Sequence record: OP795442
Length of the DNA stretch: 64,000 nucleotides
Reading direction: 5' to 3' (one strand)
Origin: Escherichia phage A7_1
The notes beneath the pieces are model-generated. The model did not search any database and was not told the origin of the DNA. It worked only from the letters and a program-made list of their open reading frames with translations. Both the position numbers and the translations under genes were made by a program. Below are positions 1 through 64,000 of this stretch, in pieces; position 1 is the first letter of the stretch, and each line of letters begins with the position of its first letter.

Positions 1-440
1 CGATTTTCGTTAGTGGAAAAGAAACCATTTTCCATGCGGCGAATCTCTTCTTTCATCACTTCCTGCATCGTTAATTTAAGGATTTCTTTGTTTAATTTTG
101 GCTTAACTTCACGAAGCTTGTCAAGAAGTTTTTCCATTTCTTCTTTTACTTTTTCTTCCTCATTTTCTATCTCTAATTGGTCCATTGCATCTTTACAAAC
201 ACAGCAATGACCTGTTACTCTTAAAATGTGATTTTGTATAGGTAGTGCTTTTCTACCGCAATACCCACAAAGAATAGAACCACCAGAGTTTCGAGCATCT
301 ACTGTCAATGTAGGTTTAGCCCCTTCTGCTTGAGAATCCCAAGTCTTTTTACCCTGGTAATCATACATAAAGAATTCGTAGGATCTTTCATCAACGTGGT
401 CTTCGAGCATATGTAAAGTTCGTGTATTGAAATGTTTCAT
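1..440 (-). CDS. hypothetical Cys-rich protein (3' end cut by window edge)
   Basis: ATG at 440-438 preceded by GAGGAG; frame stays open to position 1; CGYCG..HCCVC cysteine cluster; not in ORF track because it runs off the window. Confidence 0.5.
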   Translation of the reverse strand, partial: MKHFNTRTLHMLEDHVDERSYEFFMYDYQGKKTWDSQAEGAKPTLTVDARNSGGSILCGYCGRKALPIQNHILRVTGHCCVCKDAMDQLEIENEEEKVKEEMEKLLDKLREVKPKLNKEILKLTMQEVMKEEIRRMENGFFSTNEN

Positions 441-560
441 TTTTAACTCCTCGTCGTTTGTATGTGCTAACTATACGAGAACTTGAGGGGAAGATCAATA
501 CTTGATTTGCATTTTATTTTCATTATACTGTGCACATCTAAAACGAGAAGGAGATAACAA

Positions 561-1124
561 ATGAGTCAAGATAAAGAGTTAGCCATTGCGATATCCGTAG
601 CTGCTTCTGCCCATGTTGACCAAGTAGATAAAGGGGGGAATATCTATATTCTTCATCCTTTGCAGGTGATGCAAACATTGCAGCAAAAGGGAAGGGGAGA
701 TTTAATGGCAGCAGGAGTTTTGCATGATGTGATTGAAGATACTGAAATCACTATGGAACACCTCTTTAAAAAGGGGATTTCAGAAAGAACCTTAGTGATT
801 GTCGATGCAGTGACAAAGAAACGTAAGCAATCTTCATCTGATTACCTAGAGGGGATTTTAGAGAGTGAGGGTGCTTGTCATGTTAAGCTTGCGGATCTTA
901 AACACAACTTAGATATTCTGCGAACTTGTAGCACCACAGAAAAAGACTTGCAACGGGTCAGGAAGTATGTAACAATGCACTTGTTGATTACGGAGATGGT
1001 TGATTGGTATGAAAGTATCGGAAGGTATCTCGATTATTGTGATTCTTTTGCCTATTCTAGCTATCTCGACGAACGTAAAGAATTTGTTCAGAAACTTATT
1101 AAAAAATGGAAGGAGTTTAAATGA
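561..1124 (+). CDS. HD-domain protein, small alarmone ((p)ppGpp) hydrolase-like
   Basis: 187 aa; SD AAGGAG; motifs ..YILHPLQV.. and ..VLHDVIEDT.. match SpoT/Mesh1 hydrolase HD signature. Confidence 0.65.
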   Translation: MSQDKELAIAISVAASAHVDQVDKGGNIYILHPLQVMQTLQQKGRGDLMAAGVLHDVIEDTEITMEHLFKKGISERTLVIVDAVTKKRKQSSSDYLEGILESEGACHVKLADLKHNLDILRTCSTTEKDLQRVRKYVTMHLLITEMVDWYESIGRYLDYCDSFAYSSYLDERKEFVQKLIKKWKEFK

Positions 1125-1654
1125 AAAAGGTATTGAGTATTGAGCCGTTCACAACAACATACTTTGACGATTTGGAACGTCATGGTGATTATGGGGTACA
1201 AGACGCTGATGGTTGGAAAGAATTCCCTGAAGAAACAAAAGGTGACATTACAAAGCTCGGTTGTAAGATCAATGGATCTGAACCAAAAGGTGTTTACACC
1301 ATGTTTTCTTTCCTTGAAGCTATGAACCCAACGTACAAGGGAGATCGGCAATTTGGTTTTTCTTTTGCATCATTCCTTACTTGTAGCTGTGGTCATGGGG
1401 GTTGTGCAGGCTATCATGATAATGTGGTTATTCGACGTAAAAAGAATACCGTGATGGTCATGGGTAAAAAGGGAGATGGTTATGACGAAGGTGTTGTATT
1501 GACAGGTGAATCTGTTGTATACTTCGATAAAAAGCAGTGGGACGGTGTTCTAGAACACTACCTTAAACTCTTCAAAGAAAATCCTGATGGTGTTTTTGAA
1601 GATGCGGGTTTTATGTTTACTGGTCGTTGGGGGACTAAAAATTTTTCAAAATAA
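1121..1654 (+). CDS. hypothetical protein
   Basis: 177 aa ORF, SD GGAGG, start overlaps upstream stop. Confidence 0.6.
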   Translation: MKKVLSIEPFTTTYFDDLERHGDYGVQDADGWKEFPEETKGDITKLGCKINGSEPKGVYTMFSFLEAMNPTYKGDRQFGFSFASFLTCSCGHGGCAGYHDNVVIRRKKNTVMVMGKKGDGYDEGVVLTGESVVYFDKKQWDGVLEHYLKLFKENPDGVFEDAGFMFTGRWGTKNFSK

Positions 1655-1666
1655 TTTAAAAACTTG

Positions 1667-1694
1667 TTGACTTAAGAAATAGAAAAGATATACT
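1667..1694 (+). promoter_or_regulatory. sigma70-like promoter TTGACT-N16-TATACT
   Basis: hexamers read directly; followed by TATCACAT element; upstream of ATPase gene. Confidence 0.45.
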
Positions 1695-1724
1695 TATCAC
1701 ATCAAAAACAAGAGGAGATATAAA

Positions 1725-2954
1725 ATGCAAGCAACTTATCAACGTATGGACCAAACCATGTTCAAAAAACGTATCAGTGTTCGTGATATGGAATCACTGA
1801 TTCGCCTAGGAGCTTCCATCGGAAAGACCGTATTCTTTTTTGGTGGCGCTGGTCTTGGTAAGTCTGAAAAAGTAAAACAGATCGCTGATTCCATGTTCCC
1901 ACATCGTGTAGGTAATAACCTTTGTGATGTTCGTCTGTCGGATAAAGAGCCACAAGATATCGCAGGTATTCCGATTCCGATCTCTTATCCAGATCCGAAA
2001 ACTGGTAAAGAAGTCACTCGTACCGTATATGCAGTTCCAAACTTTTGGCCTACTGATCCTGATTGGGAAGGTATCGTGTTCTTGGATGAACTGCCAAATG
2101 CACCATTGGGCACTCAGCACTCTGCATATCAGGTTATTCTTGATCACGTTGCAGGTGAGCATAAGTTCCCGAAAGGTACTGTGTTTGTAGGTGCAGGTAA
2201 CCGTGATACTGATGGAGCAGGGACTACTTCTATGCCTGGCCCATTGGTTAACCGTATGATCATTGCAGAAGTTGATTATAATCTGGATGTGTGGATCGAA
2301 GACTATGCGATTCCGTTCCGTCTGCACCCGAACATTATTGGTTTCTTGAAGCAGTTTCCAGAGCATTTCTATACTGGTGACGTAGAAAACCGAAGTACTC
2401 CGGTTTATTCATCTCCTCGTCAATGGAAAACAGCATCTGACATTCTGTACAAGTATGATGCGGGTGAGATTAATGAATTTATCGCAGAGGTTGCTCTTGC
2501 AGGTACAGTTGGTGAAGGCCTGGAAGTACAGATCCTTGCTTATCATTTACGTGCTAAAGAACTTCCTCCGATTGAAGATATCTTTAGTGGTGCAGTTGAA
2601 GAACATAAACTTGATCGCAGTAAGAACGACCTTGTTTACGTCCTGGCACAAACTGGCCTTCGTCGCATGGAAGATGAGGTTATGGATAATGACATGACGG
2701 ATGATAAGTTCCTTGAACGTGCAGGTAACTTCCTTACGTTCATGTACAATAACTATTATGCAAACAACAAGGATACGATGATTGCTTTGATCTTGGGCGT
2801 GTTCCGTGGTCCAAACGATAAGCCATCTATCTTGACTGTTAACCCGAAACGTCAGAAAATGATTCCGCTTATGCGTAAGAGTTGCCCGACTGTTTCTGCC
2901 GCAGTTATGGAATACATGACTCGATATGGTCAACTGATTAAAGAATTCGAATAA
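1725..2954 (+). CDS. AAA+ ATPase, MoxR/CobS-like
   Basis: 409 aa; Walker A GGAGLGKS, Walker B IVFLDELPNA; SD AAGAGGAG. Confidence 0.8.
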   Translation: MQATYQRMDQTMFKKRISVRDMESLIRLGASIGKTVFFFGGAGLGKSEKVKQIADSMFPHRVGNNLCDVRLSDKEPQDIAGIPIPISYPDPKTGKEVTRTVYAVPNFWPTDPDWEGIVFLDELPNAPLGTQHSAYQVILDHVAGEHKFPKGTVFVGAGNRDTDGAGTTSMPGPLVNRMIIAEVDYNLDVWIEDYAIPFRLHPNIIGFLKQFPEHFYTGDVENRSTPVYSSPRQWKTASDILYKYDAGEINEFIAEVALAGTVGEGLEVQILAYHLRAKELPPIEDIFSGAVEEHKLDRSKNDLVYVLAQTGLRRMEDEVMDNDMTDDKFLERAGNFLTFMYNNYYANNKDTMIALILGVFRGPNDKPSILTVNPKRQKMIPLMRKSCPTVSAAVMEYMTRYGQLIKEFE

Positions 2955-2958
2955 TCTC

Positions 2959-2987
2959 TTGACAACGAAAAACAGTTAACTTAATAT
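2959..2987 (+). promoter_or_regulatory. promoter-like TTGACA-N17-TAATAT
   Basis: hexamers read directly; immediately followed by terminator hairpin. Confidence 0.3.
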
Positions 2988-2992
2988 AAGGG

Positions 2993-3017
2993 CATCTCGA
3001 AAGAGGTGTCCTTTTTT
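2993..3017 (+). terminator. rho-independent terminator (GAAA tetraloop hairpin + T6)
   Basis: CATCTC-GAAA-GAGGTG stem-loop followed by TCCTTTTTT. Confidence 0.55.
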
Positions 3018-3029
3018 AATTTGGAGAAA

Positions 3030-3524
3030 ATGATGGATTTCATAAAAGAAGGATTTTCTTTCGACCCCCTTGCAAAGTTTCTACTAAGGAGAAATGGAAG
3101 AGAAGTAGGGAATGTAGTAAAGAATCATAAAGGTTATGATAAAGACTATGTACGTGTAACATGGTCAAGGGAAAGGAAAAGAAAATCTGCGTATGCTCAC
3201 AGGATCATTTGGGAATTGCATTATGGCAAGATACCTGATGGTTATTGTATAGACCACATAAATGGAGATGGTTTGGATAACAGGATTGAAAACTTAAGAT
3301 TGGCAACTAAGAGTCAGAATGGTCAAAACAGGAAAAACAACAAGAATAAAAAGGATGGTCTTCCTAAAGGTGTAGTTATGAATCATGGAAAATACACAGG
3401 AAGGGTCTATGTAAATGGAAAAAGGTTACAGAAAATTAGTTCCGACCTTGACGAAATAGTCAATTGGTTGGAGAATAAACGTAAAGAAAATCACGGTGTG
3501 TTCATGAACAATGGAGAACAATAA
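3030..3524 (+). CDS. HNH homing endonuclease
   Basis: motif HRIIWELHYGKIP..IDHINGDGLDNRIENLR (HNH with AP2-like tail); ATG 3030 with GGAG SD; track start 3006 is GTG inside terminator. Confidence 0.75.
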   Translation: MMDFIKEGFSFDPLAKFLLRRNGREVGNVVKNHKGYDKDYVRVTWSRERKRKSAYAHRIIWELHYGKIPDGYCIDHINGDGLDNRIENLRLATKSQNGQNRKNNKNKKDGLPKGVVMNHGKYTGRVYVNGKRLQKISSDLDEIVNWLENKRKENHGVFMNNGEQ

Positions 3525-5062
3525 TGTCAAAAATTAGTCAAGAAGAAAAAGATATGATCGAAATGCAAGTCTTCGAAGCTGAACGTATTATTGAAGCTGC
3601 AAGTCTTCAACTTATGCGCTTCAAAGCGTTCTACGGGGTTATGCTTTCGTCTATGCCTGTTAAAAAGGCGACGGAGTGGTGTAGTACAATGGCGACTGAT
3701 GGACGTAACCTGTATTACCATCCAGAGTTCGTTGCAGGTATGACAGAAGAACGTAAAAAATTGGTACTTGAGCGACTTTCCAAATCTGAGAAAGATCCTA
3801 AAAAGCTGAAAGAGGGTATTGAGTTTATCAATGTCTTCTATCGTCGAAAGACTGCTCGTGAGCTTGCTCTTATTCTTGAGCACGAATGCGATCATGTGAT
3901 CTCTGATCACGCTTCTCGTGGTAAAGGGTTTAATCATGAGCTTTACAATATTGCAGCGGATCATCGTATCAATACAACGGCTGTGCTTATTCACCAGAAA
4001 GGGGATGAGCTAGGTAAAGCCTGGTTCCCTGCCGGAGAGAGAACGGTATTTGATAAAAATGCTGAATTTGGATTTATGGCCTGGTCTTACTGTGATTTCC
4101 GATTCAAAGATATGTATACTGAGCAGATCTATGAAATCCTGAATAAAGAGCAAGATGATAAAGAAAAATCCAAAGGGAAAGGTTCTGGTTCTGGAAGTGG
4201 AGAGGGTGATGGTGAAGAAGGTGGTCAAGGTCGTAAAGGTGTTGATCAACACATGGATCAGAATGGTGATCCAGAAGATTCAGAAGGTGATGATATCGAA
4301 GATGCACTGGGAATCGACCGTAAAGCGAAGCCTAAGCAAACAGCAGAGGAACGCCAGTATAACGATGGGGTTATGCGTCGAGCCATTGAGAATGCCGTAC
4401 AGGCAGCAGGAAGCGGTGCACCGGAAGATGCTCGTCGTTTTGTAGAAGCGGCGGGTAAACCAAAGATTAATTATCTTCGTTTGTTGCGTAAAACTATTGA
4501 ACGTCTGTTCAAAGATGATGTATCATATCGTCGTTTGTCACGCCGTAGTCACTCGTTAACTCGGACTCTTCGTGGCTCGGGTTACTTATCTGGACGACAG
4601 ACGATTGGTTTACCCTCAAAGAATAAACAGAAGACTATTCGTGCAGGTGTCTTCTTCGACGTATCTGGATCATTTAACGATGATCTGTTAAGACCAACAA
4701 TGCGTGAGATTCGTGGATTGTGTAATCTTTACGATGAGTTTGAAGTTACAATGGCTTGCTGGTCAACAAAGGTTGGTAACATTGAAACGTATACGAAGAA
4801 GAATGTGAATGAGATTGCTAACTACAAGATCAAGACCACATTTGGTACGGATGTTTCTTGTGTGTTCGAGGCATTAGATGAAATGAAAGACCCTATGGAT
4901 CAGATCATCATCTACACTGACGGTTACTTTGCTGATGTATCCCAAAAGAAAGATTGGGCCAAAAAGTATGGTAAGAATGTTCTTTGGATTATCCTGGGTC
5001 GTGGGTCTTCGTTCACCCCGCCTTTTGGCAAGGCAATTGATTTTGACAAGTATCTTAAATAA
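3524..5062 (+). CDS. von Willebrand factor A domain protein (CobT/ViaA-like partner of the ATPase)
   Basis: 512 aa; MIDAS-like FFDVSGSFND; acidic Gly/Ser-rich linker. Confidence 0.7.
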   Translation: MSKISQEEKDMIEMQVFEAERIIEAASLQLMRFKAFYGVMLSSMPVKKATEWCSTMATDGRNLYYHPEFVAGMTEERKKLVLERLSKSEKDPKKLKEGIEFINVFYRRKTARELALILEHECDHVISDHASRGKGFNHELYNIAADHRINTTAVLIHQKGDELGKAWFPAGERTVFDKNAEFGFMAWSYCDFRFKDMYTEQIYEILNKEQDDKEKSKGKGSGSGSGEGDGEEGGQGRKGVDQHMDQNGDPEDSEGDDIEDALGIDRKAKPKQTAEERQYNDGVMRRAIENAVQAAGSGAPEDARRFVEAAGKPKINYLRLLRKTIERLFKDDVSYRRLSRRSHSLTRTLRGSGYLSGRQTIGLPSKNKQKTIRAGVFFDVSGSFNDDLLRPTMREIRGLCNLYDEFEVTMACWSTKVGNIETYTKKNVNEIANYKIKTTFGTDVSCVFEALDEMKDPMDQIIIYTDGYFADVSQKKDWAKKYGKNVLWIILGRGSSFTPPFGKAIDFDKYLK

Positions 5063-5071
5063 GGAGGATCT

Positions 5072-5443
5072 TTGAGCGAGTATACTTACAAGTTGTCAGT
5101 CGGTAGGCGTGGAGTGGTTATGACTATCAACATGATTAATGAAAGTGCGGAGGCTGTGAAATGGTGGGCCTCCACCTTTAACGGGAAAGGTTTTACTTTA
5201 TCTCGTCATAAGGTTGGATCAGGAAAGCCAATAGATCTTGTCAAGGAGGACACTTTCTTGTATCCTGATCGTATTGCTGATGAAGATATTGATTTCCTAT
5301 CTGCTACGGTTGGTAGTTTGTTGGATGAGGAGCCAGACATTGTAAGGTTACTCTCTTTACTTACAGCAATGTGGTCAGCAGGTCATGATGAGGAAAGTAT
5401 GCATACGATGGTAAGGAATACGTTGAGACGTTGGTCTAAGTAA
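5072..5443 (+). CDS. hypothetical protein
   Basis: ORF 123 aa, TTG start 4 nt after AAGGAGG. Confidence 0.5.
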   Translation: MSEYTYKLSVGRRGVVMTINMINESAEAVKWWASTFNGKGFTLSRHKVGSGKPIDLVKEDTFLYPDRIADEDIDFLSATVGSLLDEEPDIVRLLSLLTAMWSAGHDEESMHTMVRNTLRRWSK

Positions 5444-5492
5444 CAACATTTCCTTTATGCCCATTTAGGCATACAATACTATATTAGATGAT

Positions 5493-5535
5493 AAACCCCT
5501 CAACCTGCTCGGTTGCTTCGACGGGGTTTATATAT
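5493..5535 (+). terminator. hairpin terminator
   Basis: AAACCCC..GGGGTTT imperfect long hairpin followed by TATATAT. Confidence 0.4.
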
Positions 5536-5602
5536 CTATTAAAAAATTAACCACACTCACATTCGTTCGGTACTTAATTTTTTAAGTCACCACAAAATTG
5601 TG

Positions 5603-5631
5603 TTGACACCACAATGAAACAGATGTAGAGT
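5603..5631 (+). promoter_or_regulatory. sigma70-like promoter TTGACA-N17-TAGAGT
   Basis: hexamers read directly. Confidence 0.4.
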
Positions 5632-5763
5632 TAACAAGAGAAGGAAAGTCAATTGGATAAGTTTTACATATACTGTCTAACATTGGGATTGATCTTCATG
5701 ATTGTTGGATCAGTGGGTAAAGTTTTACTCAATAGTTTTGGAATTTATTAAGAGGAGATCGTA

Positions 5764-6006
5764 ATGAGAGTACGTCAACATCGTGGTACATTGATCGAAA
5801 GTTTGAAAACTGTTAAACAGATTGAAGGTACAAAACAAGCTCTTGTGGATCATATCAACAAAGAGTTAGGTAAACCGTTTAACTTCTCTGTTGATTCGAT
5901 CAGTATTGTGGAAAAAGGAGTTGATGAGCGTATCAACTGGAACAACCATCTGATCCTGATTGATGGATTTGGTGTATTTGGTTATTGTGATCAACATCCT
6001 GTTTAA
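5764..6006 (+). CDS. hypothetical protein
   Basis: 80 aa ORF, SD AAGAGGAG. Confidence 0.55.
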   Translation: MRVRQHRGTLIESLKTVKQIEGTKQALVDHINKELGKPFNFSVDSISIVEKGVDERINWNNHLILIDGFGVFGYCDQHPV

Positions 6007-6126
6007 GAGGTGGTTATGGGTATTAAATGGTGGTTGTTTGTAGTTCCTGCAAATGATAATGCAGGTGGTGATGGTAAACGTGCAGTCGCACAAACCTATG
6101 TCTATGGTCGTCATTAAGGGGTTATT

Positions 6127-6534
6127 ATGGATGCTTTTTTGAGTATGGTGTTTGCACTAACAGTGGTTGATTGGGTATTTATCGGTATCTATTTACTGTG
6201 TATTCCTTTTGTGATCTGGTTTTACATTGACCTTTTGGCAGGTACTGGCAAGGTAAGTGGGATGGATTACTTCATGTTTATTGTTGTGATCCTGATGGGA
6301 CCTTTAGCTTTGTTGTCTTTCCTTATTGCAAACATTGTGGTAAGAGGGGGCGCTATCAAACAAGCCATTCTTTTAAAGGTGAGTGGAACTGATATCGGTA
6401 AGAAGATCATTGTCTGGAACATTACACGTAAGCTTAAGAAGACTGATACCAAATGGGTTAATCCTTTAGAGCGAGCCGTTCAGAAACGTCACAAAGTCTT
6501 AATAGGGAGAAAACATGGGAAATGCAATCCGTAA
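6127..6534 (+). CDS. hypothetical membrane protein
   Basis: 135 aa, three hydrophobic helices in N-terminal half. Confidence 0.55.
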   Translation: MDAFLSMVFALTVVDWVFIGIYLLCIPFVIWFYIDLLAGTGKVSGMDYFMFIVVILMGPLALLSFLIANIVVRGGAIKQAILLKVSGTDIGKKIIVWNITRKLKKTDTKWVNPLERAVQKRHKVLIGRKHGKCNP

Positions 6535-6678
6535 AATCAAGTGGAAGTTTTGGGAATACGCGCTGGTTGTTGCTGGATATCTTTTCGGATACGGTCATGA
6601 AGTGTACTATGGTGTGAAGCATAATCGAAACATGGCGTACTTCGCGTGGAAGTTTCCAGAGCGTAAGGAAAAGAAATG
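6515..6678 (+). CDS. hypothetical small protein
   Basis: 54 aa ORF below track cutoff; SD AGGGAGA; stop overlaps next start (ATGA). Confidence 0.35.
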
Positions 6679-7197
6679 AAAGTCACAGAAAGCTTAGTTA
6701 AAAAGCTTCGAATAGAAGAACTCCAGGAAGAAAGGCTCGATCCTATCGAGGTTATCATTGAGAACTACGAGAATGGTAGAGGTAAGCTTATAGTCACCTC
6801 AAGTGGTAAGTCTTGGGTAGGCCAATGGAATGCAATGGGAGGTAGTGTAGAGTCCTTCATCCAACGGGTAGATAATGACTACCTTATCGGATGTATGGGG
6901 CGAGCGCCTAAATTCATTGAAGACAAGGATGAAGATCCTGTCTTCATTAAGAAGATGATCTTGAAGCAACGCCGGACCGATTCAATAACTAAAGGGCAGG
7001 CGAGATGGGCTTGGGATTATACGGAGACGTTTGCCCCTGACCGTGATCACATCCTTCATGGGGTTCCTTTTGCGCTTCAACCCCTGAGGGAGTTAGAAGA
7101 ACCTTGGTATCTGGACTGGCCCACAAAAATCAATACGGATTATGTACACCAAAGTAAGATCCTGGATGTTGTTCGTAAAGTCATAAAGCCAAATTAA
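6676..7197 (+). CDS. hypothetical protein
   Basis: 173 aa ORF. Confidence 0.6.
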   Translation: MKVTESLVKKLRIEELQEERLDPIEVIIENYENGRGKLIVTSSGKSWVGQWNAMGGSVESFIQRVDNDYLIGCMGRAPKFIEDKDEDPVFIKKMILKQRRTDSITKGQARWAWDYTETFAPDRDHILHGVPFALQPLRELEEPWYLDWPTKINTDYVHQSKILDVVRKVIKPN

Positions 7198-7210
7198 TCA
7201 CAAAAAGGGG

Positions 7211-7239
7211 TTGACGGGAGTCGCCCCTTAAGTTAGACT
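7211..7239 (+). promoter_or_regulatory. promoter-like TTGACG-N17-TAGACT overlapping a GC hairpin
   Basis: hexamers read directly; AAGGGG..CCCCTT hairpin spans -35. Confidence 0.3.
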
Positions 7240-7272
7240 TCAGTTATCGAAACAAAGAGGGGGAAACACATA

Positions 7273-7488
7273 ATGACTAAGATTGTAACTTACGTGTTCG
7301 AAGGTGATTCTGTACCCAGTGAATTTTTTGAAGATGTTTACAGCAATGATCGTGGAGTGGAACCTTTAAAGGTTTTACTTGTTGATGTTACCAACTACGG
7401 TGATGATATCGAAGTCACAGTGCAAGGAACAACCCGAGAAGTCATTGATGAACGTATGAAGTATTGGACACTGTTGCTGAAAAAATAA
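7273..7488 (+). CDS. hypothetical protein
   Basis: 71 aa ORF. Confidence 0.5.
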   Translation: MTKIVTYVFEGDSVPSEFFEDVYSNDRGVEPLKVLLVDVTNYGDDIEVTVQGTTREVIDERMKYWTLLLKK

Positions 7489-7520
7489 AAAAGTTATTTT
7501 AAATTACATAGGAGAAAGAA

Positions 7521-8162
7521 ATGGCTATCTATGCAAAACTGAAAGAAAGTAAGAAAAGTTATTTTATTTCAATGGACCCATCTAACCGACGTATGATTGA
7601 AAATCATGGTGATCGATTCATTGTTCGACCTTCTGAGAATAACGATTCTTACTTACGTCCGGTGGGTCCACGTATTGAGGGTCAGTTCTTAACATCCCGA
7701 GATATCGAAGAGTATTTTACATTCTTCCCTGAATGGTCAGCAGAGTCAGCAGAATACATCGTTAACTTGGCGATCCCGCAGGGTCAGGTGTCTATTGATG
7801 ATCAGTATCTGTTGGGTGATTTAACTGGGGACTATAGAATTAAAACAAGCCACCCGAATATGTGGCGACTCTATAACAACTCTACTAACCCTGATGATTA
7901 TGTCCTAATCAAGCAGAGTAATTTGGAGAAATACTTCACCTTAGAGGAAGATTGCTTAAAGAGAGCATTGAATAAGTTTGACAATTACACCTCTTCTTCT
8001 TCTTCTTCTTCTTCTTCTGTTGAAAAGGAACAGGAACTCGCAGATGATGATGTTTTTGAATTGAAGATTAAACGCACAGTAAGGGTTAAGGATGCAGAAA
8101 TCACAGAGGACAATCTGGATCAGTTCATTGCACAGCTTACTAAACTGGTTAAAGGAGAATAA
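7521..8162 (+). CDS. hypothetical protein with poly-Ser linker
   Basis: 213 aa; SD AGGAGA; (TCT)9 encodes S9. Confidence 0.6.
   Translation: MAIYAKLKESKKSYFISMDPSNRRMIENHGDRFIVRPSENNDSYLRPVGPRIEGQFLTSRDIEEYFTFFPEWSAESAEYIVNLAIPQGQVSIDDQYLLGDLTGDYRIKTSHPNMWRLYNNSTNPDDYVLIKQSNLEKYFTLEEDCLKRALNKFDNYTSSSSSSSSSVEKEQELADDDVFELKIKRTVRVKDAEITEDNLDQFIAQLTKLVKGE
7992..8018 (+). repeat. (TCT)9 trinucleotide microsatellite
   Basis: nine perfect TCT units inside CDS 7521..8162. Confidence 0.9.
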
Positions 8163-8165
8163 AAG

Positions 8166-8480
8166 ATGATTATCGATCAAAGAACGCAAGTAGTTATTGA
8201 CAAGACTTTCAGTGTACGTAAAAGTATCATTGCAGACATTAGTCTTGAGCGTATGACCGAAGAGGGTATTGATACTTCTGTAAACTACCCCTTGATGGAA
8301 GAAGACTTCCTACGTAAAATTATGAAGCAGAGTTTTACCGACTACGTTCGGGTAGAAACGAACAAAGACATGTGGTTAGTCTTTAAACTATCTGCCGATA
8401 CTGATCACGAACAAGAATTCAATGCGGCATTAGCCTGGATTCTTAAATACTGTAATGACAATGATCTGGAGGTAATGTAA
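8166..8480 (+). CDS. hypothetical protein
   Basis: 104 aa ORF. Confidence 0.55.
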   Translation: MIIDQRTQVVIDKTFSVRKSIIADISLERMTEEGIDTSVNYPLMEEDFLRKIMKQSFTDYVRVETNKDMWLVFKLSADTDHEQEFNAALAWILKYCNDNDLEVM

Positions 8481-8707
8481 TGCACAAGCTTCCAAAGAAC
8501 TTTCGATTCTATCGTGATCTGAAATTAAAGTCTGTGCTGTTTGTCGAGAATTTAGAGTTAGAGGAGTTTTATGGTTTTGAATGGTACGAAGGGGATATGG
8601 GAGAGATGAACCTCAAGAATGTTCTCGAATTTTGGGGCAACGATGATGGAGAAGGATACAGCCCCACTCCAAAACACGAGCTTTCCCTTGTTGAGATTAG
8701 ACAGTAA
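8480..8707 (+). CDS. hypothetical protein
   Basis: 75 aa ORF, start overlaps upstream stop. Confidence 0.5.
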   Translation: MHKLPKNFRFYRDLKLKSVLFVENLELEEFYGFEWYEGDMGEMNLKNVLEFWGNDDGEGYSPTPKHELSLVEIRQ

Positions 8708-8812
8708 CAAAAGAAGGGGCCTAAACAGGCCCCTGTAAGCATAAACAAGCACAAGACGATAAATGACCTTACCAAAGATAAAAGGTCCTCACAAACGCAT
8801 ACAGGAGCTTAC

Positions 8813-9631
8813 ATGGCCTATCGTAAATTTGACCCACTAATCATTTATGAAGTTGTCCCAATGAGTGTCTCCAATCCTCATGGTTTGCAATCACCTACCC
8901 CACTTGACCATAAGACAATGATCAGGAATGCAGAGTACACCTTAAGAGATCTTGAGAACGAAGAGATTGAAAGTGCTGTGCATGGATTGAAAGACCTGAT
9001 CCGTGAACTTGATACGGATGATTCTGTTCAAGAATATATTGAAAAGTCAGAGGCGCTAATCACGAAGTTTCATGAGTACCGCACTAAGGTATCGCGTATT
9101 CTTGATGAAGCTTTTGATCCTTCATCAAAAGACCCGATAAATGATGACAAGGCAATAGCCTTACTCAGCCAAATAGCTGACGCTACTGACAGCATGGACC
9201 CTGGTTTTGTAAGGGCTGATCATACCTGTGTAGATCAGTTTCCTTTAGCCTATCTTAAATCCAAAAAAGCATTCGGTAGTCTGGCTTTTGTCTGGGAGTA
9301 TGAGAAAGATTCCCTTACTCGTTACATCAATCGGGTAGGTAAGAAAGATACTTCAGTTACGTTAAATATCTTTTGTGATGGTTCCTTGATGGTCCATAAC
9401 AACTGGACAAAAGAGAGCATCCTCTTTGGTAAAGAAAGAGATCAGAAATTTAAACTGGTAAACTATATCCGTTTCGCAACAGAGGATAGTAAAATGGGTA
9501 AGTCATTTAAAGAGGAGGACTTTAAAACTTTCTTTGAGGATTGGCTTTCCCCAACAGAAGAAGAGATCCAACTCTTCAAGGCTGTAAATGGGGATGTTTC
9601 GTTCGACCTCTACACACTTTTTAATGAGTGA
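8813..9631 (+). CDS. hypothetical protein
   Basis: 272 aa ORF, SD AGGAG. Confidence 0.6.
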   Translation: MAYRKFDPLIIYEVVPMSVSNPHGLQSPTPLDHKTMIRNAEYTLRDLENEEIESAVHGLKDLIRELDTDDSVQEYIEKSEALITKFHEYRTKVSRILDEAFDPSSKDPINDDKAIALLSQIADATDSMDPGFVRADHTCVDQFPLAYLKSKKAFGSLAFVWEYEKDSLTRYINRVGKKDTSVTLNIFCDGSLMVHNNWTKESILFGKERDQKFKLVNYIRFATEDSKMGKSFKEEDFKTFFEDWLSPTEEEIQLFKAVNGDVSFDLYTLFNE

Positions 9632-9652
9632 TATTTGTTCGCTGAAACAAAT

Positions 9653-9748
9653 TCAGATTTCAGATCCAAAATCTATTTGAGATATTTCCCTGTGATATTT
9701 GTTTCATGGGGAATTTTCAGATTTCAATTTGAAATTCTATTTGAGATA
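9653..9748. repeat. two 33-bp direct repeats (TTCAGATTTCA...TCTATTTGAGATA)
   Basis: copies at 9653-9685 and 9716-9748. Confidence 0.7.
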
Positions 9749-9930
9749 AATTTAAGACTCCTGCCACCGTGCCCCATCCATACTGTGTCATTCCTGCATA
9801 CCTGCACCACTAGATCAACTTAGTTGATGCCCCTCTTACAGACTCACCCTCCAGATTCAATACGTTACTGCTCCACTATACATACGATACAAAGCAAACA
9901 TACGACACTCATGACCAGAATAATTTGAGA

Positions 9931-10094
9931 ACTTGAGAGGTTTTTCATTTTTGAGATCGTAACCTGAAAACTGTGCACGAGAACTTGAGAGGTTTTTCGA
10001 TACAGGGATTAGGAACTTGAGAGCTTTTTCATTTTTGAGTTTGCATTTGAACTTGAGAACTTGAGCTACAGGCCAGATACTTGAGAGGTTTTTC
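9931..10094. repeat. five iteron-like direct repeats ACTTGAGAG(G/C)TTTTTC
   Basis: copies at 9931, 9983, 10015, 10051 (degenerate), 10079; irregular 30-50 bp spacing. Confidence 0.75.
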
Positions 10095-10451
10095 AAATTT
10101 CAGTTTCATTTCAAAATTGAAAAATTTTTCATAAGCATAAAAGTATAGAGGTTGTCAAGGTCTTTGATAAGAAATTTTTCAGGGGGTGAGAATTATTCTC
10201 ATTTGCAAAATAGCGGGCAGGGGTGGTGATTGCCTCGTGAAACCGTCCTCATCACCGTGAATATATAATAGCACCGTTTTTGATTCGAAAGCAACAACAT
10301 TTTAAAAATATTTTTCGGTAAATTTTAGGCGAGCTACCAGCGATTATAGCTATCGATGCCCTTCGGCTATCATCACCCAAGTTTAACGCCGTTGGTAGGC
10401 GATTGTTTTCCTATGTAGGCATTATGGCCCCTGGCGGGGCCGTTGTCAACA

Positions 10452-10730
10452 TTATTTTTTATCTTCTTGCCAGGTAAGAACGCCTAACCAAAAATACACG
10501 TCGCCCTTAGCGTTCGGCGGTATCTTGCTTTCTTTCCCGCCAGCACACGCCCAAAGGTAACCATCGGTAAACGTATCAAGGTAGTCCATATCTTCCACCT
10601 TTCGATCCGCCAGGTTAAGGATAGTATTAACGTCTAAGCCTGTTGCGCTTGCTACCTGGTAGACCGTGCCACCTTGCCAGCCTAACGAGTGCATAAGATG
10701 CAAAGTAGTAGTAGTGGTGATGGTAGTCAT
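10452..10730 (-). CDS. hypothetical protein (antisense to flanking blocks)
   Basis: 92 aa ORF; GGCCCC-TGGC-GGGGCC hairpin just downstream. Confidence 0.45.
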   Translation of the reverse strand: MTTITTTTTLHLMHSLGWQGGTVYQVASATGLDVNTILNLADRKVEDMDYLDTFTDGYLWACAGGKESKIPPNAKGDVYFWLGVLTWQEDKK

Positions 10731-10841
10731 AGTATCGCCCTTTCTTCTGTTGTGCGCCCTGGTTGGCGCGGTAAAAAGACTATAAATGATCTTCCTTTAT
10801 ATGGCAAGGAAAAAGAAAATTAAAAAAGATTGAAAATAATG

Positions 10842-10870
10842 TTGACGTGGTGAATCTGGTAGCGTAGTAT
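10842..10870 (+). promoter_or_regulatory. sigma70-like early promoter TTGACG-N17-TAGTAT
   Basis: hexamers read directly. Confidence 0.5.
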
Positions 10871-10927
10871 TCATCTCATCGAACGGCGACATGCCAACAA
10901 GTAAACAAATAAAAGGGCAACAACAAA

Positions 10928-11113
10928 ATGAATAAAAGAATTACAAACGTAAATCCTGGCGAACGTTTCCAACATGAGGGGCATTTGCACACTGTAGTAA
11001 GCAACAAAGAGCATACTGTAAGAGTAAATAGAAATATCTTGCAACTTCGCGATCGTTTTGGTATCGTACAGACTTACACTTTCGAAGCAAATAAAACAGT
11101 TAAAACTTTCTGA
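10928..11113 (+). CDS. hypothetical small protein
   Basis: 61 aa ORF. Confidence 0.45.
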   Translation: MNKRITNVNPGERFQHEGHLHTVVSNKEHTVRVNRNILQLRDRFGIVQTYTFEANKTVKTF

Positions 11114-11124
11114 GGATTTTTAAA

Positions 11125-11460
11125 ATGGCACTAGTCACTAAGTATTTCATTGAAGGCCAGCAAGCGGCGCAACAAGGTTACAGCCGTGTTACTCGTTACA
11201 AGAAAGAAGAAAACAAGATTGAATTTTTCAAGGGTTACGATAGTGTAAACCGTGATGCAATGGTCCTACGCTTCGAATCCGATCCAGTGGGCAAGCCTGT
11301 TACCTCTTACCAGGCATCACCGCAGATTGTTTATGTTGGTACTGTTAAAGAATGTAACGACAAGTTAATCACTTTGAAGCAGGCCGATCGTGCGGGTTAC
11401 TTTGTTGTTTACACTGCTGACGGTAAGCCTTACCAGTACGAAAGCAAATATTTTAAATAA
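11125..11460 (+). CDS. hypothetical protein
   Basis: 111 aa ORF. Confidence 0.55.
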   Translation: MALVTKYFIEGQQAAQQGYSRVTRYKKEENKIEFFKGYDSVNRDAMVLRFESDPVGKPVTSYQASPQIVYVGTVKECNDKLITLKQADRAGYFVVYTADGKPYQYESKYFK

Positions 11461-11466
11461 AAAGTA

Positions 11467-11495
11467 TTGACAGAAAGAAAGAAGTAAATTAAATT
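11467..11495 (+). promoter_or_regulatory. early promoter TTGACA-N17-TAAATT + 5' hairpin
   Basis: followed by GCCGCA-ATCG-TGCGGC hairpin. Confidence 0.45.
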
Positions 11496-11550
11496 ATACC
11501 ACGTAACGCCGCAATCGTGCGGCAATAAAAACTGATAGGAATTGAACAAA

Positions 11551-11763
11551 ATGGCTAAAATCATCATTAAAAAATCCCGTGTATCTTCTGTTGCTCGCGT
11601 CGAAATGGTAAACACTATGCCAGGTTACCGGACTCGCGAGGAAGCCCGAAGCGTTGCAAAACAGATTAAAGCCCGTGGCTTAACTGTAAGTGCACCGACC
11701 AAAACACAAGAAGGATGGAAGGTATCTATTAAATCCGGTACACTGTCAATCAATAAACACTAA
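11551..11763 (+). CDS. hypothetical small basic protein
   Basis: ATG 11551 (track start 11542 is TTG); 70 aa. Confidence 0.5.
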   Translation: MAKIIIKKSRVSSVARVEMVNTMPGYRTREEARSVAKQIKARGLTVSAPTKTQEGWKVSIKSGTLSINKH

Positions 11764-11825
11764 TAGCCAAAACATTAACGGGGCAACTTTGCCCTCATTA
11801 AATAACATTATCCAGGAGTATTAAC

Positions 11826-11984
11826 ATGACTAGCCAAAACACTAACATTGAAAAAATCAACATTACTAAAGAGCGTAAAGCATGGAATGAAACATTAAAT
11901 CTCAAAGGTAAGAAGCTGAATAAAACTAAACGCGATCGCAGTACAAAGCGGGCCTTTTGTGAATTTACAGCGGATCAAGAGTGA
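11826..11984 (+). CDS. hypothetical small basic protein
   Basis: 52 aa, below track cutoff; SD AGGAG. Confidence 0.4.
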   Translation: MTSQNTNIEKINITKERKAWNETLNLKGKKLNKTKRDRSTKRAFCEFTADQE

Positions 11985-12175
11985 TGATTAAAGTTATTGC
12001 ACTTACTGCTTTATTGTGTATACCATTTTTGGCGCACGGTACTAAGTTTTACGGTGCTAACTTGATAGATTGTAAAGCTCATATGCTGGACCATGAAACA
12101 GGCAACAAATTTCTTAAGCCTTTCCAGATCAATCCAGCGGCATTTAGTGACCGGTGTTTTGTATCAGGAAGGTAA
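11984..12175 (+). CDS. hypothetical small protein with N-terminal signal-like helix
   Basis: ATG overlaps upstream TGA; MIKVIALTALLCIPFLAHG. Confidence 0.4.
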   Translation: MIKVIALTALLCIPFLAHGTKFYGANLIDCKAHMLDHETGNKFLKPFQINPAAFSDRCFVSGR

Positions 12176-12288
12176 AGCCAGTACGCTGATAATGCATTAC
12201 GATCCGACAACAAAGAAAGGTAGTCTATCAATCCAGGTTGGAGAGGTGGAAGAGTTTTCCGGTGAAATAGTCTGTAATTAATATCTTG

Positions 12289-12320
12289 AGGCCCGTCATT
12301 GTACGGGCCTTTTTCTTTTA
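12289..12320 (+). terminator. rho-independent terminator
   Basis: AGGCCCG..CGGGCCT hairpin + TTTTCTTTT. Confidence 0.6.
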
Positions 12321-12343
12321 TGAAAATAATTTTGAAAATGTTG

Positions 12344-12371
12344 TTGACAGTAAAATCGATTCTGTTAAGAT
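12344..12371 (+). promoter_or_regulatory. early promoter TTGACA-N16-TAAGAT + hairpin
   Basis: followed by GTATCACAT and ACGGGGA..TCCCCGT hairpin. Confidence 0.5.
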
Positions 12372-12470
12372 GTATCACATCAGGACGGGGAACGAAGTAA
12401 ACACTCCCCGTTAAGTAGTCCAGGAGTAAGACATACGAAAAACTCCCCTGATAAAAAGATTTAAAAGTGG

Positions 12471-12498
12471 TTGACACAAAATTAAAAACTGTTAAGAT
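12471..12498 (+). promoter_or_regulatory. early promoter TTGACA-N16-TAAGAT + hairpin
   Basis: followed by GTATCACAT and GGCGGCAATAGTGCCGCC hairpin (12510-12527). Confidence 0.55.
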
Positions 12499-12547
12499 GT
12501 ATCACATACGGCGGCAATAGTGCCGCCTCCAACAAAGAGAAATTATC

Positions 12548-12799
12548 ATGGCTAACAAAACTAAAACCACTAAAACTTATAACGGTCACAAAAACAAAAA
12601 TCATTGGAACGTTTCTCTATGGCTTAACAATGATTCATCACTTTACCAGCTGGCGAAAGAATTTATTAACGCTAACACTAATCGTAATGATGCGGCGCGG
12701 GATATGATGATTTTTCTGGAACAAACTGGACAATATAAAACTCCAGACGGTTTCAAGTACAGCACTACGGCGATCCGTGCTGCAATGGTTGGAATGTAA
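12548..12799 (+). CDS. hypothetical protein, paralogue of 14366..14605
   Basis: 83 aa; shares HKNK.HWNVSLW and C-terminal TPDGFKYSTTAIRAAMVGM with 14366..14605. Confidence 0.6.
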   Translation: MANKTKTTKTYNGHKNKNHWNVSLWLNNDSSLYQLAKEFINANTNRNDAARDMMIFLEQTGQYKTPDGFKYSTTAIRAAMVGM

Positions 12800-12855
12800 T
12801 ATTCAATACTGTAACAATGGCGGGATTAGTTCCCGCCTTTGCGGAGAAATATCTA

Positions 12856-13143
12856 ATGAGCAAAGTAATTGACTGTAAAGTGTTAACCAAATCATTGTCA
12901 ATCAGTGAGTGCACCAATGGTTATTGGCTTTATGATGAAACACGCGGCATGAATCTAGCTATGGAAGCTAAAACGGCTGAGGCGGCGTATGTGCAAGCCC
13001 TGGAATACTACCAGAGACGTTTAAAGGAAGTAGAAAACAATTATCAGAATCTCAAAGAGAAAGTAGATCATTTCGTTGGTCAATTCGTTGACGATGACGA
13101 GGAAGACGGGCACTACTGCAACCGCTGCGGATCTTACAGTTAA
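12856..13143 (+). CDS. hypothetical protein
   Basis: ATG 12856 with SD GGAGAAA; track start 12817 lies in hairpin element. Confidence 0.5.
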   Translation: MSKVIDCKVLTKSLSISECTNGYWLYDETRGMNLAMEAKTAEAAYVQALEYYQRRLKEVENNYQNLKEKVDHFVGQFVDDDEEDGHYCNRCGSYS

Positions 13144-13147
13144 GTAC

Positions 13148-13175
13148 TTGCAATTAGTTTTAAGTACTGTATAAT
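13148..13175 (+). promoter_or_regulatory. early promoter TTGCAA-N16-TATAAT + hairpin
   Basis: followed by GCGGGAATAGTTCCCGC hairpin. Confidence 0.5.
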
Positions 13176-13229
13176 GTTTTACATCGAGAGCGGGAATAGT
13201 TCCCGCCTCACATCAAAGAGATTAAAATT

Positions 13230-13457
13230 ATGGCTATCCTTATTGTTCGTGTATCCGGTACAGTTGGTAACTCCCAGGTTGTAGCAGTTGTAACAAGCAA
13301 AAAGATTAATGAATCTTCTAAAATCTTGAACGAATGGGCCGTTGCTAACTTTGGTCAATGGTCGAGCGTCGAGTATCTCGAATCTTACCAGGTGCCAACT
13401 ATTAGCCTAACCGATCTCAATGTTGATCGCCTGTTATGCCTGGATGAATTGATTTAA
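13230..13457 (+). CDS. hypothetical protein
   Basis: 75 aa ORF. Confidence 0.5.
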   Translation: MAILIVRVSGTVGNSQVVAVVTSKKINESSKILNEWAVANFGQWSSVEYLESYQVPTISLTDLNVDRLLCLDELI

Positions 13458-13464
13458 AAAGTAG

Positions 13465-13492
13465 TTGCAAAGTAAAACGAATAAAGTATAAT
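13465..13492 (+). promoter_or_regulatory. early promoter TTGCAA-N16-TATAAT + hairpin
   Basis: followed by GGGGGAGAAATGATTCTCCCC hairpin. Confidence 0.5.
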
Positions 13493-13541
13493 ACATTACA
13501 TCAGGGGGAGAAATGATTCTCCCCACTAAAAGGAAACTAAA

Positions 13542-13685
13542 ATGAAAACTTGTCAGTGTGGTAAAAAGTCTATTGCTGGTCTGCGTCGCGGTGTTGCTTT
13601 ATGCCAGTATCATTACAATAGTCAAGTATGGGGTAAAACGTGGGCTGACCAGGTTGAAGCAGCAAAGAAAGCAAAAAGTAATTGA
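13542..13685 (+). CDS. hypothetical small Cys-containing protein
   Basis: 47 aa below track cutoff; SD AAAAGGAAA; CQCG...LCQYH. Confidence 0.4.
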   Translation: MKTCQCGKKSIAGLRRGVALCQYHYNSQVWGKTWADQVEAAKKAKSN

Positions 13686-13709
13686 CAGCAAGAAGAAAAA
13701 GAGTAAACT
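13682..13709 (+). promoter_or_regulatory. early promoter TTGACA-N16-TAAACT + hairpin
   Basis: followed by GTATTACGTAG and GGCGGCAATAGCGCCGCC. Confidence 0.5.
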
Positions 13710-13762
13710 GTATTACGTAGGGCGGCAATAGCGCCGCCACATCAAAGATAGAGAGAATCAAA

Positions 13763-13981
13763 ATGGCCAATATCCGCACTGTACTGAAAAATGCAAAACA
13801 AGTTTTATTTTCTGACGATGAATATTTTAATCGCAATATCAAAGGCGTTCGGAACATTGAGGATGTAAAGGAATTATTTGGAATCAAAGGTAACGTATAT
13901 CGTAAAGGATTGCACGGTAATAATTTTGAATATAAGTTGGCTGATAGTGATTATAATTTTACACTGACCACCATTAGTTGA
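13763..13981 (+). CDS. hypothetical protein
   Basis: 72 aa ORF. Confidence 0.55.
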   Translation: MANIRTVLKNAKQVLFSDDEYFNRNIKGVRNIEDVKELFGIKGNVYRKGLHGNNFEYKLADSDYNFTLTTIS

Positions 13982-14000
13982 AAGTTTTAACCTAGCGCTA

Positions 14001-14029
14001 TTGACTTAAGCCGATAGTGCTGGCATAAT
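14001..14029 (+). promoter_or_regulatory. early promoter TTGACT-N17-CATAAT
   Basis: hexamers read directly. Confidence 0.5.
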
Positions 14030-14061
14030 AACTTTTATCAAGAACATCAAAGGAAAGTAAA

Positions 14062-14274
14062 ATGGCTATCATTACTAAAATCAAAGTAAACAAAACACTG
14101 GTTAAGCTGGAAGAAGTGAAAGCAGGTTATAAAGTATCTTGGTGTGGCATGTATCGGATGTTCACAGATATAGACGATGCAATCAATTACTACACTAACA
14201 CGATTAAAAACTTTGTTCGTGCTGATGTGATTATTGCAGTGGAAGCACATAAAGCATCGAAAGAAAGTAAGTAA
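14062..14274 (+). CDS. hypothetical protein
   Basis: 70 aa ORF. Confidence 0.55.
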   Translation: MAIITKIKVNKTLVKLEEVKAGYKVSWCGMYRMFTDIDDAINYYTNTIKNFVRADVIIAVEAHKASKESK

Positions 14275-14293
14275 AATTATTACCACAGTACTA

Positions 14294-14322
14294 TTGACAA
14301 CTACTGATAGTACTGACATAAT
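14294..14322 (+). promoter_or_regulatory. early promoter TTGACA-N17-CATAAT
   Basis: near-duplicate of promoter at 14001. Confidence 0.5.
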
Positions 14323-14365
14323 AACTTTTATCAAGTAGTACAAATCAAAAAGAGAGAATATCATC

Positions 14366-14605
14366 ATGGCTAAATCTAAAACTTTCAACGATCACAAAAA
14401 CAAAACTCATTGGAATGTTTCCTTGTGGATTAATAATGGTGAAGCACTGTATCGGCTTGCTCAAAATTGCATTGCACAAAGTAAAACTAAAGATATTGCT
14501 GCGGAATGTATGTACCGCAGATTAAAAGCGAACGGCACTACAACAACGCCGGACGGATTTAAGTATAGCACCACTGCGATCCGTGCCGCGATGGTTGGAA
14601 TGTAA
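14366..14605 (+). CDS. hypothetical protein, paralogue of 12548..12799
   Basis: 79 aa; identical C-terminal 19 residues to 12548..12799 product. Confidence 0.6.
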   Translation: MAKSKTFNDHKNKTHWNVSLWINNGEALYRLAQNCIAQSKTKDIAAECMYRRLKANGTTTTPDGFKYSTTAIRAAMVGM

Positions 14606-14624
14606 AAAGAAAAAGTAAAAGTAG

Positions 14625-14653
14625 TTGACACAAAGAAACAAAACAAGTAAATT
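14625..14653 (+). promoter_or_regulatory. early promoter TTGACA-N17-TAAATT + hairpin
   Basis: followed by ATCACATCAG and GCGGGGAATGGCCCCGC. Confidence 0.5.
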
Positions 14654-14703
14654 AATCACATCAGGCGGGGAATGGCCCCGCTAAAAGAGAAGAGAGAAAT
14701 CAA

Positions 14704-15036
14704 ATGAGCTTTTTATCTATCGTGCAGACTAACTTTGAAAATGATTTTATTGCTCAAGCTATCAACATTGACAAAGGTATCCCAAATATCAATTTTGGTT
14801 TTAATAGTGGTGGTTATGAGAGATACCAGTATTTTGTAACTGACGATGGAAGTGTTTTAGGTATCAATACGGTGATGGCTAATATCCAAAACATTAATTT
14901 CAATGATCCCGATGAGCGCTCATTCTATATCGTCGGTATCCAGGTGAACTACAATGATGACTCTTTAATCGATGATTACACTGGCGAGACGTTAGAGAGT
15001 GCTTACGGTGATGAATCAGAAGAAGAAGAAGAATAA
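14704..15036 (+). CDS. hypothetical acidic protein
   Basis: 110 aa; C-terminal poly-Glu from (GAA)5. Confidence 0.55.
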   Translation: MSFLSIVQTNFENDFIAQAINIDKGIPNINFGFNSGGYERYQYFVTDDGSVLGINTVMANIQNINFNDPDERSFYIVGIQVNYNDDSLIDDYTGETLESAYGDESEEEEE

Positions 15037-15050
15037 GATTAAAAAAGTAG

Positions 15051-15079
15051 TTGACTGAAAGAGTATAAAGAAGTAAGAT
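15051..15079 (+). promoter_or_regulatory. early promoter TTGACT-N17-TAAGAT + hairpin
   Basis: followed by GGGGGAAACATCTTCCCCC. Confidence 0.5.
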
Positions 15080-15136
15080 AATTAACGAATAGGGGGAAAC
15101 ATCTTCCCCCATAAACAAAAGAAAGAGAGATTAAAA

Positions 15137-15319
15137 ATGACAGAACTGATTGCAACTACAAAGATCGAAGGCGTTAACGATGTTACTTTGTCCTATGATC
15201 CTTCTACTCTGGTTTATGTTGTGAAATATGGCAGAATGATCGCAGAACTTGATTGCATTGATGAGGCTTTCGAAAAATATTTCGAACTTATCAATATTGC
15301 TTATGATGACTACCGTTAA
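15137..15319 (+). CDS. hypothetical protein
   Basis: 60 aa ORF. Confidence 0.5.
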   Translation: MTELIATTKIEGVNDVTLSYDPSTLVYVVKYGRMIAELDCIDEAFEKYFELINIAYDDYR

Positions 15320-15349
15320 TATACAACGCAAAAATAGAAAGGTGATAAA

Positions 15350-15559
15350 ATGATCAATGAAAAAACAATCAATGACGTTCGAGAGGAAGTTTTAGCCGTT
15401 GCCGTAGAATCTGGCGCACGTCAGGCATTTTGGAAAGCTACTGATCTTTACCCTGAGCAAGCCGAAAATATTCTCAATCAGGTCAGCGTTAAACTTGAAA
15501 AAATGGGAAAACTGAAAACAAGTGAGCGCCTCGACCAAATCATTAAAGAAAGTTTTTGA
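15350..15559 (+). CDS. hypothetical protein
   Basis: 69 aa ORF, SD AAAGGTGA. Confidence 0.5.
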   Translation: MINEKTINDVREEVLAVAVESGARQAFWKATDLYPEQAENILNQVSVKLEKMGKLKTSERLDQIIKESF

Positions 15560-15588
15560 TTGACTTTTAACATTGCCCCTATTAGTAT
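15560..15588 (+). promoter_or_regulatory. early promoter TTGACT-N17-TAGTAT with hairpin overlapping -10
   Basis: GCCCCT..AGGGGC stem-loop 15575-15596. Confidence 0.45.
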
Positions 15589-15623
15589 TCAGGGGCAAGA
15601 TTAAAAGAAACAAGGACACAAAG

Positions 15624-15935
15624 ATGAATGATATTGTTAGCATCATAGGTTTACTCGGCATAGGTTACATCGCCACATCAATTACAATGAGTTACTTCAA
15701 TAAAAGGCGTGATAAAATGTTTTGTTACTTTGAATACCGTTACCGTGGTAAGGTTGGATCATCCCGTGACTATGGTCCGATGTTAGAGATTGATGCGGTA
15801 GGAGCAATGCAGTATCGCCAGTCACTTGGGGCTGAGATAATTTTTGAAGTGTACCGCAGTACAGAAGAAGAGATCCACGACATTATTGACGAGCGTCAAT
15901 ATTACCACGAACAACAAACTAAACGCAGGGCTTAA
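15624..15935 (+). CDS. hypothetical membrane protein
   Basis: ATG 15624 (SD AAGGA); N-terminal hydrophobic helix; track start 15573 lies in promoter. Confidence 0.5.
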   Translation: MNDIVSIIGLLGIGYIATSITMSYFNKRRDKMFCYFEYRYRGKVGSSRDYGPMLEIDAVGAMQYRQSLGAEIIFEVYRSTEEEIHDIIDERQYYHEQQTKRRA

Positions 15936-16085
15936 CATATGACTAATACAAACCGACAAAAAATCATCAAAACTAAAAAACTTGATTTCAATACTTATCA
16001 AGAATGTAAGAAGAAGAAAGTAAAAGATAAGCGAGAGAACAAGCGGCACGAATGGATCACTAATACAATCGATCTTTAACAATCA

Positions 16086-16115
16086 AGGCCCGCTATAATG
16101 TGGGCCTTTCTTTAT
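16086..16115 (+). terminator. rho-independent terminator
   Basis: AGGCCCGC..GTGGGCCT hairpin + TTCTTTA. Confidence 0.55.
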
Positions 16116-16126
16116 GGAGAACAGAC

Positions 16127-16354
16127 ATGATTAATATTCTTTCACTTACAGAAGTGATCCGCTTCCTCAAAAACAACGCCCTGGGAACGTCTATAGCGTA
16201 TCTAATCCCTCAAGGTAAAGATTATGCCAGCGTTACACGTTCAATCACTGCTACGGCTTCCAGGGAAGAAATAAAGGTCAGCGTAAGCCAATTGTTGATT
16301 GTTGATCCATCATCTTGCGAGACTATCCAGGCAGTAAAGATAATTAGAAAATAA
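16127..16354 (+). CDS. hypothetical protein
   Basis: ATG 16127 with SD GGAGAA. Confidence 0.5.
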   Translation: MINILSLTEVIRFLKNNALGTSIAYLIPQGKDYASVTRSITATASREEIKVSVSQLLIVDPSSCETIQAVKIIRK

Positions 16355-16367
16355 TTTAAAAAACTTC

Positions 16368-16396
16368 TTGCATCCATTATTGAGAGGATGTATATT
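16368..16396 (+). promoter_or_regulatory. early promoter TTGCAT-N17-TATATT
   Basis: hexamers read directly. Confidence 0.45.
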
Positions 16397-16440
16397 AGTT
16401 TCATCAAGACGAAATGATGATAATCAAAAGGTGATTGCTA

Positions 16441-16733
16441 TGTTATACGAAGTTTTTGCAGGTTTCTGTTTTTATGGTGCTGCCGCCGTTCGCCAGTGTG
16501 ATGATTATGTAGTTGAATCATTCGATGATCCTTTGGCGTGTGAGATTGTTACTACGGCGTATGAGCAAGATCGCCGTTGGATTAATCCGGCCTGTATCGC
16601 ATCGCCTGAGGTTGAACCTATGCCGGAAGGTGAGGAATTAACAGAGGAAGACTTGCAAGAAGTAAAAGAAGTTATGAGCTACATGATTGATAATCTGGAC
16701 GCTGAAAACTTACAACGTGCATTGCAAAAATAA
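16441..16733 (+). CDS. hypothetical acidic protein
   Basis: ATG 16441 with SD AAGGTGA. Confidence 0.5.
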
Positions 16734-16748
16734 TTTAAAAAAAAGTAG

Positions 16749-16777
16749 TTGACTCGAAGAAACAAAACAAGTAAATT
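16749..16777 (+). promoter_or_regulatory. early promoter TTGACT-N17-TAAATT + hairpin
   Basis: near-copy of promoter at 14625 incl. GCGGGGAATGGCCCCGC. Confidence 0.5.
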
Positions 16778-16821
16778 ATTCACATCAGGCGGGGAATGGC
16801 CCCGCTGAACAAAAAGAGATT

Positions 16822-17202
16822 ATGAAAATGGCTAAAAATACTAACGTTTGTGATTACGCTGATCTGGTTACTCTGAATGCAGATTCTAAAATCAACCTGT
16901 CAAACGTGGAAGCGGTGCACGTCCTGGCCCGCCGCTGGTTCCAAAAGTTATATGGTAATACTTATTTCTCTTTAAGTGTAGATGTGGAGATCGCTGGTAA
17001 ATTGGTAGAAGTAGTTAACGTCCCGTTTACATATGGTTATGGTGATCATTTCGATACCGTGGCACTGGAAGAATTTAGCAAGGTTATCAACATGGAAGGA
17101 AAAGAGTTTTCAGAGTATAGTTACCTTTCCCGTTTTTGCCGTGACAATAACATCCCTGTTTATTCGAACGCTGTTGATGTTAAACGCAAAAAAGATATGT
17201 AA
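16822..17202 (+). CDS. hypothetical protein
   Basis: 126 aa ORF. Confidence 0.6.
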   Translation: MKMAKNTNVCDYADLVTLNADSKINLSNVEAVHVLARRWFQKLYGNTYFSLSVDVEIAGKLVEVVNVPFTYGYGDHFDTVALEEFSKVINMEGKEFSEYSYLSRFCRDNNIPVYSNAVDVKRKKDM

Positions 17203-17208
17203 TTATTA

Positions 17209-17236
17209 TTGACAGTACATAGAAAACAAGTAAACG
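17209..17236 (+). promoter_or_regulatory. early promoter TTGACA-N16-TAAACG + hairpin
   Basis: followed by GTATTACATAG and GCGGGAACACTTCCCGC. Confidence 0.45.
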
Positions 17237-17289
17237 GTATTACATAGAAAGCGGGAACACTTCCCGCTTATATTCCAGGAGTAAGAGAA

Positions 17290-17541
17290 ATGATCGAACA
17301 AATCAAAACTACGACGGCTAATGTAACGGGTACAATATCGCACTTTATTAGTGATGAATCGCGGGGCGTTCCTTATTGTGCAGTACATGTAAACAAAAAT
17401 GGCGACTACTGGTTAACGGCGTATGGATCTTATTCTTTCGGACGTAGTGCACACCAAAAGATCCTGGATAAAGTACAACCAACGGGTAAAAATATTACCG
17501 CTGAGATGTTTAATAAATCACTTGCAAAGTTAAAAGCGTAA
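17290..17541 (+). CDS. hypothetical protein
   Basis: 83 aa, SD CCAGGAG. Confidence 0.55.
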   Translation: MIEQIKTTTANVTGTISHFISDESRGVPYCAVHVNKNGDYWLTAYGSYSFGRSAHQKILDKVQPTGKNITAEMFNKSLAKLKA

Positions 17542-17549
17542 AGTATAAT
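17522..17549 (+). promoter_or_regulatory. early promoter TTGCAA-N16-TATAAT + hairpin
   Basis: overlaps end of upstream CDS; followed by GGCGGGGAGTGTTTCCCCGCC. Confidence 0.45.
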
Positions 17550-17602
17550 ACATCACATCAGGCGGGGAGTGTTTCCCCGCCACAAAATGAAAGGCCAACA
17601 AA

Positions 17603-17782
17603 ATGAAATCAAGCATGATGGTAGCGACTGTAAACATTATCATTGGTAACGGAACTGGACACCACGAAATCATAAAAAACAAGGCTTACTCTATTAGCTC
17701 CCTCAAAAACGACATGCGTTTATCTTTGGGCCAAATCCGCGCTTACTTTCGTGAAGGCTATCAGAAAAAAGTAGCAAATTAA
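17603..17782 (+). CDS. hypothetical small protein
   Basis: 59 aa, just below track cutoff. Confidence 0.4.
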   Translation: MKSSMMVATVNIIIGNGTGHHEIIKNKAYSISSLKNDMRLSLGQIRAYFREGYQKKVAN

Positions 17783-17785
17783 TAG

Positions 17786-17814
17786 TTGACGCAAAGGTCA
17801 TTTTAATTTAATCT
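17786..17814 (+). promoter_or_regulatory. promoter-like TTGACG-N17-TAATCT
   Basis: hexamers read directly. Confidence 0.35.
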
Positions 17815-17842
17815 ATAACAAATCGACAAATGAGGCATAATC

Positions 17843-18145
17843 ATGTTTACCAAAGCAAATGAGTATTTCTTTTTAGATTTACTTGATGAAAGTATCTTTG
17901 TAGCTATGGGCAAAAAGTCAATGGTCTTTAAACGCAAAAAAGATAATGGTGACTTTGAAGATAGCGAAGCCGTGCTAACAGTCAAGGAAGGTAAAGATCC
18001 TGCAACGTCTGTTTTAATCTACACCTTGACCAACGGCGGTGAAGTTATCGCATCAGGGAGTAGCCATCCGATCCCAAAATCGGAAGTGAACACTGTAATT
18101 ATTGGTTTTGTTGCAGCTTGTTTCTACGAGGAAAAAAGCAAATGA
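17843..18145 (+). CDS. hypothetical protein
   Basis: 100 aa ORF. Confidence 0.55.
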   Translation: MFTKANEYFFLDLLDESIFVAMGKKSMVFKRKKDNGDFEDSEAVLTVKEGKDPATSVLIYTLTNGGEVIASGSSHPIPKSEVNTVIIGFVAACFYEEKSK

Positions 18146-18306
18146 ATCCGCAAAATTTATCTTATGTAAACTGGCCCAATAAGGCTGAGAAGAAAGAAAA
18201 CTTGAAACGTCTGGTTAACTTTTATCGTGAAGCTGGTCATAGTAAAGTAACAGCGGTTAAAATGGCAAAGCGCCACCTTAACAAGCCAAGTACTAAACTA
18301 ATTTAA
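18142..18306 (+). CDS. hypothetical small basic protein
   Basis: ATG 18142 with SD GAGGAAAA. Confidence 0.45.
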   Translation: MNPQNLSYVNWPNKAEKKENLKRLVNFYREAGHSKVTAVKMAKRHLNKPSTKLI

Positions 18307-18314
18307 AAAACTTG

Positions 18315-36821: not shown

Positions 36822-36979
36822 TTGATGTACCGAGCAGCAGCCGTACCGATAAGTAAACCAGCAGGAACTGCGACAATGATAGCTTCAATCATTTTGAGAT
36901 CTGCTGCAACACATGCTGCACCAACAACAACAGAACCAGCCCAGATAGCAATTACACGTTTCAAAAATTTAGTATTCAT
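36818..36979 (-). CDS. hypothetical small membrane protein
   Basis: 53 aa below track cutoff; SD CAGGAGA; hydrophobic core. Confidence 0.4.
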   Translation of the reverse strand: MNTKFLKRVIAIWAGSVVVGAACVAADLKMIEAIIVAVPAGLLIGTAAARYIK

Positions 36980-36982
36980 TTG

Positions 36983-37222
36983 TTAGTCTCCTGATTTTGT
37001 TAAGTTTTCTTTTATTTTTACGTACTCGATTAAAGATTTTGCGAGATCACCATCGATTTTCTCACAAACCATGAGTATCTCTCTTACCTTTTCGGGATGA
37101 ACAGATTCATAGAATTTCCAATCCTCTGTTCTCCCTTCTGTGGTTTGGGAAGTGAAGTATTCTTCTCTGTCCCGCTCCGGTAAGAGATAATATACAAGAC
37201 TTAGCTTCCTCTCGTCAAGCAT
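36983..37222 (-). CDS. hypothetical protein (RDREEYFTS..EGRTEDW family)
   Basis: 79 aa; paralogue of 36513..36821. Confidence 0.5.
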   Translation of the reverse strand: MLDERKLSLVYYLLPERDREEYFTSQTTEGRTEDWKFYESVHPEKVREILMVCEKIDGDLAKSLIEYVKIKENLTKSGD

Positions 37223-37231
37223 TTTATCACC

Positions 37232-37606
37232 TTATTCGTAAAAAACCTTATCCGCTTGTTCTTTCAGCCACCCCTGTCGGAAAGCACTCTTAAGTATTTC
37301 TGCCCACTTCGGATTTGCTGCCTCTAAGAGAAGTACCTCTTCTTTCTCTATGTTCATAGGGTCAGCAAAGAAATCCAAAATCTGCTCATTGAAGACACCC
37401 TCTATCAAGATCCCTTTGTATTTCAACGTCAAACGTTTTGCCATAAAACCTTGAGATAATAAAGCCTCATCTAGATCGAGTTTCGTAGTTGGAGGGTTTG
37501 GAAAAGGAAAACCCTGCATCGGTGTTGGTGATGCACCTGTCTTCACAAAAGTGTTCCCACCAGTTTTATTGAAGAAACCTTTCATATTTTTATCGTACAA
37601 TGACAT
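37232..37606 (-). CDS. hypothetical protein
   Basis: 124 aa ORF. Confidence 0.55.
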   Translation of the reverse strand: MSLYDKNMKGFFNKTGGNTFVKTGASPTPMQGFPFPNPPTTKLDLDEALLSQGFMAKRLTLKYKGILIEGVFNEQILDFFADPMNIEKEEVLLLEAANPKWAEILKSAFRQGWLKEQADKVFYE

Positions 37607-38045
37607 TTTCTACCCTCTCTTGAATTTTTATCTCTGCCTCATCTAAAGCTTCCCCCATTGCAAGGAGATACCTTGAAATTTCAGGGAACAACGCTTCAAA
37701 CATCTCCACCTCATCTTCAAGGATATCCGTTGGATCGAGGAAATACTCTTCAAGGACTATTCGCTTTGTCACGCTCTTGTTGCCGTAAGTAACAAAAACG
37801 AAACGATCAGGTTTCCCAATAGAATCTTTGGAGGTTCTCCATTGGAAAAGATGCCTGTTTGAACTTATGTTTATCCTTTTGTCAGCCTTGTCCAGCGGGA
37901 TTCTAAAACTTACGGATGCTGACATTCCTTCGGATTGAGTCCATTTTTCACTCTTCTTAAAAATATTGTTCCGGTATCTGTTTTTACCTAAGGCATTAAA
38001 AGTCCACTGCCTGCTCAATCTCTCGATTATCTCTTTAGTTTTCAA
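37590..38045 (-). CDS. hypothetical protein (C-terminal PTDILEDEVEMFEALFPE motif)
   Basis: 151 aa ORF. Confidence 0.55.
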   Translation of the reverse strand: MKTKEIIERLSRQWTFNALGKNRYRNNIFKKSEKWTQSEGMSASVSFRIPLDKADKRINISSNRHLFQWRTSKDSIGKPDRFVFVTYGNKSVTKRIVLEEYFLDPTDILEDEVEMFEALFPEISRYLLAMGEALDEAEIKIQERVENVIVR

Positions 38046-38563
38046 AACGGTATGTCCTCGTCAACAATAAATTTTATAGCATTCTTTACAGCCGCTTTAT
38101 TCAGATGTTGAACACGCTGGAAGAACATTAGGTTCAAGTCAAGAAGAATATCATCATCTCCGTACAACGCCGTGAAAAGATCAAGCTCTTCATCTGTCGG
38201 ATGCGTGGGATTCTCAAATAAGCCCTCAAACACCACCTGGGCCTCATTTCTTTTAGCCAGCGTGGTTGAGTCTCGATAGATATTTAATACCGTGTGTACA
38301 TCATCTACGCTTAGGATTTTGACACATTCCAGATCTCCTGTGTCACCATTGAGATAAAGAGTGATCGCAGGAGTTGACCAATTTGATTCACTTATTGCAT
38401 AAACGTAGATGCTTTTGCGATTACCAACTGCAATAGACTCTTCAATTTTCTTTTCTGCCGCCTTAAAGAAAGGTTGGTGTTTGATCCAATGCTCCCAACC
38501 AATCCAACGAGCACCCTTACCATACGCATTCAGCACATGATTCTCAATGTTACGTTTACTCAT
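38042..38563 (-). CDS. hypothetical protein (C-terminal PTDEELDLFTALY motif)
   Basis: 173 aa, SD GGGGG. Confidence 0.6.
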   Translation of the reverse strand: MSKRNIENHVLNAYGKGARWIGWEHWIKHQPFFKAAEKKIEESIAVGNRKSIYVYAISESNWSTPAITLYLNGDTGDLECVKILSVDDVHTVLNIYRDSTTLAKRNEAQVVFEGLFENPTHPTDEELDLFTALYGDDDILLDLNLMFFQRVQHLNKAAVKNAIKFIVDEDIPF

Positions 38564-38577
38564 TTAAAACCCCCATA

Positions 38578-38610
38578 AAAGAAAAGCCAGCCACCTTTCG
38601 GTGACTGGCC
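38578..38610 (-). terminator. rho-independent terminator
   Basis: minus strand GCCAGTCACC-GAAA-GGTGGCTGGC + TTTTCTTTT. Confidence 0.55.
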
Positions 38611-38615
38611 TAGAG

Positions 38616-39113
38616 TTAGCTACTAATCACCACGAATGCAGTAACTATAGCATACAGAAATCCAATTGCAACAAAAATTATCATAATGGGGTCAGAGGTT
38701 ACTCGCTTAAGTTTTCCTAAGAAAGTTGATCGGTATTTGTGTTCCTTCTCCATTTTGTTTATCAAAATGATGAAAGAGTTGATATGAATATCTTCAGCAC
38801 TCTCTGCAAAAGGTGTGTACTTAAACGTACCTTCTGTGTTTGCGACGAAGCTGCTGTGATACTTTTTACCATCATAACTTTCTATGAGAAGACCATCCTT
38901 TGTCACCCGATAACTGACCGAACGGAACTTGTCATAAAAAACGTATGCTCTAAATCCTTCCTGATCGGGACTGGCCCTTCTGACGAATCCGTCAAAAAAC
39001 TCCAATCTCTTTCCAGAATTTAGTTCCACGTTGTCAGCTAACATAGGGAGTTGACTTACATATGTAAAGTACATAATGACCATCCTTCCACTAAGCTGAA
39101 CACATTTTATCAT
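38616..39113 (-). CDS. hypothetical protein with C-terminal membrane anchor
   Basis: 165 aa; hydrophobic C-terminal helix. Confidence 0.5.
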   Translation of the reverse strand: MIKCVQLSGRMVIMYFTYVSQLPMLADNVELNSGKRLEFFDGFVRRASPDQEGFRAYVFYDKFRSVSYRVTKDGLLIESYDGKKYHSSFVANTEGTFKYTPFAESAEDIHINSFIILINKMEKEHKYRSTFLGKLKRVTSDPIMIIFVAIGFLYAIVTAFVVISS

Positions 39114-39214
39114 ATTATGAAAAAATACAACAGCGAAGATCGGTCATGAACACTATGTTGTTAATTTTTACAACAAGACTCCAAAAAAGTATTTAAATAA
39201 CTTAAATCGATTTT

Positions 39215-39255
39215 AATACATAGAAAATACCTATGGACCAGATCTGACCCATAGG
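39215..39255 (-). terminator. hairpin terminator
   Basis: CCTATGG..CCATAGG stem with palindromic loop + T-rich tail. Confidence 0.45.
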
Positions 39256-39275
39256 GTATACCTTAATGTGAAATT

Positions 39276-39854
39276 TTATTCATTTCCTCGATATTTTTGA
39301 ATCGCGATCGAAGTCCTTGGTTCAGCCAGGCCAGTTCCGTATGCATACCATTTACCAGTGAGTGTTTTTCGAGCACCGTAGGACCCAATCTCCATATCGT
39401 CACAATAAACATCGTAACCGATCGGAGTCTTAATTAAAAAGAGTACGTCACGAGGAATCCCTAAGAGGGTAAACATCGATATGGCATCTTTTGCGATCTC
39501 GTGAGAAATCTTCTCTGCATTCTTTTTACTACTGGCACTTCTAAACAGTTCCATCTTTAAGAAGATATTGAAATGAATATCATCAAGAACCATCTCATCA
39601 CGAAAGCATGGGGTCACAGCCATCCAACTGCCATCTTCCAACTTCCCCTCTTTGTCGAGTTGAAGGAATGATTGCTCTGCGGAAGCTACTGCGTATTTCC
39701 CGTTCTGGACAATGCGAAGATCAGTAACATCTTCGGGGCATGTATGGTCCATAGCATCATCATCCACATAGCTTGGGACAACCTTATCATTGAAACCTTT
39801 ACATTTCCACCAACTATGAGCATCAATAAACAATGTGAAGTCAATGTTTGACAT
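39276..39854 (-). CDS. hypothetical protein with class-II aaRS motif-2-like TPCFRDE
   Basis: ATG 39854; function not assigned. Confidence 0.5.
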   Translation of the reverse strand: MSNIDFTLFIDAHSWWKCKGFNDKVVPSYVDDDAMDHTCPEDVTDLRIVQNGKYAVASAEQSFLQLDKEGKLEDGSWMAVTPCFRDEMVLDDIHFNIFLKMELFRSASSKKNAEKISHEIAKDAISMFTLLGIPRDVLFLIKTPIGYDVYCDDMEIGSYGARKTLTGKWYAYGTGLAEPRTSIAIQKYRGNE

Positions 39855-39855
39855 T

Positions 39856-40359
39856 TTAGCCTCGCTTACCATTCTGGAATGCACGTTTAGTGATTTTTGA
39901 CATAACCATCAGGTCTTCCAGTGAAGTGCTCGGATGATGCTTATTCAAGTAGGCTTCCACAGCACCAACCAGATCAGAAAGCTCTACCAACTCCATGATC
40001 TTGCATTTTTGTTTGGCTGCATCCTTAAGTTCATCAAGTTCTTCTTGAATCTTAGTGATCTCTCCAAGTTCTCCACGAGGGAAAGTATCCAGATGATAAC
40101 CTGGTTTTTGTTCTTCGATCTCTTCATGTCCGACAACACGAAATTTTCCGGCAGCGAAACGCCAAACACCTTCAAAATACACAATGTAATGTTCCGACTC
40201 TACAATGAAGATAGTGTCGAAATTTTTAAATTTGAAAAATCCTTCAACAAGATTATCTTCTGTACTGAAACTTCCTAAGAAGTTGAGTTCTTGCTCCGTA
40301 TGAAATTCGATAACCATATTTTCGTTCTGGAGTTTCGTCAGCAATTTTAAAATTTTCAT
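39856..40359 (-). CDS. hypothetical protein (weak MazG-like C-terminal helix)
   Basis: ATG 40359 after AAGAGGAGAG; track N-terminal extension rejected. Confidence 0.5.
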   Translation of the reverse strand: MKILKLLTKLQNENMVIEFHTEQELNFLGSFSTEDNLVEGFFKFKNFDTIFIVESEHYIVYFEGVWRFAAGKFRVVGHEEIEEQKPGYHLDTFPRGELGEITKIQEELDELKDAAKQKCKIMELVELSDLVGAVEAYLNKHHPSTSLEDLMVMSKITKRAFQNGKRG

Positions 40360-40370
40360 TTTCTCTCCTC

Positions 40371-40859
40371 TTATGGGCAACACCGTGGAGATCTTCCACA
40401 GAAGAATTGCCAATTGGTTTCTGAATCTTTGTGGTTTACAAAACCTATCCTTCCGCACCCTTTCCCACTACAAACCGCTTCACGAGGATGATAGTCTATA
40501 CTGCAAGAGTGGGGATGATCAAATGCCTCCTGTATTTCAACACAGAGTCTACTTAACCAAGCGAACATTTTTGGCATAGAAGCTTCAAGGAGTTTAAGTT
40601 CATCGACCGTAGGTTTGTCTTTCTCCATGAAGAAGTCATTTATCTCGGAAAACAAAATCACGTTTTGAACTATACCGCTGCTTACCTTGTAAGAGAACTC
40701 CTCAGTAAGTCTCACAGTAACTTCCTCTATCAATTCTTTTTCATTATCTTGATCTTTTGCTAATCTTTCTTCAATCCATCGGATAACGAAGAATCTTTCT
40801 CTCTGAACATCCATGTTCAAAGTATTGATTATTTTTTCATAGATTAGGTTTCCTTCCAT
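40371..40859 (-). CDS. hypothetical protein with C-terminal Cys cluster (PTVDELKLLEASMP motif)
   Basis: 162 aa ORF. Confidence 0.5.
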   Translation of the reverse strand: MEGNLIYEKIINTLNMDVQRERFFVIRWIEERLAKDQDNEKELIEEVTVRLTEEFSYKVSSGIVQNVILFSEINDFFMEKDKPTVDELKLLEASMPKMFAWLSRLCVEIQEAFDHPHSCSIDYHPREAVCSGKGCGRIGFVNHKDSETNWQFFCGRSPRCCP

Positions 40860-41971
40860 ACCTTGTCTTGTGCCTCCAGGATAAGTTTTTCAACAATCTT
40901 CAGATCTGTTTTCTTTGGTAAGCTCGATTGCTTATAAAGAACATCTGTGATCATTTTATCTTTTTCTTCAGCCCACTCAACAATTTCTTCATAGCGGTAT
41001 TCACCATTTCGGATTGCGAGGAGTTCTTCAGCGTCTGGTCGATTCACTAAAACTTTACCTTCTGTGAGGATTTCTTCACCCATCCGAAGAAGCCGGACCA
41101 AATGCATAGCATGTTTAGTGTCGTAACCGAACTTCTCTTCCAGTTCATGACGCTTCTCGTTACGATTCTTAACCCACTCCCAGTAGTTGTGGTGTTTCTC
41201 CTTGGCCCATTTATGATCGTCAGCACAATACTTAACAATCATCAGAGTCTTGCCTCTTTTAACTTCCTCTGGGATTTCTTCATAGTCTAGCTTACGGATA
41301 GAACCATCTTTATTAAACATTGGTTGAACATCTTCACTACGATCTTCTACAACACCGTAAATGTTACCACCGTAAGGAACCAAAGTACAGAAGCCTTCCA
41401 TGTTTTTAAATTTACGAACAAAGTCTTCGTACTTCAACTCACCTTCTCCGAGATAGCTCTGCACCAGACGGAAATAGTCAAATTGAGTTGGTGGCTCTTT
41501 TGGTTGCGGATTATTAATGTGTTTGTTGTGACCCTTGATCCGCTTTAACTGAGACATTGCATAACCACTGAAGCGAAATGCAACTTCACGAGACAGTAAG
41601 GAGTAGAAATGTTCTTTCATCTCTTTCCAAGCTTCGTGCTCGTACAATGTGGCTTTCGGATCAGTAAAACCCAGTTCAATGATATTTGGGTTCATCTTCG
41701 AAAACAGTTGAAGGAAAGTTCCCAATTCGTAGATCTTGGCATCCTCTTCACCAGGGATGTTTAATTCAGTAACCTCTTTGAATGGGGTACGAACCACATT
41801 TGGGGTTGCAACAAAAACCCCACGGATATCAATATCACTACCTTCGTTATTCGTACCATACGCATGAGATCCTGCCAGACTCAACATCAGTACCTTCGCT
41901 ACGTCTGGATGCTTTTCCATCTTCTCTACGATACTTTTTACCTTTCCAGCACTCACAACTGAATTTTCCAT
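40844..41971 (-). CDS. Pol-beta superfamily nucleotidyltransferase
   Basis: 375 aa; G-S-x9-D-I-D-I motif (LAGSHAYGTNNEGSDIDIRGVFV). Confidence 0.6.
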   Translation of the reverse strand: MENSVVSAGKVKSIVEKMEKHPDVAKVLMLSLAGSHAYGTNNEGSDIDIRGVFVATPNVVRTPFKEVTELNIPGEEDAKIYELGTFLQLFSKMNPNIIELGFTDPKATLYEHEAWKEMKEHFYSLLSREVAFRFSGYAMSQLKRIKGHNKHINNPQPKEPPTQFDYFRLVQSYLGEGELKYEDFVRKFKNMEGFCTLVPYGGNIYGVVEDRSEDVQPMFNKDGSIRKLDYEEIPEEVKRGKTLMIVKYCADDHKWAKEKHHNYWEWVKNRNEKRHELEEKFGYDTKHAMHLVRLLRMGEEILTEGKVLVNRPDAEELLAIRNGEYRYEEIVEWAEEKDKMITDVLYKQSSLPKKTDLKIVEKLILEAQDKVWKET

Positions 41972-42061
41972 TTATCCTCCAATCATGTAAGTCACACAAG
42001 CCAACCCAGTTGGCCTGTTTAATCTTTATAAAGTTTACGCAGCTTGTGCAATCTTTTTTAT

Positions 42062-42457
42062 TTATAGGCATTTCACACCATAAATGATCATCAACACAAC
42101 AAGTGTCAACGTATAAAAGAAGCTCCCGTAAAGTCCATAACTGGTAATTTTAAGCTTTTTCTTAAAGCACATCATTGTACTATAAATTACACCAGTCCAG
42201 TGAATCACTAAAATCGCGGTGGCAATATCTGAAACATTACCCGCCCAAAGCATCAGAGAGTATGAGAGGTACATTGCAAAACCTGATAGCAAGAATGTAA
42301 ACAAATAACCAATTACACTTTTCTTTTTCTGATCTACGATTTTATTTTTCATGGTATCGATATTCAGATTGTAGTAGGCAACCACCACCATCTGGATAAT
42401 CAACCCCAGGATAAAGAAAGAGATCAGTGTAACGTATTCAAAAATTGGTGCAGTCAT
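42062..42457 (-). CDS. hypothetical membrane protein (about 4 helices)
   Basis: 131 aa, hydrophobic throughout. Confidence 0.55.
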   Translation of the reverse strand: MTAPIFEYVTLISFFILGLIIQMVVVAYYNLNIDTMKNKIVDQKKKSVIGYLFTFLLSGFAMYLSYSLMLWAGNVSDIATAILVIHWTGVIYSTMMCFKKKLKITSYGLYGSFFYTLTLVVLMIIYGVKCL

Positions 42458-42855
42458 TATAATTTCTCCTCAATAATTTCAGAAATGAGATTCGAGATCT
42501 CGAAAGTTTCTAACTCTTCGACGTGTGACAAGCGCCGGAGGCGCTCGATAACAAAGTCTTTCTTCACAAACACATCCGACAGATGCTCAATGTCCTGCTT
42601 ACCACGCATTCCGCTAACCAACTGCTTGTATCGGATGAGTTCAATATACTCTTCTTTGGACATTACTGTCAAGCGTTCATCTGCACAAATATGCAAAAAT
42701 ACTTGCTTGCTGTCCCAGTCGAACCCATTGTGCACTGCTTCTACTTCACGGTGAGGTGTCCCGCCAATTGTTACATGACCAACCTCAACGGGGATAGATA
42801 CCTGATCATCAGGTCGGCACTGCTGCAACTCCTCAATCAATTCAGATACTTTCAT
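42457..42855 (-). CDS. hypothetical protein
   Basis: 132 aa ORF. Confidence 0.55.
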   Translation of the reverse strand: MKVSELIEELQQCRPDDQVSIPVEVGHVTIGGTPHREVEAVHNGFDWDSKQVFLHICADERLTVMSKEEYIELIRYKQLVSGMRGKQDIEHLSDVFVKKDFVIERLRRLSHVEELETFEISNLISEIIEEKL

Positions 42856-42857
42856 AG

Positions 42858-43313
42858 TTACCCCTGTTTAAGCTTAAAAGATTTAAAGGCTTCGATAAAG
42901 TCCATTTCTTTTTGCGTGTATTTGTGGTCAATTGTATCAGCGAAAAGAGGGCAACGACCATCAACCAACTTCACATCCCACAGATGTTGAGGGAGAATAA
43001 ATGCAATGGCTGTAAGTGCACCATTCAAAGAATCATTCTCCTCGCAGAAAAATGCGTAAGGAATCTTCTCTATGTTTGGAGCTAAAAATCCTTCTGCAAA
43101 ATTAAGCATCTTAGATTGATAGCCTCCGTTCAACAAGATCATTGTTTGGTCTTTGCTTTGCCACTGATCTACAAGGTTGTATCTGTCATCATATCGATCG
43201 GCATAGGCAAAGCCATAATGACCTACAAGGTTTGCTGCTGCATGTGCTGCTTGGATACCTGCTTGGATTCCCATCATGTAGCTGTTTACCAATACGTACA
43301 TCCGAGTTTTCAA
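42858..43313 (-). CDS. hypothetical protein, possibly peptidyl-tRNA hydrolase (Pth2)-like
   Basis: 151 aa; N-terminal VLVNSYMMGIQAGIQAAHAA resembles Pth2 core; low-confidence function. Confidence 0.5.
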   Translation of the reverse strand: MKTRMYVLVNSYMMGIQAGIQAAHAAANLVGHYGFAYADRYDDRYNLVDQWQSKDQTMILLNGGYQSKMLNFAEGFLAPNIEKIPYAFFCEENDSLNGALTAIAFILPQHLWDVKLVDGRCPLFADTIDHKYTQKEMDFIEAFKSFKLKQG

Positions 43314-43630
43314 TTCTTACCTCCGAAAATTCTTTTTGCAAATTTTTCATTACCTAACGTCATGTTGTAGAAAACTATAATTGAATAGACAATCCACGCA
43401 AGGACATAAAATAAAATCAAGAAAGGCCAGCCCACAAACCAAAACACTGTCATTATTAACCAGCCCGTCATAAGGAGTTTATAATTAACATTCCCGTGAT
43501 TTAAAGGGTCAAGTAAGTTACTGTTCTCTGGCAGGGTGATACGAAACCCACCTTGACGAAGCTTGATCAAAAAGAACCAAGCAGCAGAACTTATAATGCA
43601 ACATAAAATATATATCAGTAATCCTGTCAT
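43310..43630 (-). CDS. hypothetical membrane protein, tandem paralogue A
   Basis: 106 aa; shares FLIKLRQ.GF..P and helix layout with 43627..43956. Confidence 0.55.
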   Translation of the reverse strand: MTGLLIYILCCIISSAAWFFLIKLRQGGFRITLPENSNLLDPLNHGNVNYKLLMTGWLIMTVFWFVGWPFLILFYVLAWIVYSIIVFYNMTLGNEKFAKRIFGGKN

Positions 43631-43956
43631 TTTTTAACTCCGAAGATCTTAGATAGTAATTTATCATTCCCGATAGTTACACCACAAAAACTTTTTACTC
43701 CGTATACTAGATACGACCCGATTGTAACACAGATAATGATCGGATAAACAAGATACCAAAAGAATGTTGCAAGTATCCACCCTGCCATCACCATACGTAA
43801 ATTTACATTTTCGTTATTCAGTGGCTCCAGGATATAAATATCCTCACAATCTTTTGGGAAGGGGATGTTAAAACCCTTCTGTCGTAATTTGATCAGTAAG
43901 AACCAAAGCGGGCAACTGATAAAACAACCGATCAAATAACCTTCAACCATTTTCAC
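43627..43956 (-). CDS. hypothetical membrane protein, tandem paralogue B
   Basis: 109 aa; paralogue of 43310..43630. Confidence 0.55.
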   Translation of the reverse strand: MKMVEGYLIGCFISCPLWFLLIKLRQKGFNIPFPKDCEDIYILEPLNNENVNLRMVMAGWILATFFWYLVYPIIICVTIGSYLVYGVKSFCGVTIGNDKLLSKIFGVKK

Positions 43957-45193
43957 TCTCCTTCAATTTGTCAAGATATTGTGTAACGTATCTTACTTTT
44001 ACATTTCGGATTCTATTCTTGATCTCTTCTGGACGTCCAGCAAATCTTTCAGAGATCTCTTTACTTTCTTTTGAGATTGCAACGCTGTTTTGAACAATCC
44101 CCGCCAGTGCTGAGAATAATACCAAAGGTTGAGTGTAGCTGTCAAACATTTTTTCAGGACCCCGACCACGAGCATCACAGATGCAAGCATCAATAAATTC
44201 AGAGAGGAATGCTTGGTCCTTTTCACCACGTAAGGCTACTAACAAGTCATAAACTTTCTTTGGCTTCATTTCTTTGATACGGTGAAGTCGTGTATGATGC
44301 TCAGTTACAGCTAAAGCCAACTTCTTCCAATTATTGGGGACACCAAAGCGATCACAAACTTGTTCAGTTAACTTGATACCATGTTCTTCGTGACCGTGCA
44401 GTTTACCCGTTACCCAATAAATACATTTACCTAAGTCGTGACACAGAACTGCCCACTTCACAGCTTCACTTGCACGAGTCGCCTGGGCATAATCCATGCA
44501 AAGTAAAGTGTGAACAAATGCATCACCTTCAGGATGGTGCTCCTTGGGTTGAACAACATCGTATAAATCCACAAGCTCAGGAAATTCCCCCAGTTGAGTC
44601 AACATACGGATCATTACCGAAGGTTTATTCATTTCTGACTGATCACTAAAGCATTTCTTAATCTCTGCAAATTTACGCTCTTTTGGTAATGCACTTAAAT
44701 CAACATCCTTGCACATTCCCCAAGTGTCAGGATCAATTGTAAACTCGCCTCCGTATCTGGCATGTAATCTGGCTAATCGATATACACGTAAAGGGTCTTC
44801 GATAAATGCCTTAATAGATACACAACGTAACCGACGAAGTTCAATATCAAGTGCACCACCGCAAGGGTCAATAATTTCACCCGTAGAAATATCCTTAGCG
44901 ATCGCATTAATGGTCAAATCTCTTCGCATCAGGTCTTGTTCGATTGTAACGTCTGGAGAGAACACAACTTCGAAGTCGTGATAACCAGGACCTGTTGATC
45001 TTTCTGTCCGAGCAAGAGCATACTCTTCCTTTGTCTCGGGGTGAAGGTACACAGGGAAAGCTGCACCAACCTTAGTAAATCCCTTCTCAATCATTTCTTC
45101 ATGGGTCGCTCCAACTACAACGTAGTCACGATCCTTGCTTTCAACACTCATTAGTTCATCGCGAACTGCACCACCTACCAAGTAAACTTTCAT
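43943..45193 (-). CDS. cca: CCA-adding tRNA nucleotidyltransferase with HD domain
   Basis: MKVYLVGGAVRD..DRD..YALARTER..RRDLTINA..DPLRV..CHDLGK closely follows E. coli Cca; ATG 45193 after AAGGA. Confidence 0.85.
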   Translation of the reverse strand: MKVYLVGGAVRDELMSVESKDRDYVVVGATHEEMIEKGFTKVGAAFPVYLHPETKEEYALARTERSTGPGYHDFEVVFSPDVTIEQDLMRRDLTINAIAKDISTGEIIDPCGGALDIELRRLRCVSIKAFIEDPLRVYRLARLHARYGGEFTIDPDTWGMCKDVDLSALPKERKFAEIKKCFSDQSEMNKPSVMIRMLTQLGEFPELVDLYDVVQPKEHHPEGDAFVHTLLCMDYAQATRASEAVKWAVLCHDLGKCIYWVTGKLHGHEEHGIKLTEQVCDRFGVPNNWKKLALAVTEHHTRLHRIKEMKPKKVYDLLVALRGEKDQAFLSEFIDACICDARGRGPEKMFDSYTQPLVLFSALAGIVQNSVAISKESKEISERFAGRPEEIKNRIRNVKVRYVTQYLDKLKESENG

Positions 45194-45231
45194 TCCTTCT
45201 TCTTCCATTCTTTCCAATTCTGCATGCCCGC

Positions 45232-45396
45232 TCATAGCCATCCCCTTTCTTTATACCCTTTTGTAAATCCTGATTCCCAATCTTGAAATTGCTCCGGCAT
45301 GGTGTTTGGATTATACGGGTTGTTTCTCTTGAACATCCCAAACTTGAATCCAGCGGCTCGGCCCTTCTCGTATGCTGAACTGCTTTTTCTTGTCAT
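45232..45396 (-). CDS. hypothetical small basic protein
   Basis: ATG 45396 after GAGGAG. Confidence 0.4.
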   Translation of the reverse strand: MTRKSSSAYEKGRAAGFKFGMFKRNNPYNPNTMPEQFQDWESGFTKGYKERGWL

Positions 45397-45722
45397 ACTC
45401 TTTCTCCTCTTAAATTTAAAGACCAATCTTTTATTTCTTCTTTCCAGTTTGTATTTCTCTTAATGTCTTGCTTTTGACCGCGAAGATAGTTAATGATCTC
45501 AAGCGGGTCTTGCTTAACAAAAGAAATATTGTCGATCGGGCACTCAACTAACTTAAGCATCCTTTCAAAACGATTATACTCATCTTCCGACTTTGGTGCA
45601 ACAGGAATAACATCATAATCTTCAAGATTATCGAGAGTTTCAAGAGTCACCTTCATCTCGTAGCCTTCTAATTTCTTTGTCTTAATACCAAATACTCTTC
45701 GAAAGTAAATGTAATATTTCAT
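45393..45722 (-). CDS. hypothetical protein
   Basis: 109 aa, SD AGGAGAA. Confidence 0.5.
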   Translation of the reverse strand: MKYYIYFRRVFGIKTKKLEGYEMKVTLETLDNLEDYDVIPVAPKSEDEYNRFERMLKLVECPIDNISFVKQDPLEIINYLRGQKQDIKRNTNWKEEIKDWSLNLRGERV

Positions 45723-45747
45723 CGTATTCTCCTAGTTGATGACTATC

Positions 45748-45775
45748 ATTATACACATCCCCGAATTCAAGTCAA
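45748..45775 (-). promoter_or_regulatory. sigma70-like promoter TTGACT-N16-TATAAT (minus strand)
   Basis: read on reverse complement. Confidence 0.5.
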
Positions 45776-45801
45776 CAAAAAAGGCCACCCGAAGGTGACC
45801 T
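45773..45801 (-). terminator. rho-independent terminator
   Basis: minus strand AGGTCACC-TTCG-GGTGGCCT + TTTTTT. Confidence 0.55.
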
Positions 45802-45807
45802 TTAAAT

Positions 45808-46317
45808 TTAAGGGTGAATCCAGTAAAAAGGTTTTGTTAAACCAAGCTTACCTTTCGGGTCCCAAATGAAGTAGGCATACGCCGCACCATCTGTTTTCCC
45901 ATCCTCAGTAAAAGAGGGTCGCTTGGATAGAGTAACCAAATGATCAACAGGATATTCCTTCCAGAACTCCACACGTTTGGTACTCTCAAGGAAACCTAAA
46001 CGAAGCAGCATTATCACCACATCAGCATCCTTGTGAGCCTTCTCTACAAACTCTTGAGCTAAATTATAAGGTGGGTTAGTTAACACACAATCTACCTTAT
46101 TGTATTTAGTTGCAAGATAATCAACACCTTCTTGAATCTCTCCCCAAGCTGAACCAATTGGCATTTCATTATAAAAACGTCCAGAGGCTCTGCAAGGTTC
46201 CAGATAAGTCCAATCCTGACGGATTGGAACTAAATTCAAGAAAGCATCTACTGCCCATTTCGGAGTTTCATAGCGATCATTTTCACGGCGTTCTGCTTTA
46301 GGTTTCAATGCTGCCAC
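45808..46317 (-). CDS. DNA N6-adenine methyltransferase (small orphan MTase)
   Basis: RYETPKWAVDAF, motif I-like EPCRASGRF, motif IV DCVLTNPPY. Confidence 0.7.
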   Translation of the reverse strand: MAALKPKAERRENDRYETPKWAVDAFLNLVPIRQDWTYLEPCRASGRFYNEMPIGSAWGEIQEGVDYLATKYNKVDCVLTNPPYNLAQEFVEKAHKDADVVIMLLRLGFLESTKRVEFWKEYPVDHLVTLSKRPSFTEDGKTDGAAYAYFIWDPKGKLGLTKPFYWIHP

Positions 46318-46319
46318 TC

Positions 46320-47165
46320 TTATTTGCCCCCTTCTTTTGCCGCAGTGATGATCTGCTCAATCAATTCATCACGATAATAAACATACTGTTCAACACCGAA
46401 ACATTCTGCAATCTCGTCTAACTCTTCGAGGTTGTATTCGTCAAAGTCTCGCGGGTTAAGAGTGAAGATGTTGAATTTTTTGGCGTAGCCTTCGTCAAGG
46501 ACGATTTCAAATTCTCCTTCTCCGATTTCCTTCTCATCATCAACATTACTCGATTCGATTGGCTCTTCAACCTTAATCCCCCCTGTATTTTGTTGATCGG
46601 CTTCCATTTGCTTTTTAATTGCTTCATCTTCAGCGGTCAGACGGGCTTGCATCTGAGAGGAAGTAAAGTAAATTTCGCCAGCACGATCAAACAGTTCAAC
46701 GAGTTCATCTTCTGTCATAACACCCTTGTACAGATCGTAGTATTTCTCTTTGAACAGGTCTTTGTAGAAATCGCTACGTTTAAATACCAGTGCCGAGTCA
46801 CCGCCCATACTCATCTGAACGTTGTGGAACATATAATGAGAACCTGGACGACAAATTCGAACATGACCGGATAAGAAGATCATTGTTGCAGCACTTGCCA
46901 CTTCACCAATACCGTGTGTTACAACAGTCGCCTTTGTTTCAGAGATCGCTGTCATGTACATATCGGCGATATCACAATAACCACCACAAGAAGTAATGTA
47001 TAGATTTACAATATCACCTTCGGGCGCTGAACGAATCAGGTCAACAGCCTCGATATGTGCTTCAGGTGAATTGTGCAGGTCCGTAACATAAATACGCCAA
47101 TCGTTAGAAGTTACTGGAGACACCCAAATGTTTTTTGCCGGACCATTCATTACGATTTCTTCCAT
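46320..47165 (-). CDS. ClpP-like serine protease (S14) with acidic C-terminal extension
   Basis: ITSCGGYCD..VTHGIGEVASAATMIFLSG..GSHYMFH resembles ClpP catalytic core. Confidence 0.55.
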   Translation of the reverse strand: MEEIVMNGPAKNIWVSPVTSNDWRIYVTDLHNSPEAHIEAVDLIRSAPEGDIVNLYITSCGGYCDIADMYMTAISETKATVVTHGIGEVASAATMIFLSGHVRICRPGSHYMFHNVQMSMGGDSALVFKRSDFYKDLFKEKYYDLYKGVMTEDELVELFDRAGEIYFTSSQMQARLTAEDEAIKKQMEADQQNTGGIKVEEPIESSNVDDEKEIGEGEFEIVLDEGYAKKFNIFTLNPRDFDEYNLEELDEIAECFGVEQYVYYRDELIEQIITAAKEGGK

Positions 47166-47176
47166 ATTAATTCCCC

Positions 47177-47647
47177 TTAGCTAATTAAAGTACGGATGCG
47201 GGTAGCGTTTTGCAGAACCCAGTCTACTACGACAGAATGATCAGAGTCAACAATTACTTCATGATGACGTTTGAACATATCAAGAATCTTTGCTGCTTCG
47301 GCAGTGTAAAGTGCCGCACGATCTAAAAAGATAATCTGCTCTTTAAGTTCTTCCGTGATTGGACATAACTTACTTGGGACCTCAATGGCTGATAAATGCT
47401 CTATCAACTCCGCTCTGGTAGAGAACATAATATCAACTTCCTGATCGATACTAAGAGAGCCTAAGAATAAGCGAGAAAACCATCCACGATACTCATCGTT
47501 GTTTTTACGCAAAGTCTTAATTCCAAATCTTAACTCTTCGAACAGGGCTGTTGCAATTTCTTCAATACGATCAGGAACAATAGCCCCACAATTTTTCAAT
47601 TCCATCAGTTTACGATGATCAACTGTTGCGTACATACCCTTATCCAT
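47177..47647 (-). CDS. hypothetical protein
   Basis: 156 aa ORF. Confidence 0.55.
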   Translation of the reverse strand: MDKGMYATVDHRKLMELKNCGAIVPDRIEEIATALFEELRFGIKTLRKNNDEYRGWFSRLFLGSLSIDQEVDIMFSTRAELIEHLSAIEVPSKLCPITEELKEQIIFLDRAALYTAEAAKILDMFKRHHEVIVDSDHSVVVDWVLQNATRIRTLIS

Positions 47648-47655
47648 ATCACCCC

Positions 47656-47973
47656 TTAAATTCCGATTAAATATTTAAACTTCCCGTCGTTCTCTGCGAT
47701 CTTGTGGATTACATAGAACCAATTTTCAATTCCGTCTTCATCTTCCTCTTTCACACGATCACCAGTTTTCAACTCAACCTCGGAAACGTACTCCTTACTT
47801 TCAAGGAAATACTTCCACTGAACCATGTCTTTAAAATTACAGATTAGTTTATTTTTGCCATCAGTCGTCCAAAGGTCCTGATTGACCCACATACCAACAA
47901 CGAAATTCTTTTCTTTCTTAGGACGACCAAGTGCATAAGTGTTGTTTAACATCTTTGCTTTATCTAAGACCAC
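47656..47973 (-). CDS. hypothetical protein
   Basis: 105 aa ORF. Confidence 0.5.
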   Translation of the reverse strand: MVLDKAKMLNNTYALGRPKKEKNFVVGMWVNQDLWTTDGKNKLICNFKDMVQWKYFLESKEYVSEVELKTGDRVKEEDEDGIENWFYVIHKIAENDGKFKYLIGI

Positions 47974-48616
47974 GTTTTGACTCCAAGTTAACTAAGAAAC
48001 TCTCAAGCACTGCGATGTTGTCTTCTTTCCAAAGATTAAGTGTTCTTACACCATTCTTCTTTGCCAGATTGACTGCTGTTGCAGTGCCGCCTTTAGGATT
48101 ACCCGTCTTTGTTTCCTTTGCGTAGTATATCACAAATTTACTTTGCATCAAGTAGGCATTTGAAAGATTTTTACCAAAAATTTGGTGTACGTTTCTTTCG
48201 TGTAATTTCCTTGCCCCTTGACTCAACTTGTCCCATCCACCATGAACTTCCTTTATCCATTCCCATCGCATTTCTGTATGTTCTGGAAATTCTTTATCAA
48301 TCGTGTTCAGGGAGATATTATACAGATCTTTAAGTCCTTGTCCACCTTTAAAGTTGTCCCAAGGAACATATATCTCTGCAAGTTTGCTCGGTGATTGAGT
48401 CATATTGCAATCTTCATGAAACTTCTGCATACCTCTTTGGAAAGCTGCATCTGCACCATCTGCACCGCCAGATCGTAATGTATATCCGACCCTTGCTAAT
48501 CTCCAACCCGCATCTTCCATAATTTTTAATACTTCTTCAGGGGCCTCCCTTGAACCTATTCCTGTATAAGCTGGCACTTTAACCTCCTTCATCTTCAGTT
48601 GACCAGTACCCATTAA
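47960..48616 (-). CDS. DprA/Smf-like (SLOG superfamily) Rossmann-fold protein
   Basis: YTGIGSRE..GYTLRSGGADGADAAFQRG resembles DprA GxAxGxD core; start uncertain (track start overlaps nrdG by 113 nt). Confidence 0.45.
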   Translation of the reverse strand, partial: LMGTGQLKMKEVKVPAYTGIGSREAPEEVLKIMEDAGWRLARVGYTLRSGGADGADAAFQRGMQKFHEDCNMTQSPSKLAEIYVPWDNFKGGQGLKDLYNISLNTIDKEFPEHTEMRWEWIKEVHGGWDKLSQGARKLHERNVHQIFGKNLSNAYLMQSKFVIYYAKETKTGNPKGGTATAVNLAKKNGVRTLNLWKEDNIAVLESFLVNLESKRGLR

Positions 48617-49061
48617 CTTTTTTCCAAAGTCTTTGGTTATCTGATCCCCTGAATCTTTTAGTTGTAGGTTTGTTTTCATCATACTTGCCATCCATGATTA
48701 AGTCAACGTATTTCTTTATTTCCTCATCTAAGTCTTGAAAAAGATACCCTGTCCACACCATGATATCTTTACTCTCACCAAAGCACGACTTTACTTCCTT
48801 GATAATTCTTTTTACAACATCAATATTCTCATGGTCAAGAGGTTCTCCACCCATAATTGACAATCCACTGATAAAATTTCGAGAAAGATCTTTTTTCAAA
48901 CTCTCCATATCTTCATCTGTGAATTCTTTCCCATACCTATATGACCAAGCCTTTTGGTTAAAACAACCCTTACACTTATGACTGCATCCACTAACCCAGA
49001 GAGAGGTTCTTACCCCCTCTCCATTGATGAAGTCTGTGCTTTCATATCCGCAAATGTTCAA
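48579..49061 (-). CDS. nrdG: anaerobic ribonucleotide reductase activating protein (radical SAM)
   Basis: C-x3-C-x2-C (GCSHKCKGC); adjacent to nrdD. Confidence 0.8.
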   Translation of the reverse strand: MNICGYESTDFINGEGVRTSLWVSGCSHKCKGCFNQKAWSYRYGKEFTDEDMESLKKDLSRNFISGLSIMGGEPLDHENIDVVKRIIKEVKSCFGESKDIMVWTGYLFQDLDEEIKKYVDLIMDGKYDENKPTTKRFRGSDNQRLWKKVNGYWSTEDEGG

Positions 49062-51136
49062 ACGTGTTTTTCCCTTTGTAAGACCTCCTGCATCTTACCT
49101 TTGTTATAAGGTCTTGCATTTGGTGCAGATAAATAACCAGAAACCCTTCGGATTACTGAAATTGTTCCCTCTTCTTTGTTCCCGCAACAAGGGCATTCAA
49201 AACCTTTTGCTGTTGCATGAAACTCACCACTAAAGTTACACTTAAAGCACTGGTCCACAGGTTGATTGACACCAAAGTAAGGTATCGTATCATAACCATA
49301 GTCGATCAATGTTTCAAGCGCCTTAATGTTATTTTTCAAGTTTGGCGTTTCAACGTACCCGATATTACCACCAGAACTTATTGTTGCAAAACCTGACTCG
49401 TACTTCCATTTGCTGAAAGGATCTGAATGTTCCCAAACAGGTGCATGAAAGGAGTTTGTAAGGTAATCCCGATCAAGCACCTCTGGATATTTTTCCTTAA
49501 GCTTAGTAGCGAAACGATAACATAAACTCTCAGCAGGTGTTCCGTAGAGGCTAAAGGAAATACGTGAGCGCTCTTTAAATTCATCACATTTTATTTTCAT
49601 GTGATTGAGGATCATTACCGCCAAACCCTTATCCTTTTTCCCAACAATAATCTCAACAGTTTCAGATAATCCCACATACCCGACACTGATTGAGGCATAC
49701 CCATCATAGAATAACTTACCTATCTTTTCGTTAGCTCCCAGTCTTGCCAAAGCTCCTTCCATAAAAAGCGTGGGGTTTTGAGAAGCTTTTACATTTTTAA
49801 GTCGGTTGACACGAACCATATGCGATTCATATGCGTTTTCCATGTGCTGGTCAAGAAGTGCATAAAAATCACCACCTTTTGCTTTGTACTCTGCTGCAAT
49901 CAGCGGTAAATTTATAGAGACAACACCTAAATTGAATCGACCATCATACTTCTCTCCATGTTCTGTCGTAAATTTGGAAAGGAAGCTCCTACAACCCATA
50001 CTTGTAACTTTCCCATCTGAAGATCCAGTAACCTCTTTATTTAATGGCACAGAGATGAAGTCAGGATAGATCCTTTCAACACAGCACTGCATTGCCATTT
50101 GTTTAAGGTTATAATTAACATCACCAGGTTTCAGGTTTACACCATCTTGCAAAAAGAAGACAACCTTCGGAAAAACTGGAGTTACCTTATCCTTGCCAAG
50201 CCCCTCAGTATGGACCTTTAGATAGTTTTTGGTAATCATTCTACCAAACTCTGAAGTTTCAAGACCCATACTGATCGTAATGAAAGGCGATTGACCGTTA
50301 ACACTCATTAAAGTATTAACCTGATAAACCAGTGTCTGCATTGCATCATATACATCACGATCTGTCATTTCCATTGCTAAAGATTCATTAGGTTTTCCGA
50401 TCTTTTCTAAAAACTCAATATTCTTTTTGTGGCTCATCTCAACATATGTTTTCAAACCCTCATCGATATGAGCACATGTTTGTCCTCCGTATTGACTGGA
50501 TGCCACAGCCTGAATGATTTGAGTCAGAACTGTTGTTGCAACACCAATCGACTTAGGTTTTTCGATCTTCGCATTTCCAATCTTAAAACCATTTTCAAGC
50601 ATGTCCCGATAGTTAACAAGACAACAGTTAGTTAATGGACTAACCAAATAATCCAAGTCGTGAATGTGACCATAACCTTCATTGTGCCAAGCAGCGAGGT
50701 CTTTTGGCAAGATCTGGTTAATACTGACATGCTTGCTTAAAATACCTGCCAGCAAGTCCCGATGAGTATTTACCAAATTGCTAGGTTTGTTTGCATTCTC
50801 ACGAGTAAATTCTTCAGCCGTCTGATCCAAAAATCCGCTAATATCTGAATAAAGTTTACCTTTGCCTTCACGAACTGAATCCCGATCATGACGGTATTCA
50901 ATATAGCATCTGGCAGCATCTTGAAGATTTTTCTGACTCATTAAGGTATTCTCAACAACCTTATGAATCTCTTCTACAGATATACGATCTTTATCTTCAA
51001 TCTGACTAACGACTTCAGTAATGAGTTTATCAACATCGGCTTTAGTGCCTGCGGATAAAAGAGCGCCCCGAAGGGCTGCTCCGATCTTATCCGTGCACAA
51101 GGTTTCTTCACGCCCGTCACGTTTTGCAATAATCAA
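49058..51136 (-). CDS. nrdD: anaerobic ribonucleoside-triphosphate reductase
   Basis: 692 aa; C-terminal glycyl-radical motif RVSGYL and CPCCG zinc ribbon. Confidence 0.9.
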   Translation of the reverse strand: MIIAKRDGREETLCTDKIGAALRGALLSAGTKADVDKLITEVVSQIEDKDRISVEEIHKVVENTLMSQKNLQDAARCYIEYRHDRDSVREGKGKLYSDISGFLDQTAEEFTRENANKPSNLVNTHRDLLAGILSKHVSINQILPKDLAAWHNEGYGHIHDLDYLVSPLTNCCLVNYRDMLENGFKIGNAKIEKPKSIGVATTVLTQIIQAVASSQYGGQTCAHIDEGLKTYVEMSHKKNIEFLEKIGKPNESLAMEMTDRDVYDAMQTLVYQVNTLMSVNGQSPFITISMGLETSEFGRMITKNYLKVHTEGLGKDKVTPVFPKVVFFLQDGVNLKPGDVNYNLKQMAMQCCVERIYPDFISVPLNKEVTGSSDGKVTSMGCRSFLSKFTTEHGEKYDGRFNLGVVSINLPLIAAEYKAKGGDFYALLDQHMENAYESHMVRVNRLKNVKASQNPTLFMEGALARLGANEKIGKLFYDGYASISVGYVGLSETVEIIVGKKDKGLAVMILNHMKIKCDEFKERSRISFSLYGTPAESLCYRFATKLKEKYPEVLDRDYLTNSFHAPVWEHSDPFSKWKYESGFATISSGGNIGYVETPNLKNNIKALETLIDYGYDTIPYFGVNQPVDQCFKCNFSGEFHATAKGFECPCCGNKEEGTISVIRRVSGYLSAPNARPYNKGKMQEVLQREKHV

Positions 51137-51138
51137 CC

Positions 51139-51885
51139 TTAATTACCCCCTTTAAGATCCTTTTCACGAGCCTTGACAACTGCCTTACAGAATGGACTAC
51201 GAACGATTTCTTCACTAGTCGCTTCAACATAATCGGCAAAGTCGTAAAGTTCATGACGATCAATGAATTCGATTGCCCATTCTAATCCAGTTTCACGATT
51301 ACGCATATCGTTCTGTGTGATATCGCCTAAGCAGAACAGCTTAGAACTTTCACCTTTACGAGTCATGATCGTGTAAGCCGTATCTTCATCTGTGTTCTGA
51401 AACTCATCGACAATAACAACCGCATTATCGAAAGAACGTCCACGGATATATTCCAGAGGAACAAATTCAATGTTACCACAACCCAACTGAGTTTCAAAGA
51501 AACCGTGACCGTAGCGTTGCTGAATAACCTGAATAAGTGCCTGAAGGAAAGGCTCGAATTTCTCACGGATAGTCCCAGGTAGTAACCCGAGGCTGTTCCC
51601 CATTCCCAATGTTGGTCGAGTAAGGACGATCTTTTCAATCTTACCTTGCTTCAGCCAATCAATAACGGTACTCATAATGACAAATGTCTTACCTGTACCC
51701 GCCGGAGCGTTAACGAAAACAACTTCCTTCTCGTTAACCAGAGATAACAATTCCTTTTGGAATCGGTTCTTTGGAGTAATAGGTTTTTTCAACTCTTCAT
51801 AGGCTTTAGGTGTTACCTGACGGCCTTTTGAACGCTTCTCTTCACGACGATCCTGACGAGATTTACGATTAGTATGACGTTGCAT
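51139..51885 (-). CDS. phoH: PhoH-like ATPase
   Basis: Walker A NAPAGTGKT, Walker B VVIVDEFQN. Confidence 0.85.
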   Translation of the reverse strand: MQRHTNRKSRQDRREEKRSKGRQVTPKAYEELKKPITPKNRFQKELLSLVNEKEVVFVNAPAGTGKTFVIMSTVIDWLKQGKIEKIVLTRPTLGMGNSLGLLPGTIREKFEPFLQALIQVIQQRYGHGFFETQLGCGNIEFVPLEYIRGRSFDNAVVIVDEFQNTDEDTAYTIMTRKGESSKLFCLGDITQNDMRNRETGLEWAIEFIDRHELYDFADYVEATSEEIVRSPFCKAVVKAREKDLKGGN

Positions 51886-51900
51886 AGAGTACCTCGCTTC

Positions 51901-52284
51901 TTAAGGGTAGAGTTTATGAGGGAGTTGGAAATGAGGACCATCTTTAAATGAAGTCCAATCACCGCCCCACTCAATCGGGATGTTTAATTCTTTTGCTGCA
52001 TCCTTAACAGCTTCTGCCATCGGGTAATAATATTTCCAGTCCCAAGTAACCGATCCGTTAACCAAAGGCCACAAATCTACAGCATGTCCGGTCAGATGAC
52101 GACTATTCATCGTTTTACTCTTACCTTCTGCAACATACTTACGTTGGGTTTCTATTGTACGTAGACCTTCACCAACAGTAAAGTCAATCGCACTCTTTTT
52201 GATTGCCAGTTTCACAACTTCAACCAAGTCGGGATGAACGCCCTTAAGACGTTCAATACTCCGTTTACCTAATACAAATCCCAT
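51901..52284 (-). CDS. L-alanyl-D-glutamate peptidase (M15 family), endolysin-like
   Basis: 127 aa; H..D zinc ligands in SRHLTGHAVDL; size and motifs like T5-type endolysin. Confidence 0.6.
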   Translation of the reverse strand: MGFVLGKRSIERLKGVHPDLVEVVKLAIKKSAIDFTVGEGLRTIETQRKYVAEGKSKTMNSRHLTGHAVDLWPLVNGSVTWDWKYYYPMAEAVKDAAKELNIPIEWGGDWTSFKDGPHFQLPHKLYP

Positions 52285-52292
52285 TAAGTCTC

Positions 52293-52703
52293 CTAGTGAG
52301 TAACTTCAGTTTTTACATACCCCAAGATCAAATCATCTTGGATCTCTTTCATCGCCACAGACATTTTCAACTGAACTTCAGCGATAGCTTCTGAATATTC
52401 AATTTCGTCTAGAAAGCGTTGAAGATGTTCAGTGGATAACGAATCCATATTTTCCACGATCGCATTCTGCATTACCTTTTCGTAATTTTCAGAAGTCATC
52501 GCTTCAACGATCTTCTGTTGATTTCGGACCTTAATGATATCTTCTTCTGTCTTATCTTCAATACCTTTCAGGAAGTCCAGCGTCATCACTGCCACTTCAA
52601 GATTTGCGTCAATCGCCTTGCCAACAACGTACTTTGCAATTTTATGAAGCAGACGCTCACGATCAGTCAGTTCTTTTTCAATTTTATCAACGGTATTAGT
52701 CAT
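52293..52703 (-). CDS. hypothetical protein
   Basis: 136 aa ORF. Confidence 0.55.
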   Translation of the reverse strand: MTNTVDKIEKELTDRERLLHKIAKYVVGKAIDANLEVAVMTLDFLKGIEDKTEEDIIKVRNQQKIVEAMTSENYEKVMQNAIVENMDSLSTEHLQRFLDEIEYSEAIAEVQLKMSVAMKEIQDDLILGYVKTEVTH

Positions 52704-52996
52704 TACAGATCTCCCAGGTCATCGTTATTGAAGTCAAGTTCTACTTTGCTCGGCAAATTCTTTGCTACCAGTTCAGTGTAGCCTCCAACGTACTCGCTGT
52801 CAATAAAAATCTGAGGAACTGTACGTGGAACATAACCAACAGCATCGCTTACCTTTTTAACCATCTCTTGCAGATTGCCAGAGTTTGCACCCACGTCAAT
52901 ATACTCATACTCATAACCTTTCTGATCAAGGAGGGTTTTTGCATTGTCACAGAACGGGCAGTTTACTTTACCAAAAATCACATTACTCATTATCAA
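52703..52996 (-). CDS. nrdC: glutaredoxin (T4 NrdC-like)
   Basis: CPFCDNAK active site; TVPQIF..GG fold motif. Confidence 0.75.
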   Translation of the reverse strand: MIMSNVIFGKVNCPFCDNAKTLLDQKGYEYEYIDVGANSGNLQEMVKKVSDAVGYVPRTVPQIFIDSEYVGGYTELVAKNLPSKVELDFNNDDLGDL

Positions 52997-53027
52997 TCTC
53001 CCTTATACAGAAAACAAAACTATTTAA

Positions 53028-53258
53028 TCATGCTTCTTTGAACGTTGCAAGCACTGTTGATTCAATTTCGTAATAATTTTCACGAACTTTAATATCTTCA
53101 TTCAATGCCCAAGGTACACCAAGATCAGTGCTCACATATTGGAGATCATCTGATCCCTCATAAACAGAATTCTGTTCAAACACAAAACCTTCCACTGCAA
53201 AAGTACAAATCAGCTTTTTCACTTTTATAATCTCCAGGTTAAGGGCCTTTCGGCCCAT
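53028..53258 (-). CDS. hypothetical protein
   Basis: ATG 53258 four nt after nrdB stop. Confidence 0.4.
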   Translation of the reverse strand: MGRKALNLEIIKVKKLICTFAVEGFVFEQNSVYEGSDDLQYVSTDLGVPWALNEDIKVRENYYEIESTVLATFKEA

Positions 53259-53262
53259 TTTA

Positions 53263-54360
53263 TTAAAGTTCGAAATCGAAGTCAGATGCACTCACTGAAG
53301 AGTCAACCTGACCCGACAGATATTGACCATTTTCTAGTTCCTGTGGGGTTACCTGAACGTTTTTGGTATTCAGGTGGCTATTGATCCAAGGAATAGGGTT
53401 CTTCAGCGGTTTATCAATGAAACTATCTAAACCAACTGCTCGCATACGTTGATCAGCCATATAATCTACGTATTGCCACAGAATCTCTTTATTCAGTCCA
53501 ACCATCGAACCATCTTTGAACAGGTATTCTGCCCAATCACGTTCTTGCTGTCGTGCCTGCAAGAACAATTCACGAGCCTCATCTTTGCAATCTTCTGCAA
53601 CTCGTGCAATAAGGTCACCTTCACGACCACTTTGCATTTCATTAAGAATATACTGAGTACCAGACAAATGCAAGGCTTCATCACGGGCGATCAGTTCAAT
53701 AATGTTGGTGTTACCAGTCATGATACTACGCTCACCAAATGCAAACGAACATGCAAAGCTCACATAGAAACGAATTGCTTCCAGAGCATTAATACTGTGC
53801 ATACACAGGTACAGTGCTCGTGCATGTGCATAACGATCAACTGGCAGGTTCAAAGCGTAACGACTATTCAACTGGAATAAATCGTCATACAACTTCGTAA
53901 CCGCATCAGCACGTTCCAGAATTTCTGGAGTTTTCATGATCTCATCAAGAATTGCAGAAGGATCACTAAATACATTTCGAATAATGTGTGTATATGAACG
54001 ACTGTGGATTGTTTCACTGAAACCCCAAGTCTCAATCCAAGTTTCCAAAGCTGGATCGGAAACGATTGGAAGTAATACTGCATTCGGACCACGCCCTTGA
54101 ACGGAATCAAGCAACGTTTGATACTTAAGATTACTAATGAAAATATGTTTTTCATGGTCAGGCAATCCCATAAAGTCAATTCGATCACGGGTTACATCGA
54201 TCTCTTCCGGTCGCCAGAAGAATGCCAACTGCTTTTCTGTCAGCTTTTCAAATTTGTTATGTTTTTGCTTGTCGTAACGAGAAACGTTAACAGACTCACC
54301 AAAGAACATCGGTTGTTCCATGAAATCAAACTGGTTTTTATTAAAAGTCGTGTAGCTCAC
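53263..54360 (-). CDS. nrdB: ribonucleotide reductase class Ia beta subunit
   Basis: 365 aa; ferritin-like di-iron core; adjacent to nrdA. Confidence 0.85.
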
Positions 54361-54415
54361 TTATTATCTCCTCTTCGTTAATCTGAAAACCATTATACCT
54401 GAACTTACCAAGAAA

Positions 54416-54757
54416 TCAATAGTTATTTCTTAAAATTTCAATCCCATACCGCTTAAAGACTTCCTTTGCTGCCATAAACTTTTGTGCTGCACTTGGATTT
54501 GAAGTGTGAACAAACAGAACAGCAGGATACAGGATCGGTTTGCCAAACACAAGTTTTTCTTCTAACATTTCTAAGCAGCGGTAACCTTCTTTTGAATCTT
54601 CACCAAGGTCATTGTCGAAGTGCCATTCTGTTACCCGACGATACATTTTATTGGGGTCATCAAGGAACTCGATAAACTGGTCAGAATTTTTAAACCAGAT
54701 GGCATCATCATGCCCGTAATCTTTTGGATCTCTCAAATCATCAAGCCAAATCTTCAT
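54416..54757 (-). CDS. hypothetical protein
   Basis: 113 aa ORF. Confidence 0.55.
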   Translation of the reverse strand: MKIWLDDLRDPKDYGHDDAIWFKNSDQFIEFLDDPNKMYRRVTEWHFDNDLGEDSKEGYRCLEMLEEKLVFGKPILYPAVLFVHTSNPSAAQKFMAAKEVFKRYGIEILRNNY

Positions 54758-54813
54758 CTTTTCCTCCTGTCTCGTTTATGTGGTTTATTATACGGATTAC
54801 CTTACCAAAGTCA

Positions 54814-54840
54814 ATAAAAAACCGCCCCGAAGGGCGGTTA
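54814..54840 (-). terminator. terminator hairpin AACCGCCCCGAAGGGCGGTT (family copy)
   Basis: on minus strand followed by TTTTTT. Confidence 0.6.
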
Positions 54841-54843
54841 ATT

Positions 54844-55032
54844 TTAATTGTACTTGTTGAGAATGTTAAACATATCTTTTGCAATATATTTATTGTCTCG
54901 ACAACCAGCAAGGTTGTTACGAAGTGCAGCCACATAGATCTCTGTGCCGCAACCTGGGTAGGATGTGCCGAATCTTTTTGCCTGTCTTTTAAATGTCCAA
55001 CGATCAATAAAGAACCAAGAGATAAATTTCAT
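54844..55032 (-). CDS. hypothetical small protein flanked by two identical hairpins
   Basis: 62 aa; SD GAGGAGGAA. Confidence 0.45.
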   Translation of the reverse strand: MKFISWFFIDRWTFKRQAKRFGTSYPGCGTEIYVAALRNNLAGCRDNKYIAKDMFNILNKYN

Positions 55033-55043
55033 ATTCCTCCTCA

Positions 55044-55063
55044 GAACCGCCCCGAAGGGCGGT
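55044..55063 (-). terminator. hairpin AACCGCCCCGAAGGGCGGTT between nrdA and small gene
   Basis: identical stem-loop; no clear T-run on minus strand, so attenuator or stability element is equally possible. Confidence 0.4.
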
Positions 55064-55072
55064 TATTTATTG

Positions 55073-57331
55073 TCACAGTTTACAAGCGCCAGATTCGCAG
55101 CCTTCATCCTCTTCATCTTCACCATCGCGAGTTTCTTGATAGTAAACAGTCTTCAGGCCAATCTTGTAAGCATACATCAGGTCACGCAGCACAATCTTAA
55201 TCGGCAGTTTGCCACCTGGATAATCCCAAGGTTTGTAGAAGGTATTGGTCGAGATCGATTGGTCAATAAACTTCTGGATGATAGCCATCAGGTTAAGATA
55301 AGCTGTCGGTCCATTCATATCCCATTTGTACTCGTACACCACACCTTCCTCACCAACACCAGGAACCAGCGTCGGAAGCATACCCGCAGGTGACTTCTTA
55401 AACGTCACTGGACCACGAGGAGGTTCAATGCCGTTGGTAGAGTTAGTAATCTGGCTTGATGTTTCACAAGGCATCATTGTGGACAACGTTGAGTTACGTA
55501 ATCCGTGCAATGCGATATCCAGACGCAAACTTTCCCAATCTTGTTGCAATTCTGCGGTATGCAACTGATCAACTTCTTTCTTGTAGCGATCGATAGGTAA
55601 GATGCCACGAGAATAAGATGTTTGATCGTACCACTCACAAGAACCACGCTCTTTCGCTAACTGAACAGAAGCTTTCAGCAGGTAGAACTGGAATGCTTCC
55701 GCAAGTTTATGAACTTCATTGGCAGCTTCCGGTGAACTATATTTAAGTCCACGTTTAGCTAAGTAATACGCCAAGTTAGTCCAGCCAATACCCAAGGTAC
55801 GACGCAGTAACGTTTTCTCTGCTGCAAGAACAGGGTAGTTCTGATAATCAAGCAGGTTATCAAGAGCACGTACCGTGATCATAACAGGTTCTTCTAAATC
55901 TTCAAGCTTCTCAATCTTCCCGAGGTTGATTGCTGATAAAGTACACAGTGCAACTTCACCAGAATCTTTCGGGTCCTTAATGTTATTGATCGGAGCCGTA
56001 GGTAATGCAATTTCCATACACAGGTTAGATTGCTTAATCGGAGCCACTTCAGGAAGGAACGGACTGTTGCTGTTGCAATGGTCAACGTTCTGAATATAAA
56101 TACGACCTGTCTGGCTACGTTCTTGAGCTAAACGAGTGAAAGCATCAGTCGCTTCAAGCTCTTTGCGAGGAATGGAAGGGTCTGCTTCCAATTTCTCATA
56201 CAGTTCTGCAAATGCTTCTTGATCCGAGAAGAAGTATTTATACAGATCACCGTTTGCTACGTTTGGATGGAAGAAACTGATCTTGCCACCTTTCTGTAAG
56301 CGAGTATAGAAGAACTTGTTGATCTGAACACCATAATCAACATGTCGTGCACGGGTGCTTTCAGTACCACGGTTGTTCTTCATTACGATCAGGTTTTCAA
56401 AGTCCCAGTGCCAAATCGGGTAGAAGTAGTTAGCTGAAGCTTTACGCAGACCACCTTGAGATGCCCAACCTAAAGATTCTTGATACATTCGAACAATGCC
56501 AACCGTACCTGCATGTTTAACTTCCCCGCCGCGAATAGGAGCGTCCTGTCCACGAATAGCACCAAAGTTCAAACCGATACCTGCTCGCTGTGCTGCATAC
56601 TTACCTTGTGCTTCAACTGCTGCAAAGATCTGGTTAATATCATCACCGGACTCAATCAGTACACAAGAACTGAATTGTCGAGTCGGAGTTCGTACACCAC
56701 CCATAATCGGAGTAGGCAGAGAAACCTTCATGGTAGAAACCATATTGTACAGATCAATCACTTTTTGTAGACGCTTCTTAGGATCTTCTTTACTCATCAA
56801 GCACATTGCGATCAGCATCAGTGCTGTCTGAGGAGATTCAAAGATTTCACCTGTTACACGATCCTTGACTAGATATTTATCTTCGTACTGACGCATAGCT
56901 GCGTAAGTGTAATCAAAATCACGGTCATGATCGATAACTGTATCTAAAAATTCAATCTCTTCTTTCGTGTAATCTGAAATAAGATGTTCATCGTATTTAC
57001 CGCGAGCTACAGTCATAAGAATGTGAGCGTACAGTGGACGAGGTTCAAAACCACCATAAGCCTGCTTACGCAGTTTAAACAGAAGCAGACGTGCTGCTGG
57101 ATACTGATAGTTTGGACTTTCTACACTAATTAGGTCCGCTGCGGACTTGATCAGGGTATCGTGAATCGCGTCGGTTTCTACACCATCATACATCTGAATC
57201 TGAGATTTCATCAGGATATCAGAAGGACTTACATCATTAACCCCTTCACAAGACCAAACTACAACACGGTTGATCTTCTCAGCTTCGAATTTCTCTACAG
57301 AACCATTACGCTTACGAACAGTAATACCCAA
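55073..57331 (-). CDS. nrdA: ribonucleotide reductase class Ia alpha subunit
   Basis: 752 aa; N-terminal ATP-cone; C-terminal Cys pair; SD AAGGAGAA. Confidence 0.9.
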   Translation of the reverse strand: MGITVRKRNGSVEKFEAEKINRVVVWSCEGVNDVSPSDILMKSQIQMYDGVETDAIHDTLIKSAADLISVESPNYQYPAARLLLFKLRKQAYGGFEPRPLYAHILMTVARGKYDEHLISDYTKEEIEFLDTVIDHDRDFDYTYAAMRQYEDKYLVKDRVTGEIFESPQTALMLIAMCLMSKEDPKKRLQKVIDLYNMVSTMKVSLPTPIMGGVRTPTRQFSSCVLIESGDDINQIFAAVEAQGKYAAQRAGIGLNFGAIRGQDAPIRGGEVKHAGTVGIVRMYQESLGWASQGGLRKASANYFYPIWHWDFENLIVMKNNRGTESTRARHVDYGVQINKFFYTRLQKGGKISFFHPNVANGDLYKYFFSDQEAFAELYEKLEADPSIPRKELEATDAFTRLAQERSQTGRIYIQNVDHCNSNSPFLPEVAPIKQSNLCMEIALPTAPINNIKDPKDSGEVALCTLSAINLGKIEKLEDLEEPVMITVRALDNLLDYQNYPVLAAEKTLLRRTLGIGWTNLAYYLAKRGLKYSSPEAANEVHKLAEAFQFYLLKASVQLAKERGSCEWYDQTSYSRGILPIDRYKKEVDQLHTAELQQDWESLRLDIALHGLRNSTLSTMMPCETSSQITNSTNGIEPPRGPVTFKKSPAGMLPTLVPGVGEEGVVYEYKWDMNGPTAYLNLMAIIQKFIDQSISTNTFYKPWDYPGGKLPIKIVLRDLMYAYKIGLKTVYYQETRDGEDEEDEGCESGACKL

Positions 57332-57342
57332 TTTATTTCTCC

Positions 57343-57591
57343 TTATTTAGTTTCAGTTTTAGTTGCAGACTTGTTGATCAGGGTATCATATTTATCGACA
57401 TTTTCAAGTGTCGGTTCACCTAATCGAACAGTCAATCCAGAATACTGATCGTGGTAAGTATCGTCATAACCAAACGAATCATCAACCAGATCATTAAACT
57501 GCAACCAACCTAAGTATTCATGCTTACTTGCAAAACCACGCTGGAACCATTTAGTTTGCTCAACCGGAACTGTCAATTTAGCTTTACCCAT
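57343..57591 (-). CDS. hypothetical protein
   Basis: 82 aa, SD AAGGAGAA. Confidence 0.5.
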   Translation of the reverse strand: MGKAKLTVPVEQTKWFQRGFASKHEYLGWLQFNDLVDDSFGYDDTYHDQYSGLTVRLGEPTLENVDKYDTLINKSATKTETK

Positions 57592-57605
57592 AATATTTCT
57601 CCTTA

Positions 57606-58079
57606 TTATTTAATCAGTGTCTCAGAAAACTCAGGAAGATCCATAACGATTGTTTCGGAACGATCTTCTTTTCGTGTGTATTTACGGGTATTCACTTTTT
57701 CAACAACCGGAATATCAAAATCCAAAGAATTAACAAAAGCCGTCGCTTTAGAACTACTAACATCTAGGATATCCATCTTTTCGTAGATATCTACAAGTGG
57801 GAATTCTGATTTGTCACGTAGACGTCCAGAAAACACTGTTGTTTCACGACAAAGGTACGGCTTATCGATACAACGTACATTCACTCGATTAATTCGATCA
57901 ATCTGACAAGGCTTATACTCTCCAGTTTCTTCATTAAGAATAGATACTTGAAATCCGATTAGGTGAAGAACTTTACGAAGCGTTTTATCATCCTTTGGAT
58001 CAAACTTCATGATTTTTGCACATTCCAGAATGAAATCCAGAGTTACTGCACCGTATTTGACTTCTTTCTTAAAACCCAT
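57606..58079 (-). CDS. hypothetical protein
   Basis: 157 aa ORF. Confidence 0.55.
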   Translation of the reverse strand: MGFKKEVKYGAVTLDFILECAKIMKFDPKDDKTLRKVLHLIGFQVSILNEETGEYKPCQIDRINRVNVRCIDKPYLCRETTVFSGRLRDKSEFPLVDIYEKMDILDVSSSKATAFVNSLDFDIPVVEKVNTRKYTRKEDRSETIVMDLPEFSETLIK

Positions 58080-58166
58080 AATTTTCTCCTCGACAACTCT
58101 TTAAAAGAGGGAGCTAATTGCTCCCATTCCTCGTATAATATAAAATTAACTAACCAATGTCAAACA

Positions 58167-59204
58167 TTATTTTGCAACATTTCCAGGAATTAGTTGTCGA
58201 TGCTGGACAAAACCTTTCAAGTTACCACTCCAGAAATTACCATCACGATCTACATGAGTAATTCCTTCTTCCCAACTGGTAGGGTCCCAAGCCACATTCA
58301 CCATTGGAACATTAGGGATAAAATCTTCCTCTGTTTCAGCGATCTCTTTAGCTTGGTGTTCAAAAGGGGACGCGTGTACCTTTTTACCACCCACAAGTCG
58401 AGAATAAATATCTAAAGCTTTATCTTTTGTACTGTCAAGTCGGCGATAACTTACCTGACCGCAGCAAGAAGAGGAAATTCGTAAAGCCTCTTCTTCACTG
58501 AGCATAACAGGCTTGCCATCTTCATCCTCTACATAATAACCAAAGAATACGAAAAAGTCATCACCAAACAATCCAATATTTTCGTAAGCATGTTCAACAT
58601 AGGGAGTATGCCAAACCCCAGGCTCCAATTTTTCTGGATGAGAAGCATCATACGCTTCTTTCATTTTCTTTGCAAGCACTTCGATTGTTGGATCTGCATC
58701 TGCATCTACACGCAACCAGAAGAAATTTTCAAACTCGGTTGCTGTGACTACCGTCTTCATCATTTGGAAAGGTTCAATCAGGCGGTTGGCAATTTGCTTA
58801 TGATACCCTGCCGTCTCAAATCGTTCAGCCCATTCAGATGCAGACTCTGCCGCTTTAACCCAAGCTTCTCGGCCTGTACAGAAAAGATTGTGAGCCAGAC
58901 CATCTTCACCATCAACCCAATCATACCAAACTTTACCGTCGTGTTCCACACCATGATCTTGCATACCTGGTTTGTTAGCCCCAAATCGAACAGGCATTGC
59001 TGTGTTATTACGAACAAGCTCAATCATCTTCTTGATCGGAACTGCACGAGAAGACATTGCGTTTCGACTAAACAGTCGATGGGTCATCAACTCAGAATGA
59101 ATAAAACGAGGATACGTCAATTCAAAAGTTGTGATTCGAGAATTTGTTACCGTACCAATAGAGTCTGCAATAATTTTAACTTCAATTTGATTCAGCTTGT
59201 CCAC
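58167..59204 (-). CDS. ThyX-like flavin-dependent thymidylate synthase (divergent)
   Basis: THRLFSRNAMSSRA aligns with ThyX RHRxxSxxxxSxRY signature (first Arg replaced by Thr); long C-terminal extension. Confidence 0.5.
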   Translation of the reverse strand: MDKLNQIEVKIIADSIGTVTNSRITTFELTYPRFIHSELMTHRLFSRNAMSSRAVPIKKMIELVRNNTAMPVRFGANKPGMQDHGVEHDGKVWYDWVDGEDGLAHNLFCTGREAWVKAAESASEWAERFETAGYHKQIANRLIEPFQMMKTVVTATEFENFFWLRVDADADPTIEVLAKKMKEAYDASHPEKLEPGVWHTPYVEHAYENIGLFGDDFFVFFGYYVEDEDGKPVMLSEEEALRISSSCCGQVSYRRLDSTKDKALDIYSRLVGGKKVHASPFEHQAKEIAETEEDFIPNVPMVNVAWDPTSWEEGITHVDRDGNFWSGNLKGFVQHRQLIPGNVAK

Positions 59205-59207
59205 TTA

Positions 59208-59435
59208 TTACTCCTTATTCTTTTCTTTAAGTACATTCAAATTATATGGTAGATAGCCTTCTAATTCTAACCAATCACCTTTTTCATTAATATATTCTAA
59301 AGATTCAATCTTGTCACCCTTTTTCTTTAGAACATTTAAAACTTGATCAACATCAAGAGAGTTATCGGAAAGCTGAAGTTTATCATCAACATACATACCT
59401 TCCCAATCATATCCTCGGAATATTACAATTTTCAT
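59208..59435 (-). CDS. hypothetical protein
   Basis: 75 aa ORF. Confidence 0.45.
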   Translation of the reverse strand: MKIVIFRGYDWEGMYVDDKLQLSDNSLDVDQVLNVLKKKGDKIESLEYINEKGDWLELEGYLPYNLNVLKEKNKE

Positions 59436-59617
59436 TTTATTTTCCTGATTTTGTAATCAACACGAACATCATACATAACGTGAAGATACATGTCAAACAT
59501 TTCTTTGCACATATCGCTTTTTACTTTGAAGGAAGCCAAAAGGCTTCCATTTTCTTTAGAAAGGATCTCTACATAATCCCCTTCCCTAACTACCCACCTT
59601 CCTTTACCACATCTCAA
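59432..59617 (-). CDS. hypothetical protein
   Basis: 61 aa ORF. Confidence 0.4.
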   Translation of the reverse strand: MRCGKGRWVVREGDYVEILSKENGSLLASFKVKSDMCKEMFDMYLHVMYDVRVDYKIRKIK

Positions 59618-60219
59618 GATTCTCTCTCCAAAATAAATTCAGCAATCGATGCCCAATCGCTAGTTACCAAGTCGTAACATCCGATCTCTTCTTCATCTTG
59701 ACTGAAGGGTGTATCATACTTGATTTTTACTACCTTGTCACTAAATTGATTCAAAAATTTATTACGATCATCAATGATGTAATCACCCGAAACTCCAGCC
59801 TTGTACTTTGTAGCATAAAAACCACACCCGTCTGTTCCATTTTCAAGGTCCAGGTTAGGGAAGTGTCGCTTCAAGAAACGAACCTTACTGCTAAAATGAC
59901 CTTTCTTGCAATAAGAAACAAACCGAATAGGGAATCCTGCGGCATGTAACTTGTTGATTGCATCTACCGCTCCCGCAATAGGGAACATCTTATCATACAA
60001 GAAAGGATCTTCCCAATAATCATAAGGAGGGATAGCCTTCTTACAGCGATCAGGGAAGTACCGAGAAAGATTGTAATCAAAATACCCATTCTCGCTAATG
60101 TCCTTGTCCATAAGGTCAGAATCAGCCTCCATATTATAGATGCTTTCCATCCAGTGCAACCAAGGCCATCCAGAATCAACGATAGTTAAGTCAACATCCA
60201 CAATGATCGCTTTTTTCAT
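59614..60219 (-). CDS. HAD-superfamily phosphatase, 5' nucleotidase-like
   Basis: N-terminal DVDLT (DxDxT) motif. Confidence 0.55.
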   Translation of the reverse strand: MKKAIIVDVDLTIVDSGWPWLHWMESIYNMEADSDLMDKDISENGYFDYNLSRYFPDRCKKAIPPYDYWEDPFLYDKMFPIAGAVDAINKLHAAGFPIRFVSYCKKGHFSSKVRFLKRHFPNLDLENGTDGCGFYATKYKAGVSGDYIIDDRNKFLNQFSDKVVKIKYDTPFSQDEEEIGCYDLVTSDWASIAEFILERES

Positions 60220-60858
60220 TTACTCTTTCCCCTCTGAGAGTTTGATAATTAATTTTGCAGTTTCAGTTAGCTTACCATTAACGTTTTCAACGTCGAAATC
60301 TCTAGGTCGTGCACTTTCAGGGAAATTCTCAGAGTAAATATAATTACGAGAATCACCTTCAAAAGTTAATTTATTACCTGTTCGTGGATCAGTACGATGT
60401 AAACGGATCAGGGTGTAATCACCATTTACCGCTTTAACTACCGGAACACTTTCATGAATAAATCCACCATCAGAGCTAATAAATGTACAAGTATAACCAT
60501 CCATTTCCATACTTTTCGCAATATCTTTAACACGCTTGGCAAGAGCAACACCGAAGTATTCTTCCCCGAAGAGAGGCTTCGCAACATTCTCCGAGATGTG
60601 GATCAGCCAGTTACGTGGGGACACTTGTTTACCTGCAACATTAAAATATGGTTGAGGTACTTCTTTATAATCACGGTGGTAAAGTGCATCCCACAGTTCA
60701 CGATTAATACCTGCAATACGAATAGCTAGATCGATAAGGGAACCTTTAAACTCCACATGAATACCCACGTTGTTGCCTACGGTAACTAACTGAGCGATCT
60801 CACCAGCAAGAGCATCTTTACCAGAAAAAGCAGGACCATTCAAATTGATAAATTTCAT
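60220..60858 (-). CDS. deoxynucleoside monophosphate kinase (T4 gp1-like)
   Basis: P-loop LNGPAFSGKD near N-terminus. Confidence 0.6.
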   Translation of the reverse strand: MKFINLNGPAFSGKDALAGEIAQLVTVGNNVGIHVEFKGSLIDLAIRIAGINRELWDALYHRDYKEVPQPYFNVAGKQVSPRNWLIHISENVAKPLFGEEYFGVALAKRVKDIAKSMEMDGYTCTFISSDGGFIHESVPVVKAVNGDYTLIRLHRTDPRTGNKLTFEGDSRNYIYSENFPESARPRDFDVENVNGKLTETAKLIIKLSEGKE

Positions 60859-60881
60859 ATTAATCTCCTCTCAGTTTCACA

Positions 60882-60908
60882 ATAAAAAACCGCCCCGAAG
60901 GGCGGTTA
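60882..60908 (-). terminator. terminator hairpin AACCGCCCCGAAGGGCGGTT (family copy)
   Basis: on minus strand followed by TTTTTT. Confidence 0.6.
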
Positions 60909-60916
60909 AATCAAAA

Positions 60917-62011
60917 TTACAGAATGTTTGCCAGCGTTTTCTTCATCGCTGCCTTCTCGCGAACATTCTGACGATCTCGTGCACAAGAACCACATTCTTG
61001 ACAACGATAAATCTTGAACTTAGACAAGAACGTTACTGCTGACTTACCTTCCTCAATAACCAGGTCGTCACTACCACAACGAACACAACGCATTGCCGTC
61101 TGATCTTTGTGGAACAATGCAATGTTCGGATGTTTACGCATGAAAGGTCGTACAGTCAGATACAGTTCTTCCAGCGTTGGAATATCACCAATGTTATATT
61201 CTTCCATCTCTTCAAATGCGGTTGGGTCACCTTCAACACAACGTCGCCACAGACTGAAACCTTCGTGCGACAGCTTACGACTATCAAGTTCAAAATAGTT
61301 ACATGCGGCTTCAAGTGCATTTGAAGGAAGAGAGAAAGCTTCTTTCAGTGCAGCCAATGTATCGATCGTAATGTAAGGACTTGGTGGTTGCATACCGTAA
61401 TATGCGAAACGCTGATTTGCCCAACCACGGTCAAAGCGAGCATTATGTGCGATGAAGATATCACATTCATCCAGAACTTTCCACAGGTCTTCGATCAACT
61501 TACGATCTGACTGGTGATCTCGTGCAAACTCTTCTGGATAATCCGTCAGCTTGCGGCTGAAGATCGACGGGTTGTGCAACCACTTACCAGCGAATGTCAG
61601 CATGTACGGTTCCATAATTACCTGCTTCGGTGCAATGAACTGTTTAAATCGTCCAAACGAATATGCAACAGAAGGAGATGTTTCAACGTCACCAAGGAAA
61701 ACTTTAGCACCTGGGTTCTGCTCTTTGATCTTTTCAATGAAATCTTTTTGAATCTTAGCAACAGGTTCACCACCCGACTCTTTCTGCTGCATATATTCTG
61801 CATAGTTTTCGTAATCTTCATACGCCGGAGTCATTTCAAGGAGTTCTTTAACACTTGAAACATCATTCTTTTCAATTTCACGACGGATCATATTACGAAC
61901 CGTGGATTCCTGAGACTCTTTACCCAATTGGCGAGCTACTTCGCGCTGAGACAGACCGTGTTTCATCAGTTGCAGAACTTGTTCAACAGTAAAAGTTACT
62001 TTATTAGTCAC
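60917..62011 (-). CDS. DEDDh 3'-5' exonuclease with N-terminal HTH and C-terminal zinc ribbon
   Basis: Exo I D-x-E (LGDVETSP), Exo III H-x4-D (IAHNARFD), CxxC..CxxC tail. Confidence 0.65.
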   Translation of the reverse strand: MTNKVTFTVEQVLQLMKHGLSQREVARQLGKESQESTVRNMIRREIEKNDVSSVKELLEMTPAYEDYENYAEYMQQKESGGEPVAKIQKDFIEKIKEQNPGAKVFLGDVETSPSVAYSFGRFKQFIAPKQVIMEPYMLTFAGKWLHNPSIFSRKLTDYPEEFARDHQSDRKLIEDLWKVLDECDIFIAHNARFDRGWANQRFAYYGMQPPSPYITIDTLAALKEAFSLPSNALEAACNYFELDSRKLSHEGFSLWRRCVEGDPTAFEEMEEYNIGDIPTLEELYLTVRPFMRKHPNIALFHKDQTAMRCVRCGSDDLVIEEGKSAVTFLSKFKIYRCQECGSCARDRQNVREKAAMKKTLANIL

Positions 62012-62021
62012 TAAAAACTCC

Positions 62022-62267
62022 TTATTTAAAAAATTCGATTACATCGGCAACAGCAAAGTCACGGATATCTTGTTTATCTACATCATACGCTTTCATAAAC
62101 CACTGTTCGCCACGATGATACGGCGATTCACCATACCACATCACTGGCGTTCCAGTTACAGTACGATAACCACACTCACCTTTCCAATTGCGATAATAAA
62201 ACCGCAGGGTTGGTAAACCGTAGGTGTTATGGTCAACTTCTTGACTCATACAAATAACCCTCCTCAA
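62022..62267 (-). CDS. hypothetical protein
   Basis: 81 aa ORF. Confidence 0.45.
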   Translation of the reverse strand: MRRVICMSQEVDHNTYGLPTLRFYYRNWKGECGYRTVTGTPVMWYGESPYHRGEQWFMKAYDVDKQDIRDFAVADVIEFFK

Positions 62268-62811
62268 GTTTATCGATAAACGCTTTTACATAAAGAGTTA
62301 TCATCTCCCCTTTATCCAAGCTCTCATCGATAACTACATTGTATCTCAATAAAGCGTTCGTTGCAATTGTTTCTTTCTTTAATCTCTTCAAATATTTTTT
62401 CAGGTCAGCAACAATCTCACCATGAAATTTCCTTGAAGAGTAATCCCTTTCGAGATAGTCAGCCATTCTACGCAGAACTTCACTCATTGTCAAGTCTGTT
62501 TTATCTTCCATATGTTTAGACCAAAGTTTTTGTACACCACCTTCGAAAAGGTTAAGAGTGCTTCCAATAACGCCCCTTACCTTTCCGTCGAAGTGGTCAT
62601 GGTCCAAACAAGGCTTCTCCATAACTTCACCCAGTATAGCACAAACTCCTTGTTGGTCAAGCAATATTTCATCACGATATTTTGCTATTTCTTTTGACCC
62701 ACTTACCCAAAGATCCTTATTTAGTTTCACACGGATAGGTGTAGTCGCCTTATCCTTTGCTGTGAATAGAGGCCTCTTTGACCGCCGCTTCCTCACTCTC
62801 GGTACTCGCAT
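62233..62811 (-). CDS. endonuclease VII-like junction resolvase (T4 gp49-like)
   Basis: CLDHDHFDGKVRGVIGSTLN matches T4 endo VII HLDHDHELNGPKAGKVRGLLCNLCN core; N-terminal start uncertain. Confidence 0.7.
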   Translation of the reverse strand: MRVPRVRKRRSKRPLFTAKDKATTPIRVKLNKDLWVSGSKEIAKYRDEILLDQQGVCAILGEVMEKPCLDHDHFDGKVRGVIGSTLNLFEGGVQKLWSKHMEDKTDLTMSEVLRRMADYLERDYSSRKFHGEIVADLKKYLKRLKKETIATNALLRYNVVIDESLDKGEMITLYVKAFIDKLEEGYLYESRS

Positions 62812-63418
62812 GTACTCCCTCCAAGGCTAAAGCCATTAATAACTCACCATGTGTTGGTTCAAGAGGGTTTTCAAAATACTCTTCCATTCCGAAACGATAA
62901 AGTGACATTGGGAAGTTTATACTACTAAACAAGCTGTTGTCAACATTATTTTTAAATTCCGGTGGAACGTTCGTATCAAATTCCCTAAAGAATTCAGATC
63001 GACTAGAGTTTATAAAAACCCTTAGAGCATTATCAAAAATTGGATTACCTTTTTGCTTAGTCAGATAAAGCAATTCTTTTAGCGAAGCCTTATCAGAAAC
63101 AGACTTAAAAGAATATCCACTAATGATGATCTCGTCAAAACACATACCTCTAACTTTTTGCCAAAAAGACCACTGTGCAGAACTGATCGTCTGAATATGC
63201 ATGTTCAGCTTAGATCGTTCATTAAACAGGTTTATATCGTAACCACTACGATCTTTCTGATAAGAACCAAACCCCAAGCTATTTGCAGTGTGCTTCAGTT
63301 TAGCAATGAAATCCCCCCTTTCGAGGGTATTCCAACAGATCACTAATTTCTTACTCTGGTAAAACTCTTCAGATTCATAGCGTTCAATAACCGTTTCGTT
63401 CAAGGTAGCATCTCCCAA
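62750..63418 (-). CDS. hypothetical protein
   Basis: 222 aa ORF. Confidence 0.5.
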   Translation of the reverse strand: MGDATLNETVIERYESEEFYQSKKLVICWNTLERGDFIAKLKHTANSLGFGSYQKDRSGYDINLFNERSKLNMHIQTISSAQWSFWQKVRGMCFDEIIISGYSFKSVSDKASLKELLYLTKQKGNPIFDNALRVFINSSRSEFFREFDTNVPPEFKNNVDNSLFSSINFPMSLYRFGMEEYFENPLEPTHGELLMALALEGVHASTESEEAAVKEASIHSKG

Positions 63419-63962
63419 TTAAGTAGGCATCTGCAAGATCTGTAGACCCGCCGTTCTTACCTGTCTTTGAATATCCAGCTAAAAACCCAGGTTCCATCAA
63501 CTCGCAAACCTTCATCATTTGATCTTTATCCATTTTAATTTTTTCCATCTTCGTACCTTTTGCATTCATCACTTCTTGTTCTTCACCAGGTAACTTACCT
63601 CGTGCCCAAGATTTAACGGATGTTGGTGCAATTGTGTGTATGTTGTCCATACTATACCCATCTCGAAGCAGTGTCAACTGAATACAGAAAAATAATCCTG
63701 CAAGATCCCTTGTCGCATTACCAGCAGAGCCGAAACTCAAAGACTCCAATACGATCTTCTCAACCTTAAAAGATTCACAAATATCTGCAATGTGTCTAGA
63801 GATGTATGCCATCTGCTCGACAGGGTTGTCAAATCGAATCTGCCAGTCCTTGGCATTTGCAGATCCGGTGGTTTTTAATACCTCTTTAAAGATCGGTTCA
63901 TTACCGTCAAAAACTACACATGCACAAGAAGCCATACTCTGATCGATGGATAAAATTTTCAC
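63384..63962 (-). CDS. RuvC-like Holliday junction resolvase
   Basis: N-terminal ILSIDQS...ACVVFD and C-terminal TDLADAYLIG resemble RuvC catalytic motifs. Confidence 0.55.
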   Translation of the reverse strand: MKILSIDQSMASCACVVFDGNEPIFKEVLKTTGSANAKDWQIRFDNPVEQMAYISRHIADICESFKVEKIVLESLSFGSAGNATRDLAGLFFCIQLTLLRDGYSMDNIHTIAPTSVKSWARGKLPGEEQEVMNAKGTKMEKIKMDKDQMMKVCELMEPGFLAGYSKTGKNGGSTDLADAYLIGRCYLERNGY

Positions 63963-64000
63963 GCTGATTCCCCTTCTTCGGTATTATCAAGATAATGATA

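Follow-up and report, generated by a model that had tools for sequence, protein, structure and literature searches.

The GC-rich hairpin between nrdA and a 62-aa open reading frame (ORF) of Escherichia phage A7_1 is, in the explanation that we find probable, a duplicate of a terminator stem that lacks a U tract, is read through by RNA polymerase, and serves as an RNA-stability element or weak attenuator, while its partner beyond the ORF forms a terminator-promoter junction. As part of that explanation, and with the same confidence, the 20-mer that forms both hairpins would be the standard intrinsic-terminator stem of the A7_1 phage lineage, with UUCG always on the transcript. The stretch of DNA that we analyzed (the window; 64,000 nucleotides of sequence record OP795442) belongs to a Septuagintavirus-type phage of the Vequintavirinae. 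Our results are of value mostly for annotation and for the understanding of gene expression in a phage group under development for therapy. They describe an RNR region split by a conserved, predicted terminator-promoter junction, a real conserved gene in an ORF that is widely unannotated or labeled hypothetical, and a repeated UUCG hairpin that marks unit boundaries in these phage genomes.

The minus strand holds all genes of the nrdA-nrdB region (Table 1), in the order nrdA, hairpin 1, the 62-aa ORF, hairpin 2 with promoter P1, a gene for a 113-aa protein with a cREC_REC domain, promoter P2, and nrdB. Hairpins 1 and 2 are set 225 bp apart around the ORF, much as a first-pass annotation of this DNA had described. 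The same annotation wedged the ORF between nrdA and the nrdB-proximal genes, which is accurate on the nrdA side, where hairpin 1 starts 8 nt past the stop codon and the ORF comes directly afterward; nrdB, however, is not adjacent, as the cREC gene and a second promoter intervene. Alignment with PnrdB of phage POP15 identifies P1 as orthologous to the nrdB promoter of Certrevirus, and in A7_1 P1 precedes the cREC gene, its predicted target. A cREC gene between P1 and nrdB is confined to Septuagintavirus-type genomes; L032 has it, and Certrevirus and SSBI34 are without it.

Table 1. Features of the nrdA-nrdB region and further hairpin copies in the window
Feature	Coordinates	Strand	Remarks
nrdA, class Ia ribonucleotide reductase large subunit, 752 aa	55073..57331	-	Stop TGA 55075-55073; Pfam ATP-cone, Ribonuc_red_lgN, Ribonuc_red_lgC, E 3e-125; PHROG 84
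Hairpin 1, AACCGCCC-UUCG-GGGCGGUU, then CUGAGGAGG, without U tract; 5' flank CAAUAAAU	55045..55064	-	
Shine-Dalgarno GAGGAGG of the 62-aa ORF	55036..55042	-	Starts 3 nt past hairpin 1; read from sequence
62-aa ORF, small three-helix phage protein, PHROG 14771 family	54844..55032	-	ATG...TAA; A71_48 of Escherichia phage A7_1, 100% identical
Hairpin 2 and U tract (GGCGGUUUUUUAUUG), intrinsic terminator (predicted)	54816..54839	-	Begins 4 nt past ORF stop
Promoter P1 (predicted), TTGACT-16-TATAAT, 11/12 matches	54787..54814	-	Begins 5 nt past hairpin 2
113-aa cREC_REC-domain gene	54416..54757	-	Pfam PF20274, E 5e-18; PHROG 1479
Promoter P2 (predicted), TTGATT-16-TATAAT, directly upstream of nrdB	54392..54419	-	Conserved in L032
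nrdB, ribonucleotide reductase small subunit, 365 aa	53263..54360	-	Pfam Ribonuc_red_sm, E 1.7e-44; PHROG 86
Hairpin 3, third exact copy with U tract, after exonuclease gene	60888..60907	-	Next gene follows without intervening promoter
Hairpin 4, variant AAACCGCC-UUCG-GGCGGUUU with U tract	29329..29348	-	About 15 nt past stop of gene 30068..29364, near low-coordinate end of minus-strand gene block

Four identical hairpins had been reported in the window. Three are indeed exact copies of AACCGCCCCGAAGGGCGGTT, at 54820-54839, 60888-60907, and 55045-55064 (not 55044); the copy placed at 29330 is a one-pair variant at 29329-29348, AAACCGCC-TTCG-GGCGGTTT, a related hairpin whose stem register differs. 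The sequence shared between copies extends over 20 bp for hairpins 1 and 2 and 28 bp for hairpins 2 and 3. We rejected a chance origin of the 20-mer, for which 100 dinucleotide shuffles yielded 0 matches with up to 3 mismatches allowed. CUUCGG, the signature of the C(UUCG)G tetraloop, lies on the minus (sense) strand in 4/4 copies, and each copy has a stem of the intrinsic-terminator kind (8 bp with 6 GC pairs, predicted at -14.6 kcal/mol, z -3.9). The listed Vequintavirinae records hold 4 to 7 copies of the stem per genome. The orthologous hairpins of phiTE are annotated as terminators, as is the same sequence at another locus of P7_Pc, and in POP15 the orthologue of hairpin 3 likewise follows the exonuclease gene. 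According to the accounts in two later papers, C(UUCG)G hairpins first came to notice between the cistrons of T4 (Tuerk et al. 1988, cited in PMC8948821 and PMC4371310); phage intergenic regions often hold CUUCGG hairpins, and these are able to stabilize mRNA, as in the T4 gene 32 leader (PMC8948821, PMC4371310). No Rfam family reached its gathering threshold between 54300 and 55300 (best scores, 25.1, 21.7, and 19.7 bits), and a search of the window for tRNA and tmRNA found none. A terminator role on the antisense strand was also rejected: the plus-strand hairpin is followed by ATTTATTG (score, 3.35), but no credible plus-strand promoter or gene lies nearby.

The crucial difference between hairpin 1 and the other copies lies in the tail. 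On the coding strand, hairpin 1 runs into CTGAGGAGGAATATG and the other copies into TTTTATTG, so the earlier remark that the upstream copy has no T run was correct. The U score (d'Aubenton type) is 2.15 for hairpin 1, 4.9 for hairpins 2 and 3, and 4.84 for hairpin 4, and the first 8 nt past the GC core hold 3 U residues in hairpin 1 and 7 in each of hairpins 2, 3, and 4. Because hairpin 1 ends in CUGAGGAGG and has no U tract of the intrinsic-terminator type, we do not file it as a terminator, unlike hairpins 2 to 4, which carry such tracts (U6 in hairpin 2). The UUCU right after its G/C core nonetheless makes some termination possible. Upstream of the ORF, on the minus strand from 55033 to ~55870, there is no sigma-70-like promoter with at least 9 of 12 matches; a weak TAAACT at the right spacing, picked out by eye, was dismissed as a promoter for the ORF, as it has neither a -35 box nor a TG extension. 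With no promoter between hairpin 1 and the ORF, expression of the ORF would require read-through of hairpin 1, and hairpin 1 would therefore fall short of a full terminator and act in RNA stability or attenuation. The first-pass annotation had leaned the same way, and both the U score and the absence of a promoter before the ORF favor that reading. We found no transcriptomes for Septuagintavirus or Certrevirus in the literature; promoters and terminators go unmentioned in the Septuagintavirus paper, and the Certrevirus papers offer predictions only.

Comparison of the nrdA-nrdB interval among relatives, which the first-pass annotation had proposed, was informative on both the junction and the small gene. 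A hairpin with a U tract and a TTGACA-17-TATAAT promoter sequence stands before nrdB in POP15, CR3, CR9, F1M1E, phiTE, SSBI34, L022, L023, L025, L026, L030, and L032, and the terminator-promoter junction is present in every relative examined, with or without the small gene. We conclude that the RNR region is not one continuous operon and that the nrdB region has its own predicted promoter in every relative. The idea of an independent cassette inserted into an RNR operon does not hold up against these data: hairpin 2 belongs to the resident junction, the ORF is promoterless, and its GC3 of 0.381 resembles that of its neighbors (0.366 to 0.389), so any insertion must be old. The small gene is variably present, being kept in all six Septuagintavirus genomes and L032 and absent from CR9, SSBI34, L022, and L023. 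Nor is the bracket of two hairpins general, for in five Certrevirus-type relatives (POP15, F1M1E, CR3, L025, and L030) the gene comes directly after nrdA, or overlaps it, with no upstream hairpin; L026 also has no upstream hairpin and was left out of the five because the start of its small ORF is ambiguous. The first-pass annotation had held that relatives with the gene but without flanking hairpins, in a continuous operon transcript, would speak against its proposal; these relatives supply the gene without the upstream hairpin, and every one of them has the predicted nrdB-region promoter.

Within the Septuagintavirus lineage, hairpin 1 bears marks of constraint. Its identity with hairpin 2, a further claim of the first-pass annotation, is true of A7_1 and A5-4 but not of four of the five close relatives. 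One difference in close relatives is a compensatory change from G-C to A-U, CCGCCC/GGGCGG becoming CCACCC/GGGTGG, by which pairing is kept; another is an A-to-G change in A73 and W70, after which the sense RNA, but not its complement, forms a G.U pair. The GAGGAGG Shine-Dalgarno sequence beside hairpin 1 is invariant in the six genomes. Together, these three observations, set against a pS of ~0.24 in the neighboring ORF, argue for constraint on hairpin 1 at the RNA level. In L032, where the genes stand in the same order, the hairpin 1 site is degenerate (GGCCCUUCGGGGAC) and no stable fold is predicted; with this and the homologous gene of Certrevirus, which has no hairpin 1, any function of the hairpin must be dispensable or lineage specific. 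Gene conversion is not needed to account for the likeness of hairpins 1 and 2, as 3 changes in 20 nt do not exceed the synonymous divergence of ~0.24.

The sequence data indicate that the 62-aa ORF is a real gene of the accessory type and is subject to purifying selection. Its pN/pS is 0.11 to 0.13 at a pS of ~0.24, and it matches PHROG 14771 over residues 2 to 58 (E 3.7e-5). The homology search that had been suggested for this protein returned 69 homologous clusters (profile search, E <= 1e-3), in keeping with a PHROG 14771-type family of ~70 clusters of helical phage proteins of 50 to 80 aa. The protein carries the family motif W-F..R-W ... N-x-x-x-C-R ... I..D-M..I, the invariant residues of the family are F7, R11, C44, I50, D53, M54, and I57, and an AF2 model (pLDDT 86.5) places helices at 2-24, 29-38, and 48-60. 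A syntenic homologue occurs in the Certrevirus POP15 (E 2e-8), and further homologues occur in unrelated siphovirus-like phages, where no flanking hairpins were seen. This scatter, combined with variable presence, is the behavior of an accessory gene. A neighbor-joining tree resolves three clades, with mean distances from the window protein of 0.743 (Certrevirus-type) and 0.745 (other members); these values do not separate xenologous replacement of the small gene from divergence in situ, and we did not adopt replacement. We likewise disfavor the idea that hairpin 1, the ribosome-binding site, and ATGAAATTTATC were copied together from the hairpin 3 locus, the only other place in the window where ATGAAATTTATC occurs: both N-termini are native to their own families (MKVILWF and MTVLWWF in homologues of the small gene; MILINLN in the POP15 orthologue of the gene downstream of hairpin 3), which leaves the match a coincidence without explanation.

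In the history that we favor, the 62-aa gene fills the gap between nrdA and the junction in most, though not all, relatives, and hairpin 1 is a second copy of the stem, peculiar to this lineage, in which the A-rich 5' flank was preserved and the U tract is missing. A recombination or insertion event in an nrdA-proximal terminator, at its stem or just past the 3' side of that stem, could have produced it, leaving the upstream flank with the left copy and the U tract and promoter with the right copy. Of 8 positions, 7 are complementary between the sequence flanking hairpin 1 on its 5' side (CAAUAAAU) and the one flanking hairpin 2 on its 3' side (UUUUAUUG), as expected if a single terminator was split after its stem. 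The record may reflect an insertion that created hairpin 1 or the loss of hairpin 1 elsewhere. At present, polymerase would pass hairpin 1, and the ORF would be cotranscribed with nrdA; hairpin 2, with its U6 tail and with P1 5 nt on, would end the nrdA transcription unit and restart transcription toward nrdB. On the RNA, hairpin 1 may act as a very stable structural cap that blocks 3'-to-5' exonucleases from the nrdA segment or, alternatively, as a hairpin that protects the 5' side, shortly before the ORF Shine-Dalgarno sequence; any pausing or attenuation would be weak at most.

Hairpin 1 might instead be a genuine partial terminator, an attenuator at which a constant share of polymerases would stop past nrdA, so that the nrdA:ORF ratio of expression is set low. 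Its stem is as stable as those of proven-type terminators, two U residues and CU follow the G/C core at a U score of 2.15, and the promoterless gene downstream of the canonical hairpin 3 implies that leaky termination is part of the phage design. Efficient release by E. coli RNA polymerase at intrinsic terminators requires a U tract, however, and that tract is essentially absent here and restored in no relative, while Certrevirus relatives and L032 manage without the hairpin altogether; we regard this alternative as unlikely. Somewhat more doubtful is a reading in which the hairpins are the direct-repeat ends of a shuffling cassette like the PeSLs (promoter-early stem-loops) of T4-like phages, so that the 225-bp unit could be excised or inserted through its 20-bp repeats and hairpin 1 would be a mere recombination scar without RNA function. 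The precedent in T4-like phages (PMC2839356, PMC4122927) speaks for it, as do the "empty sites" (nrdA, one hairpin, promoter, nrdB) of CR9, SSBI34, L022, and L023, a different, hairpin-led insertion right after nrdA in phiTE, a POP15 gene beside hairpin 3 that A7_1 is missing, the split-terminator complementarity of the flanks, and the decay of hairpin 1 in L032. The compensatory change and the G.U wobble, by contrast, favor selection on an RNA stem; the repeats are just 20 bp and mostly nonidentical among the close relatives; and the gene is retained throughout the Septuagintavirus genomes and L032. The CR9-type empty sites, moreover, belong to Certrevirus, where the upstream repeat is missing from the genomes that have the gene, and such deletions were therefore not repeat mediated.

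Two further readings depart more sharply from a local terminator-type stem, and we consider both highly improbable. Hairpins 1 and 2 could pair with each other over 205 nt in a duplex enclosing the ORF, one that might, for example, be processed by RNase III or prevent termination at hairpin 2; this is the minimum free energy (MFE) structure of the 281-nt A7_1 transcript, better by 5.2 kcal/mol than two local hairpins (z -4.7). In UPEC06 and A73, however, the MFE structure is the pair of local hairpins, so the duplex is not conserved, and the compensatory change in hairpin 1 keeps local pairing but puts an A.C mismatch into the long helix. UUCG hairpins fold locally and cotranscriptionally, which opposes the duplex, and ribosomes on the ORF would disrupt it. 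That the palindrome acts as DNA, as an operator bound by a dimeric protein of the phage or the host, rather than as an RNA element, strikes us as slightly more remote again. Such an operator would account for a perfect 8+8 palindrome at several intergenic sites, but not for an orientation that strictly follows transcription (UUCG on the sense strand, with a U tract next to it at 3/4 sites), for a wobble change that breaks DNA symmetry and leaves RNA pairing intact, for loops that have changed to UUUG or UUCU at certain sites in close relatives while the stems are kept, or for near-identical sequences in many unrelated phages, which are labeled terminators where they are annotated.

The explanation that we prefer, a read-through stem duplicate upstream of a terminator-promoter junction, can be set beside several known systems. 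Hairpins 2, 3, and 4 match Rho-independent terminators with a C(UUCG)G loop in the GC-rich 8-bp stem, the position a few nucleotides past a stop codon, and the U tract; hairpin 1 differs from these in its missing U tract and in abutting a Shine-Dalgarno sequence, and the tetraloop is not strictly maintained in close relatives. The locus also resembles the PeSLs of T4-like phages, in which composite cassettes of terminator and promoter bring about modular shuffling (Arbiol et al. 2010, PMC2839356; Comeau et al. 2014, PMC4122927). Hairpin 2 with P1 is an intergenic stem-loop beside a strong sigma-70-like promoter (the promoterless hairpin 1 is not), the small ORF is flanked by repeated stem-loops, gene presence or absence and insertions among relatives appear to map to hairpin 2 and P1, and the A7_1 early region holds more promoter-plus-stem-loop modules. 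The differences are that 20 to 28 bp are shared here as against ~100 bp in PeSLs, that the promoters share consensus boxes only, that the phage subfamily is the Vequintavirinae, and that most gene-bearing relatives have one of the two repeats. PeSLs are further recognized by excised mini-circles or deletion products.

Indels cluster at these hairpins (the small gene, the phiTE insertion, the cREC gene, and the extra POP15 gene past hairpin 3), although the gene-bearing Certrevirus have no upstream repeat. Vequintavirinae might conceivably use the terminator stem, alone or with the early-type promoter next to it, as a PeSL-like recombination module, which would make the nrdA-nrdB junction hyperplastic, with small-gene cassettes entering, replacing one another, or leaving by recombination within a 20- to 28-bp hairpin; we hold this idea only tentatively and think it improbable. 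The small ORF, the hairpin-led insert of phiTE, and the cREC gene would then be cassettes, hairpin 1 would have formed on the left side of one integration, and the 225-bp unit of A7_1 and A5-4, with its identical repeats, should still excise measurably. Such a system would be the first outside T4-like phages and would extend modular shuffling beyond them. The locus as we describe it is nevertheless ordinary, PeSL-like at most, and nothing in it would surprise a specialist.

A moron is a second possible comparison, as the small accessory gene is variably present, is followed by a terminator, and has homologues scattered over unrelated phages; it differs in that the ORF is promoterless, the terminator is that of the resident junction, and a GC3 of 0.381 is not deviant. 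Hairpin 1 itself may be likened to the 5' and 3' protective stem-loops of bacterial and phage mRNA, of which the T4 gene 32 leader is the example cited in PMC8948821: it has no U tract, is part of a polycistronic arrangement, and lies between a stop codon and a ribosome-binding site, but differs in its degeneration in L032, whose gene order is the same. Further U-tract-less GC hairpins occur just upstream of ribosome-binding sites in the A7_1 early region.

Between ~28.5 kb and 64 kb, every gene in the window lies on the minus strand, and the finding must therefore be read as the reverse complement. The first-pass annotation, which described four identical hairpins, two of them bracketing a 62-aa ORF between nrdA and nrdB, was largely right. 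Three copies of the 20-mer are exact (54820, 55045, and 60888), and the supposed copy at 29330 is a related, different hairpin (AAACCGCC-TTCG-GGCGGTTT, 29329-29348; hairpin 4). No fourth match was found in the window even at three mismatches, and none in 100 dinucleotide shuffles. Hairpins 1 and 2 do flank the small ORF, and a 113-aa gene also precedes nrdB.

Features of the nrdA-nrdB region, listed in the 5' to 3' direction of the minus strand
Feature	Coordinates	Strand	Details
nrdA (stop)	55075-55073	-	TGA; Pfam/PHROG, E 3e-125
Spacer, nrdA stop to hairpin 1		-	8 nt, CAATAAAT
Hairpin 1	55064-55045	-	AACCGCCC-TTCG-GGGCGGTT
Segment, hairpin 1 to small-ORF ATG		-	CTGAGGAGGAAT
Small ORF	55032-54844	-	62 codons; ATG, stop TAA
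Spacer, small-ORF stop to hairpin 2		-	4 nt, AATT
Hairpin 2	54839-54820	-	same 20-mer as hairpin 1; TTTTAT next
P1 (promoter)	54814-54787	-	TTGACT-16 nt-TATAAT, 11/12 matches; RBS, then 113-aa gene downstream
113-aa gene	54757-54416	-	cREC_REC domain, PF20274, E 5e-18
P2 (promoter-like)	54419-54392	-	TTGATT-16-TATAAT
nrdB	54360-53263	-	Pfam/PHROG, E 1.7e-44

All four hairpins carry TTCG on the sense strand, the RNA form of which is a C(UUCG)G tetraloop, and the predicted energy of the 20-mer is -14.6 kcal/mol versus -6.0 +/- 2.2 in shuffles. A U-rich tail follows hairpins 2 and 3 (UUUUAUUG) and hairpin 4 (UUUAUUG); in all three, 7 of the 8 nt past the G/C core are U (U-tract scores, 4.8-4.9). 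By these features, hairpins 2, 3, and 4 belong among ordinary C(UUCG)G-type intrinsic terminators; hairpin 2 lacks no sequence feature of one and is fused to a near-consensus promoter. Near-identical hairpin sequences occur in 341 phage records; the listed Vequintavirinae genomes carry 4-7 copies each.

Hairpin 1, as had been noticed, lacks a T run. Its tail is CUGAGGAGG, with a U-tract score of 2.15; lacking a U tract, hairpin 1 is best regarded as a structural hairpin derived from a terminator. The missing U tract likewise disfavors a partial terminator, or attenuator, at this position. A promoter scan found no promoter-like site between the interior of nrdA and the small ORF; the ORF would be transcribed by read-through from nrdA, in which case hairpin 1 is not a terminator.

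We compared hairpin variation across six Septuagintavirus genomes. The form of hairpin 1 in the window is shared only with A5-4; UPEC06 and LTH01 have AACCACCC-TTTG-GGGTGGTT, and A73 and W70 have AGCCACCC-TTTG-GGGTGGTT. One G-C pair of the stem has become A-U through changes on both sides, and an A-to-G change gives G.U on the sense RNA, an A.C mismatch on the antisense RNA, and a broken DNA palindrome. None of the six has gained a U tract after hairpin 1, and the Shine-Dalgarno (SD) sequence that follows is invariant, as is the stem of hairpin 2 (loop TTCG, TTTG, or TTCT). Given a synonymous divergence of ~0.24 in the adjacent small ORF, an unconstrained 16-nt stem should have gained unpaired changes. 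This comparison provides evidence, from few sequences, that selection acts on the hairpin 1 RNA stem. The metagenomic contig L032 speaks against a deep or essential role: gene order is the same there and the small protein is 62% identical, and the contig has only GGCCCTTCGGGGAC at the hairpin 1 position, with a predicted fold no better than shuffles. Such decay would fit an element that is purely a DNA scar and plays no part at the RNA level, a reading that the compensatory change does not fit. That the palindrome serves as a protein operator is contradicted by the strand-specific features and the U tracts. In the window, the minimum-free-energy (MFE) fold is a long-range duplex between hairpins 1 and 2, favored by 5.2 kcal/mol; UPEC06 and A73 do not share this MFE fold, and the covariation keeps local rather than long-range pairing.

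Protection from decay is most likely the effect of hairpin 1, with weak pausing or termination at most. We infer that it would form a stable RNA cap within the nrdA-ORF transcript and, after processing, would shield one or both halves from exonucleolytic or 5'-end-dependent decay. Precedents exist in T4 and other phages, whose CUUCGG hairpins include the stabilizing one of the gene 32 leader (PMC8948821, PMC4371310), and the layout of a U-tract-less GC hairpin, 3-20 nt, SD, and ATG is repeated in the window's early region, downstream of promoters.

Its substitution pattern and homologues indicate that the small ORF is a real gene. Its pN/pS is 0.11-0.13 against each of five relatives, and its GC3 (0.381) equals that of its neighbors. 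The product matches A71_48 of Escherichia phage A7_1 (contig, 144,828 bp) at 100% identity, and its sole match in Pfam and PHROG is PHROG 14771 (E 3.7e-5). A proposed homology search proved productive: phmmer against 1.84 billion representatives found three further clusters, and a profile search returned 69 homologous clusters of 49-80 aa, all lacking both a Pfam domain and an informative name. F7, R11, C44, I50, D53, M54, and I57 are invariant. From this alignment, AlphaFold2 predicts three helices with confidence (residues 2-24, 29-38, and 48-60; pLDDT 86.5); searches of PDB sequences and PADLOC gave no match. The protein is a new, not previously characterized, and unremarkable member of a small phage protein family. 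Homologues outside the Vequintavirinae sit within tightly packed operons of siphovirus-like phages or prophages (e.g., Mulvp2, KpTDp1, L015-L020, and L033), with no flanking hairpins. Several homologues are unannotated in GenBank/RefSeq: CR3 (L006) 3142-3312, Mulvp2 (L013) 1501-1662, and KpTDp1 (L014) 1501-1662.

Across the nrdA-nrdB region, the window shares 96.6-97.3% identity with Escherichia phages UPEC06, A5-4, A73, W70, and vB_EcoM-LTH01, of the Septuagintavirus clade of Vequintavirinae (PMC11370258); that paper contains no discussion of the promoters, terminators, or small ORF. The next relatives (NrdA C-terminal identity, 74-77%) are Certrevirus (CR3, CR8, CR9, phiTE, POP15, F1M1E, and others) and Salmonella phage SSBI34. 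A hairpin 2 of identical or near-identical sequence, with U tract and near-consensus promoter, lies directly 5' of nrdB in CR3, CR9, F1M1E, POP15, phiTE, and SSBI34; hairpin 2, U tract, and promoter are so placed also in metagenomic contigs L022, L023, L025, L026, and L030, and in L032 they precede the cREC gene. The nrdB promoter of relatives is mostly TTGACA-17-TATAAT, with a weaker -10 box in a few, and the alignment of P1 with that of Certrevirus extends past the boxes (…TCCGTATAAT..ACCACA…). Depositors annotated a terminator at the phiTE orthologue of hairpin 2, and likewise at the same hairpin sequence at a different locus, adjoining the DNA polymerase gene, in P7_Pc. Across these genomes, the hairpin 2/P1 junction is shown to be kept whatever sits upstream. 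The cREC gene and P2 occur only in Septuagintavirus-type genomes, L032 included. In UPEC06 the cREC gene bears the annotation "RNA ligase 1 and tail attachment protein," a name without support from the domain match; cREC_REC (PF20274) is a cyclic-phosphate-processing receiver, and the gene separates nrdB from its ancestral promoter (P1).

Homologues of the small gene (56-58 aa) occupy the same place in POP15 (31% identity to the window's protein; pairwise E 2e-8), F1M1E, CR3, L025, and L030, and L026 has a homologous frame of ambiguous start. In all six the frame overlaps the nrdA stop or begins a few nucleotides past it, with no upstream hairpin. CR9, SSBI34, L022, and L023 lack the gene; nrdA is followed by 3-8 nt, a single hairpin, the promoter, and nrdB. 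The first-pass annotation named relatives with the gene, no flanking hairpins, and a continuous operon transcript as telling against its reading; the six gene-bearing genomes above lack the upstream hairpin and retain hairpin 2. A hairpin right after nrdA together with the small gene is found in only two lineages, Septuagintavirus and phiTE; in phiTE, GCCGCCC-TTCG-GGGCGGC starts an extra insert of ~355 nt upstream of the small gene. This insert (L008, 3131-3498) holds an unannotated short ORF (MFKLHTVTKMLRLANRLNEIVAGMEARKRAMLQEMEISQKQERAV...).

The proposal of an inserted cassette survives in that the gene is accessory and variably present at a plastic junction; the hairpins are not the cassette's own boundaries. 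The sequence just 5' of hairpin 1 (CAAUAAAU) matches the complement of that just 3' of hairpin 2 at 7 of 8 positions, and the two pair in predicted folds; the splitting of a single extended terminator (A-rich arm, stem, and U tract) would be expected to leave this pattern. The split would have fallen immediately after or within the stem, the inserted segment being RBS-ORF-stem, and integration or exchange may have proceeded through recombination at the hairpin. Shuffling mediated by promoter-early stem-loops (PeSLs) in T4-like phages follows the same logic (PMC2839356, PMC4122927), and other indels adjoin hairpins (the phiTE insert, the cREC gene 3' of P1, and a POP15 102-aa gene). The hairpin 2/P1 junction would work in the manner of a PeSL; it is not a PeSL member in the defined sense, its copies sharing only 20-28 bp and the phage group being another.

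At 60840-60907 (-), a gene (60858..60220) follows hairpin 3 (60888-60907), a canonical U-tract terminator, with no promoter between. The RBS and start past hairpin 3 (CTGAGAGGAG..ATATGAAATTTATC) are close to those past hairpin 1 (CTGAGGAGGAATATGAAATTTATC), and ATGAAATTTATC occurs in the window only after these two hairpins. The POP15 102-aa gene, absent in the window, lies between the hairpin 3 orthologue and the next gene.

A composite recurs ahead of small early ORFs at 12289-17581 (+): a sigma-70-like promoter (TTGACA or TTGCAA, 17 nt, TAAGAT or TATAAT), ~11-12 nt, and a perfect, GC-rich stem-loop without a T run, with SD and ATG 10-20 nt on. The stem-loops (12510, 13190, 13505, 15092, 17249, and 17561) vary in sequence by site and look like 5'-leader stem-loops on early transcripts; the composites resemble the PeSL subclass with the stem-loop 3' of the -10 box. 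Two related GC hairpins lie ~300 nt apart on the plus strand, at 24299-24320 (AAAGGCCGC-AATA-GCGGCCTTT, with a TTGACA-like box next) and 24614-24631 (GGGCCGC-TATT-GCGGCCC).

Follow-up and report, generated by a model that had tools for sequence, protein, structure and literature searches.

The open reading frame at positions 58167..59204 (minus strand) of the window, by which we mean the whole stretch of 64,000 nucleotides of Escherichia phage A7_1 (OP795442) that was analysed, is predicted to encode a flavin-dependent thymidylate synthase which converts dUMP to dTMP, belongs to a phage-specific, rearranged branch of ThyX and serves the dNTP supply of the phage. We assign to this prediction a probability of about 70%. 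An earlier sequence-only reading of the gene had left two options, a normal thymidylate synthase or a variant producing a modified pyrimidine nucleotide. The evidence favours the first option, as the contacts to dUMP and the folate histidine are conserved, the protein is the sole recognisable thymidylate synthase and the gene lies in a dNTP-supply cluster; nothing found here supports the second, which we regard as improbable.

The source phage is an rV5-related (Vequintavirinae) E. coli myovirus, and its nearest records are A73, W70, A5-4 and UPEC06. The gene starts with GTG, is preceded at a distance of 6 nt by a strong ribosome-binding site (AAGGAG) and codes for 345 amino acids up to the stop codon at 58167–58169. 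The translated amino acids 36–54 read HSELMTHRLFSRNAMSSRA, and this stretch harbors the variant of the ThyX motif, THRLFSRNAMSSR (amino acids 41–53, 59046..59084, minus strand), as identified by translation and alignment. The published ThyX motif is RHRX7S (PMC2826268). The phage protein reads T41-H42-R43-X7-S51 instead, so that the spacing is canonical and the first arginine is the sole difference. The equivalent residues in the ThyX protein of T. maritima (Tm) are R78 for T41, H79 for H42, R80 for R43, S88 for S51 and R90 for R53. Two observations made earlier on the letters alone are thereby confirmed by translation and alignment, namely that the ThyX signature is recognisable (H42, R43, the 7-residue spacing, S51 and R53 are present, and the Pfam match lies above the gathering score) and that the first arginine of the RHR triad is a threonine.

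The Pfam profile PF02511 (Thy1) matches amino acids 19–190 with 39.2 bits at a gathering score of 24.8 (E=8.2e-10), and the match spans the positions 53–190 of the 191 profile positions. The profile of PHROG 85 'thymidylate synthase' (phrog_85) matches amino acids 6–344 with E=3.2e-107, and the phage protein has the three-dimensional fold of ThyX. As far as fold and superfamily are concerned, the designation as ThyX-like was therefore right. The thyX equivalog model of NCBIfam (TIGR02170), however, is missed with 33.1 bits at a cutoff of 87.9. Among the PDB sequences no match to the phage protein was found with phmmer (E up to 1) or with a family profile of 48 sequences (E up to 10), and canonical ThyX was reached by fold comparison and by profile–profile comparison only. 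PF00303, the profile of ThyA, does not match the open reading frame. A rearrangement of the chain together with the altered motif explains why the family narrowly passes the Pfam profile, yet fails the curated equivalog model.

This rearrangement became visible in the alignment with a characterised ThyX, which had been asked for in the sequence-only reading. The canonical profile was built from the T. maritima reference, which is 100% identical to the PDB entries 1kq4/1o26, and 119 relatives, and the comparison with the phage family profile by hhalign yields two matching pieces in swapped order. Amino acids 17–195 match Tm 55–204 (probability 91.4%, E=9.1e-7) and amino acids 233–344 match Tm 9–142 (probability 94.7%, E=5.6e-8), the confident portion of the latter match being amino acids 240–286 against Tm 21–68. 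The swapped order is also found with the single sequence, albeit weaker. Accordingly, the phage protein begins with an N-terminal beta strand (amino acids 1–22, 59139..59204, minus strand; model strand E8–17), where in the model a short hairpin leads straight into the strand before the ThyX motif. This place lacks the canonical helical module, and the Thy1 match starts at profile position 53. The ThyX core follows (amino acids 23–195, 58620..59138, minus strand) and corresponds to about Tm 55–204 according to hhalign and Pfam Thy1. The relocated canonical N-terminal module is situated further downstream in the chain (amino acids 233–284, 58353..58508, minus strand) and corresponds to about Tm 9–59 according to hhalign and the re-ordering described below.

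The conserved motifs in the C-terminal part of the family are SCCxQVSYR, KVHASPFEH and WSGN..Q.RQ. The first two resemble the canonical elements ...AARVSF... and GHETPFEH, which lie outside the Pfam match: SCCGQVSY in the module 233–284 corresponds to AARVSF, and HASPFEH (H277–H283, 58356–58376) corresponds to HETPFEH of T. maritima (H53–H59). In addition, we placed amino acids 230–284 (or 236–284) in silico directly before amino acid 23 and rescored the chain against Thy1. By this re-ordering the score rose from 37.2–39.2 to 51.5 bits and the coverage of the profile was extended from positions 53–190 to 17–190. No gain was obtained in the controls, that is with a shuffled insert (36.4 bits) or with the C-terminal segment 285–339 (36.0 bits). 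As judged from these comparisons, the helical module with which canonical ThyX begins has been moved in the phage protein to a position after the core, amino acids 233–284, an order of elements that no characterised ThyX enzyme shares.

The C-terminal extension of about 100 amino acids noted previously has to be reinterpreted in this light. Extra length at the C-terminus is indeed present, as 150 amino acids (196–345) lie beyond the Pfam match, but it is not an appended extension, since about 50 of these (233–284) are a displaced element of the ThyX core. Truly family-specific are about 37 amino acids (196–232), about 61 amino acids (285–345) and a lengthened loop (57–110). The segment 196–232 (58509..58619, minus strand) forms beta hairpins with model strands at 204–209, 218–226 and 232–235, contains the invariant residues H199 and P201 (WHTPYV) and, falling into the low-confidence part of the hhalign match, has no confident canonical counterpart. 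The C-terminal tail 285–345 (58170..58352, minus strand) contains the conserved residues N328 and Q334 and the invariant R336 (…WSGN…QHRQL); it matches neither canonical ThyX nor the N-terminal part of the protein significantly and is a candidate replacement for the lost arginine contacts. We also considered an internal repeat, that is a second degenerate ThyX domain, and a relic of the RHR motif in QHRQL (334–338). Both ideas are unsupported, because the profiles of the N-terminal and the C-terminal part do not match significantly (E=0.38); moreover, H335 is not conserved (tyrosine in 62 and histidine in 60 sequences).

The active-site residues were mapped with the hhalign alignment and the residue roles given in the literature (PMC6514825, PMC3498832), and their conservation was assessed in 156 representatives which are 37–74% identical to the phage protein. 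H42, S51, R53, A54, G80, M81, R165, H199, P201, S252, H277 and R336 are invariant in all 156 sequences. Position 41 is threonine in 151 of the sequences, lysine in 3 and arginine in 2. Given this prevalence of threonine next to the invariant H42, S51, R53 and A54, the THR triad is characteristic of the family rather than a mutation of the A7_1 gene, and the former view of the substitution as peculiar to this phage protein does not hold. The second arginine of the triad, R43, is variable (kept in 131/156). Within the phage family, the histidine alone of the RHR triad is, to judge by this alignment, indispensable.

The contacts to dUMP are largely retained: four of the five contacts defined in the literature are conserved, with R87, S105, R107 and R199 of M. 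tuberculosis ThyX (Mtb) corresponding to R33 (154/156), S51, R53 and R165; R141, the counterpart of Tm R147, is kept in 155/156. The NFFWLR block (amino acids 160–165, 58710..58727, minus strand) comprises N160 (Tm N169; 155/156) and R165, the counterpart of Tm R174, which is the arginine at the uracil O4 (PMC6514825). In the relocated module S279, E282 and H283 accompany the invariant H277 in 153, 150 and 155 of the 156 sequences, respectively; S279 corresponds to the serine at the FAD phosphate (Mtb S71) and H277 to Tm H53. In the folate complex of the T. maritima enzyme this histidine stacks on the folate ring, and its position is that of the folate/NADPH ring more generally.

A different picture emerges for the residues which hold the flavin. 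In canonical enzymes the first arginine of the RHR triad forms hydrogen bonds to the isoalloxazine and to dUMP, and a tyrosine (Tm Y91, Mtb Y108) serves as a lid over C5 of dUMP and N5 of the flavin (PMC6514825). In the phage family the lid tyrosine is replaced by A54, which is alanine in all 156 sequences, and the FAD-phosphate arginine of the neighbouring subunit (Mtb R190, Tm R165) by T156 (threonine in 153/156). Further replacements are D169 for Tm H178 (110/156), alanine or serine for Tm E86 and E38 for Tm Q75. Where canonical enzymes have the flexible active-site loop, the phage protein has the lengthened loop after the ThyX motif (amino acids 57–110, 58875..59036, minus strand), which is modelled as coil from 67 to 90 and as beta hairpin from 91 to 110. 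This loop contains the family-invariant pair G80-M81, which together with H199-P201 and R336 makes up the new invariant residues. R336 is kept in all variants, and in the members with arginine or lysine at position 41 no change that might compensate was seen. Taking the kept and the replaced residues together, the nucleotide- and folate-facing site looks intact, whereas the part which holds the flavin appears to be rebuilt. As the first arginine of the triad and the tyrosine lid are absent and the second arginine is variable, the flavin face could have a different chemistry.

The family is widespread among phages. Full-length homologues are found in 1,034 phage records, 1,000 of which span 80% or more of the protein, with identities from 78% down to about 30% over 97–99% of the length; an exhaustive search returned 4,939 cluster representatives at an E value of 1e-3 or better. 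Members occur in rV5/phAPEC8-like phages, ICP1, PAK_P1-like Pseudomonas phages, N4-like podoviruses, phiCbK-like Caulobacter phages and others. A roseophage member was first annotated by its similarity to the 'putative thymidylate synthase' gp30 of N4 (PMC2784036), and by transitivity N4 gp30 is a member of the family as well. Seventeen relatives are considerably longer (520–680 amino acids). They had been considered as informative fusions, but all of those with a Pfam hit carry inteins of the HNH or LAGLIDADG type and no added domains. Five insertion points were found: between H36 and S37, after the THR triad, between S51 and S52, after L164-R165 and directly after H277; all five lie within the conserved motifs. 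As a rule, inteins settle at those positions of essential enzymes that tolerate the least change. The insertion site directly after H277 thus supports that the relocated module belongs to the catalytic core.

The neighbouring genes named in the sequence-only reading could all be identified by their translations, Pfam and PHROG. These are the gene of the alpha subunit of a class Ia ribonucleotide reductase, nrdA (55073..57331, minus strand; translation and annotation of relatives), of an NT5C/HAD-type 5′(3′)-deoxyribonucleotidase (59614..60219, minus strand; Pfam NT5C, E=2.9e-8) and of a dNMP kinase (60220..60858, minus strand; phrog_139, E=1.3e-32). The gene nrdB (53263–54360) lies on the same strand according to its translation, the annotation of relatives and the Pfam survey, and the genes for NrdD and the NrdG activase, glutaredoxin and PhoH share this strand with the ThyX-like gene, too. 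A Pfam survey of 70 further open reading frames of the window with at least 81 amino acids detected no ThyA, dCMP/dCTP deaminase, dUTPase, DHFR or glycosyltransferase, and PF00303 has no match in any open reading frame of the window with at least 100 amino acids. None of these enzymes is listed in the complete annotation of the relative UPEC06. Likewise, tblastn with ThyA, Dut, FolA and Dcd of E. coli was negative both for the window and for the complete UPEC06 genome (for ThyA no match below E=5), at a BLAST-level sensitivity with which T. maritima ThyX as bait also misses the ThyX-like gene. As Pfam, annotation and tblastn are all negative, no thymidylate synthase other than the ThyX-like protein can be recognised in phages of the A7_1 type.

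We suggest that the enzyme would bind a flavin and dUMP, transfer the one-carbon unit of methylene-tetrahydrofolate via the flavin and release dTMP, which would feed the dNTP supply of the phage together with the adjacent ribonucleotide reductases, the dNMP kinase and the nucleotidase. Family-specific residues would complete the flavin/phosphate site instead of the RHR arginines. The rearrangement itself would most plausibly have arisen via tandem duplication and truncation, that is by a route resembling circular permutation.

The alternative of a modified base would have the enzyme make, for example, 5-hydroxymethyl-dUMP, with the exocyclic methylene intermediate captured by water and not reduced, and the product built into the DNA. 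One could refer to the remodelled flavin face with threonine for the first arginine of the triad, alanine for the lid tyrosine and threonine for Tm R165, to the missed threshold of the thyX equivalog and to the adjoining dNMP kinase and nucleotidase genes, which are also seen in some base-replacement pathways. We nevertheless regard this alternative as improbable. Neither the Pfam survey of the window nor the annotation of the relative contains hydroxymethyl kinases, glycosyltransferases or aminoacyl-transferases, and tblastn of the window and UPEC06 detected no second enzyme supplying dTMP and no dUTPase or dTTP-exclusion genes. The same family is found in N4-like phages and ICP1, which are handled as phages with ordinary DNA. 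It is also found in rV5-type phages, which are described as 'exceptionally sensitive to RM systems' (PMC8594841), and this sensitivity of the relatives is indirect evidence that the phage DNA probably contains ordinary thymine. Furthermore, the known phage hydroxymethylases are homologues of ThyA (PMC7824862), and no ThyA-like sequence is present. A C5-methylase acting on another nucleotide, in the manner of PolB, for example on UMP, dCMP or a diphosphate or triphosphate form, is unlikely to a similar degree: the arginine at the uracil O4 (R165, Tm R174) is invariant and the phosphate set R33/S51/R53/R141 is conserved, which fits a uracil monophosphate, and a dNTP-supply context with no other thymidylate synthase calls for the conversion of dUMP to dTMP.

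It could also be argued that the protein is no methylase any more, but a degenerate protein of the ThyX fold with a role in nucleotide binding or regulation, as NADPH oxidase or as scaffold in a dNTP-synthesis complex. Two of the three positions of the RHR triad and several FAD contacts are in fact no longer strict, and we found no member with experimental activity in open-access papers and preprints. On the other hand, twelve residues in the nucleotide, folate-histidine and uracil-arginine motifs are invariant down to 37% identity, inteins target exactly these motifs and over 1,000 phage genomes have kept the gene. As invariant residues, inteins in the same motifs and wide retention form the pattern of an active enzyme, we suggest that the protein is active and consider its degeneration very unlikely. 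Still further from the evidence, and largely refuted, is the view that the C-terminal 150 amino acids are a foreign accessory domain fused to ThyX. Pfam detects nothing in amino acids 196–345 on their own, and the segments 196–232 and 285–345 are without recognisable counterpart. In contrast, the match of amino acids 233–284 to the canonical N-terminal module (94.7%, E 5.6e-8) and the re-ordering with its controls account for the middle of this region, the model of the complete chain is a single compact unit (pTM 0.86) whereas the C-terminal part alone is modelled poorly (pLDDT 67.5) and without a structural match, and the length of the long relatives is due to intein insertions and not to added domains.

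Returning to the dUMP to dTMP synthase that we favour, both its odd motif and its added length are shared throughout the family of what is probably an ordinary dTMP synthase, and thus they no longer give grounds for suspecting a modified base. The gene does not point to a new DNA base; the result is useful for the annotation of phage genomes. In open-access papers and preprints we found no assay, thyA complementation, permutation or structural description of the phage branch, and a permuted ThyX lacking the first arginine of the RHR triad and the lid tyrosine appears to be undescribed for this family, which is annotated as 'putative thymidylate synthase' in the records of hundreds of phages. 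ThyX is under study both as a target of antibiotics and for its unusual, flavin-mediated methyl transfer. To our knowledge, its mechanistic rules, namely the RHR triad, the tyrosine lid and the active site formed by three subunits, all derive from canonical enzymes. The phage family lacks the first arginine of the triad and the lid tyrosine and yet keeps the nucleotide and folate-histidine elements, in more than 1,000 phages including model phages. Should the family prove active, it would reveal the truly essential parts of the ThyX active site. A farther-reaching idea, which we put forward tentatively and with considerable doubt, is that the phage branch might be a mechanistically distinct flavin-dependent thymidylate synthase, in which elements that the canonical tetramer takes from different subunits would be permuted within a single chain, the RHR arginines and the tyrosine lid would be dispensable and G80-M81, H199-P201 and R336 would rebuild the flavin/phosphate site. 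From this idea would follow possible differences in the oligomeric state, in the binding of the flavin (FMN and not FAD, or looser binding), in the use of the reductant and in the escape from inhibitors that were designed for canonical ThyX.

Among the known systems, the nearest are the members of PHROG 85 (N4 gp30 and the rV5-like, ICP1, PAK_P1-like and phiCbK-like members), with which the A7_1 protein has the THR motif and the C-terminal HxSPFEH in common; the A7_1 gene is simply another member. Its allele stands out from the copies of the nearest phages, as the proteins are 75–78% identical, whereas the neighbouring DNA is 99–100% identical. Canonical ThyX/FDTS (T. maritima TM0449, M. tuberculosis Rv2754c, the H. 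pylori enzyme and A674R of PBCV-1; PF02511, TIGR02170) has the elements in another order, as its helical module with HxxPFEH comes ahead of the ThyX motif, but after the core in the phage protein. In addition, the phage protein differs from the canonical enzymes by threonine for the first arginine of the triad, alanine for the lid tyrosine, threonine and aspartate for Tm R165 and H178, about 100 family-specific amino acids and a longer loop. PolB (PDB 4p5a), the UMP/dUMP C5-methylase of polyoxin biosynthesis, is encoded in a Streptomyces antibiotic cluster and has the canonical linear order, and a specific sequence affinity to the phage protein beyond the common fold was not apparent. The ThyA-family hydroxymethylases T4 gp42 and SPO1 gp29 are found in a similar setting, that is in a cluster of nucleotide-metabolism genes with a dNMP kinase. 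However, they are of an unrelated fold without sequence similarity to the phage protein, and they represent the known route to modified pyrimidines, which is absent here.

In the thyX-like protein encoded at 58167-59204 (minus strand) the RHR triad of canonical ThyX reads T41-H42-R43. The remaining arginine at position 43 is the second one of the triad, which in canonical ThyX binds the phosphate of dUMP. Of the 156 aligned relatives, 25 have K, G, N, C, Q or S at this position, and these 25 retain all other invariant residues. Hence neither arginine of the triad is needed in this phage branch.

The same family is rich in inteins. Large insertions interrupt 17 members of 520-680 aa (P0131, P0135, P0140, P0142, P0154, P0168, P0175, P0180, P0197, P0218, P0220, P0233, P0238, P0255, P0257, P0262 and P0269), and in those homologues which gave a Pfam hit the insertions are inteins of the HNH or LAGLIDADG type. 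Across the 17 homologues five insertion sites are used, at query positions 36|37, ~44/45, 51|52, ~168|170 and 277|278, and all five fall within catalytic motifs of the ThyX-like protein.

When the window is compared with the closely related phage UPEC06, a sharp mosaic island is found at 57900-59450, which comprises the thyX-like gene and a small open reading frame at 59208-59435. The flanks (55400-57800 and 59400-60200) are 99-100% identical at the DNA level, whereas identity drops to 65-82% in the thyX-like gene and to 49% in the adjacent ORF of 75 aa. Likewise, the copies in the nearest phages share only 75-78% protein identity with the thyX-like protein. It appears from these comparisons that a diverged allele has been substituted for the thyX-like gene. 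As inteins are numerous among the homologues, the allele swap may have come about through co-conversion associated with homing endonucleases.

In the rV5-like Escherichia phage vB_EcoM-ECP26 the homologue is annotated as two "thymidylate synthase" proteins of 245 aa (BFVD A0A4Y5TVX3) and 97 aa (BFVD A0A4Y5TVY4). This split may stem from an error in the sequence or from a frameshift; alternatively, an intervening element may separate the core from the C-terminal part.

In the intergenic region 58080-58166 (minus strand), which follows immediately downstream of the stop codon of the thyX-like gene, there is a promoter-like site close to consensus (TTGACA-17-TATTAT, 58163-58135), as well as a hairpin resembling a terminator (58125-58109). 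Both are consensus matches only, and promoter-like sites are no more numerous in this region than in shuffled sequence.

Elsewhere in the window, three adjacent ORFs on the minus strand (29364-30068, 30571-31818 and 31721-32953) show weak to moderate matches to RCC1-like beta-propeller repeats (E=9e-9 to 2.5e-23, all under the Pfam cutoff), and a fourth such ORF was found in another scanned ORF set. An HD_4 domain protein of the RelA/SpoT-like hydrolase type and a DUF2201 metallopeptidase/VWA-like protein are encoded on the plus strand (561-1124 and 3524-5062, in the order listed); their counterparts in UPEC06 are annotated "GTP pyrophosphokinase" and adjoin a MoxR ATPase.

Three further minus-strand ORFs lie close to the nucleotide-metabolism genes. 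One, between nrdB and nrdA (54416-54757), encodes a 113-aa protein that carries a receiver domain of the cyclic-phosphate-processing type (cREC_REC, E=5e-18); the other two (40844-41971 and 43943-45241) encode a nucleotidyltransferase of the RlaP "RNA repair pathway" type and a PolyA_pol/CCA-adding enzyme that also has an HD domain. The three ORFs may thus form a set of phage genes for RNA repair or tRNA maintenance; in UPEC06 the counterpart of the cREC_REC ORF is annotated "RNA ligase 1 and tail attachment protein".

What the first reader, a model, noticed from the sequence alone, without database searches (positions are those of the whole stretch)
62233..63962. Two different junction-resolvase types side by side
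An endonuclease VII-like protein (HxH/zinc motif CLDHDHFDGKVRG) and a RuvC-like protein (ILSIDQS..DLADAYLIG) are encoded within 1.7 kb. Phages usually carry one resolvase class, so one may have another role (e.g. packaging debranching versus recombination), or the RuvC call is wrong.
Basis: partly seen in the sequence, partly recalled or inferred. Interest (0 to 1): 0.35.

Follow-up and report, generated by a model that had tools for sequence, protein, structure and literature searches.

The report
Conserved RuvC plus endonuclease VII gene cassette
This E. coli phage (Vequintavirinae, genus Septuagintavirus) really does encode two unrelated kinds of DNA-junction-cutting enzyme in one operon, a pairing kept across this phage group, but both genes belong to known families and why two are needed is untested.

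Summary
On the minus strand, 63384-63962 encodes a divergent RuvC-family resolvase. It matches PHROG 159 at E 8e-33. The AlphaFold model has pLDDT 96 and its 14 best PDB fold matches are all RuvC. The D7/E73/D175/D178 tetrad is invariant. 62233-62811 encodes a T4 gp49-type endonuclease VII: Pfam PF02945 above its cut-off, T4 EndoVII as the only PDB match, and D70/H71/H73/N87/E90 conserved.

Two corrections are needed. The genes are not contiguous here: a fast-evolving 217-aa ORF of unknown function lies between them and overlaps both. The "zinc motif" is not one: three of T4's four zinc-binding cysteines are replaced.

RuvC followed by EndoVII is a conserved, same-strand pair, usually overlapping. 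It occurs in rV5, in two marine phages and in 24 of 25 related metagenomic loci. About 250-270 GenBank phages match each protein. Both genes evolve under purifying selection and have been inherited together. More distant EndoVII or RuvC loci carry only one of the two nearby, which fits the published "nearly complementary" distribution.

The most likely function is a split by substrate: canonical Holliday junctions for RuvC, broad debranching for EndoVII. This is inferred, not shown. Interest is modest.

The parts
63384..63962 (-). RuvC-family junction resolvase, 192 aa, of a divergent phage subfamily with a roughly 30-aa insertion (about residues 122-150)
   Evidence: PHROG 159 at E 7.9e-33. 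There is no direct Pfam or NCBIfam hit, but homologues at 30-38% identity carry PF02075, as do 23 of 40 alignment members. A profile of the family finds D. radiodurans and E. coli RuvC in the PDB. AF2 model pLDDT 96.1; Foldseek ranks 1-14 are all RuvC. D7, E73, D175 and D178 are invariant in 40 sequences and align to E. coli RuvC D7/E66/D138/D141.
62750..63403 (-). 217-aa ORF of unknown function (PHROG 12410) between the two nuclease genes, overlapping both
   Evidence: PHROG 12410, unknown function, E 9e-19. No Pfam, NCBIfam or PDB match, even with a 28-member profile. Only 31 cluster representatives among 1.84 billion proteins. In every locus examined it lies between RuvC and EndoVII, including L166, whose member P0184 is 21% identical. 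It is coding: dN/dS 0.09 against phage UPEC06. It evolves fast: 28-30% identity where RuvC keeps 75-79%.
62233..62811 (-). T4 gp49-type endonuclease VII, 192 aa, with a Lys/Arg-rich N-terminal extension of about 35 aa and a degenerate zinc knuckle
   Evidence: PF02945 at 29.5 bits, cut-off 23.6. PHROG 423 at E 7e-32. T4 EndoVII 1e7d at E 1.7e-6, aligned through the C-terminal helical domain. AF2 model pLDDT 82; the only significant PDB fold match is T4 EndoVII, E 1.2e-5. D70, H71, H73, N87 and E90 are invariant. T4 C26, C58 and C61 are not conserved. dN/dS 0.017 against UPEC06.
62022..62249 (-). Small conserved ORF (75-81 aa, weak WYL-like match) immediately downstream, overlapping the end of the EndoVII gene; same operon
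   Evidence: PHROG 3715 at E 7.7e-25; Pfam WYL at 19.3 bits, below its cut-off of 21.8. An ORF of 73-94 aa follows EndoVII in rV5 (gp094), L003, L004, L006, L008, L013 and L166.
60917..62011 (-). DnaQ-like 'DNA polymerase exonuclease subunit' with an N-terminal HTH; last gene of the transcription unit
   Evidence: PHROG 403 at E 1.6e-112; Pfam RNase_T at 29.3 bits. Same position in rV5 (gp095) and the IMG/VR loci.
60888..60907 (-). Intrinsic-terminator-like hairpin (8-bp stem, 6 GC pairs, then a T run) that closes the unit
   Evidence: Between the RuvC start and this site the scan finds only weaker, intragenic terminator-like matches, and the promoter-like matches in the region are no more frequent than in shuffled sequence (19 found, 15.6 +/- 3.3 expected).

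Best explanation
The window comes from a Septuagintavirus (Vequintavirinae, rV5-like myovirus). The flagged region is part of a co-transcribed minus-strand replication and recombination operon. The gene order is 5'-3' exonuclease, small ORF, RuvC-like, 217-aa ORF, EndoVII, small WYL-like ORF, DnaQ-like exonuclease, terminator. The first two genes lie beyond the window end in close relatives.

Both nucleases are genuine, catalytically intact members of two unrelated junction-resolving families: the RNase H-fold RuvC family and the His-Me-finger T4 EndoVII family. They have been inherited together as a linked pair throughout Vequintavirinae and allied marine myoviruses. That means each supplies something the other does not.

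The most likely mechanism is inferred from the characterised families, not shown here. The RuvC-like dimer makes paired nicks across true four-way junctions that arise during recombination-dependent replication. The EndoVII dimer, which in T4 has a broad substrate range, removes the remaining branches (Y-junctions, three-way junctions, heteroduplex loops, mismatches) so that concatemers can be packaged by the T4-like headful machinery.

Because the genes overlap and share one transcript, the split is more likely by substrate than by time of expression.
For: Phage identity: the window DNA is 92-95% identical to Escherichia phages A73, W70, A5-4 and UPEC06, and the RuvC-like protein is 99% identical to a Septuagintavirus sv54 protein.

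Identity and intact active sites.

Operon structure: overlapping gene ends and a strong terminator only after the DnaQ-like gene. In rV5 the annotators place a sigma-70 promoter upstream of the exonuclease-RuvC-EndoVII run.

Conserved linkage:
- rV5 gp092/gp093 overlap by 22 nt.
- In Vibrio phage 5P1c the two genes overlap by 44 nt and are annotated 'RuvC-like Holliday junction resolvase' and 'endonuclease VII'.
- In Pseudoalteromonas phage H101 they overlap by 4 nt.
- In IMG/VR, 24 of the 25 loci with this clade's EndoVII have RuvC upstream on the same strand.
- The exception (L098) is the same contig as L012, where RuvC lies about 11 kb away on the same strand. Both genes are therefore kept even when unlinked.
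- tblastn finds the two proteins at 80% coverage or more in 270 and 254 GenBank phage records, with similar genus counts for the rV5-like groups.

Co-inheritance: pairwise identities of the two proteins correlate across 16 loci (r = 0.88; 0 of 5000 Mantel permutations reach this value).

Purifying selection: EndoVII has dN/dS 0.017. RuvC has dN 0.14-0.19 where dS is saturated.

A separate 5'-3' exonuclease of about 370 aa (annotated 'exonuclease' or 'exodeoxyribonuclease'; the rV5 annotators liken it to the phage SP6 exonuclease) lies just upstream in relatives, so RuvC is not needed for primer or flap removal.

Substrate breadth of the two families is established knowledge (T4 EndoVII: Biertumpfel 2007, Shcherbakov 2011 as cited; phage versus bacterial RuvC: PMC3864405).
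Against: No biochemical or genetic data exist for either protein in any vequintavirus that I could find. The genus papers mention only EndoVII or simply list a RuvC-like gene. Phage RuvC enzymes such as bIL67 RuvC are themselves promiscuous on branched DNA (PMC3864405), so the substrate ranges may overlap heavily. The EndoVII lacks the canonical Cys4 zinc knuckle, which in T4 is needed for activity (my recollection of the literature), so its activity is assumed, not shown. The role of the middle ORF is unexplained. Dimerisation was not tested for either protein.
Confidence: 0.6

Rival explanations
1. Pure redundancy or back-up. Both enzymes do the same job, resolving branched replicative DNA. 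The phage keeps two unrelated folds so that loss or inhibition of one, for example by a host or competitor factor or by conditions unfavourable to one active site, is not fatal.
For: Both are co-expressed from one operon. Phage RuvC and T4 EndoVII are each reported to be promiscuous on branched DNA (PMC3864405; PMC5714182). Cells often keep several resolvases, for example RuvC plus RuvX/YqgF (PMC11466669 and PMC9601230).
Against: Strictly redundant genes are usually lost in compact phage genomes. Here both are retained in all 25 clade loci and in about 250 GenBank genomes, even when unlinked, and both are under strong purifying selection. No inhibitor of either family is known to me.
Confidence: 0.2
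2. One of the two has been recruited to a non-resolvase role. The RuvC-like protein could act as an RNase H-like or host-DNA-degrading nuclease; several rV5-like GenBank records call it 'RNaseH'. Alternatively the EndoVII could act mainly as a mismatch or heteroduplex nickase.
For: 'RNaseH' labels appear in GenBank. The RuvC-like protein escapes Pfam RuvC and carries a clade-specific insertion of about 30 aa. The EndoVII has lost the zinc knuckle and gained a basic N-terminal tail. T4 EndoVII has a documented mismatch-repair role (cited).
Against: Fold matches rank RuvC far ahead of other RNase H-fold proteins: E 3e-9 for RuvC against 5e-4 for RNase T (DEDD exonuclease family) and 1.4e-3 for RuvX; no RNase H structure appears in the listing. 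The RuvC-specific tetrad, with DxxD on the C-terminal helix, is invariant. A dedicated 5'-3' exonuclease lies next door. The EndoVII keeps the whole T4 architecture, including the C-terminal dimerisation domain.
Confidence: 0.15
3. The RuvC call is wrong; that is, only one resolvase is present.
For: There is no direct Pfam, NCBIfam or PDB sequence hit for the window protein alone.
Against: PHROG 159 at E 8e-33. Transitive homology to PF02075 proteins. A family profile hits PDB RuvC. A pLDDT-96 model has RuvC structures as its 14 best matches. The catalytic tetrad is invariant.
Confidence: 0.02

Closest known systems
Bacterial RuvC (E. coli, T. thermophilus, D. radiodurans) and Lactococcus phage bIL67 RuvC
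   Same: RNase H-like fold (TM 0.74-0.80 normalised to the target). The four acidic catalytic residues are in equivalent positions. The size class is similar, and like bIL67 RuvC it is a stand-alone phage enzyme.
   Different: Only 12-15% identity in the structural alignments. It is not recognised by Pfam PF02075 or NCBIfam. It has an insertion of about 30 aa that forms a beta-hairpin (residues about 122-150) and a family-specific GNATRDLAGL motif after the catalytic Glu. Sequence preference and dimer geometry are unknown.
Phage T4 endonuclease VII (gp49; PDB 1en7, 1e7d, 2qnc)
   Same: The His-Me finger catalytic residues D40, H41, H43, N62 and E65 are all conserved. The C-terminal helical domain aligns as far as T4 residue 150. 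Pfam PF02945 scores above its cut-off.
   Different: 28% identity. There is an extra Lys/Arg-rich N-terminal extension of about 35 aa. The Cys4 zinc knuckle is lost: only the C23 equivalent remains, the window protein has two cysteines in all, and the rV5-type relatives (L082, L013) carry a different set of four cysteines. It is encoded next to a RuvC gene, whereas in jumbo phages the two families are reported as nearly complementary (PMC7824862) and none of the 54 more distant EndoVII loci had a RuvC within 10 kb.
Cellular genomes with several junction resolvases (E. coli RuvC plus cryptic RusA; Mycobacterium and Deinococcus RuvC plus RuvX/YqgF; Sulfolobus Hjc plus Hje)
   Same: Two structure-selective nucleases in one genome. 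Complementary rather than identical roles are reported for the mycobacterial pair (PMC11466669).
   Different: Those pairs are not encoded as an overlapping operon. The E. coli and Sulfolobus examples are from my own knowledge and were not checked here. Here the two genes are translationally linked in a virus and, in one sub-lineage, bracket a third gene of unknown function.

Membership tests
RuvC (crossover junction endodeoxyribonuclease, RNase H-like fold; Pfam PF02075) | RNase H-like alpha/beta fold with RuvC topology | tested here: met
   AF2 model pLDDT 96.1, pTM 0.91. Foldseek PDB ranks 1-14 are all RuvC, E 3.3e-9 to 1.8e-5. Ydc2, the poxvirus resolvase, MOC1 and RuvX follow.
RuvC (crossover junction endodeoxyribonuclease, RNase H-like fold; Pfam PF02075) | Catalytic acidic tetrad equivalent to E. 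coli D7, E66, D138, D141 | tested here: met
   D7, E73, D175 and D178 are invariant in the 40-sequence alignment. They align to the E. coli RuvC (1hjr) residues in the profile-to-PDB alignment.
RuvC (crossover junction endodeoxyribonuclease, RNase H-like fold; Pfam PF02075) | Direct match to the curated family model above its cut-off | tested here: not met
   The window protein itself has no Pfam or NCBIfam hit at E <= 0.1. Membership rests on PHROG 159 (E 7.9e-33), on homologues with PF02075 and on a family profile that reaches PDB RuvC at E 9.6e-4.
RuvC (crossover junction endodeoxyribonuclease, RNase H-like fold; Pfam PF02075) | Homodimer that makes symmetric paired nicks in four-way junctions | not testable with these tools
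   This needs biochemistry. No multimer prediction was available.
T4-type endonuclease VII (Pfam PF02945, His-Me finger) | Match to the curated family model above its cut-off | tested here: met
   PF02945 at 29.5 bits against a cut-off of 23.6, E 7.1e-7. PHROG 423 at E 7e-32.
T4-type endonuclease VII (Pfam PF02945, His-Me finger) | Catalytic residues equivalent to T4 D40, H41, H43, N62, E65 | tested here: met
   D70, H71, H73, N87 and E90 are invariant in 17 clade sequences and align to T4. D, H, H and N are invariant in 77 unique viral EndoVII sequences. The T4 sequence used was verified against PDB 1e7d.
T4-type endonuclease VII (Pfam PF02945, His-Me finger) | Cys4 zinc knuckle (T4 C23, C26, C58, C61) | tested here: not met
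   The window protein has C, L, G and L at these positions and only two cysteines in all. The knuckle is variable across the family, and many His-Me fingers lack it (PMC5714182). This lowers confidence in structural equivalence, not in family membership.
T4-type endonuclease VII (Pfam PF02945, His-Me finger) | C-terminal helical domain that mediates the domain-swapped dimer | tested here: met
   The sequence alignment runs to T4 residue 150 of 157. The model is helical over residues 93-190. T4 EndoVII is the only significant fold match (E 1.2e-5). Its low TM score is expected for a monomer model of a domain-swapped dimer. Dimerisation itself was not tested.
T4-type endonuclease VII (Pfam PF02945, His-Me finger) | Cleavage of branched or mismatched DNA, and a role in packaging | not testable with these tools
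   This needs biochemistry and phage genetics.

The most novel reading that the evidence does not exclude
RuvC, the 217-aa protein and EndoVII form one dedicated junction-processing module. In it the fast-evolving middle protein, which in every locus examined lies between the two nuclease genes and overlaps both, would regulate, bridge or shield the two unrelated resolvases. It could, for example, restrain their toxicity, tether them to the replisome or portal, or counter a host inhibitor. That would make a composite viral 'resolvasome' with no described counterpart.
Probability: 0.1. Interest if true: 0.65.

Novelty: new member of a known kind. Interest (0 to 1): 0.33.

Why it matters
Junction resolvases of different folds are generally treated as interchangeable solutions to one problem, and in jumbo phages RuvC and EndoVII are reported to replace each other. 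A large, easily cultured group of E. coli, Salmonella, Klebsiella and Cronobacter phages keeps both in one operon. That gives a clean natural system for asking what one resolvase class can do that the other cannot: substrate range, coupling to packaging, or mismatch correction.

There is also a practical annotation point. In most rV5-like GenBank records the RuvC-like gene is labelled 'hypothetical protein' or 'RNaseH', and in UPEC06 it is annotated with a start that is 27 nt shorter, which I infer (not checked) removes the first nine residues including catalytic Asp7.

Tried and rejected
- **Direct searches with the RuvC-like protein gave nothing useful.** Pfam and NCBIfam returned no hit, and PDB phmmer returned only chance ribosomal S8 matches at E about 1.3. 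The family was reached only through PHROGs, a homologue profile and the fold.
- **A link between EndoVII zinc-knuckle loss and pairing with RuvC was considered and rejected.** The cysteine positions are just as variable in EndoVII loci without a nearby RuvC.
- **Temporal division of labour from promoter and terminator scans is not supported.** Promoter-like matches are no more frequent than in shuffled sequence (19 against 15.6 +/- 3.3), and the genes overlap.
- **The function of the middle ORF remains unknown.** Pfam, NCBIfam, a PDB profile search and a whole-library HMMER search gave only a small family of unknown function.
- **Iterated EndoVII profile search on the RuvC loci found no further EndoVII genes** beyond the 14 from the first round. 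The ORFs downstream of RuvC in L014 (DUF1353), L025 and L012 are not EndoVII.
- **A literature search for phages with two Holliday junction resolvases found nothing**.
- **The A73 annotation of the rest of the window is almost all 'hypothetical protein'** and gave no further context.
It was rerun without that row.
Full report
**What is there**

The window is from an rV5-like myovirus of the subfamily Vequintavirinae, genus Septuagintavirus. The last 6 kb are 92-95% identical in DNA to Escherichia phages A73, W70, A5-4 and UPEC06. The RuvC-like protein is 99% identical to a protein of Septuagintavirus sv54.

All genes in 58-64 kb are on the minus strand. The flagged interval 62233-63962 is bounded exactly by two intact 192-aa ORFs:
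- 63384-63962, MKILSIDQS...DLADAYLIG.
- 62233-62811, ...CLDHDHFDGKVRG...

Both are preceded by good Shine-Dalgarno sequences.

A third ORF of 217 aa lies between them at 62750-63403, with a TTG start as annotated in A73. It overlaps the RuvC gene by 20 nt and the EndoVII gene by 62 nt.

Downstream come a small ORF of 75-81 aa and a DnaQ-like exonuclease gene, then a strong terminator-like hairpin at 60907-60888. In close relatives, a small ORF and a 5'-3' exonuclease of about 370 aa lie upstream, beyond the window end.

**Is the RuvC call right?**

Yes. The protein alone gets no Pfam, NCBIfam or PDB sequence hit. Other evidence is consistent and strong:
- It matches PHROG 159, 'RuvC-like Holliday junction resolvase', at E 7.9e-33.
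- It is homologous at E 1e-16 to 1e-8 to proteins of about 160 aa that carry Pfam RuvC PF02075. Of the 40 members of the alignment, 23 hit PF02075.
- A profile of the family finds D. radiodurans and E. coli RuvC in the PDB. D7, E73, D175 and D178 align to E. coli D7, E66, D138 and D141, and these four residues are invariant.
- The AlphaFold model is very confident (pLDDT 96.1, pTM 0.91). Its 14 best PDB matches are all RuvC, including Lactococcus phage bIL67 RuvC. Ydc2, the poxvirus resolvase, MOC1 and RuvX follow, and RNase T ranks well behind.

The subfamily differs from canonical RuvC by an insertion of about 30 aa that forms a beta-hairpin.

**Is the EndoVII call right?**

Yes, with one correction.
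- Pfam Endonuclease_7 scores 29.5 bits against a cut-off of 23.6, and PHROG 423 gives E 7e-32.
- T4 EndoVII is the only PDB sequence match. It aligns from T4 residue 32 to 150, through the C-terminal helical domain.
- T4 EndoVII is also the only significant fold match of a moderately confident model (pLDDT 82).
- The catalytic residues D70, H71, H73, N87 and E90 (T4 D40, H41, H43, N62, E65) are invariant.

The correction concerns the 'zinc motif'. The protein has only two cysteines, and the positions of T4 zinc ligands C26, C58 and C61 hold L, G and L. The identity of the T4 ligands is from my own knowledge (Raaijmakers et al. 1999). The rV5-type relatives L082 and L013 have a different set of four cysteines, and L009 keeps the canonical CxxC...CxxC. 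These positions vary as much in EndoVII loci that lack a nearby RuvC. Many His-Me fingers lack the knuckle altogether (PMC5714182). I therefore treat this as a structural curiosity, not as evidence of inactivity.

The clade also has a conserved Lys/Arg-rich N-terminal extension that T4 lacks.

**The pair is conserved**

This is the main new result.
- In rV5 itself, gp092 (RuvC-like, annotated 'hypothetical') and gp093 (EndoVII) overlap by 22 nt.
- In Vibrio phage 5P1c the two genes overlap by 44 nt and are already annotated 'RuvC-like Holliday junction resolvase' and 'endonuclease VII'.
- In Pseudoalteromonas phage H101 they overlap by 4 nt.
- Starting from RuvC, 11 IMG/VR loci with RuvC identity down to 33% have EndoVII immediately downstream. 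None of the roughly 58 loci with short canonical phage RuvC has one within 10 kb.
- Starting from EndoVII, 24 of the 25 loci with clade-type EndoVII have RuvC upstream on the same strand. Of these, 18 overlap or abut, five have a gap of 350-530 nt that holds the middle ORF, and one has a 736-nt gap. None of the 54 more distant EndoVII loci has a RuvC within 10 kb.
- The single exception, L098, is the same 136-kb contig as L012, where RuvC lies about 11 kb upstream on the same strand. Both genes are retained even when separated.
- tblastn finds the two proteins at 80% coverage or more in 270 and 254 GenBank phage records, with similar genus counts for the rV5-like groups.
- Pairwise identities of the two proteins are correlated across loci (r = 0.88; 0 of 5000 permutations reach this), as expected for co-inheritance.
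- Both are under purifying selection. EndoVII has dN/dS 0.017 against UPEC06. RuvC has dN 0.14-0.19 where dS is saturated.

**The middle ORF**

It belongs to a tiny family: 31 cluster representatives among 1.84 billion proteins. It has no Pfam, NCBIfam or PDB relative, even with a 28-member profile. It evolves fast, at 28-30% identity where RuvC keeps 75-79%, yet it is coding (dN/dS 0.09).

In every locus examined it lies between RuvC and EndoVII. This includes L166, whose member P0184 is only 21% identical and overlaps both neighbours. Its conserved part is a C-terminal F-x-F-P-x-S-L-F-R...P-T-x-E-E-F-L...E-G motif. I could not assign a function.

**How it most likely works**

Shown: two intact nuclease genes of two unrelated junction-resolving families lie in one operon, are conserved as a unit, and are each under selection.

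Inferred from the characterised families: the RuvC-like dimer resolves true Holliday junctions made during recombination-dependent replication. The EndoVII dimer clears the wider range of branches and mismatches before or during headful packaging, as T4 gp49 does.

A dedicated 5'-3' exonuclease next door makes an RNase H-like role for the RuvC protein unnecessary.

Rivals are pure redundancy, exaptation of one enzyme, and, as the most novel reading, a three-protein module in which the middle protein regulates or bridges the nucleases.

**Comparison with what is known, and novelty**

Each gene is a new member of a known family. Near-identical genomes are already in GenBank, and some automated annotations already name both genes. 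Papers on the group mention only EndoVII or list a RuvC-like gene without comment. I found no paper that discusses dual carriage.

[quoted passage not shown] The vequintavirus cassette is an exception to that pattern.

This is a useful, testable oddity rather than a surprise. Cells commonly keep several resolvases, and nothing here suggests a new mechanism. Interest is about 0.33.

Noticed in passing
window 62750-63403 (-): A 217-aa ORF of unknown function (PHROG 12410) is wedged between the two nuclease genes and overlaps both. Its family is tiny (31 representatives among 1.84 billion proteins) and fast-evolving. It lies in this same position in every locus examined, including one whose member is 21% identical (L166).
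   Followed up: yes
window 63384-63962 compared with L001 (UPEC06) and L002 (A73): The RuvC gene is almost identical to UPEC06 at synonymous sites (dS 0.008), while the genes on its downstream side have dS 0.1-0.26. This suggests a recent recombinational patch, that is, a mosaic boundary near 63.4 kb.
   Followed up: partly
window 62022-62249 (-): A small ORF (75-81 aa; PHROG 3715; sub-threshold Pfam WYL match) follows EndoVII in most relatives examined, including rV5 gp094 and L166. Its function is unknown. One GenBank record calls it 'WYL domain-containing protein'.
   Followed up: partly
L001 (UPEC06) 11372-11923; GenBank rV5-like records: Annotation problems in relatives. UPEC06 annotates the RuvC-like gene 27 nt shorter (552 nt against 579 nt); I infer, without checking, that this drops the N-terminus with catalytic Asp7. 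Many rV5-like records call the gene 'RNaseH' or 'hypothetical protein'. A73 annotates EndoVII with a shorter start (165 aa against 192 aa), which drops the conserved basic N-terminal tail.
   Followed up: partly
GenBank records MG0656xx: About 20 records named 'Campylobacter phage' (59-143 kb, several unannotated) carry RuvC and EndoVII proteins with almost the same identity to the query as E. coli rV5-like phages. They look like rV5-like coliphage genomes under a Campylobacter label.
   Followed up: no
window 58167-60858 (-): A nucleotide-metabolism cluster lies downstream of the cassette: ThyX-type thymidylate synthase, a 5'(3')-deoxyribonucleotidase-like HAD protein and a dNMP kinase. Class Ia ribonucleotide reductase genes lie beyond it in relatives.
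   Followed up: no
L012 and L098 (IMG/VR contig 3300045988_163358); L014-L019: In one gut-type lineage the RuvC and EndoVII genes are about 11 kb apart instead of adjacent. In another group (L014-L019) the long RuvC is followed by a DUF1353 protein, or in L018 by a 558-aa ORF, with no EndoVII within 10 kb. Whether that group has an EndoVII elsewhere is unknown.
   Followed up: partly
window 60917-62011 (-): The DnaQ-like 'DNA polymerase exonuclease subunit' carries an N-terminal helix-turn-helix-like segment, with weak HTH and transcription-regulator matches in Pfam and PHROGs. This is an unusual fusion for a proofreading-type exonuclease.
   Followed up: no
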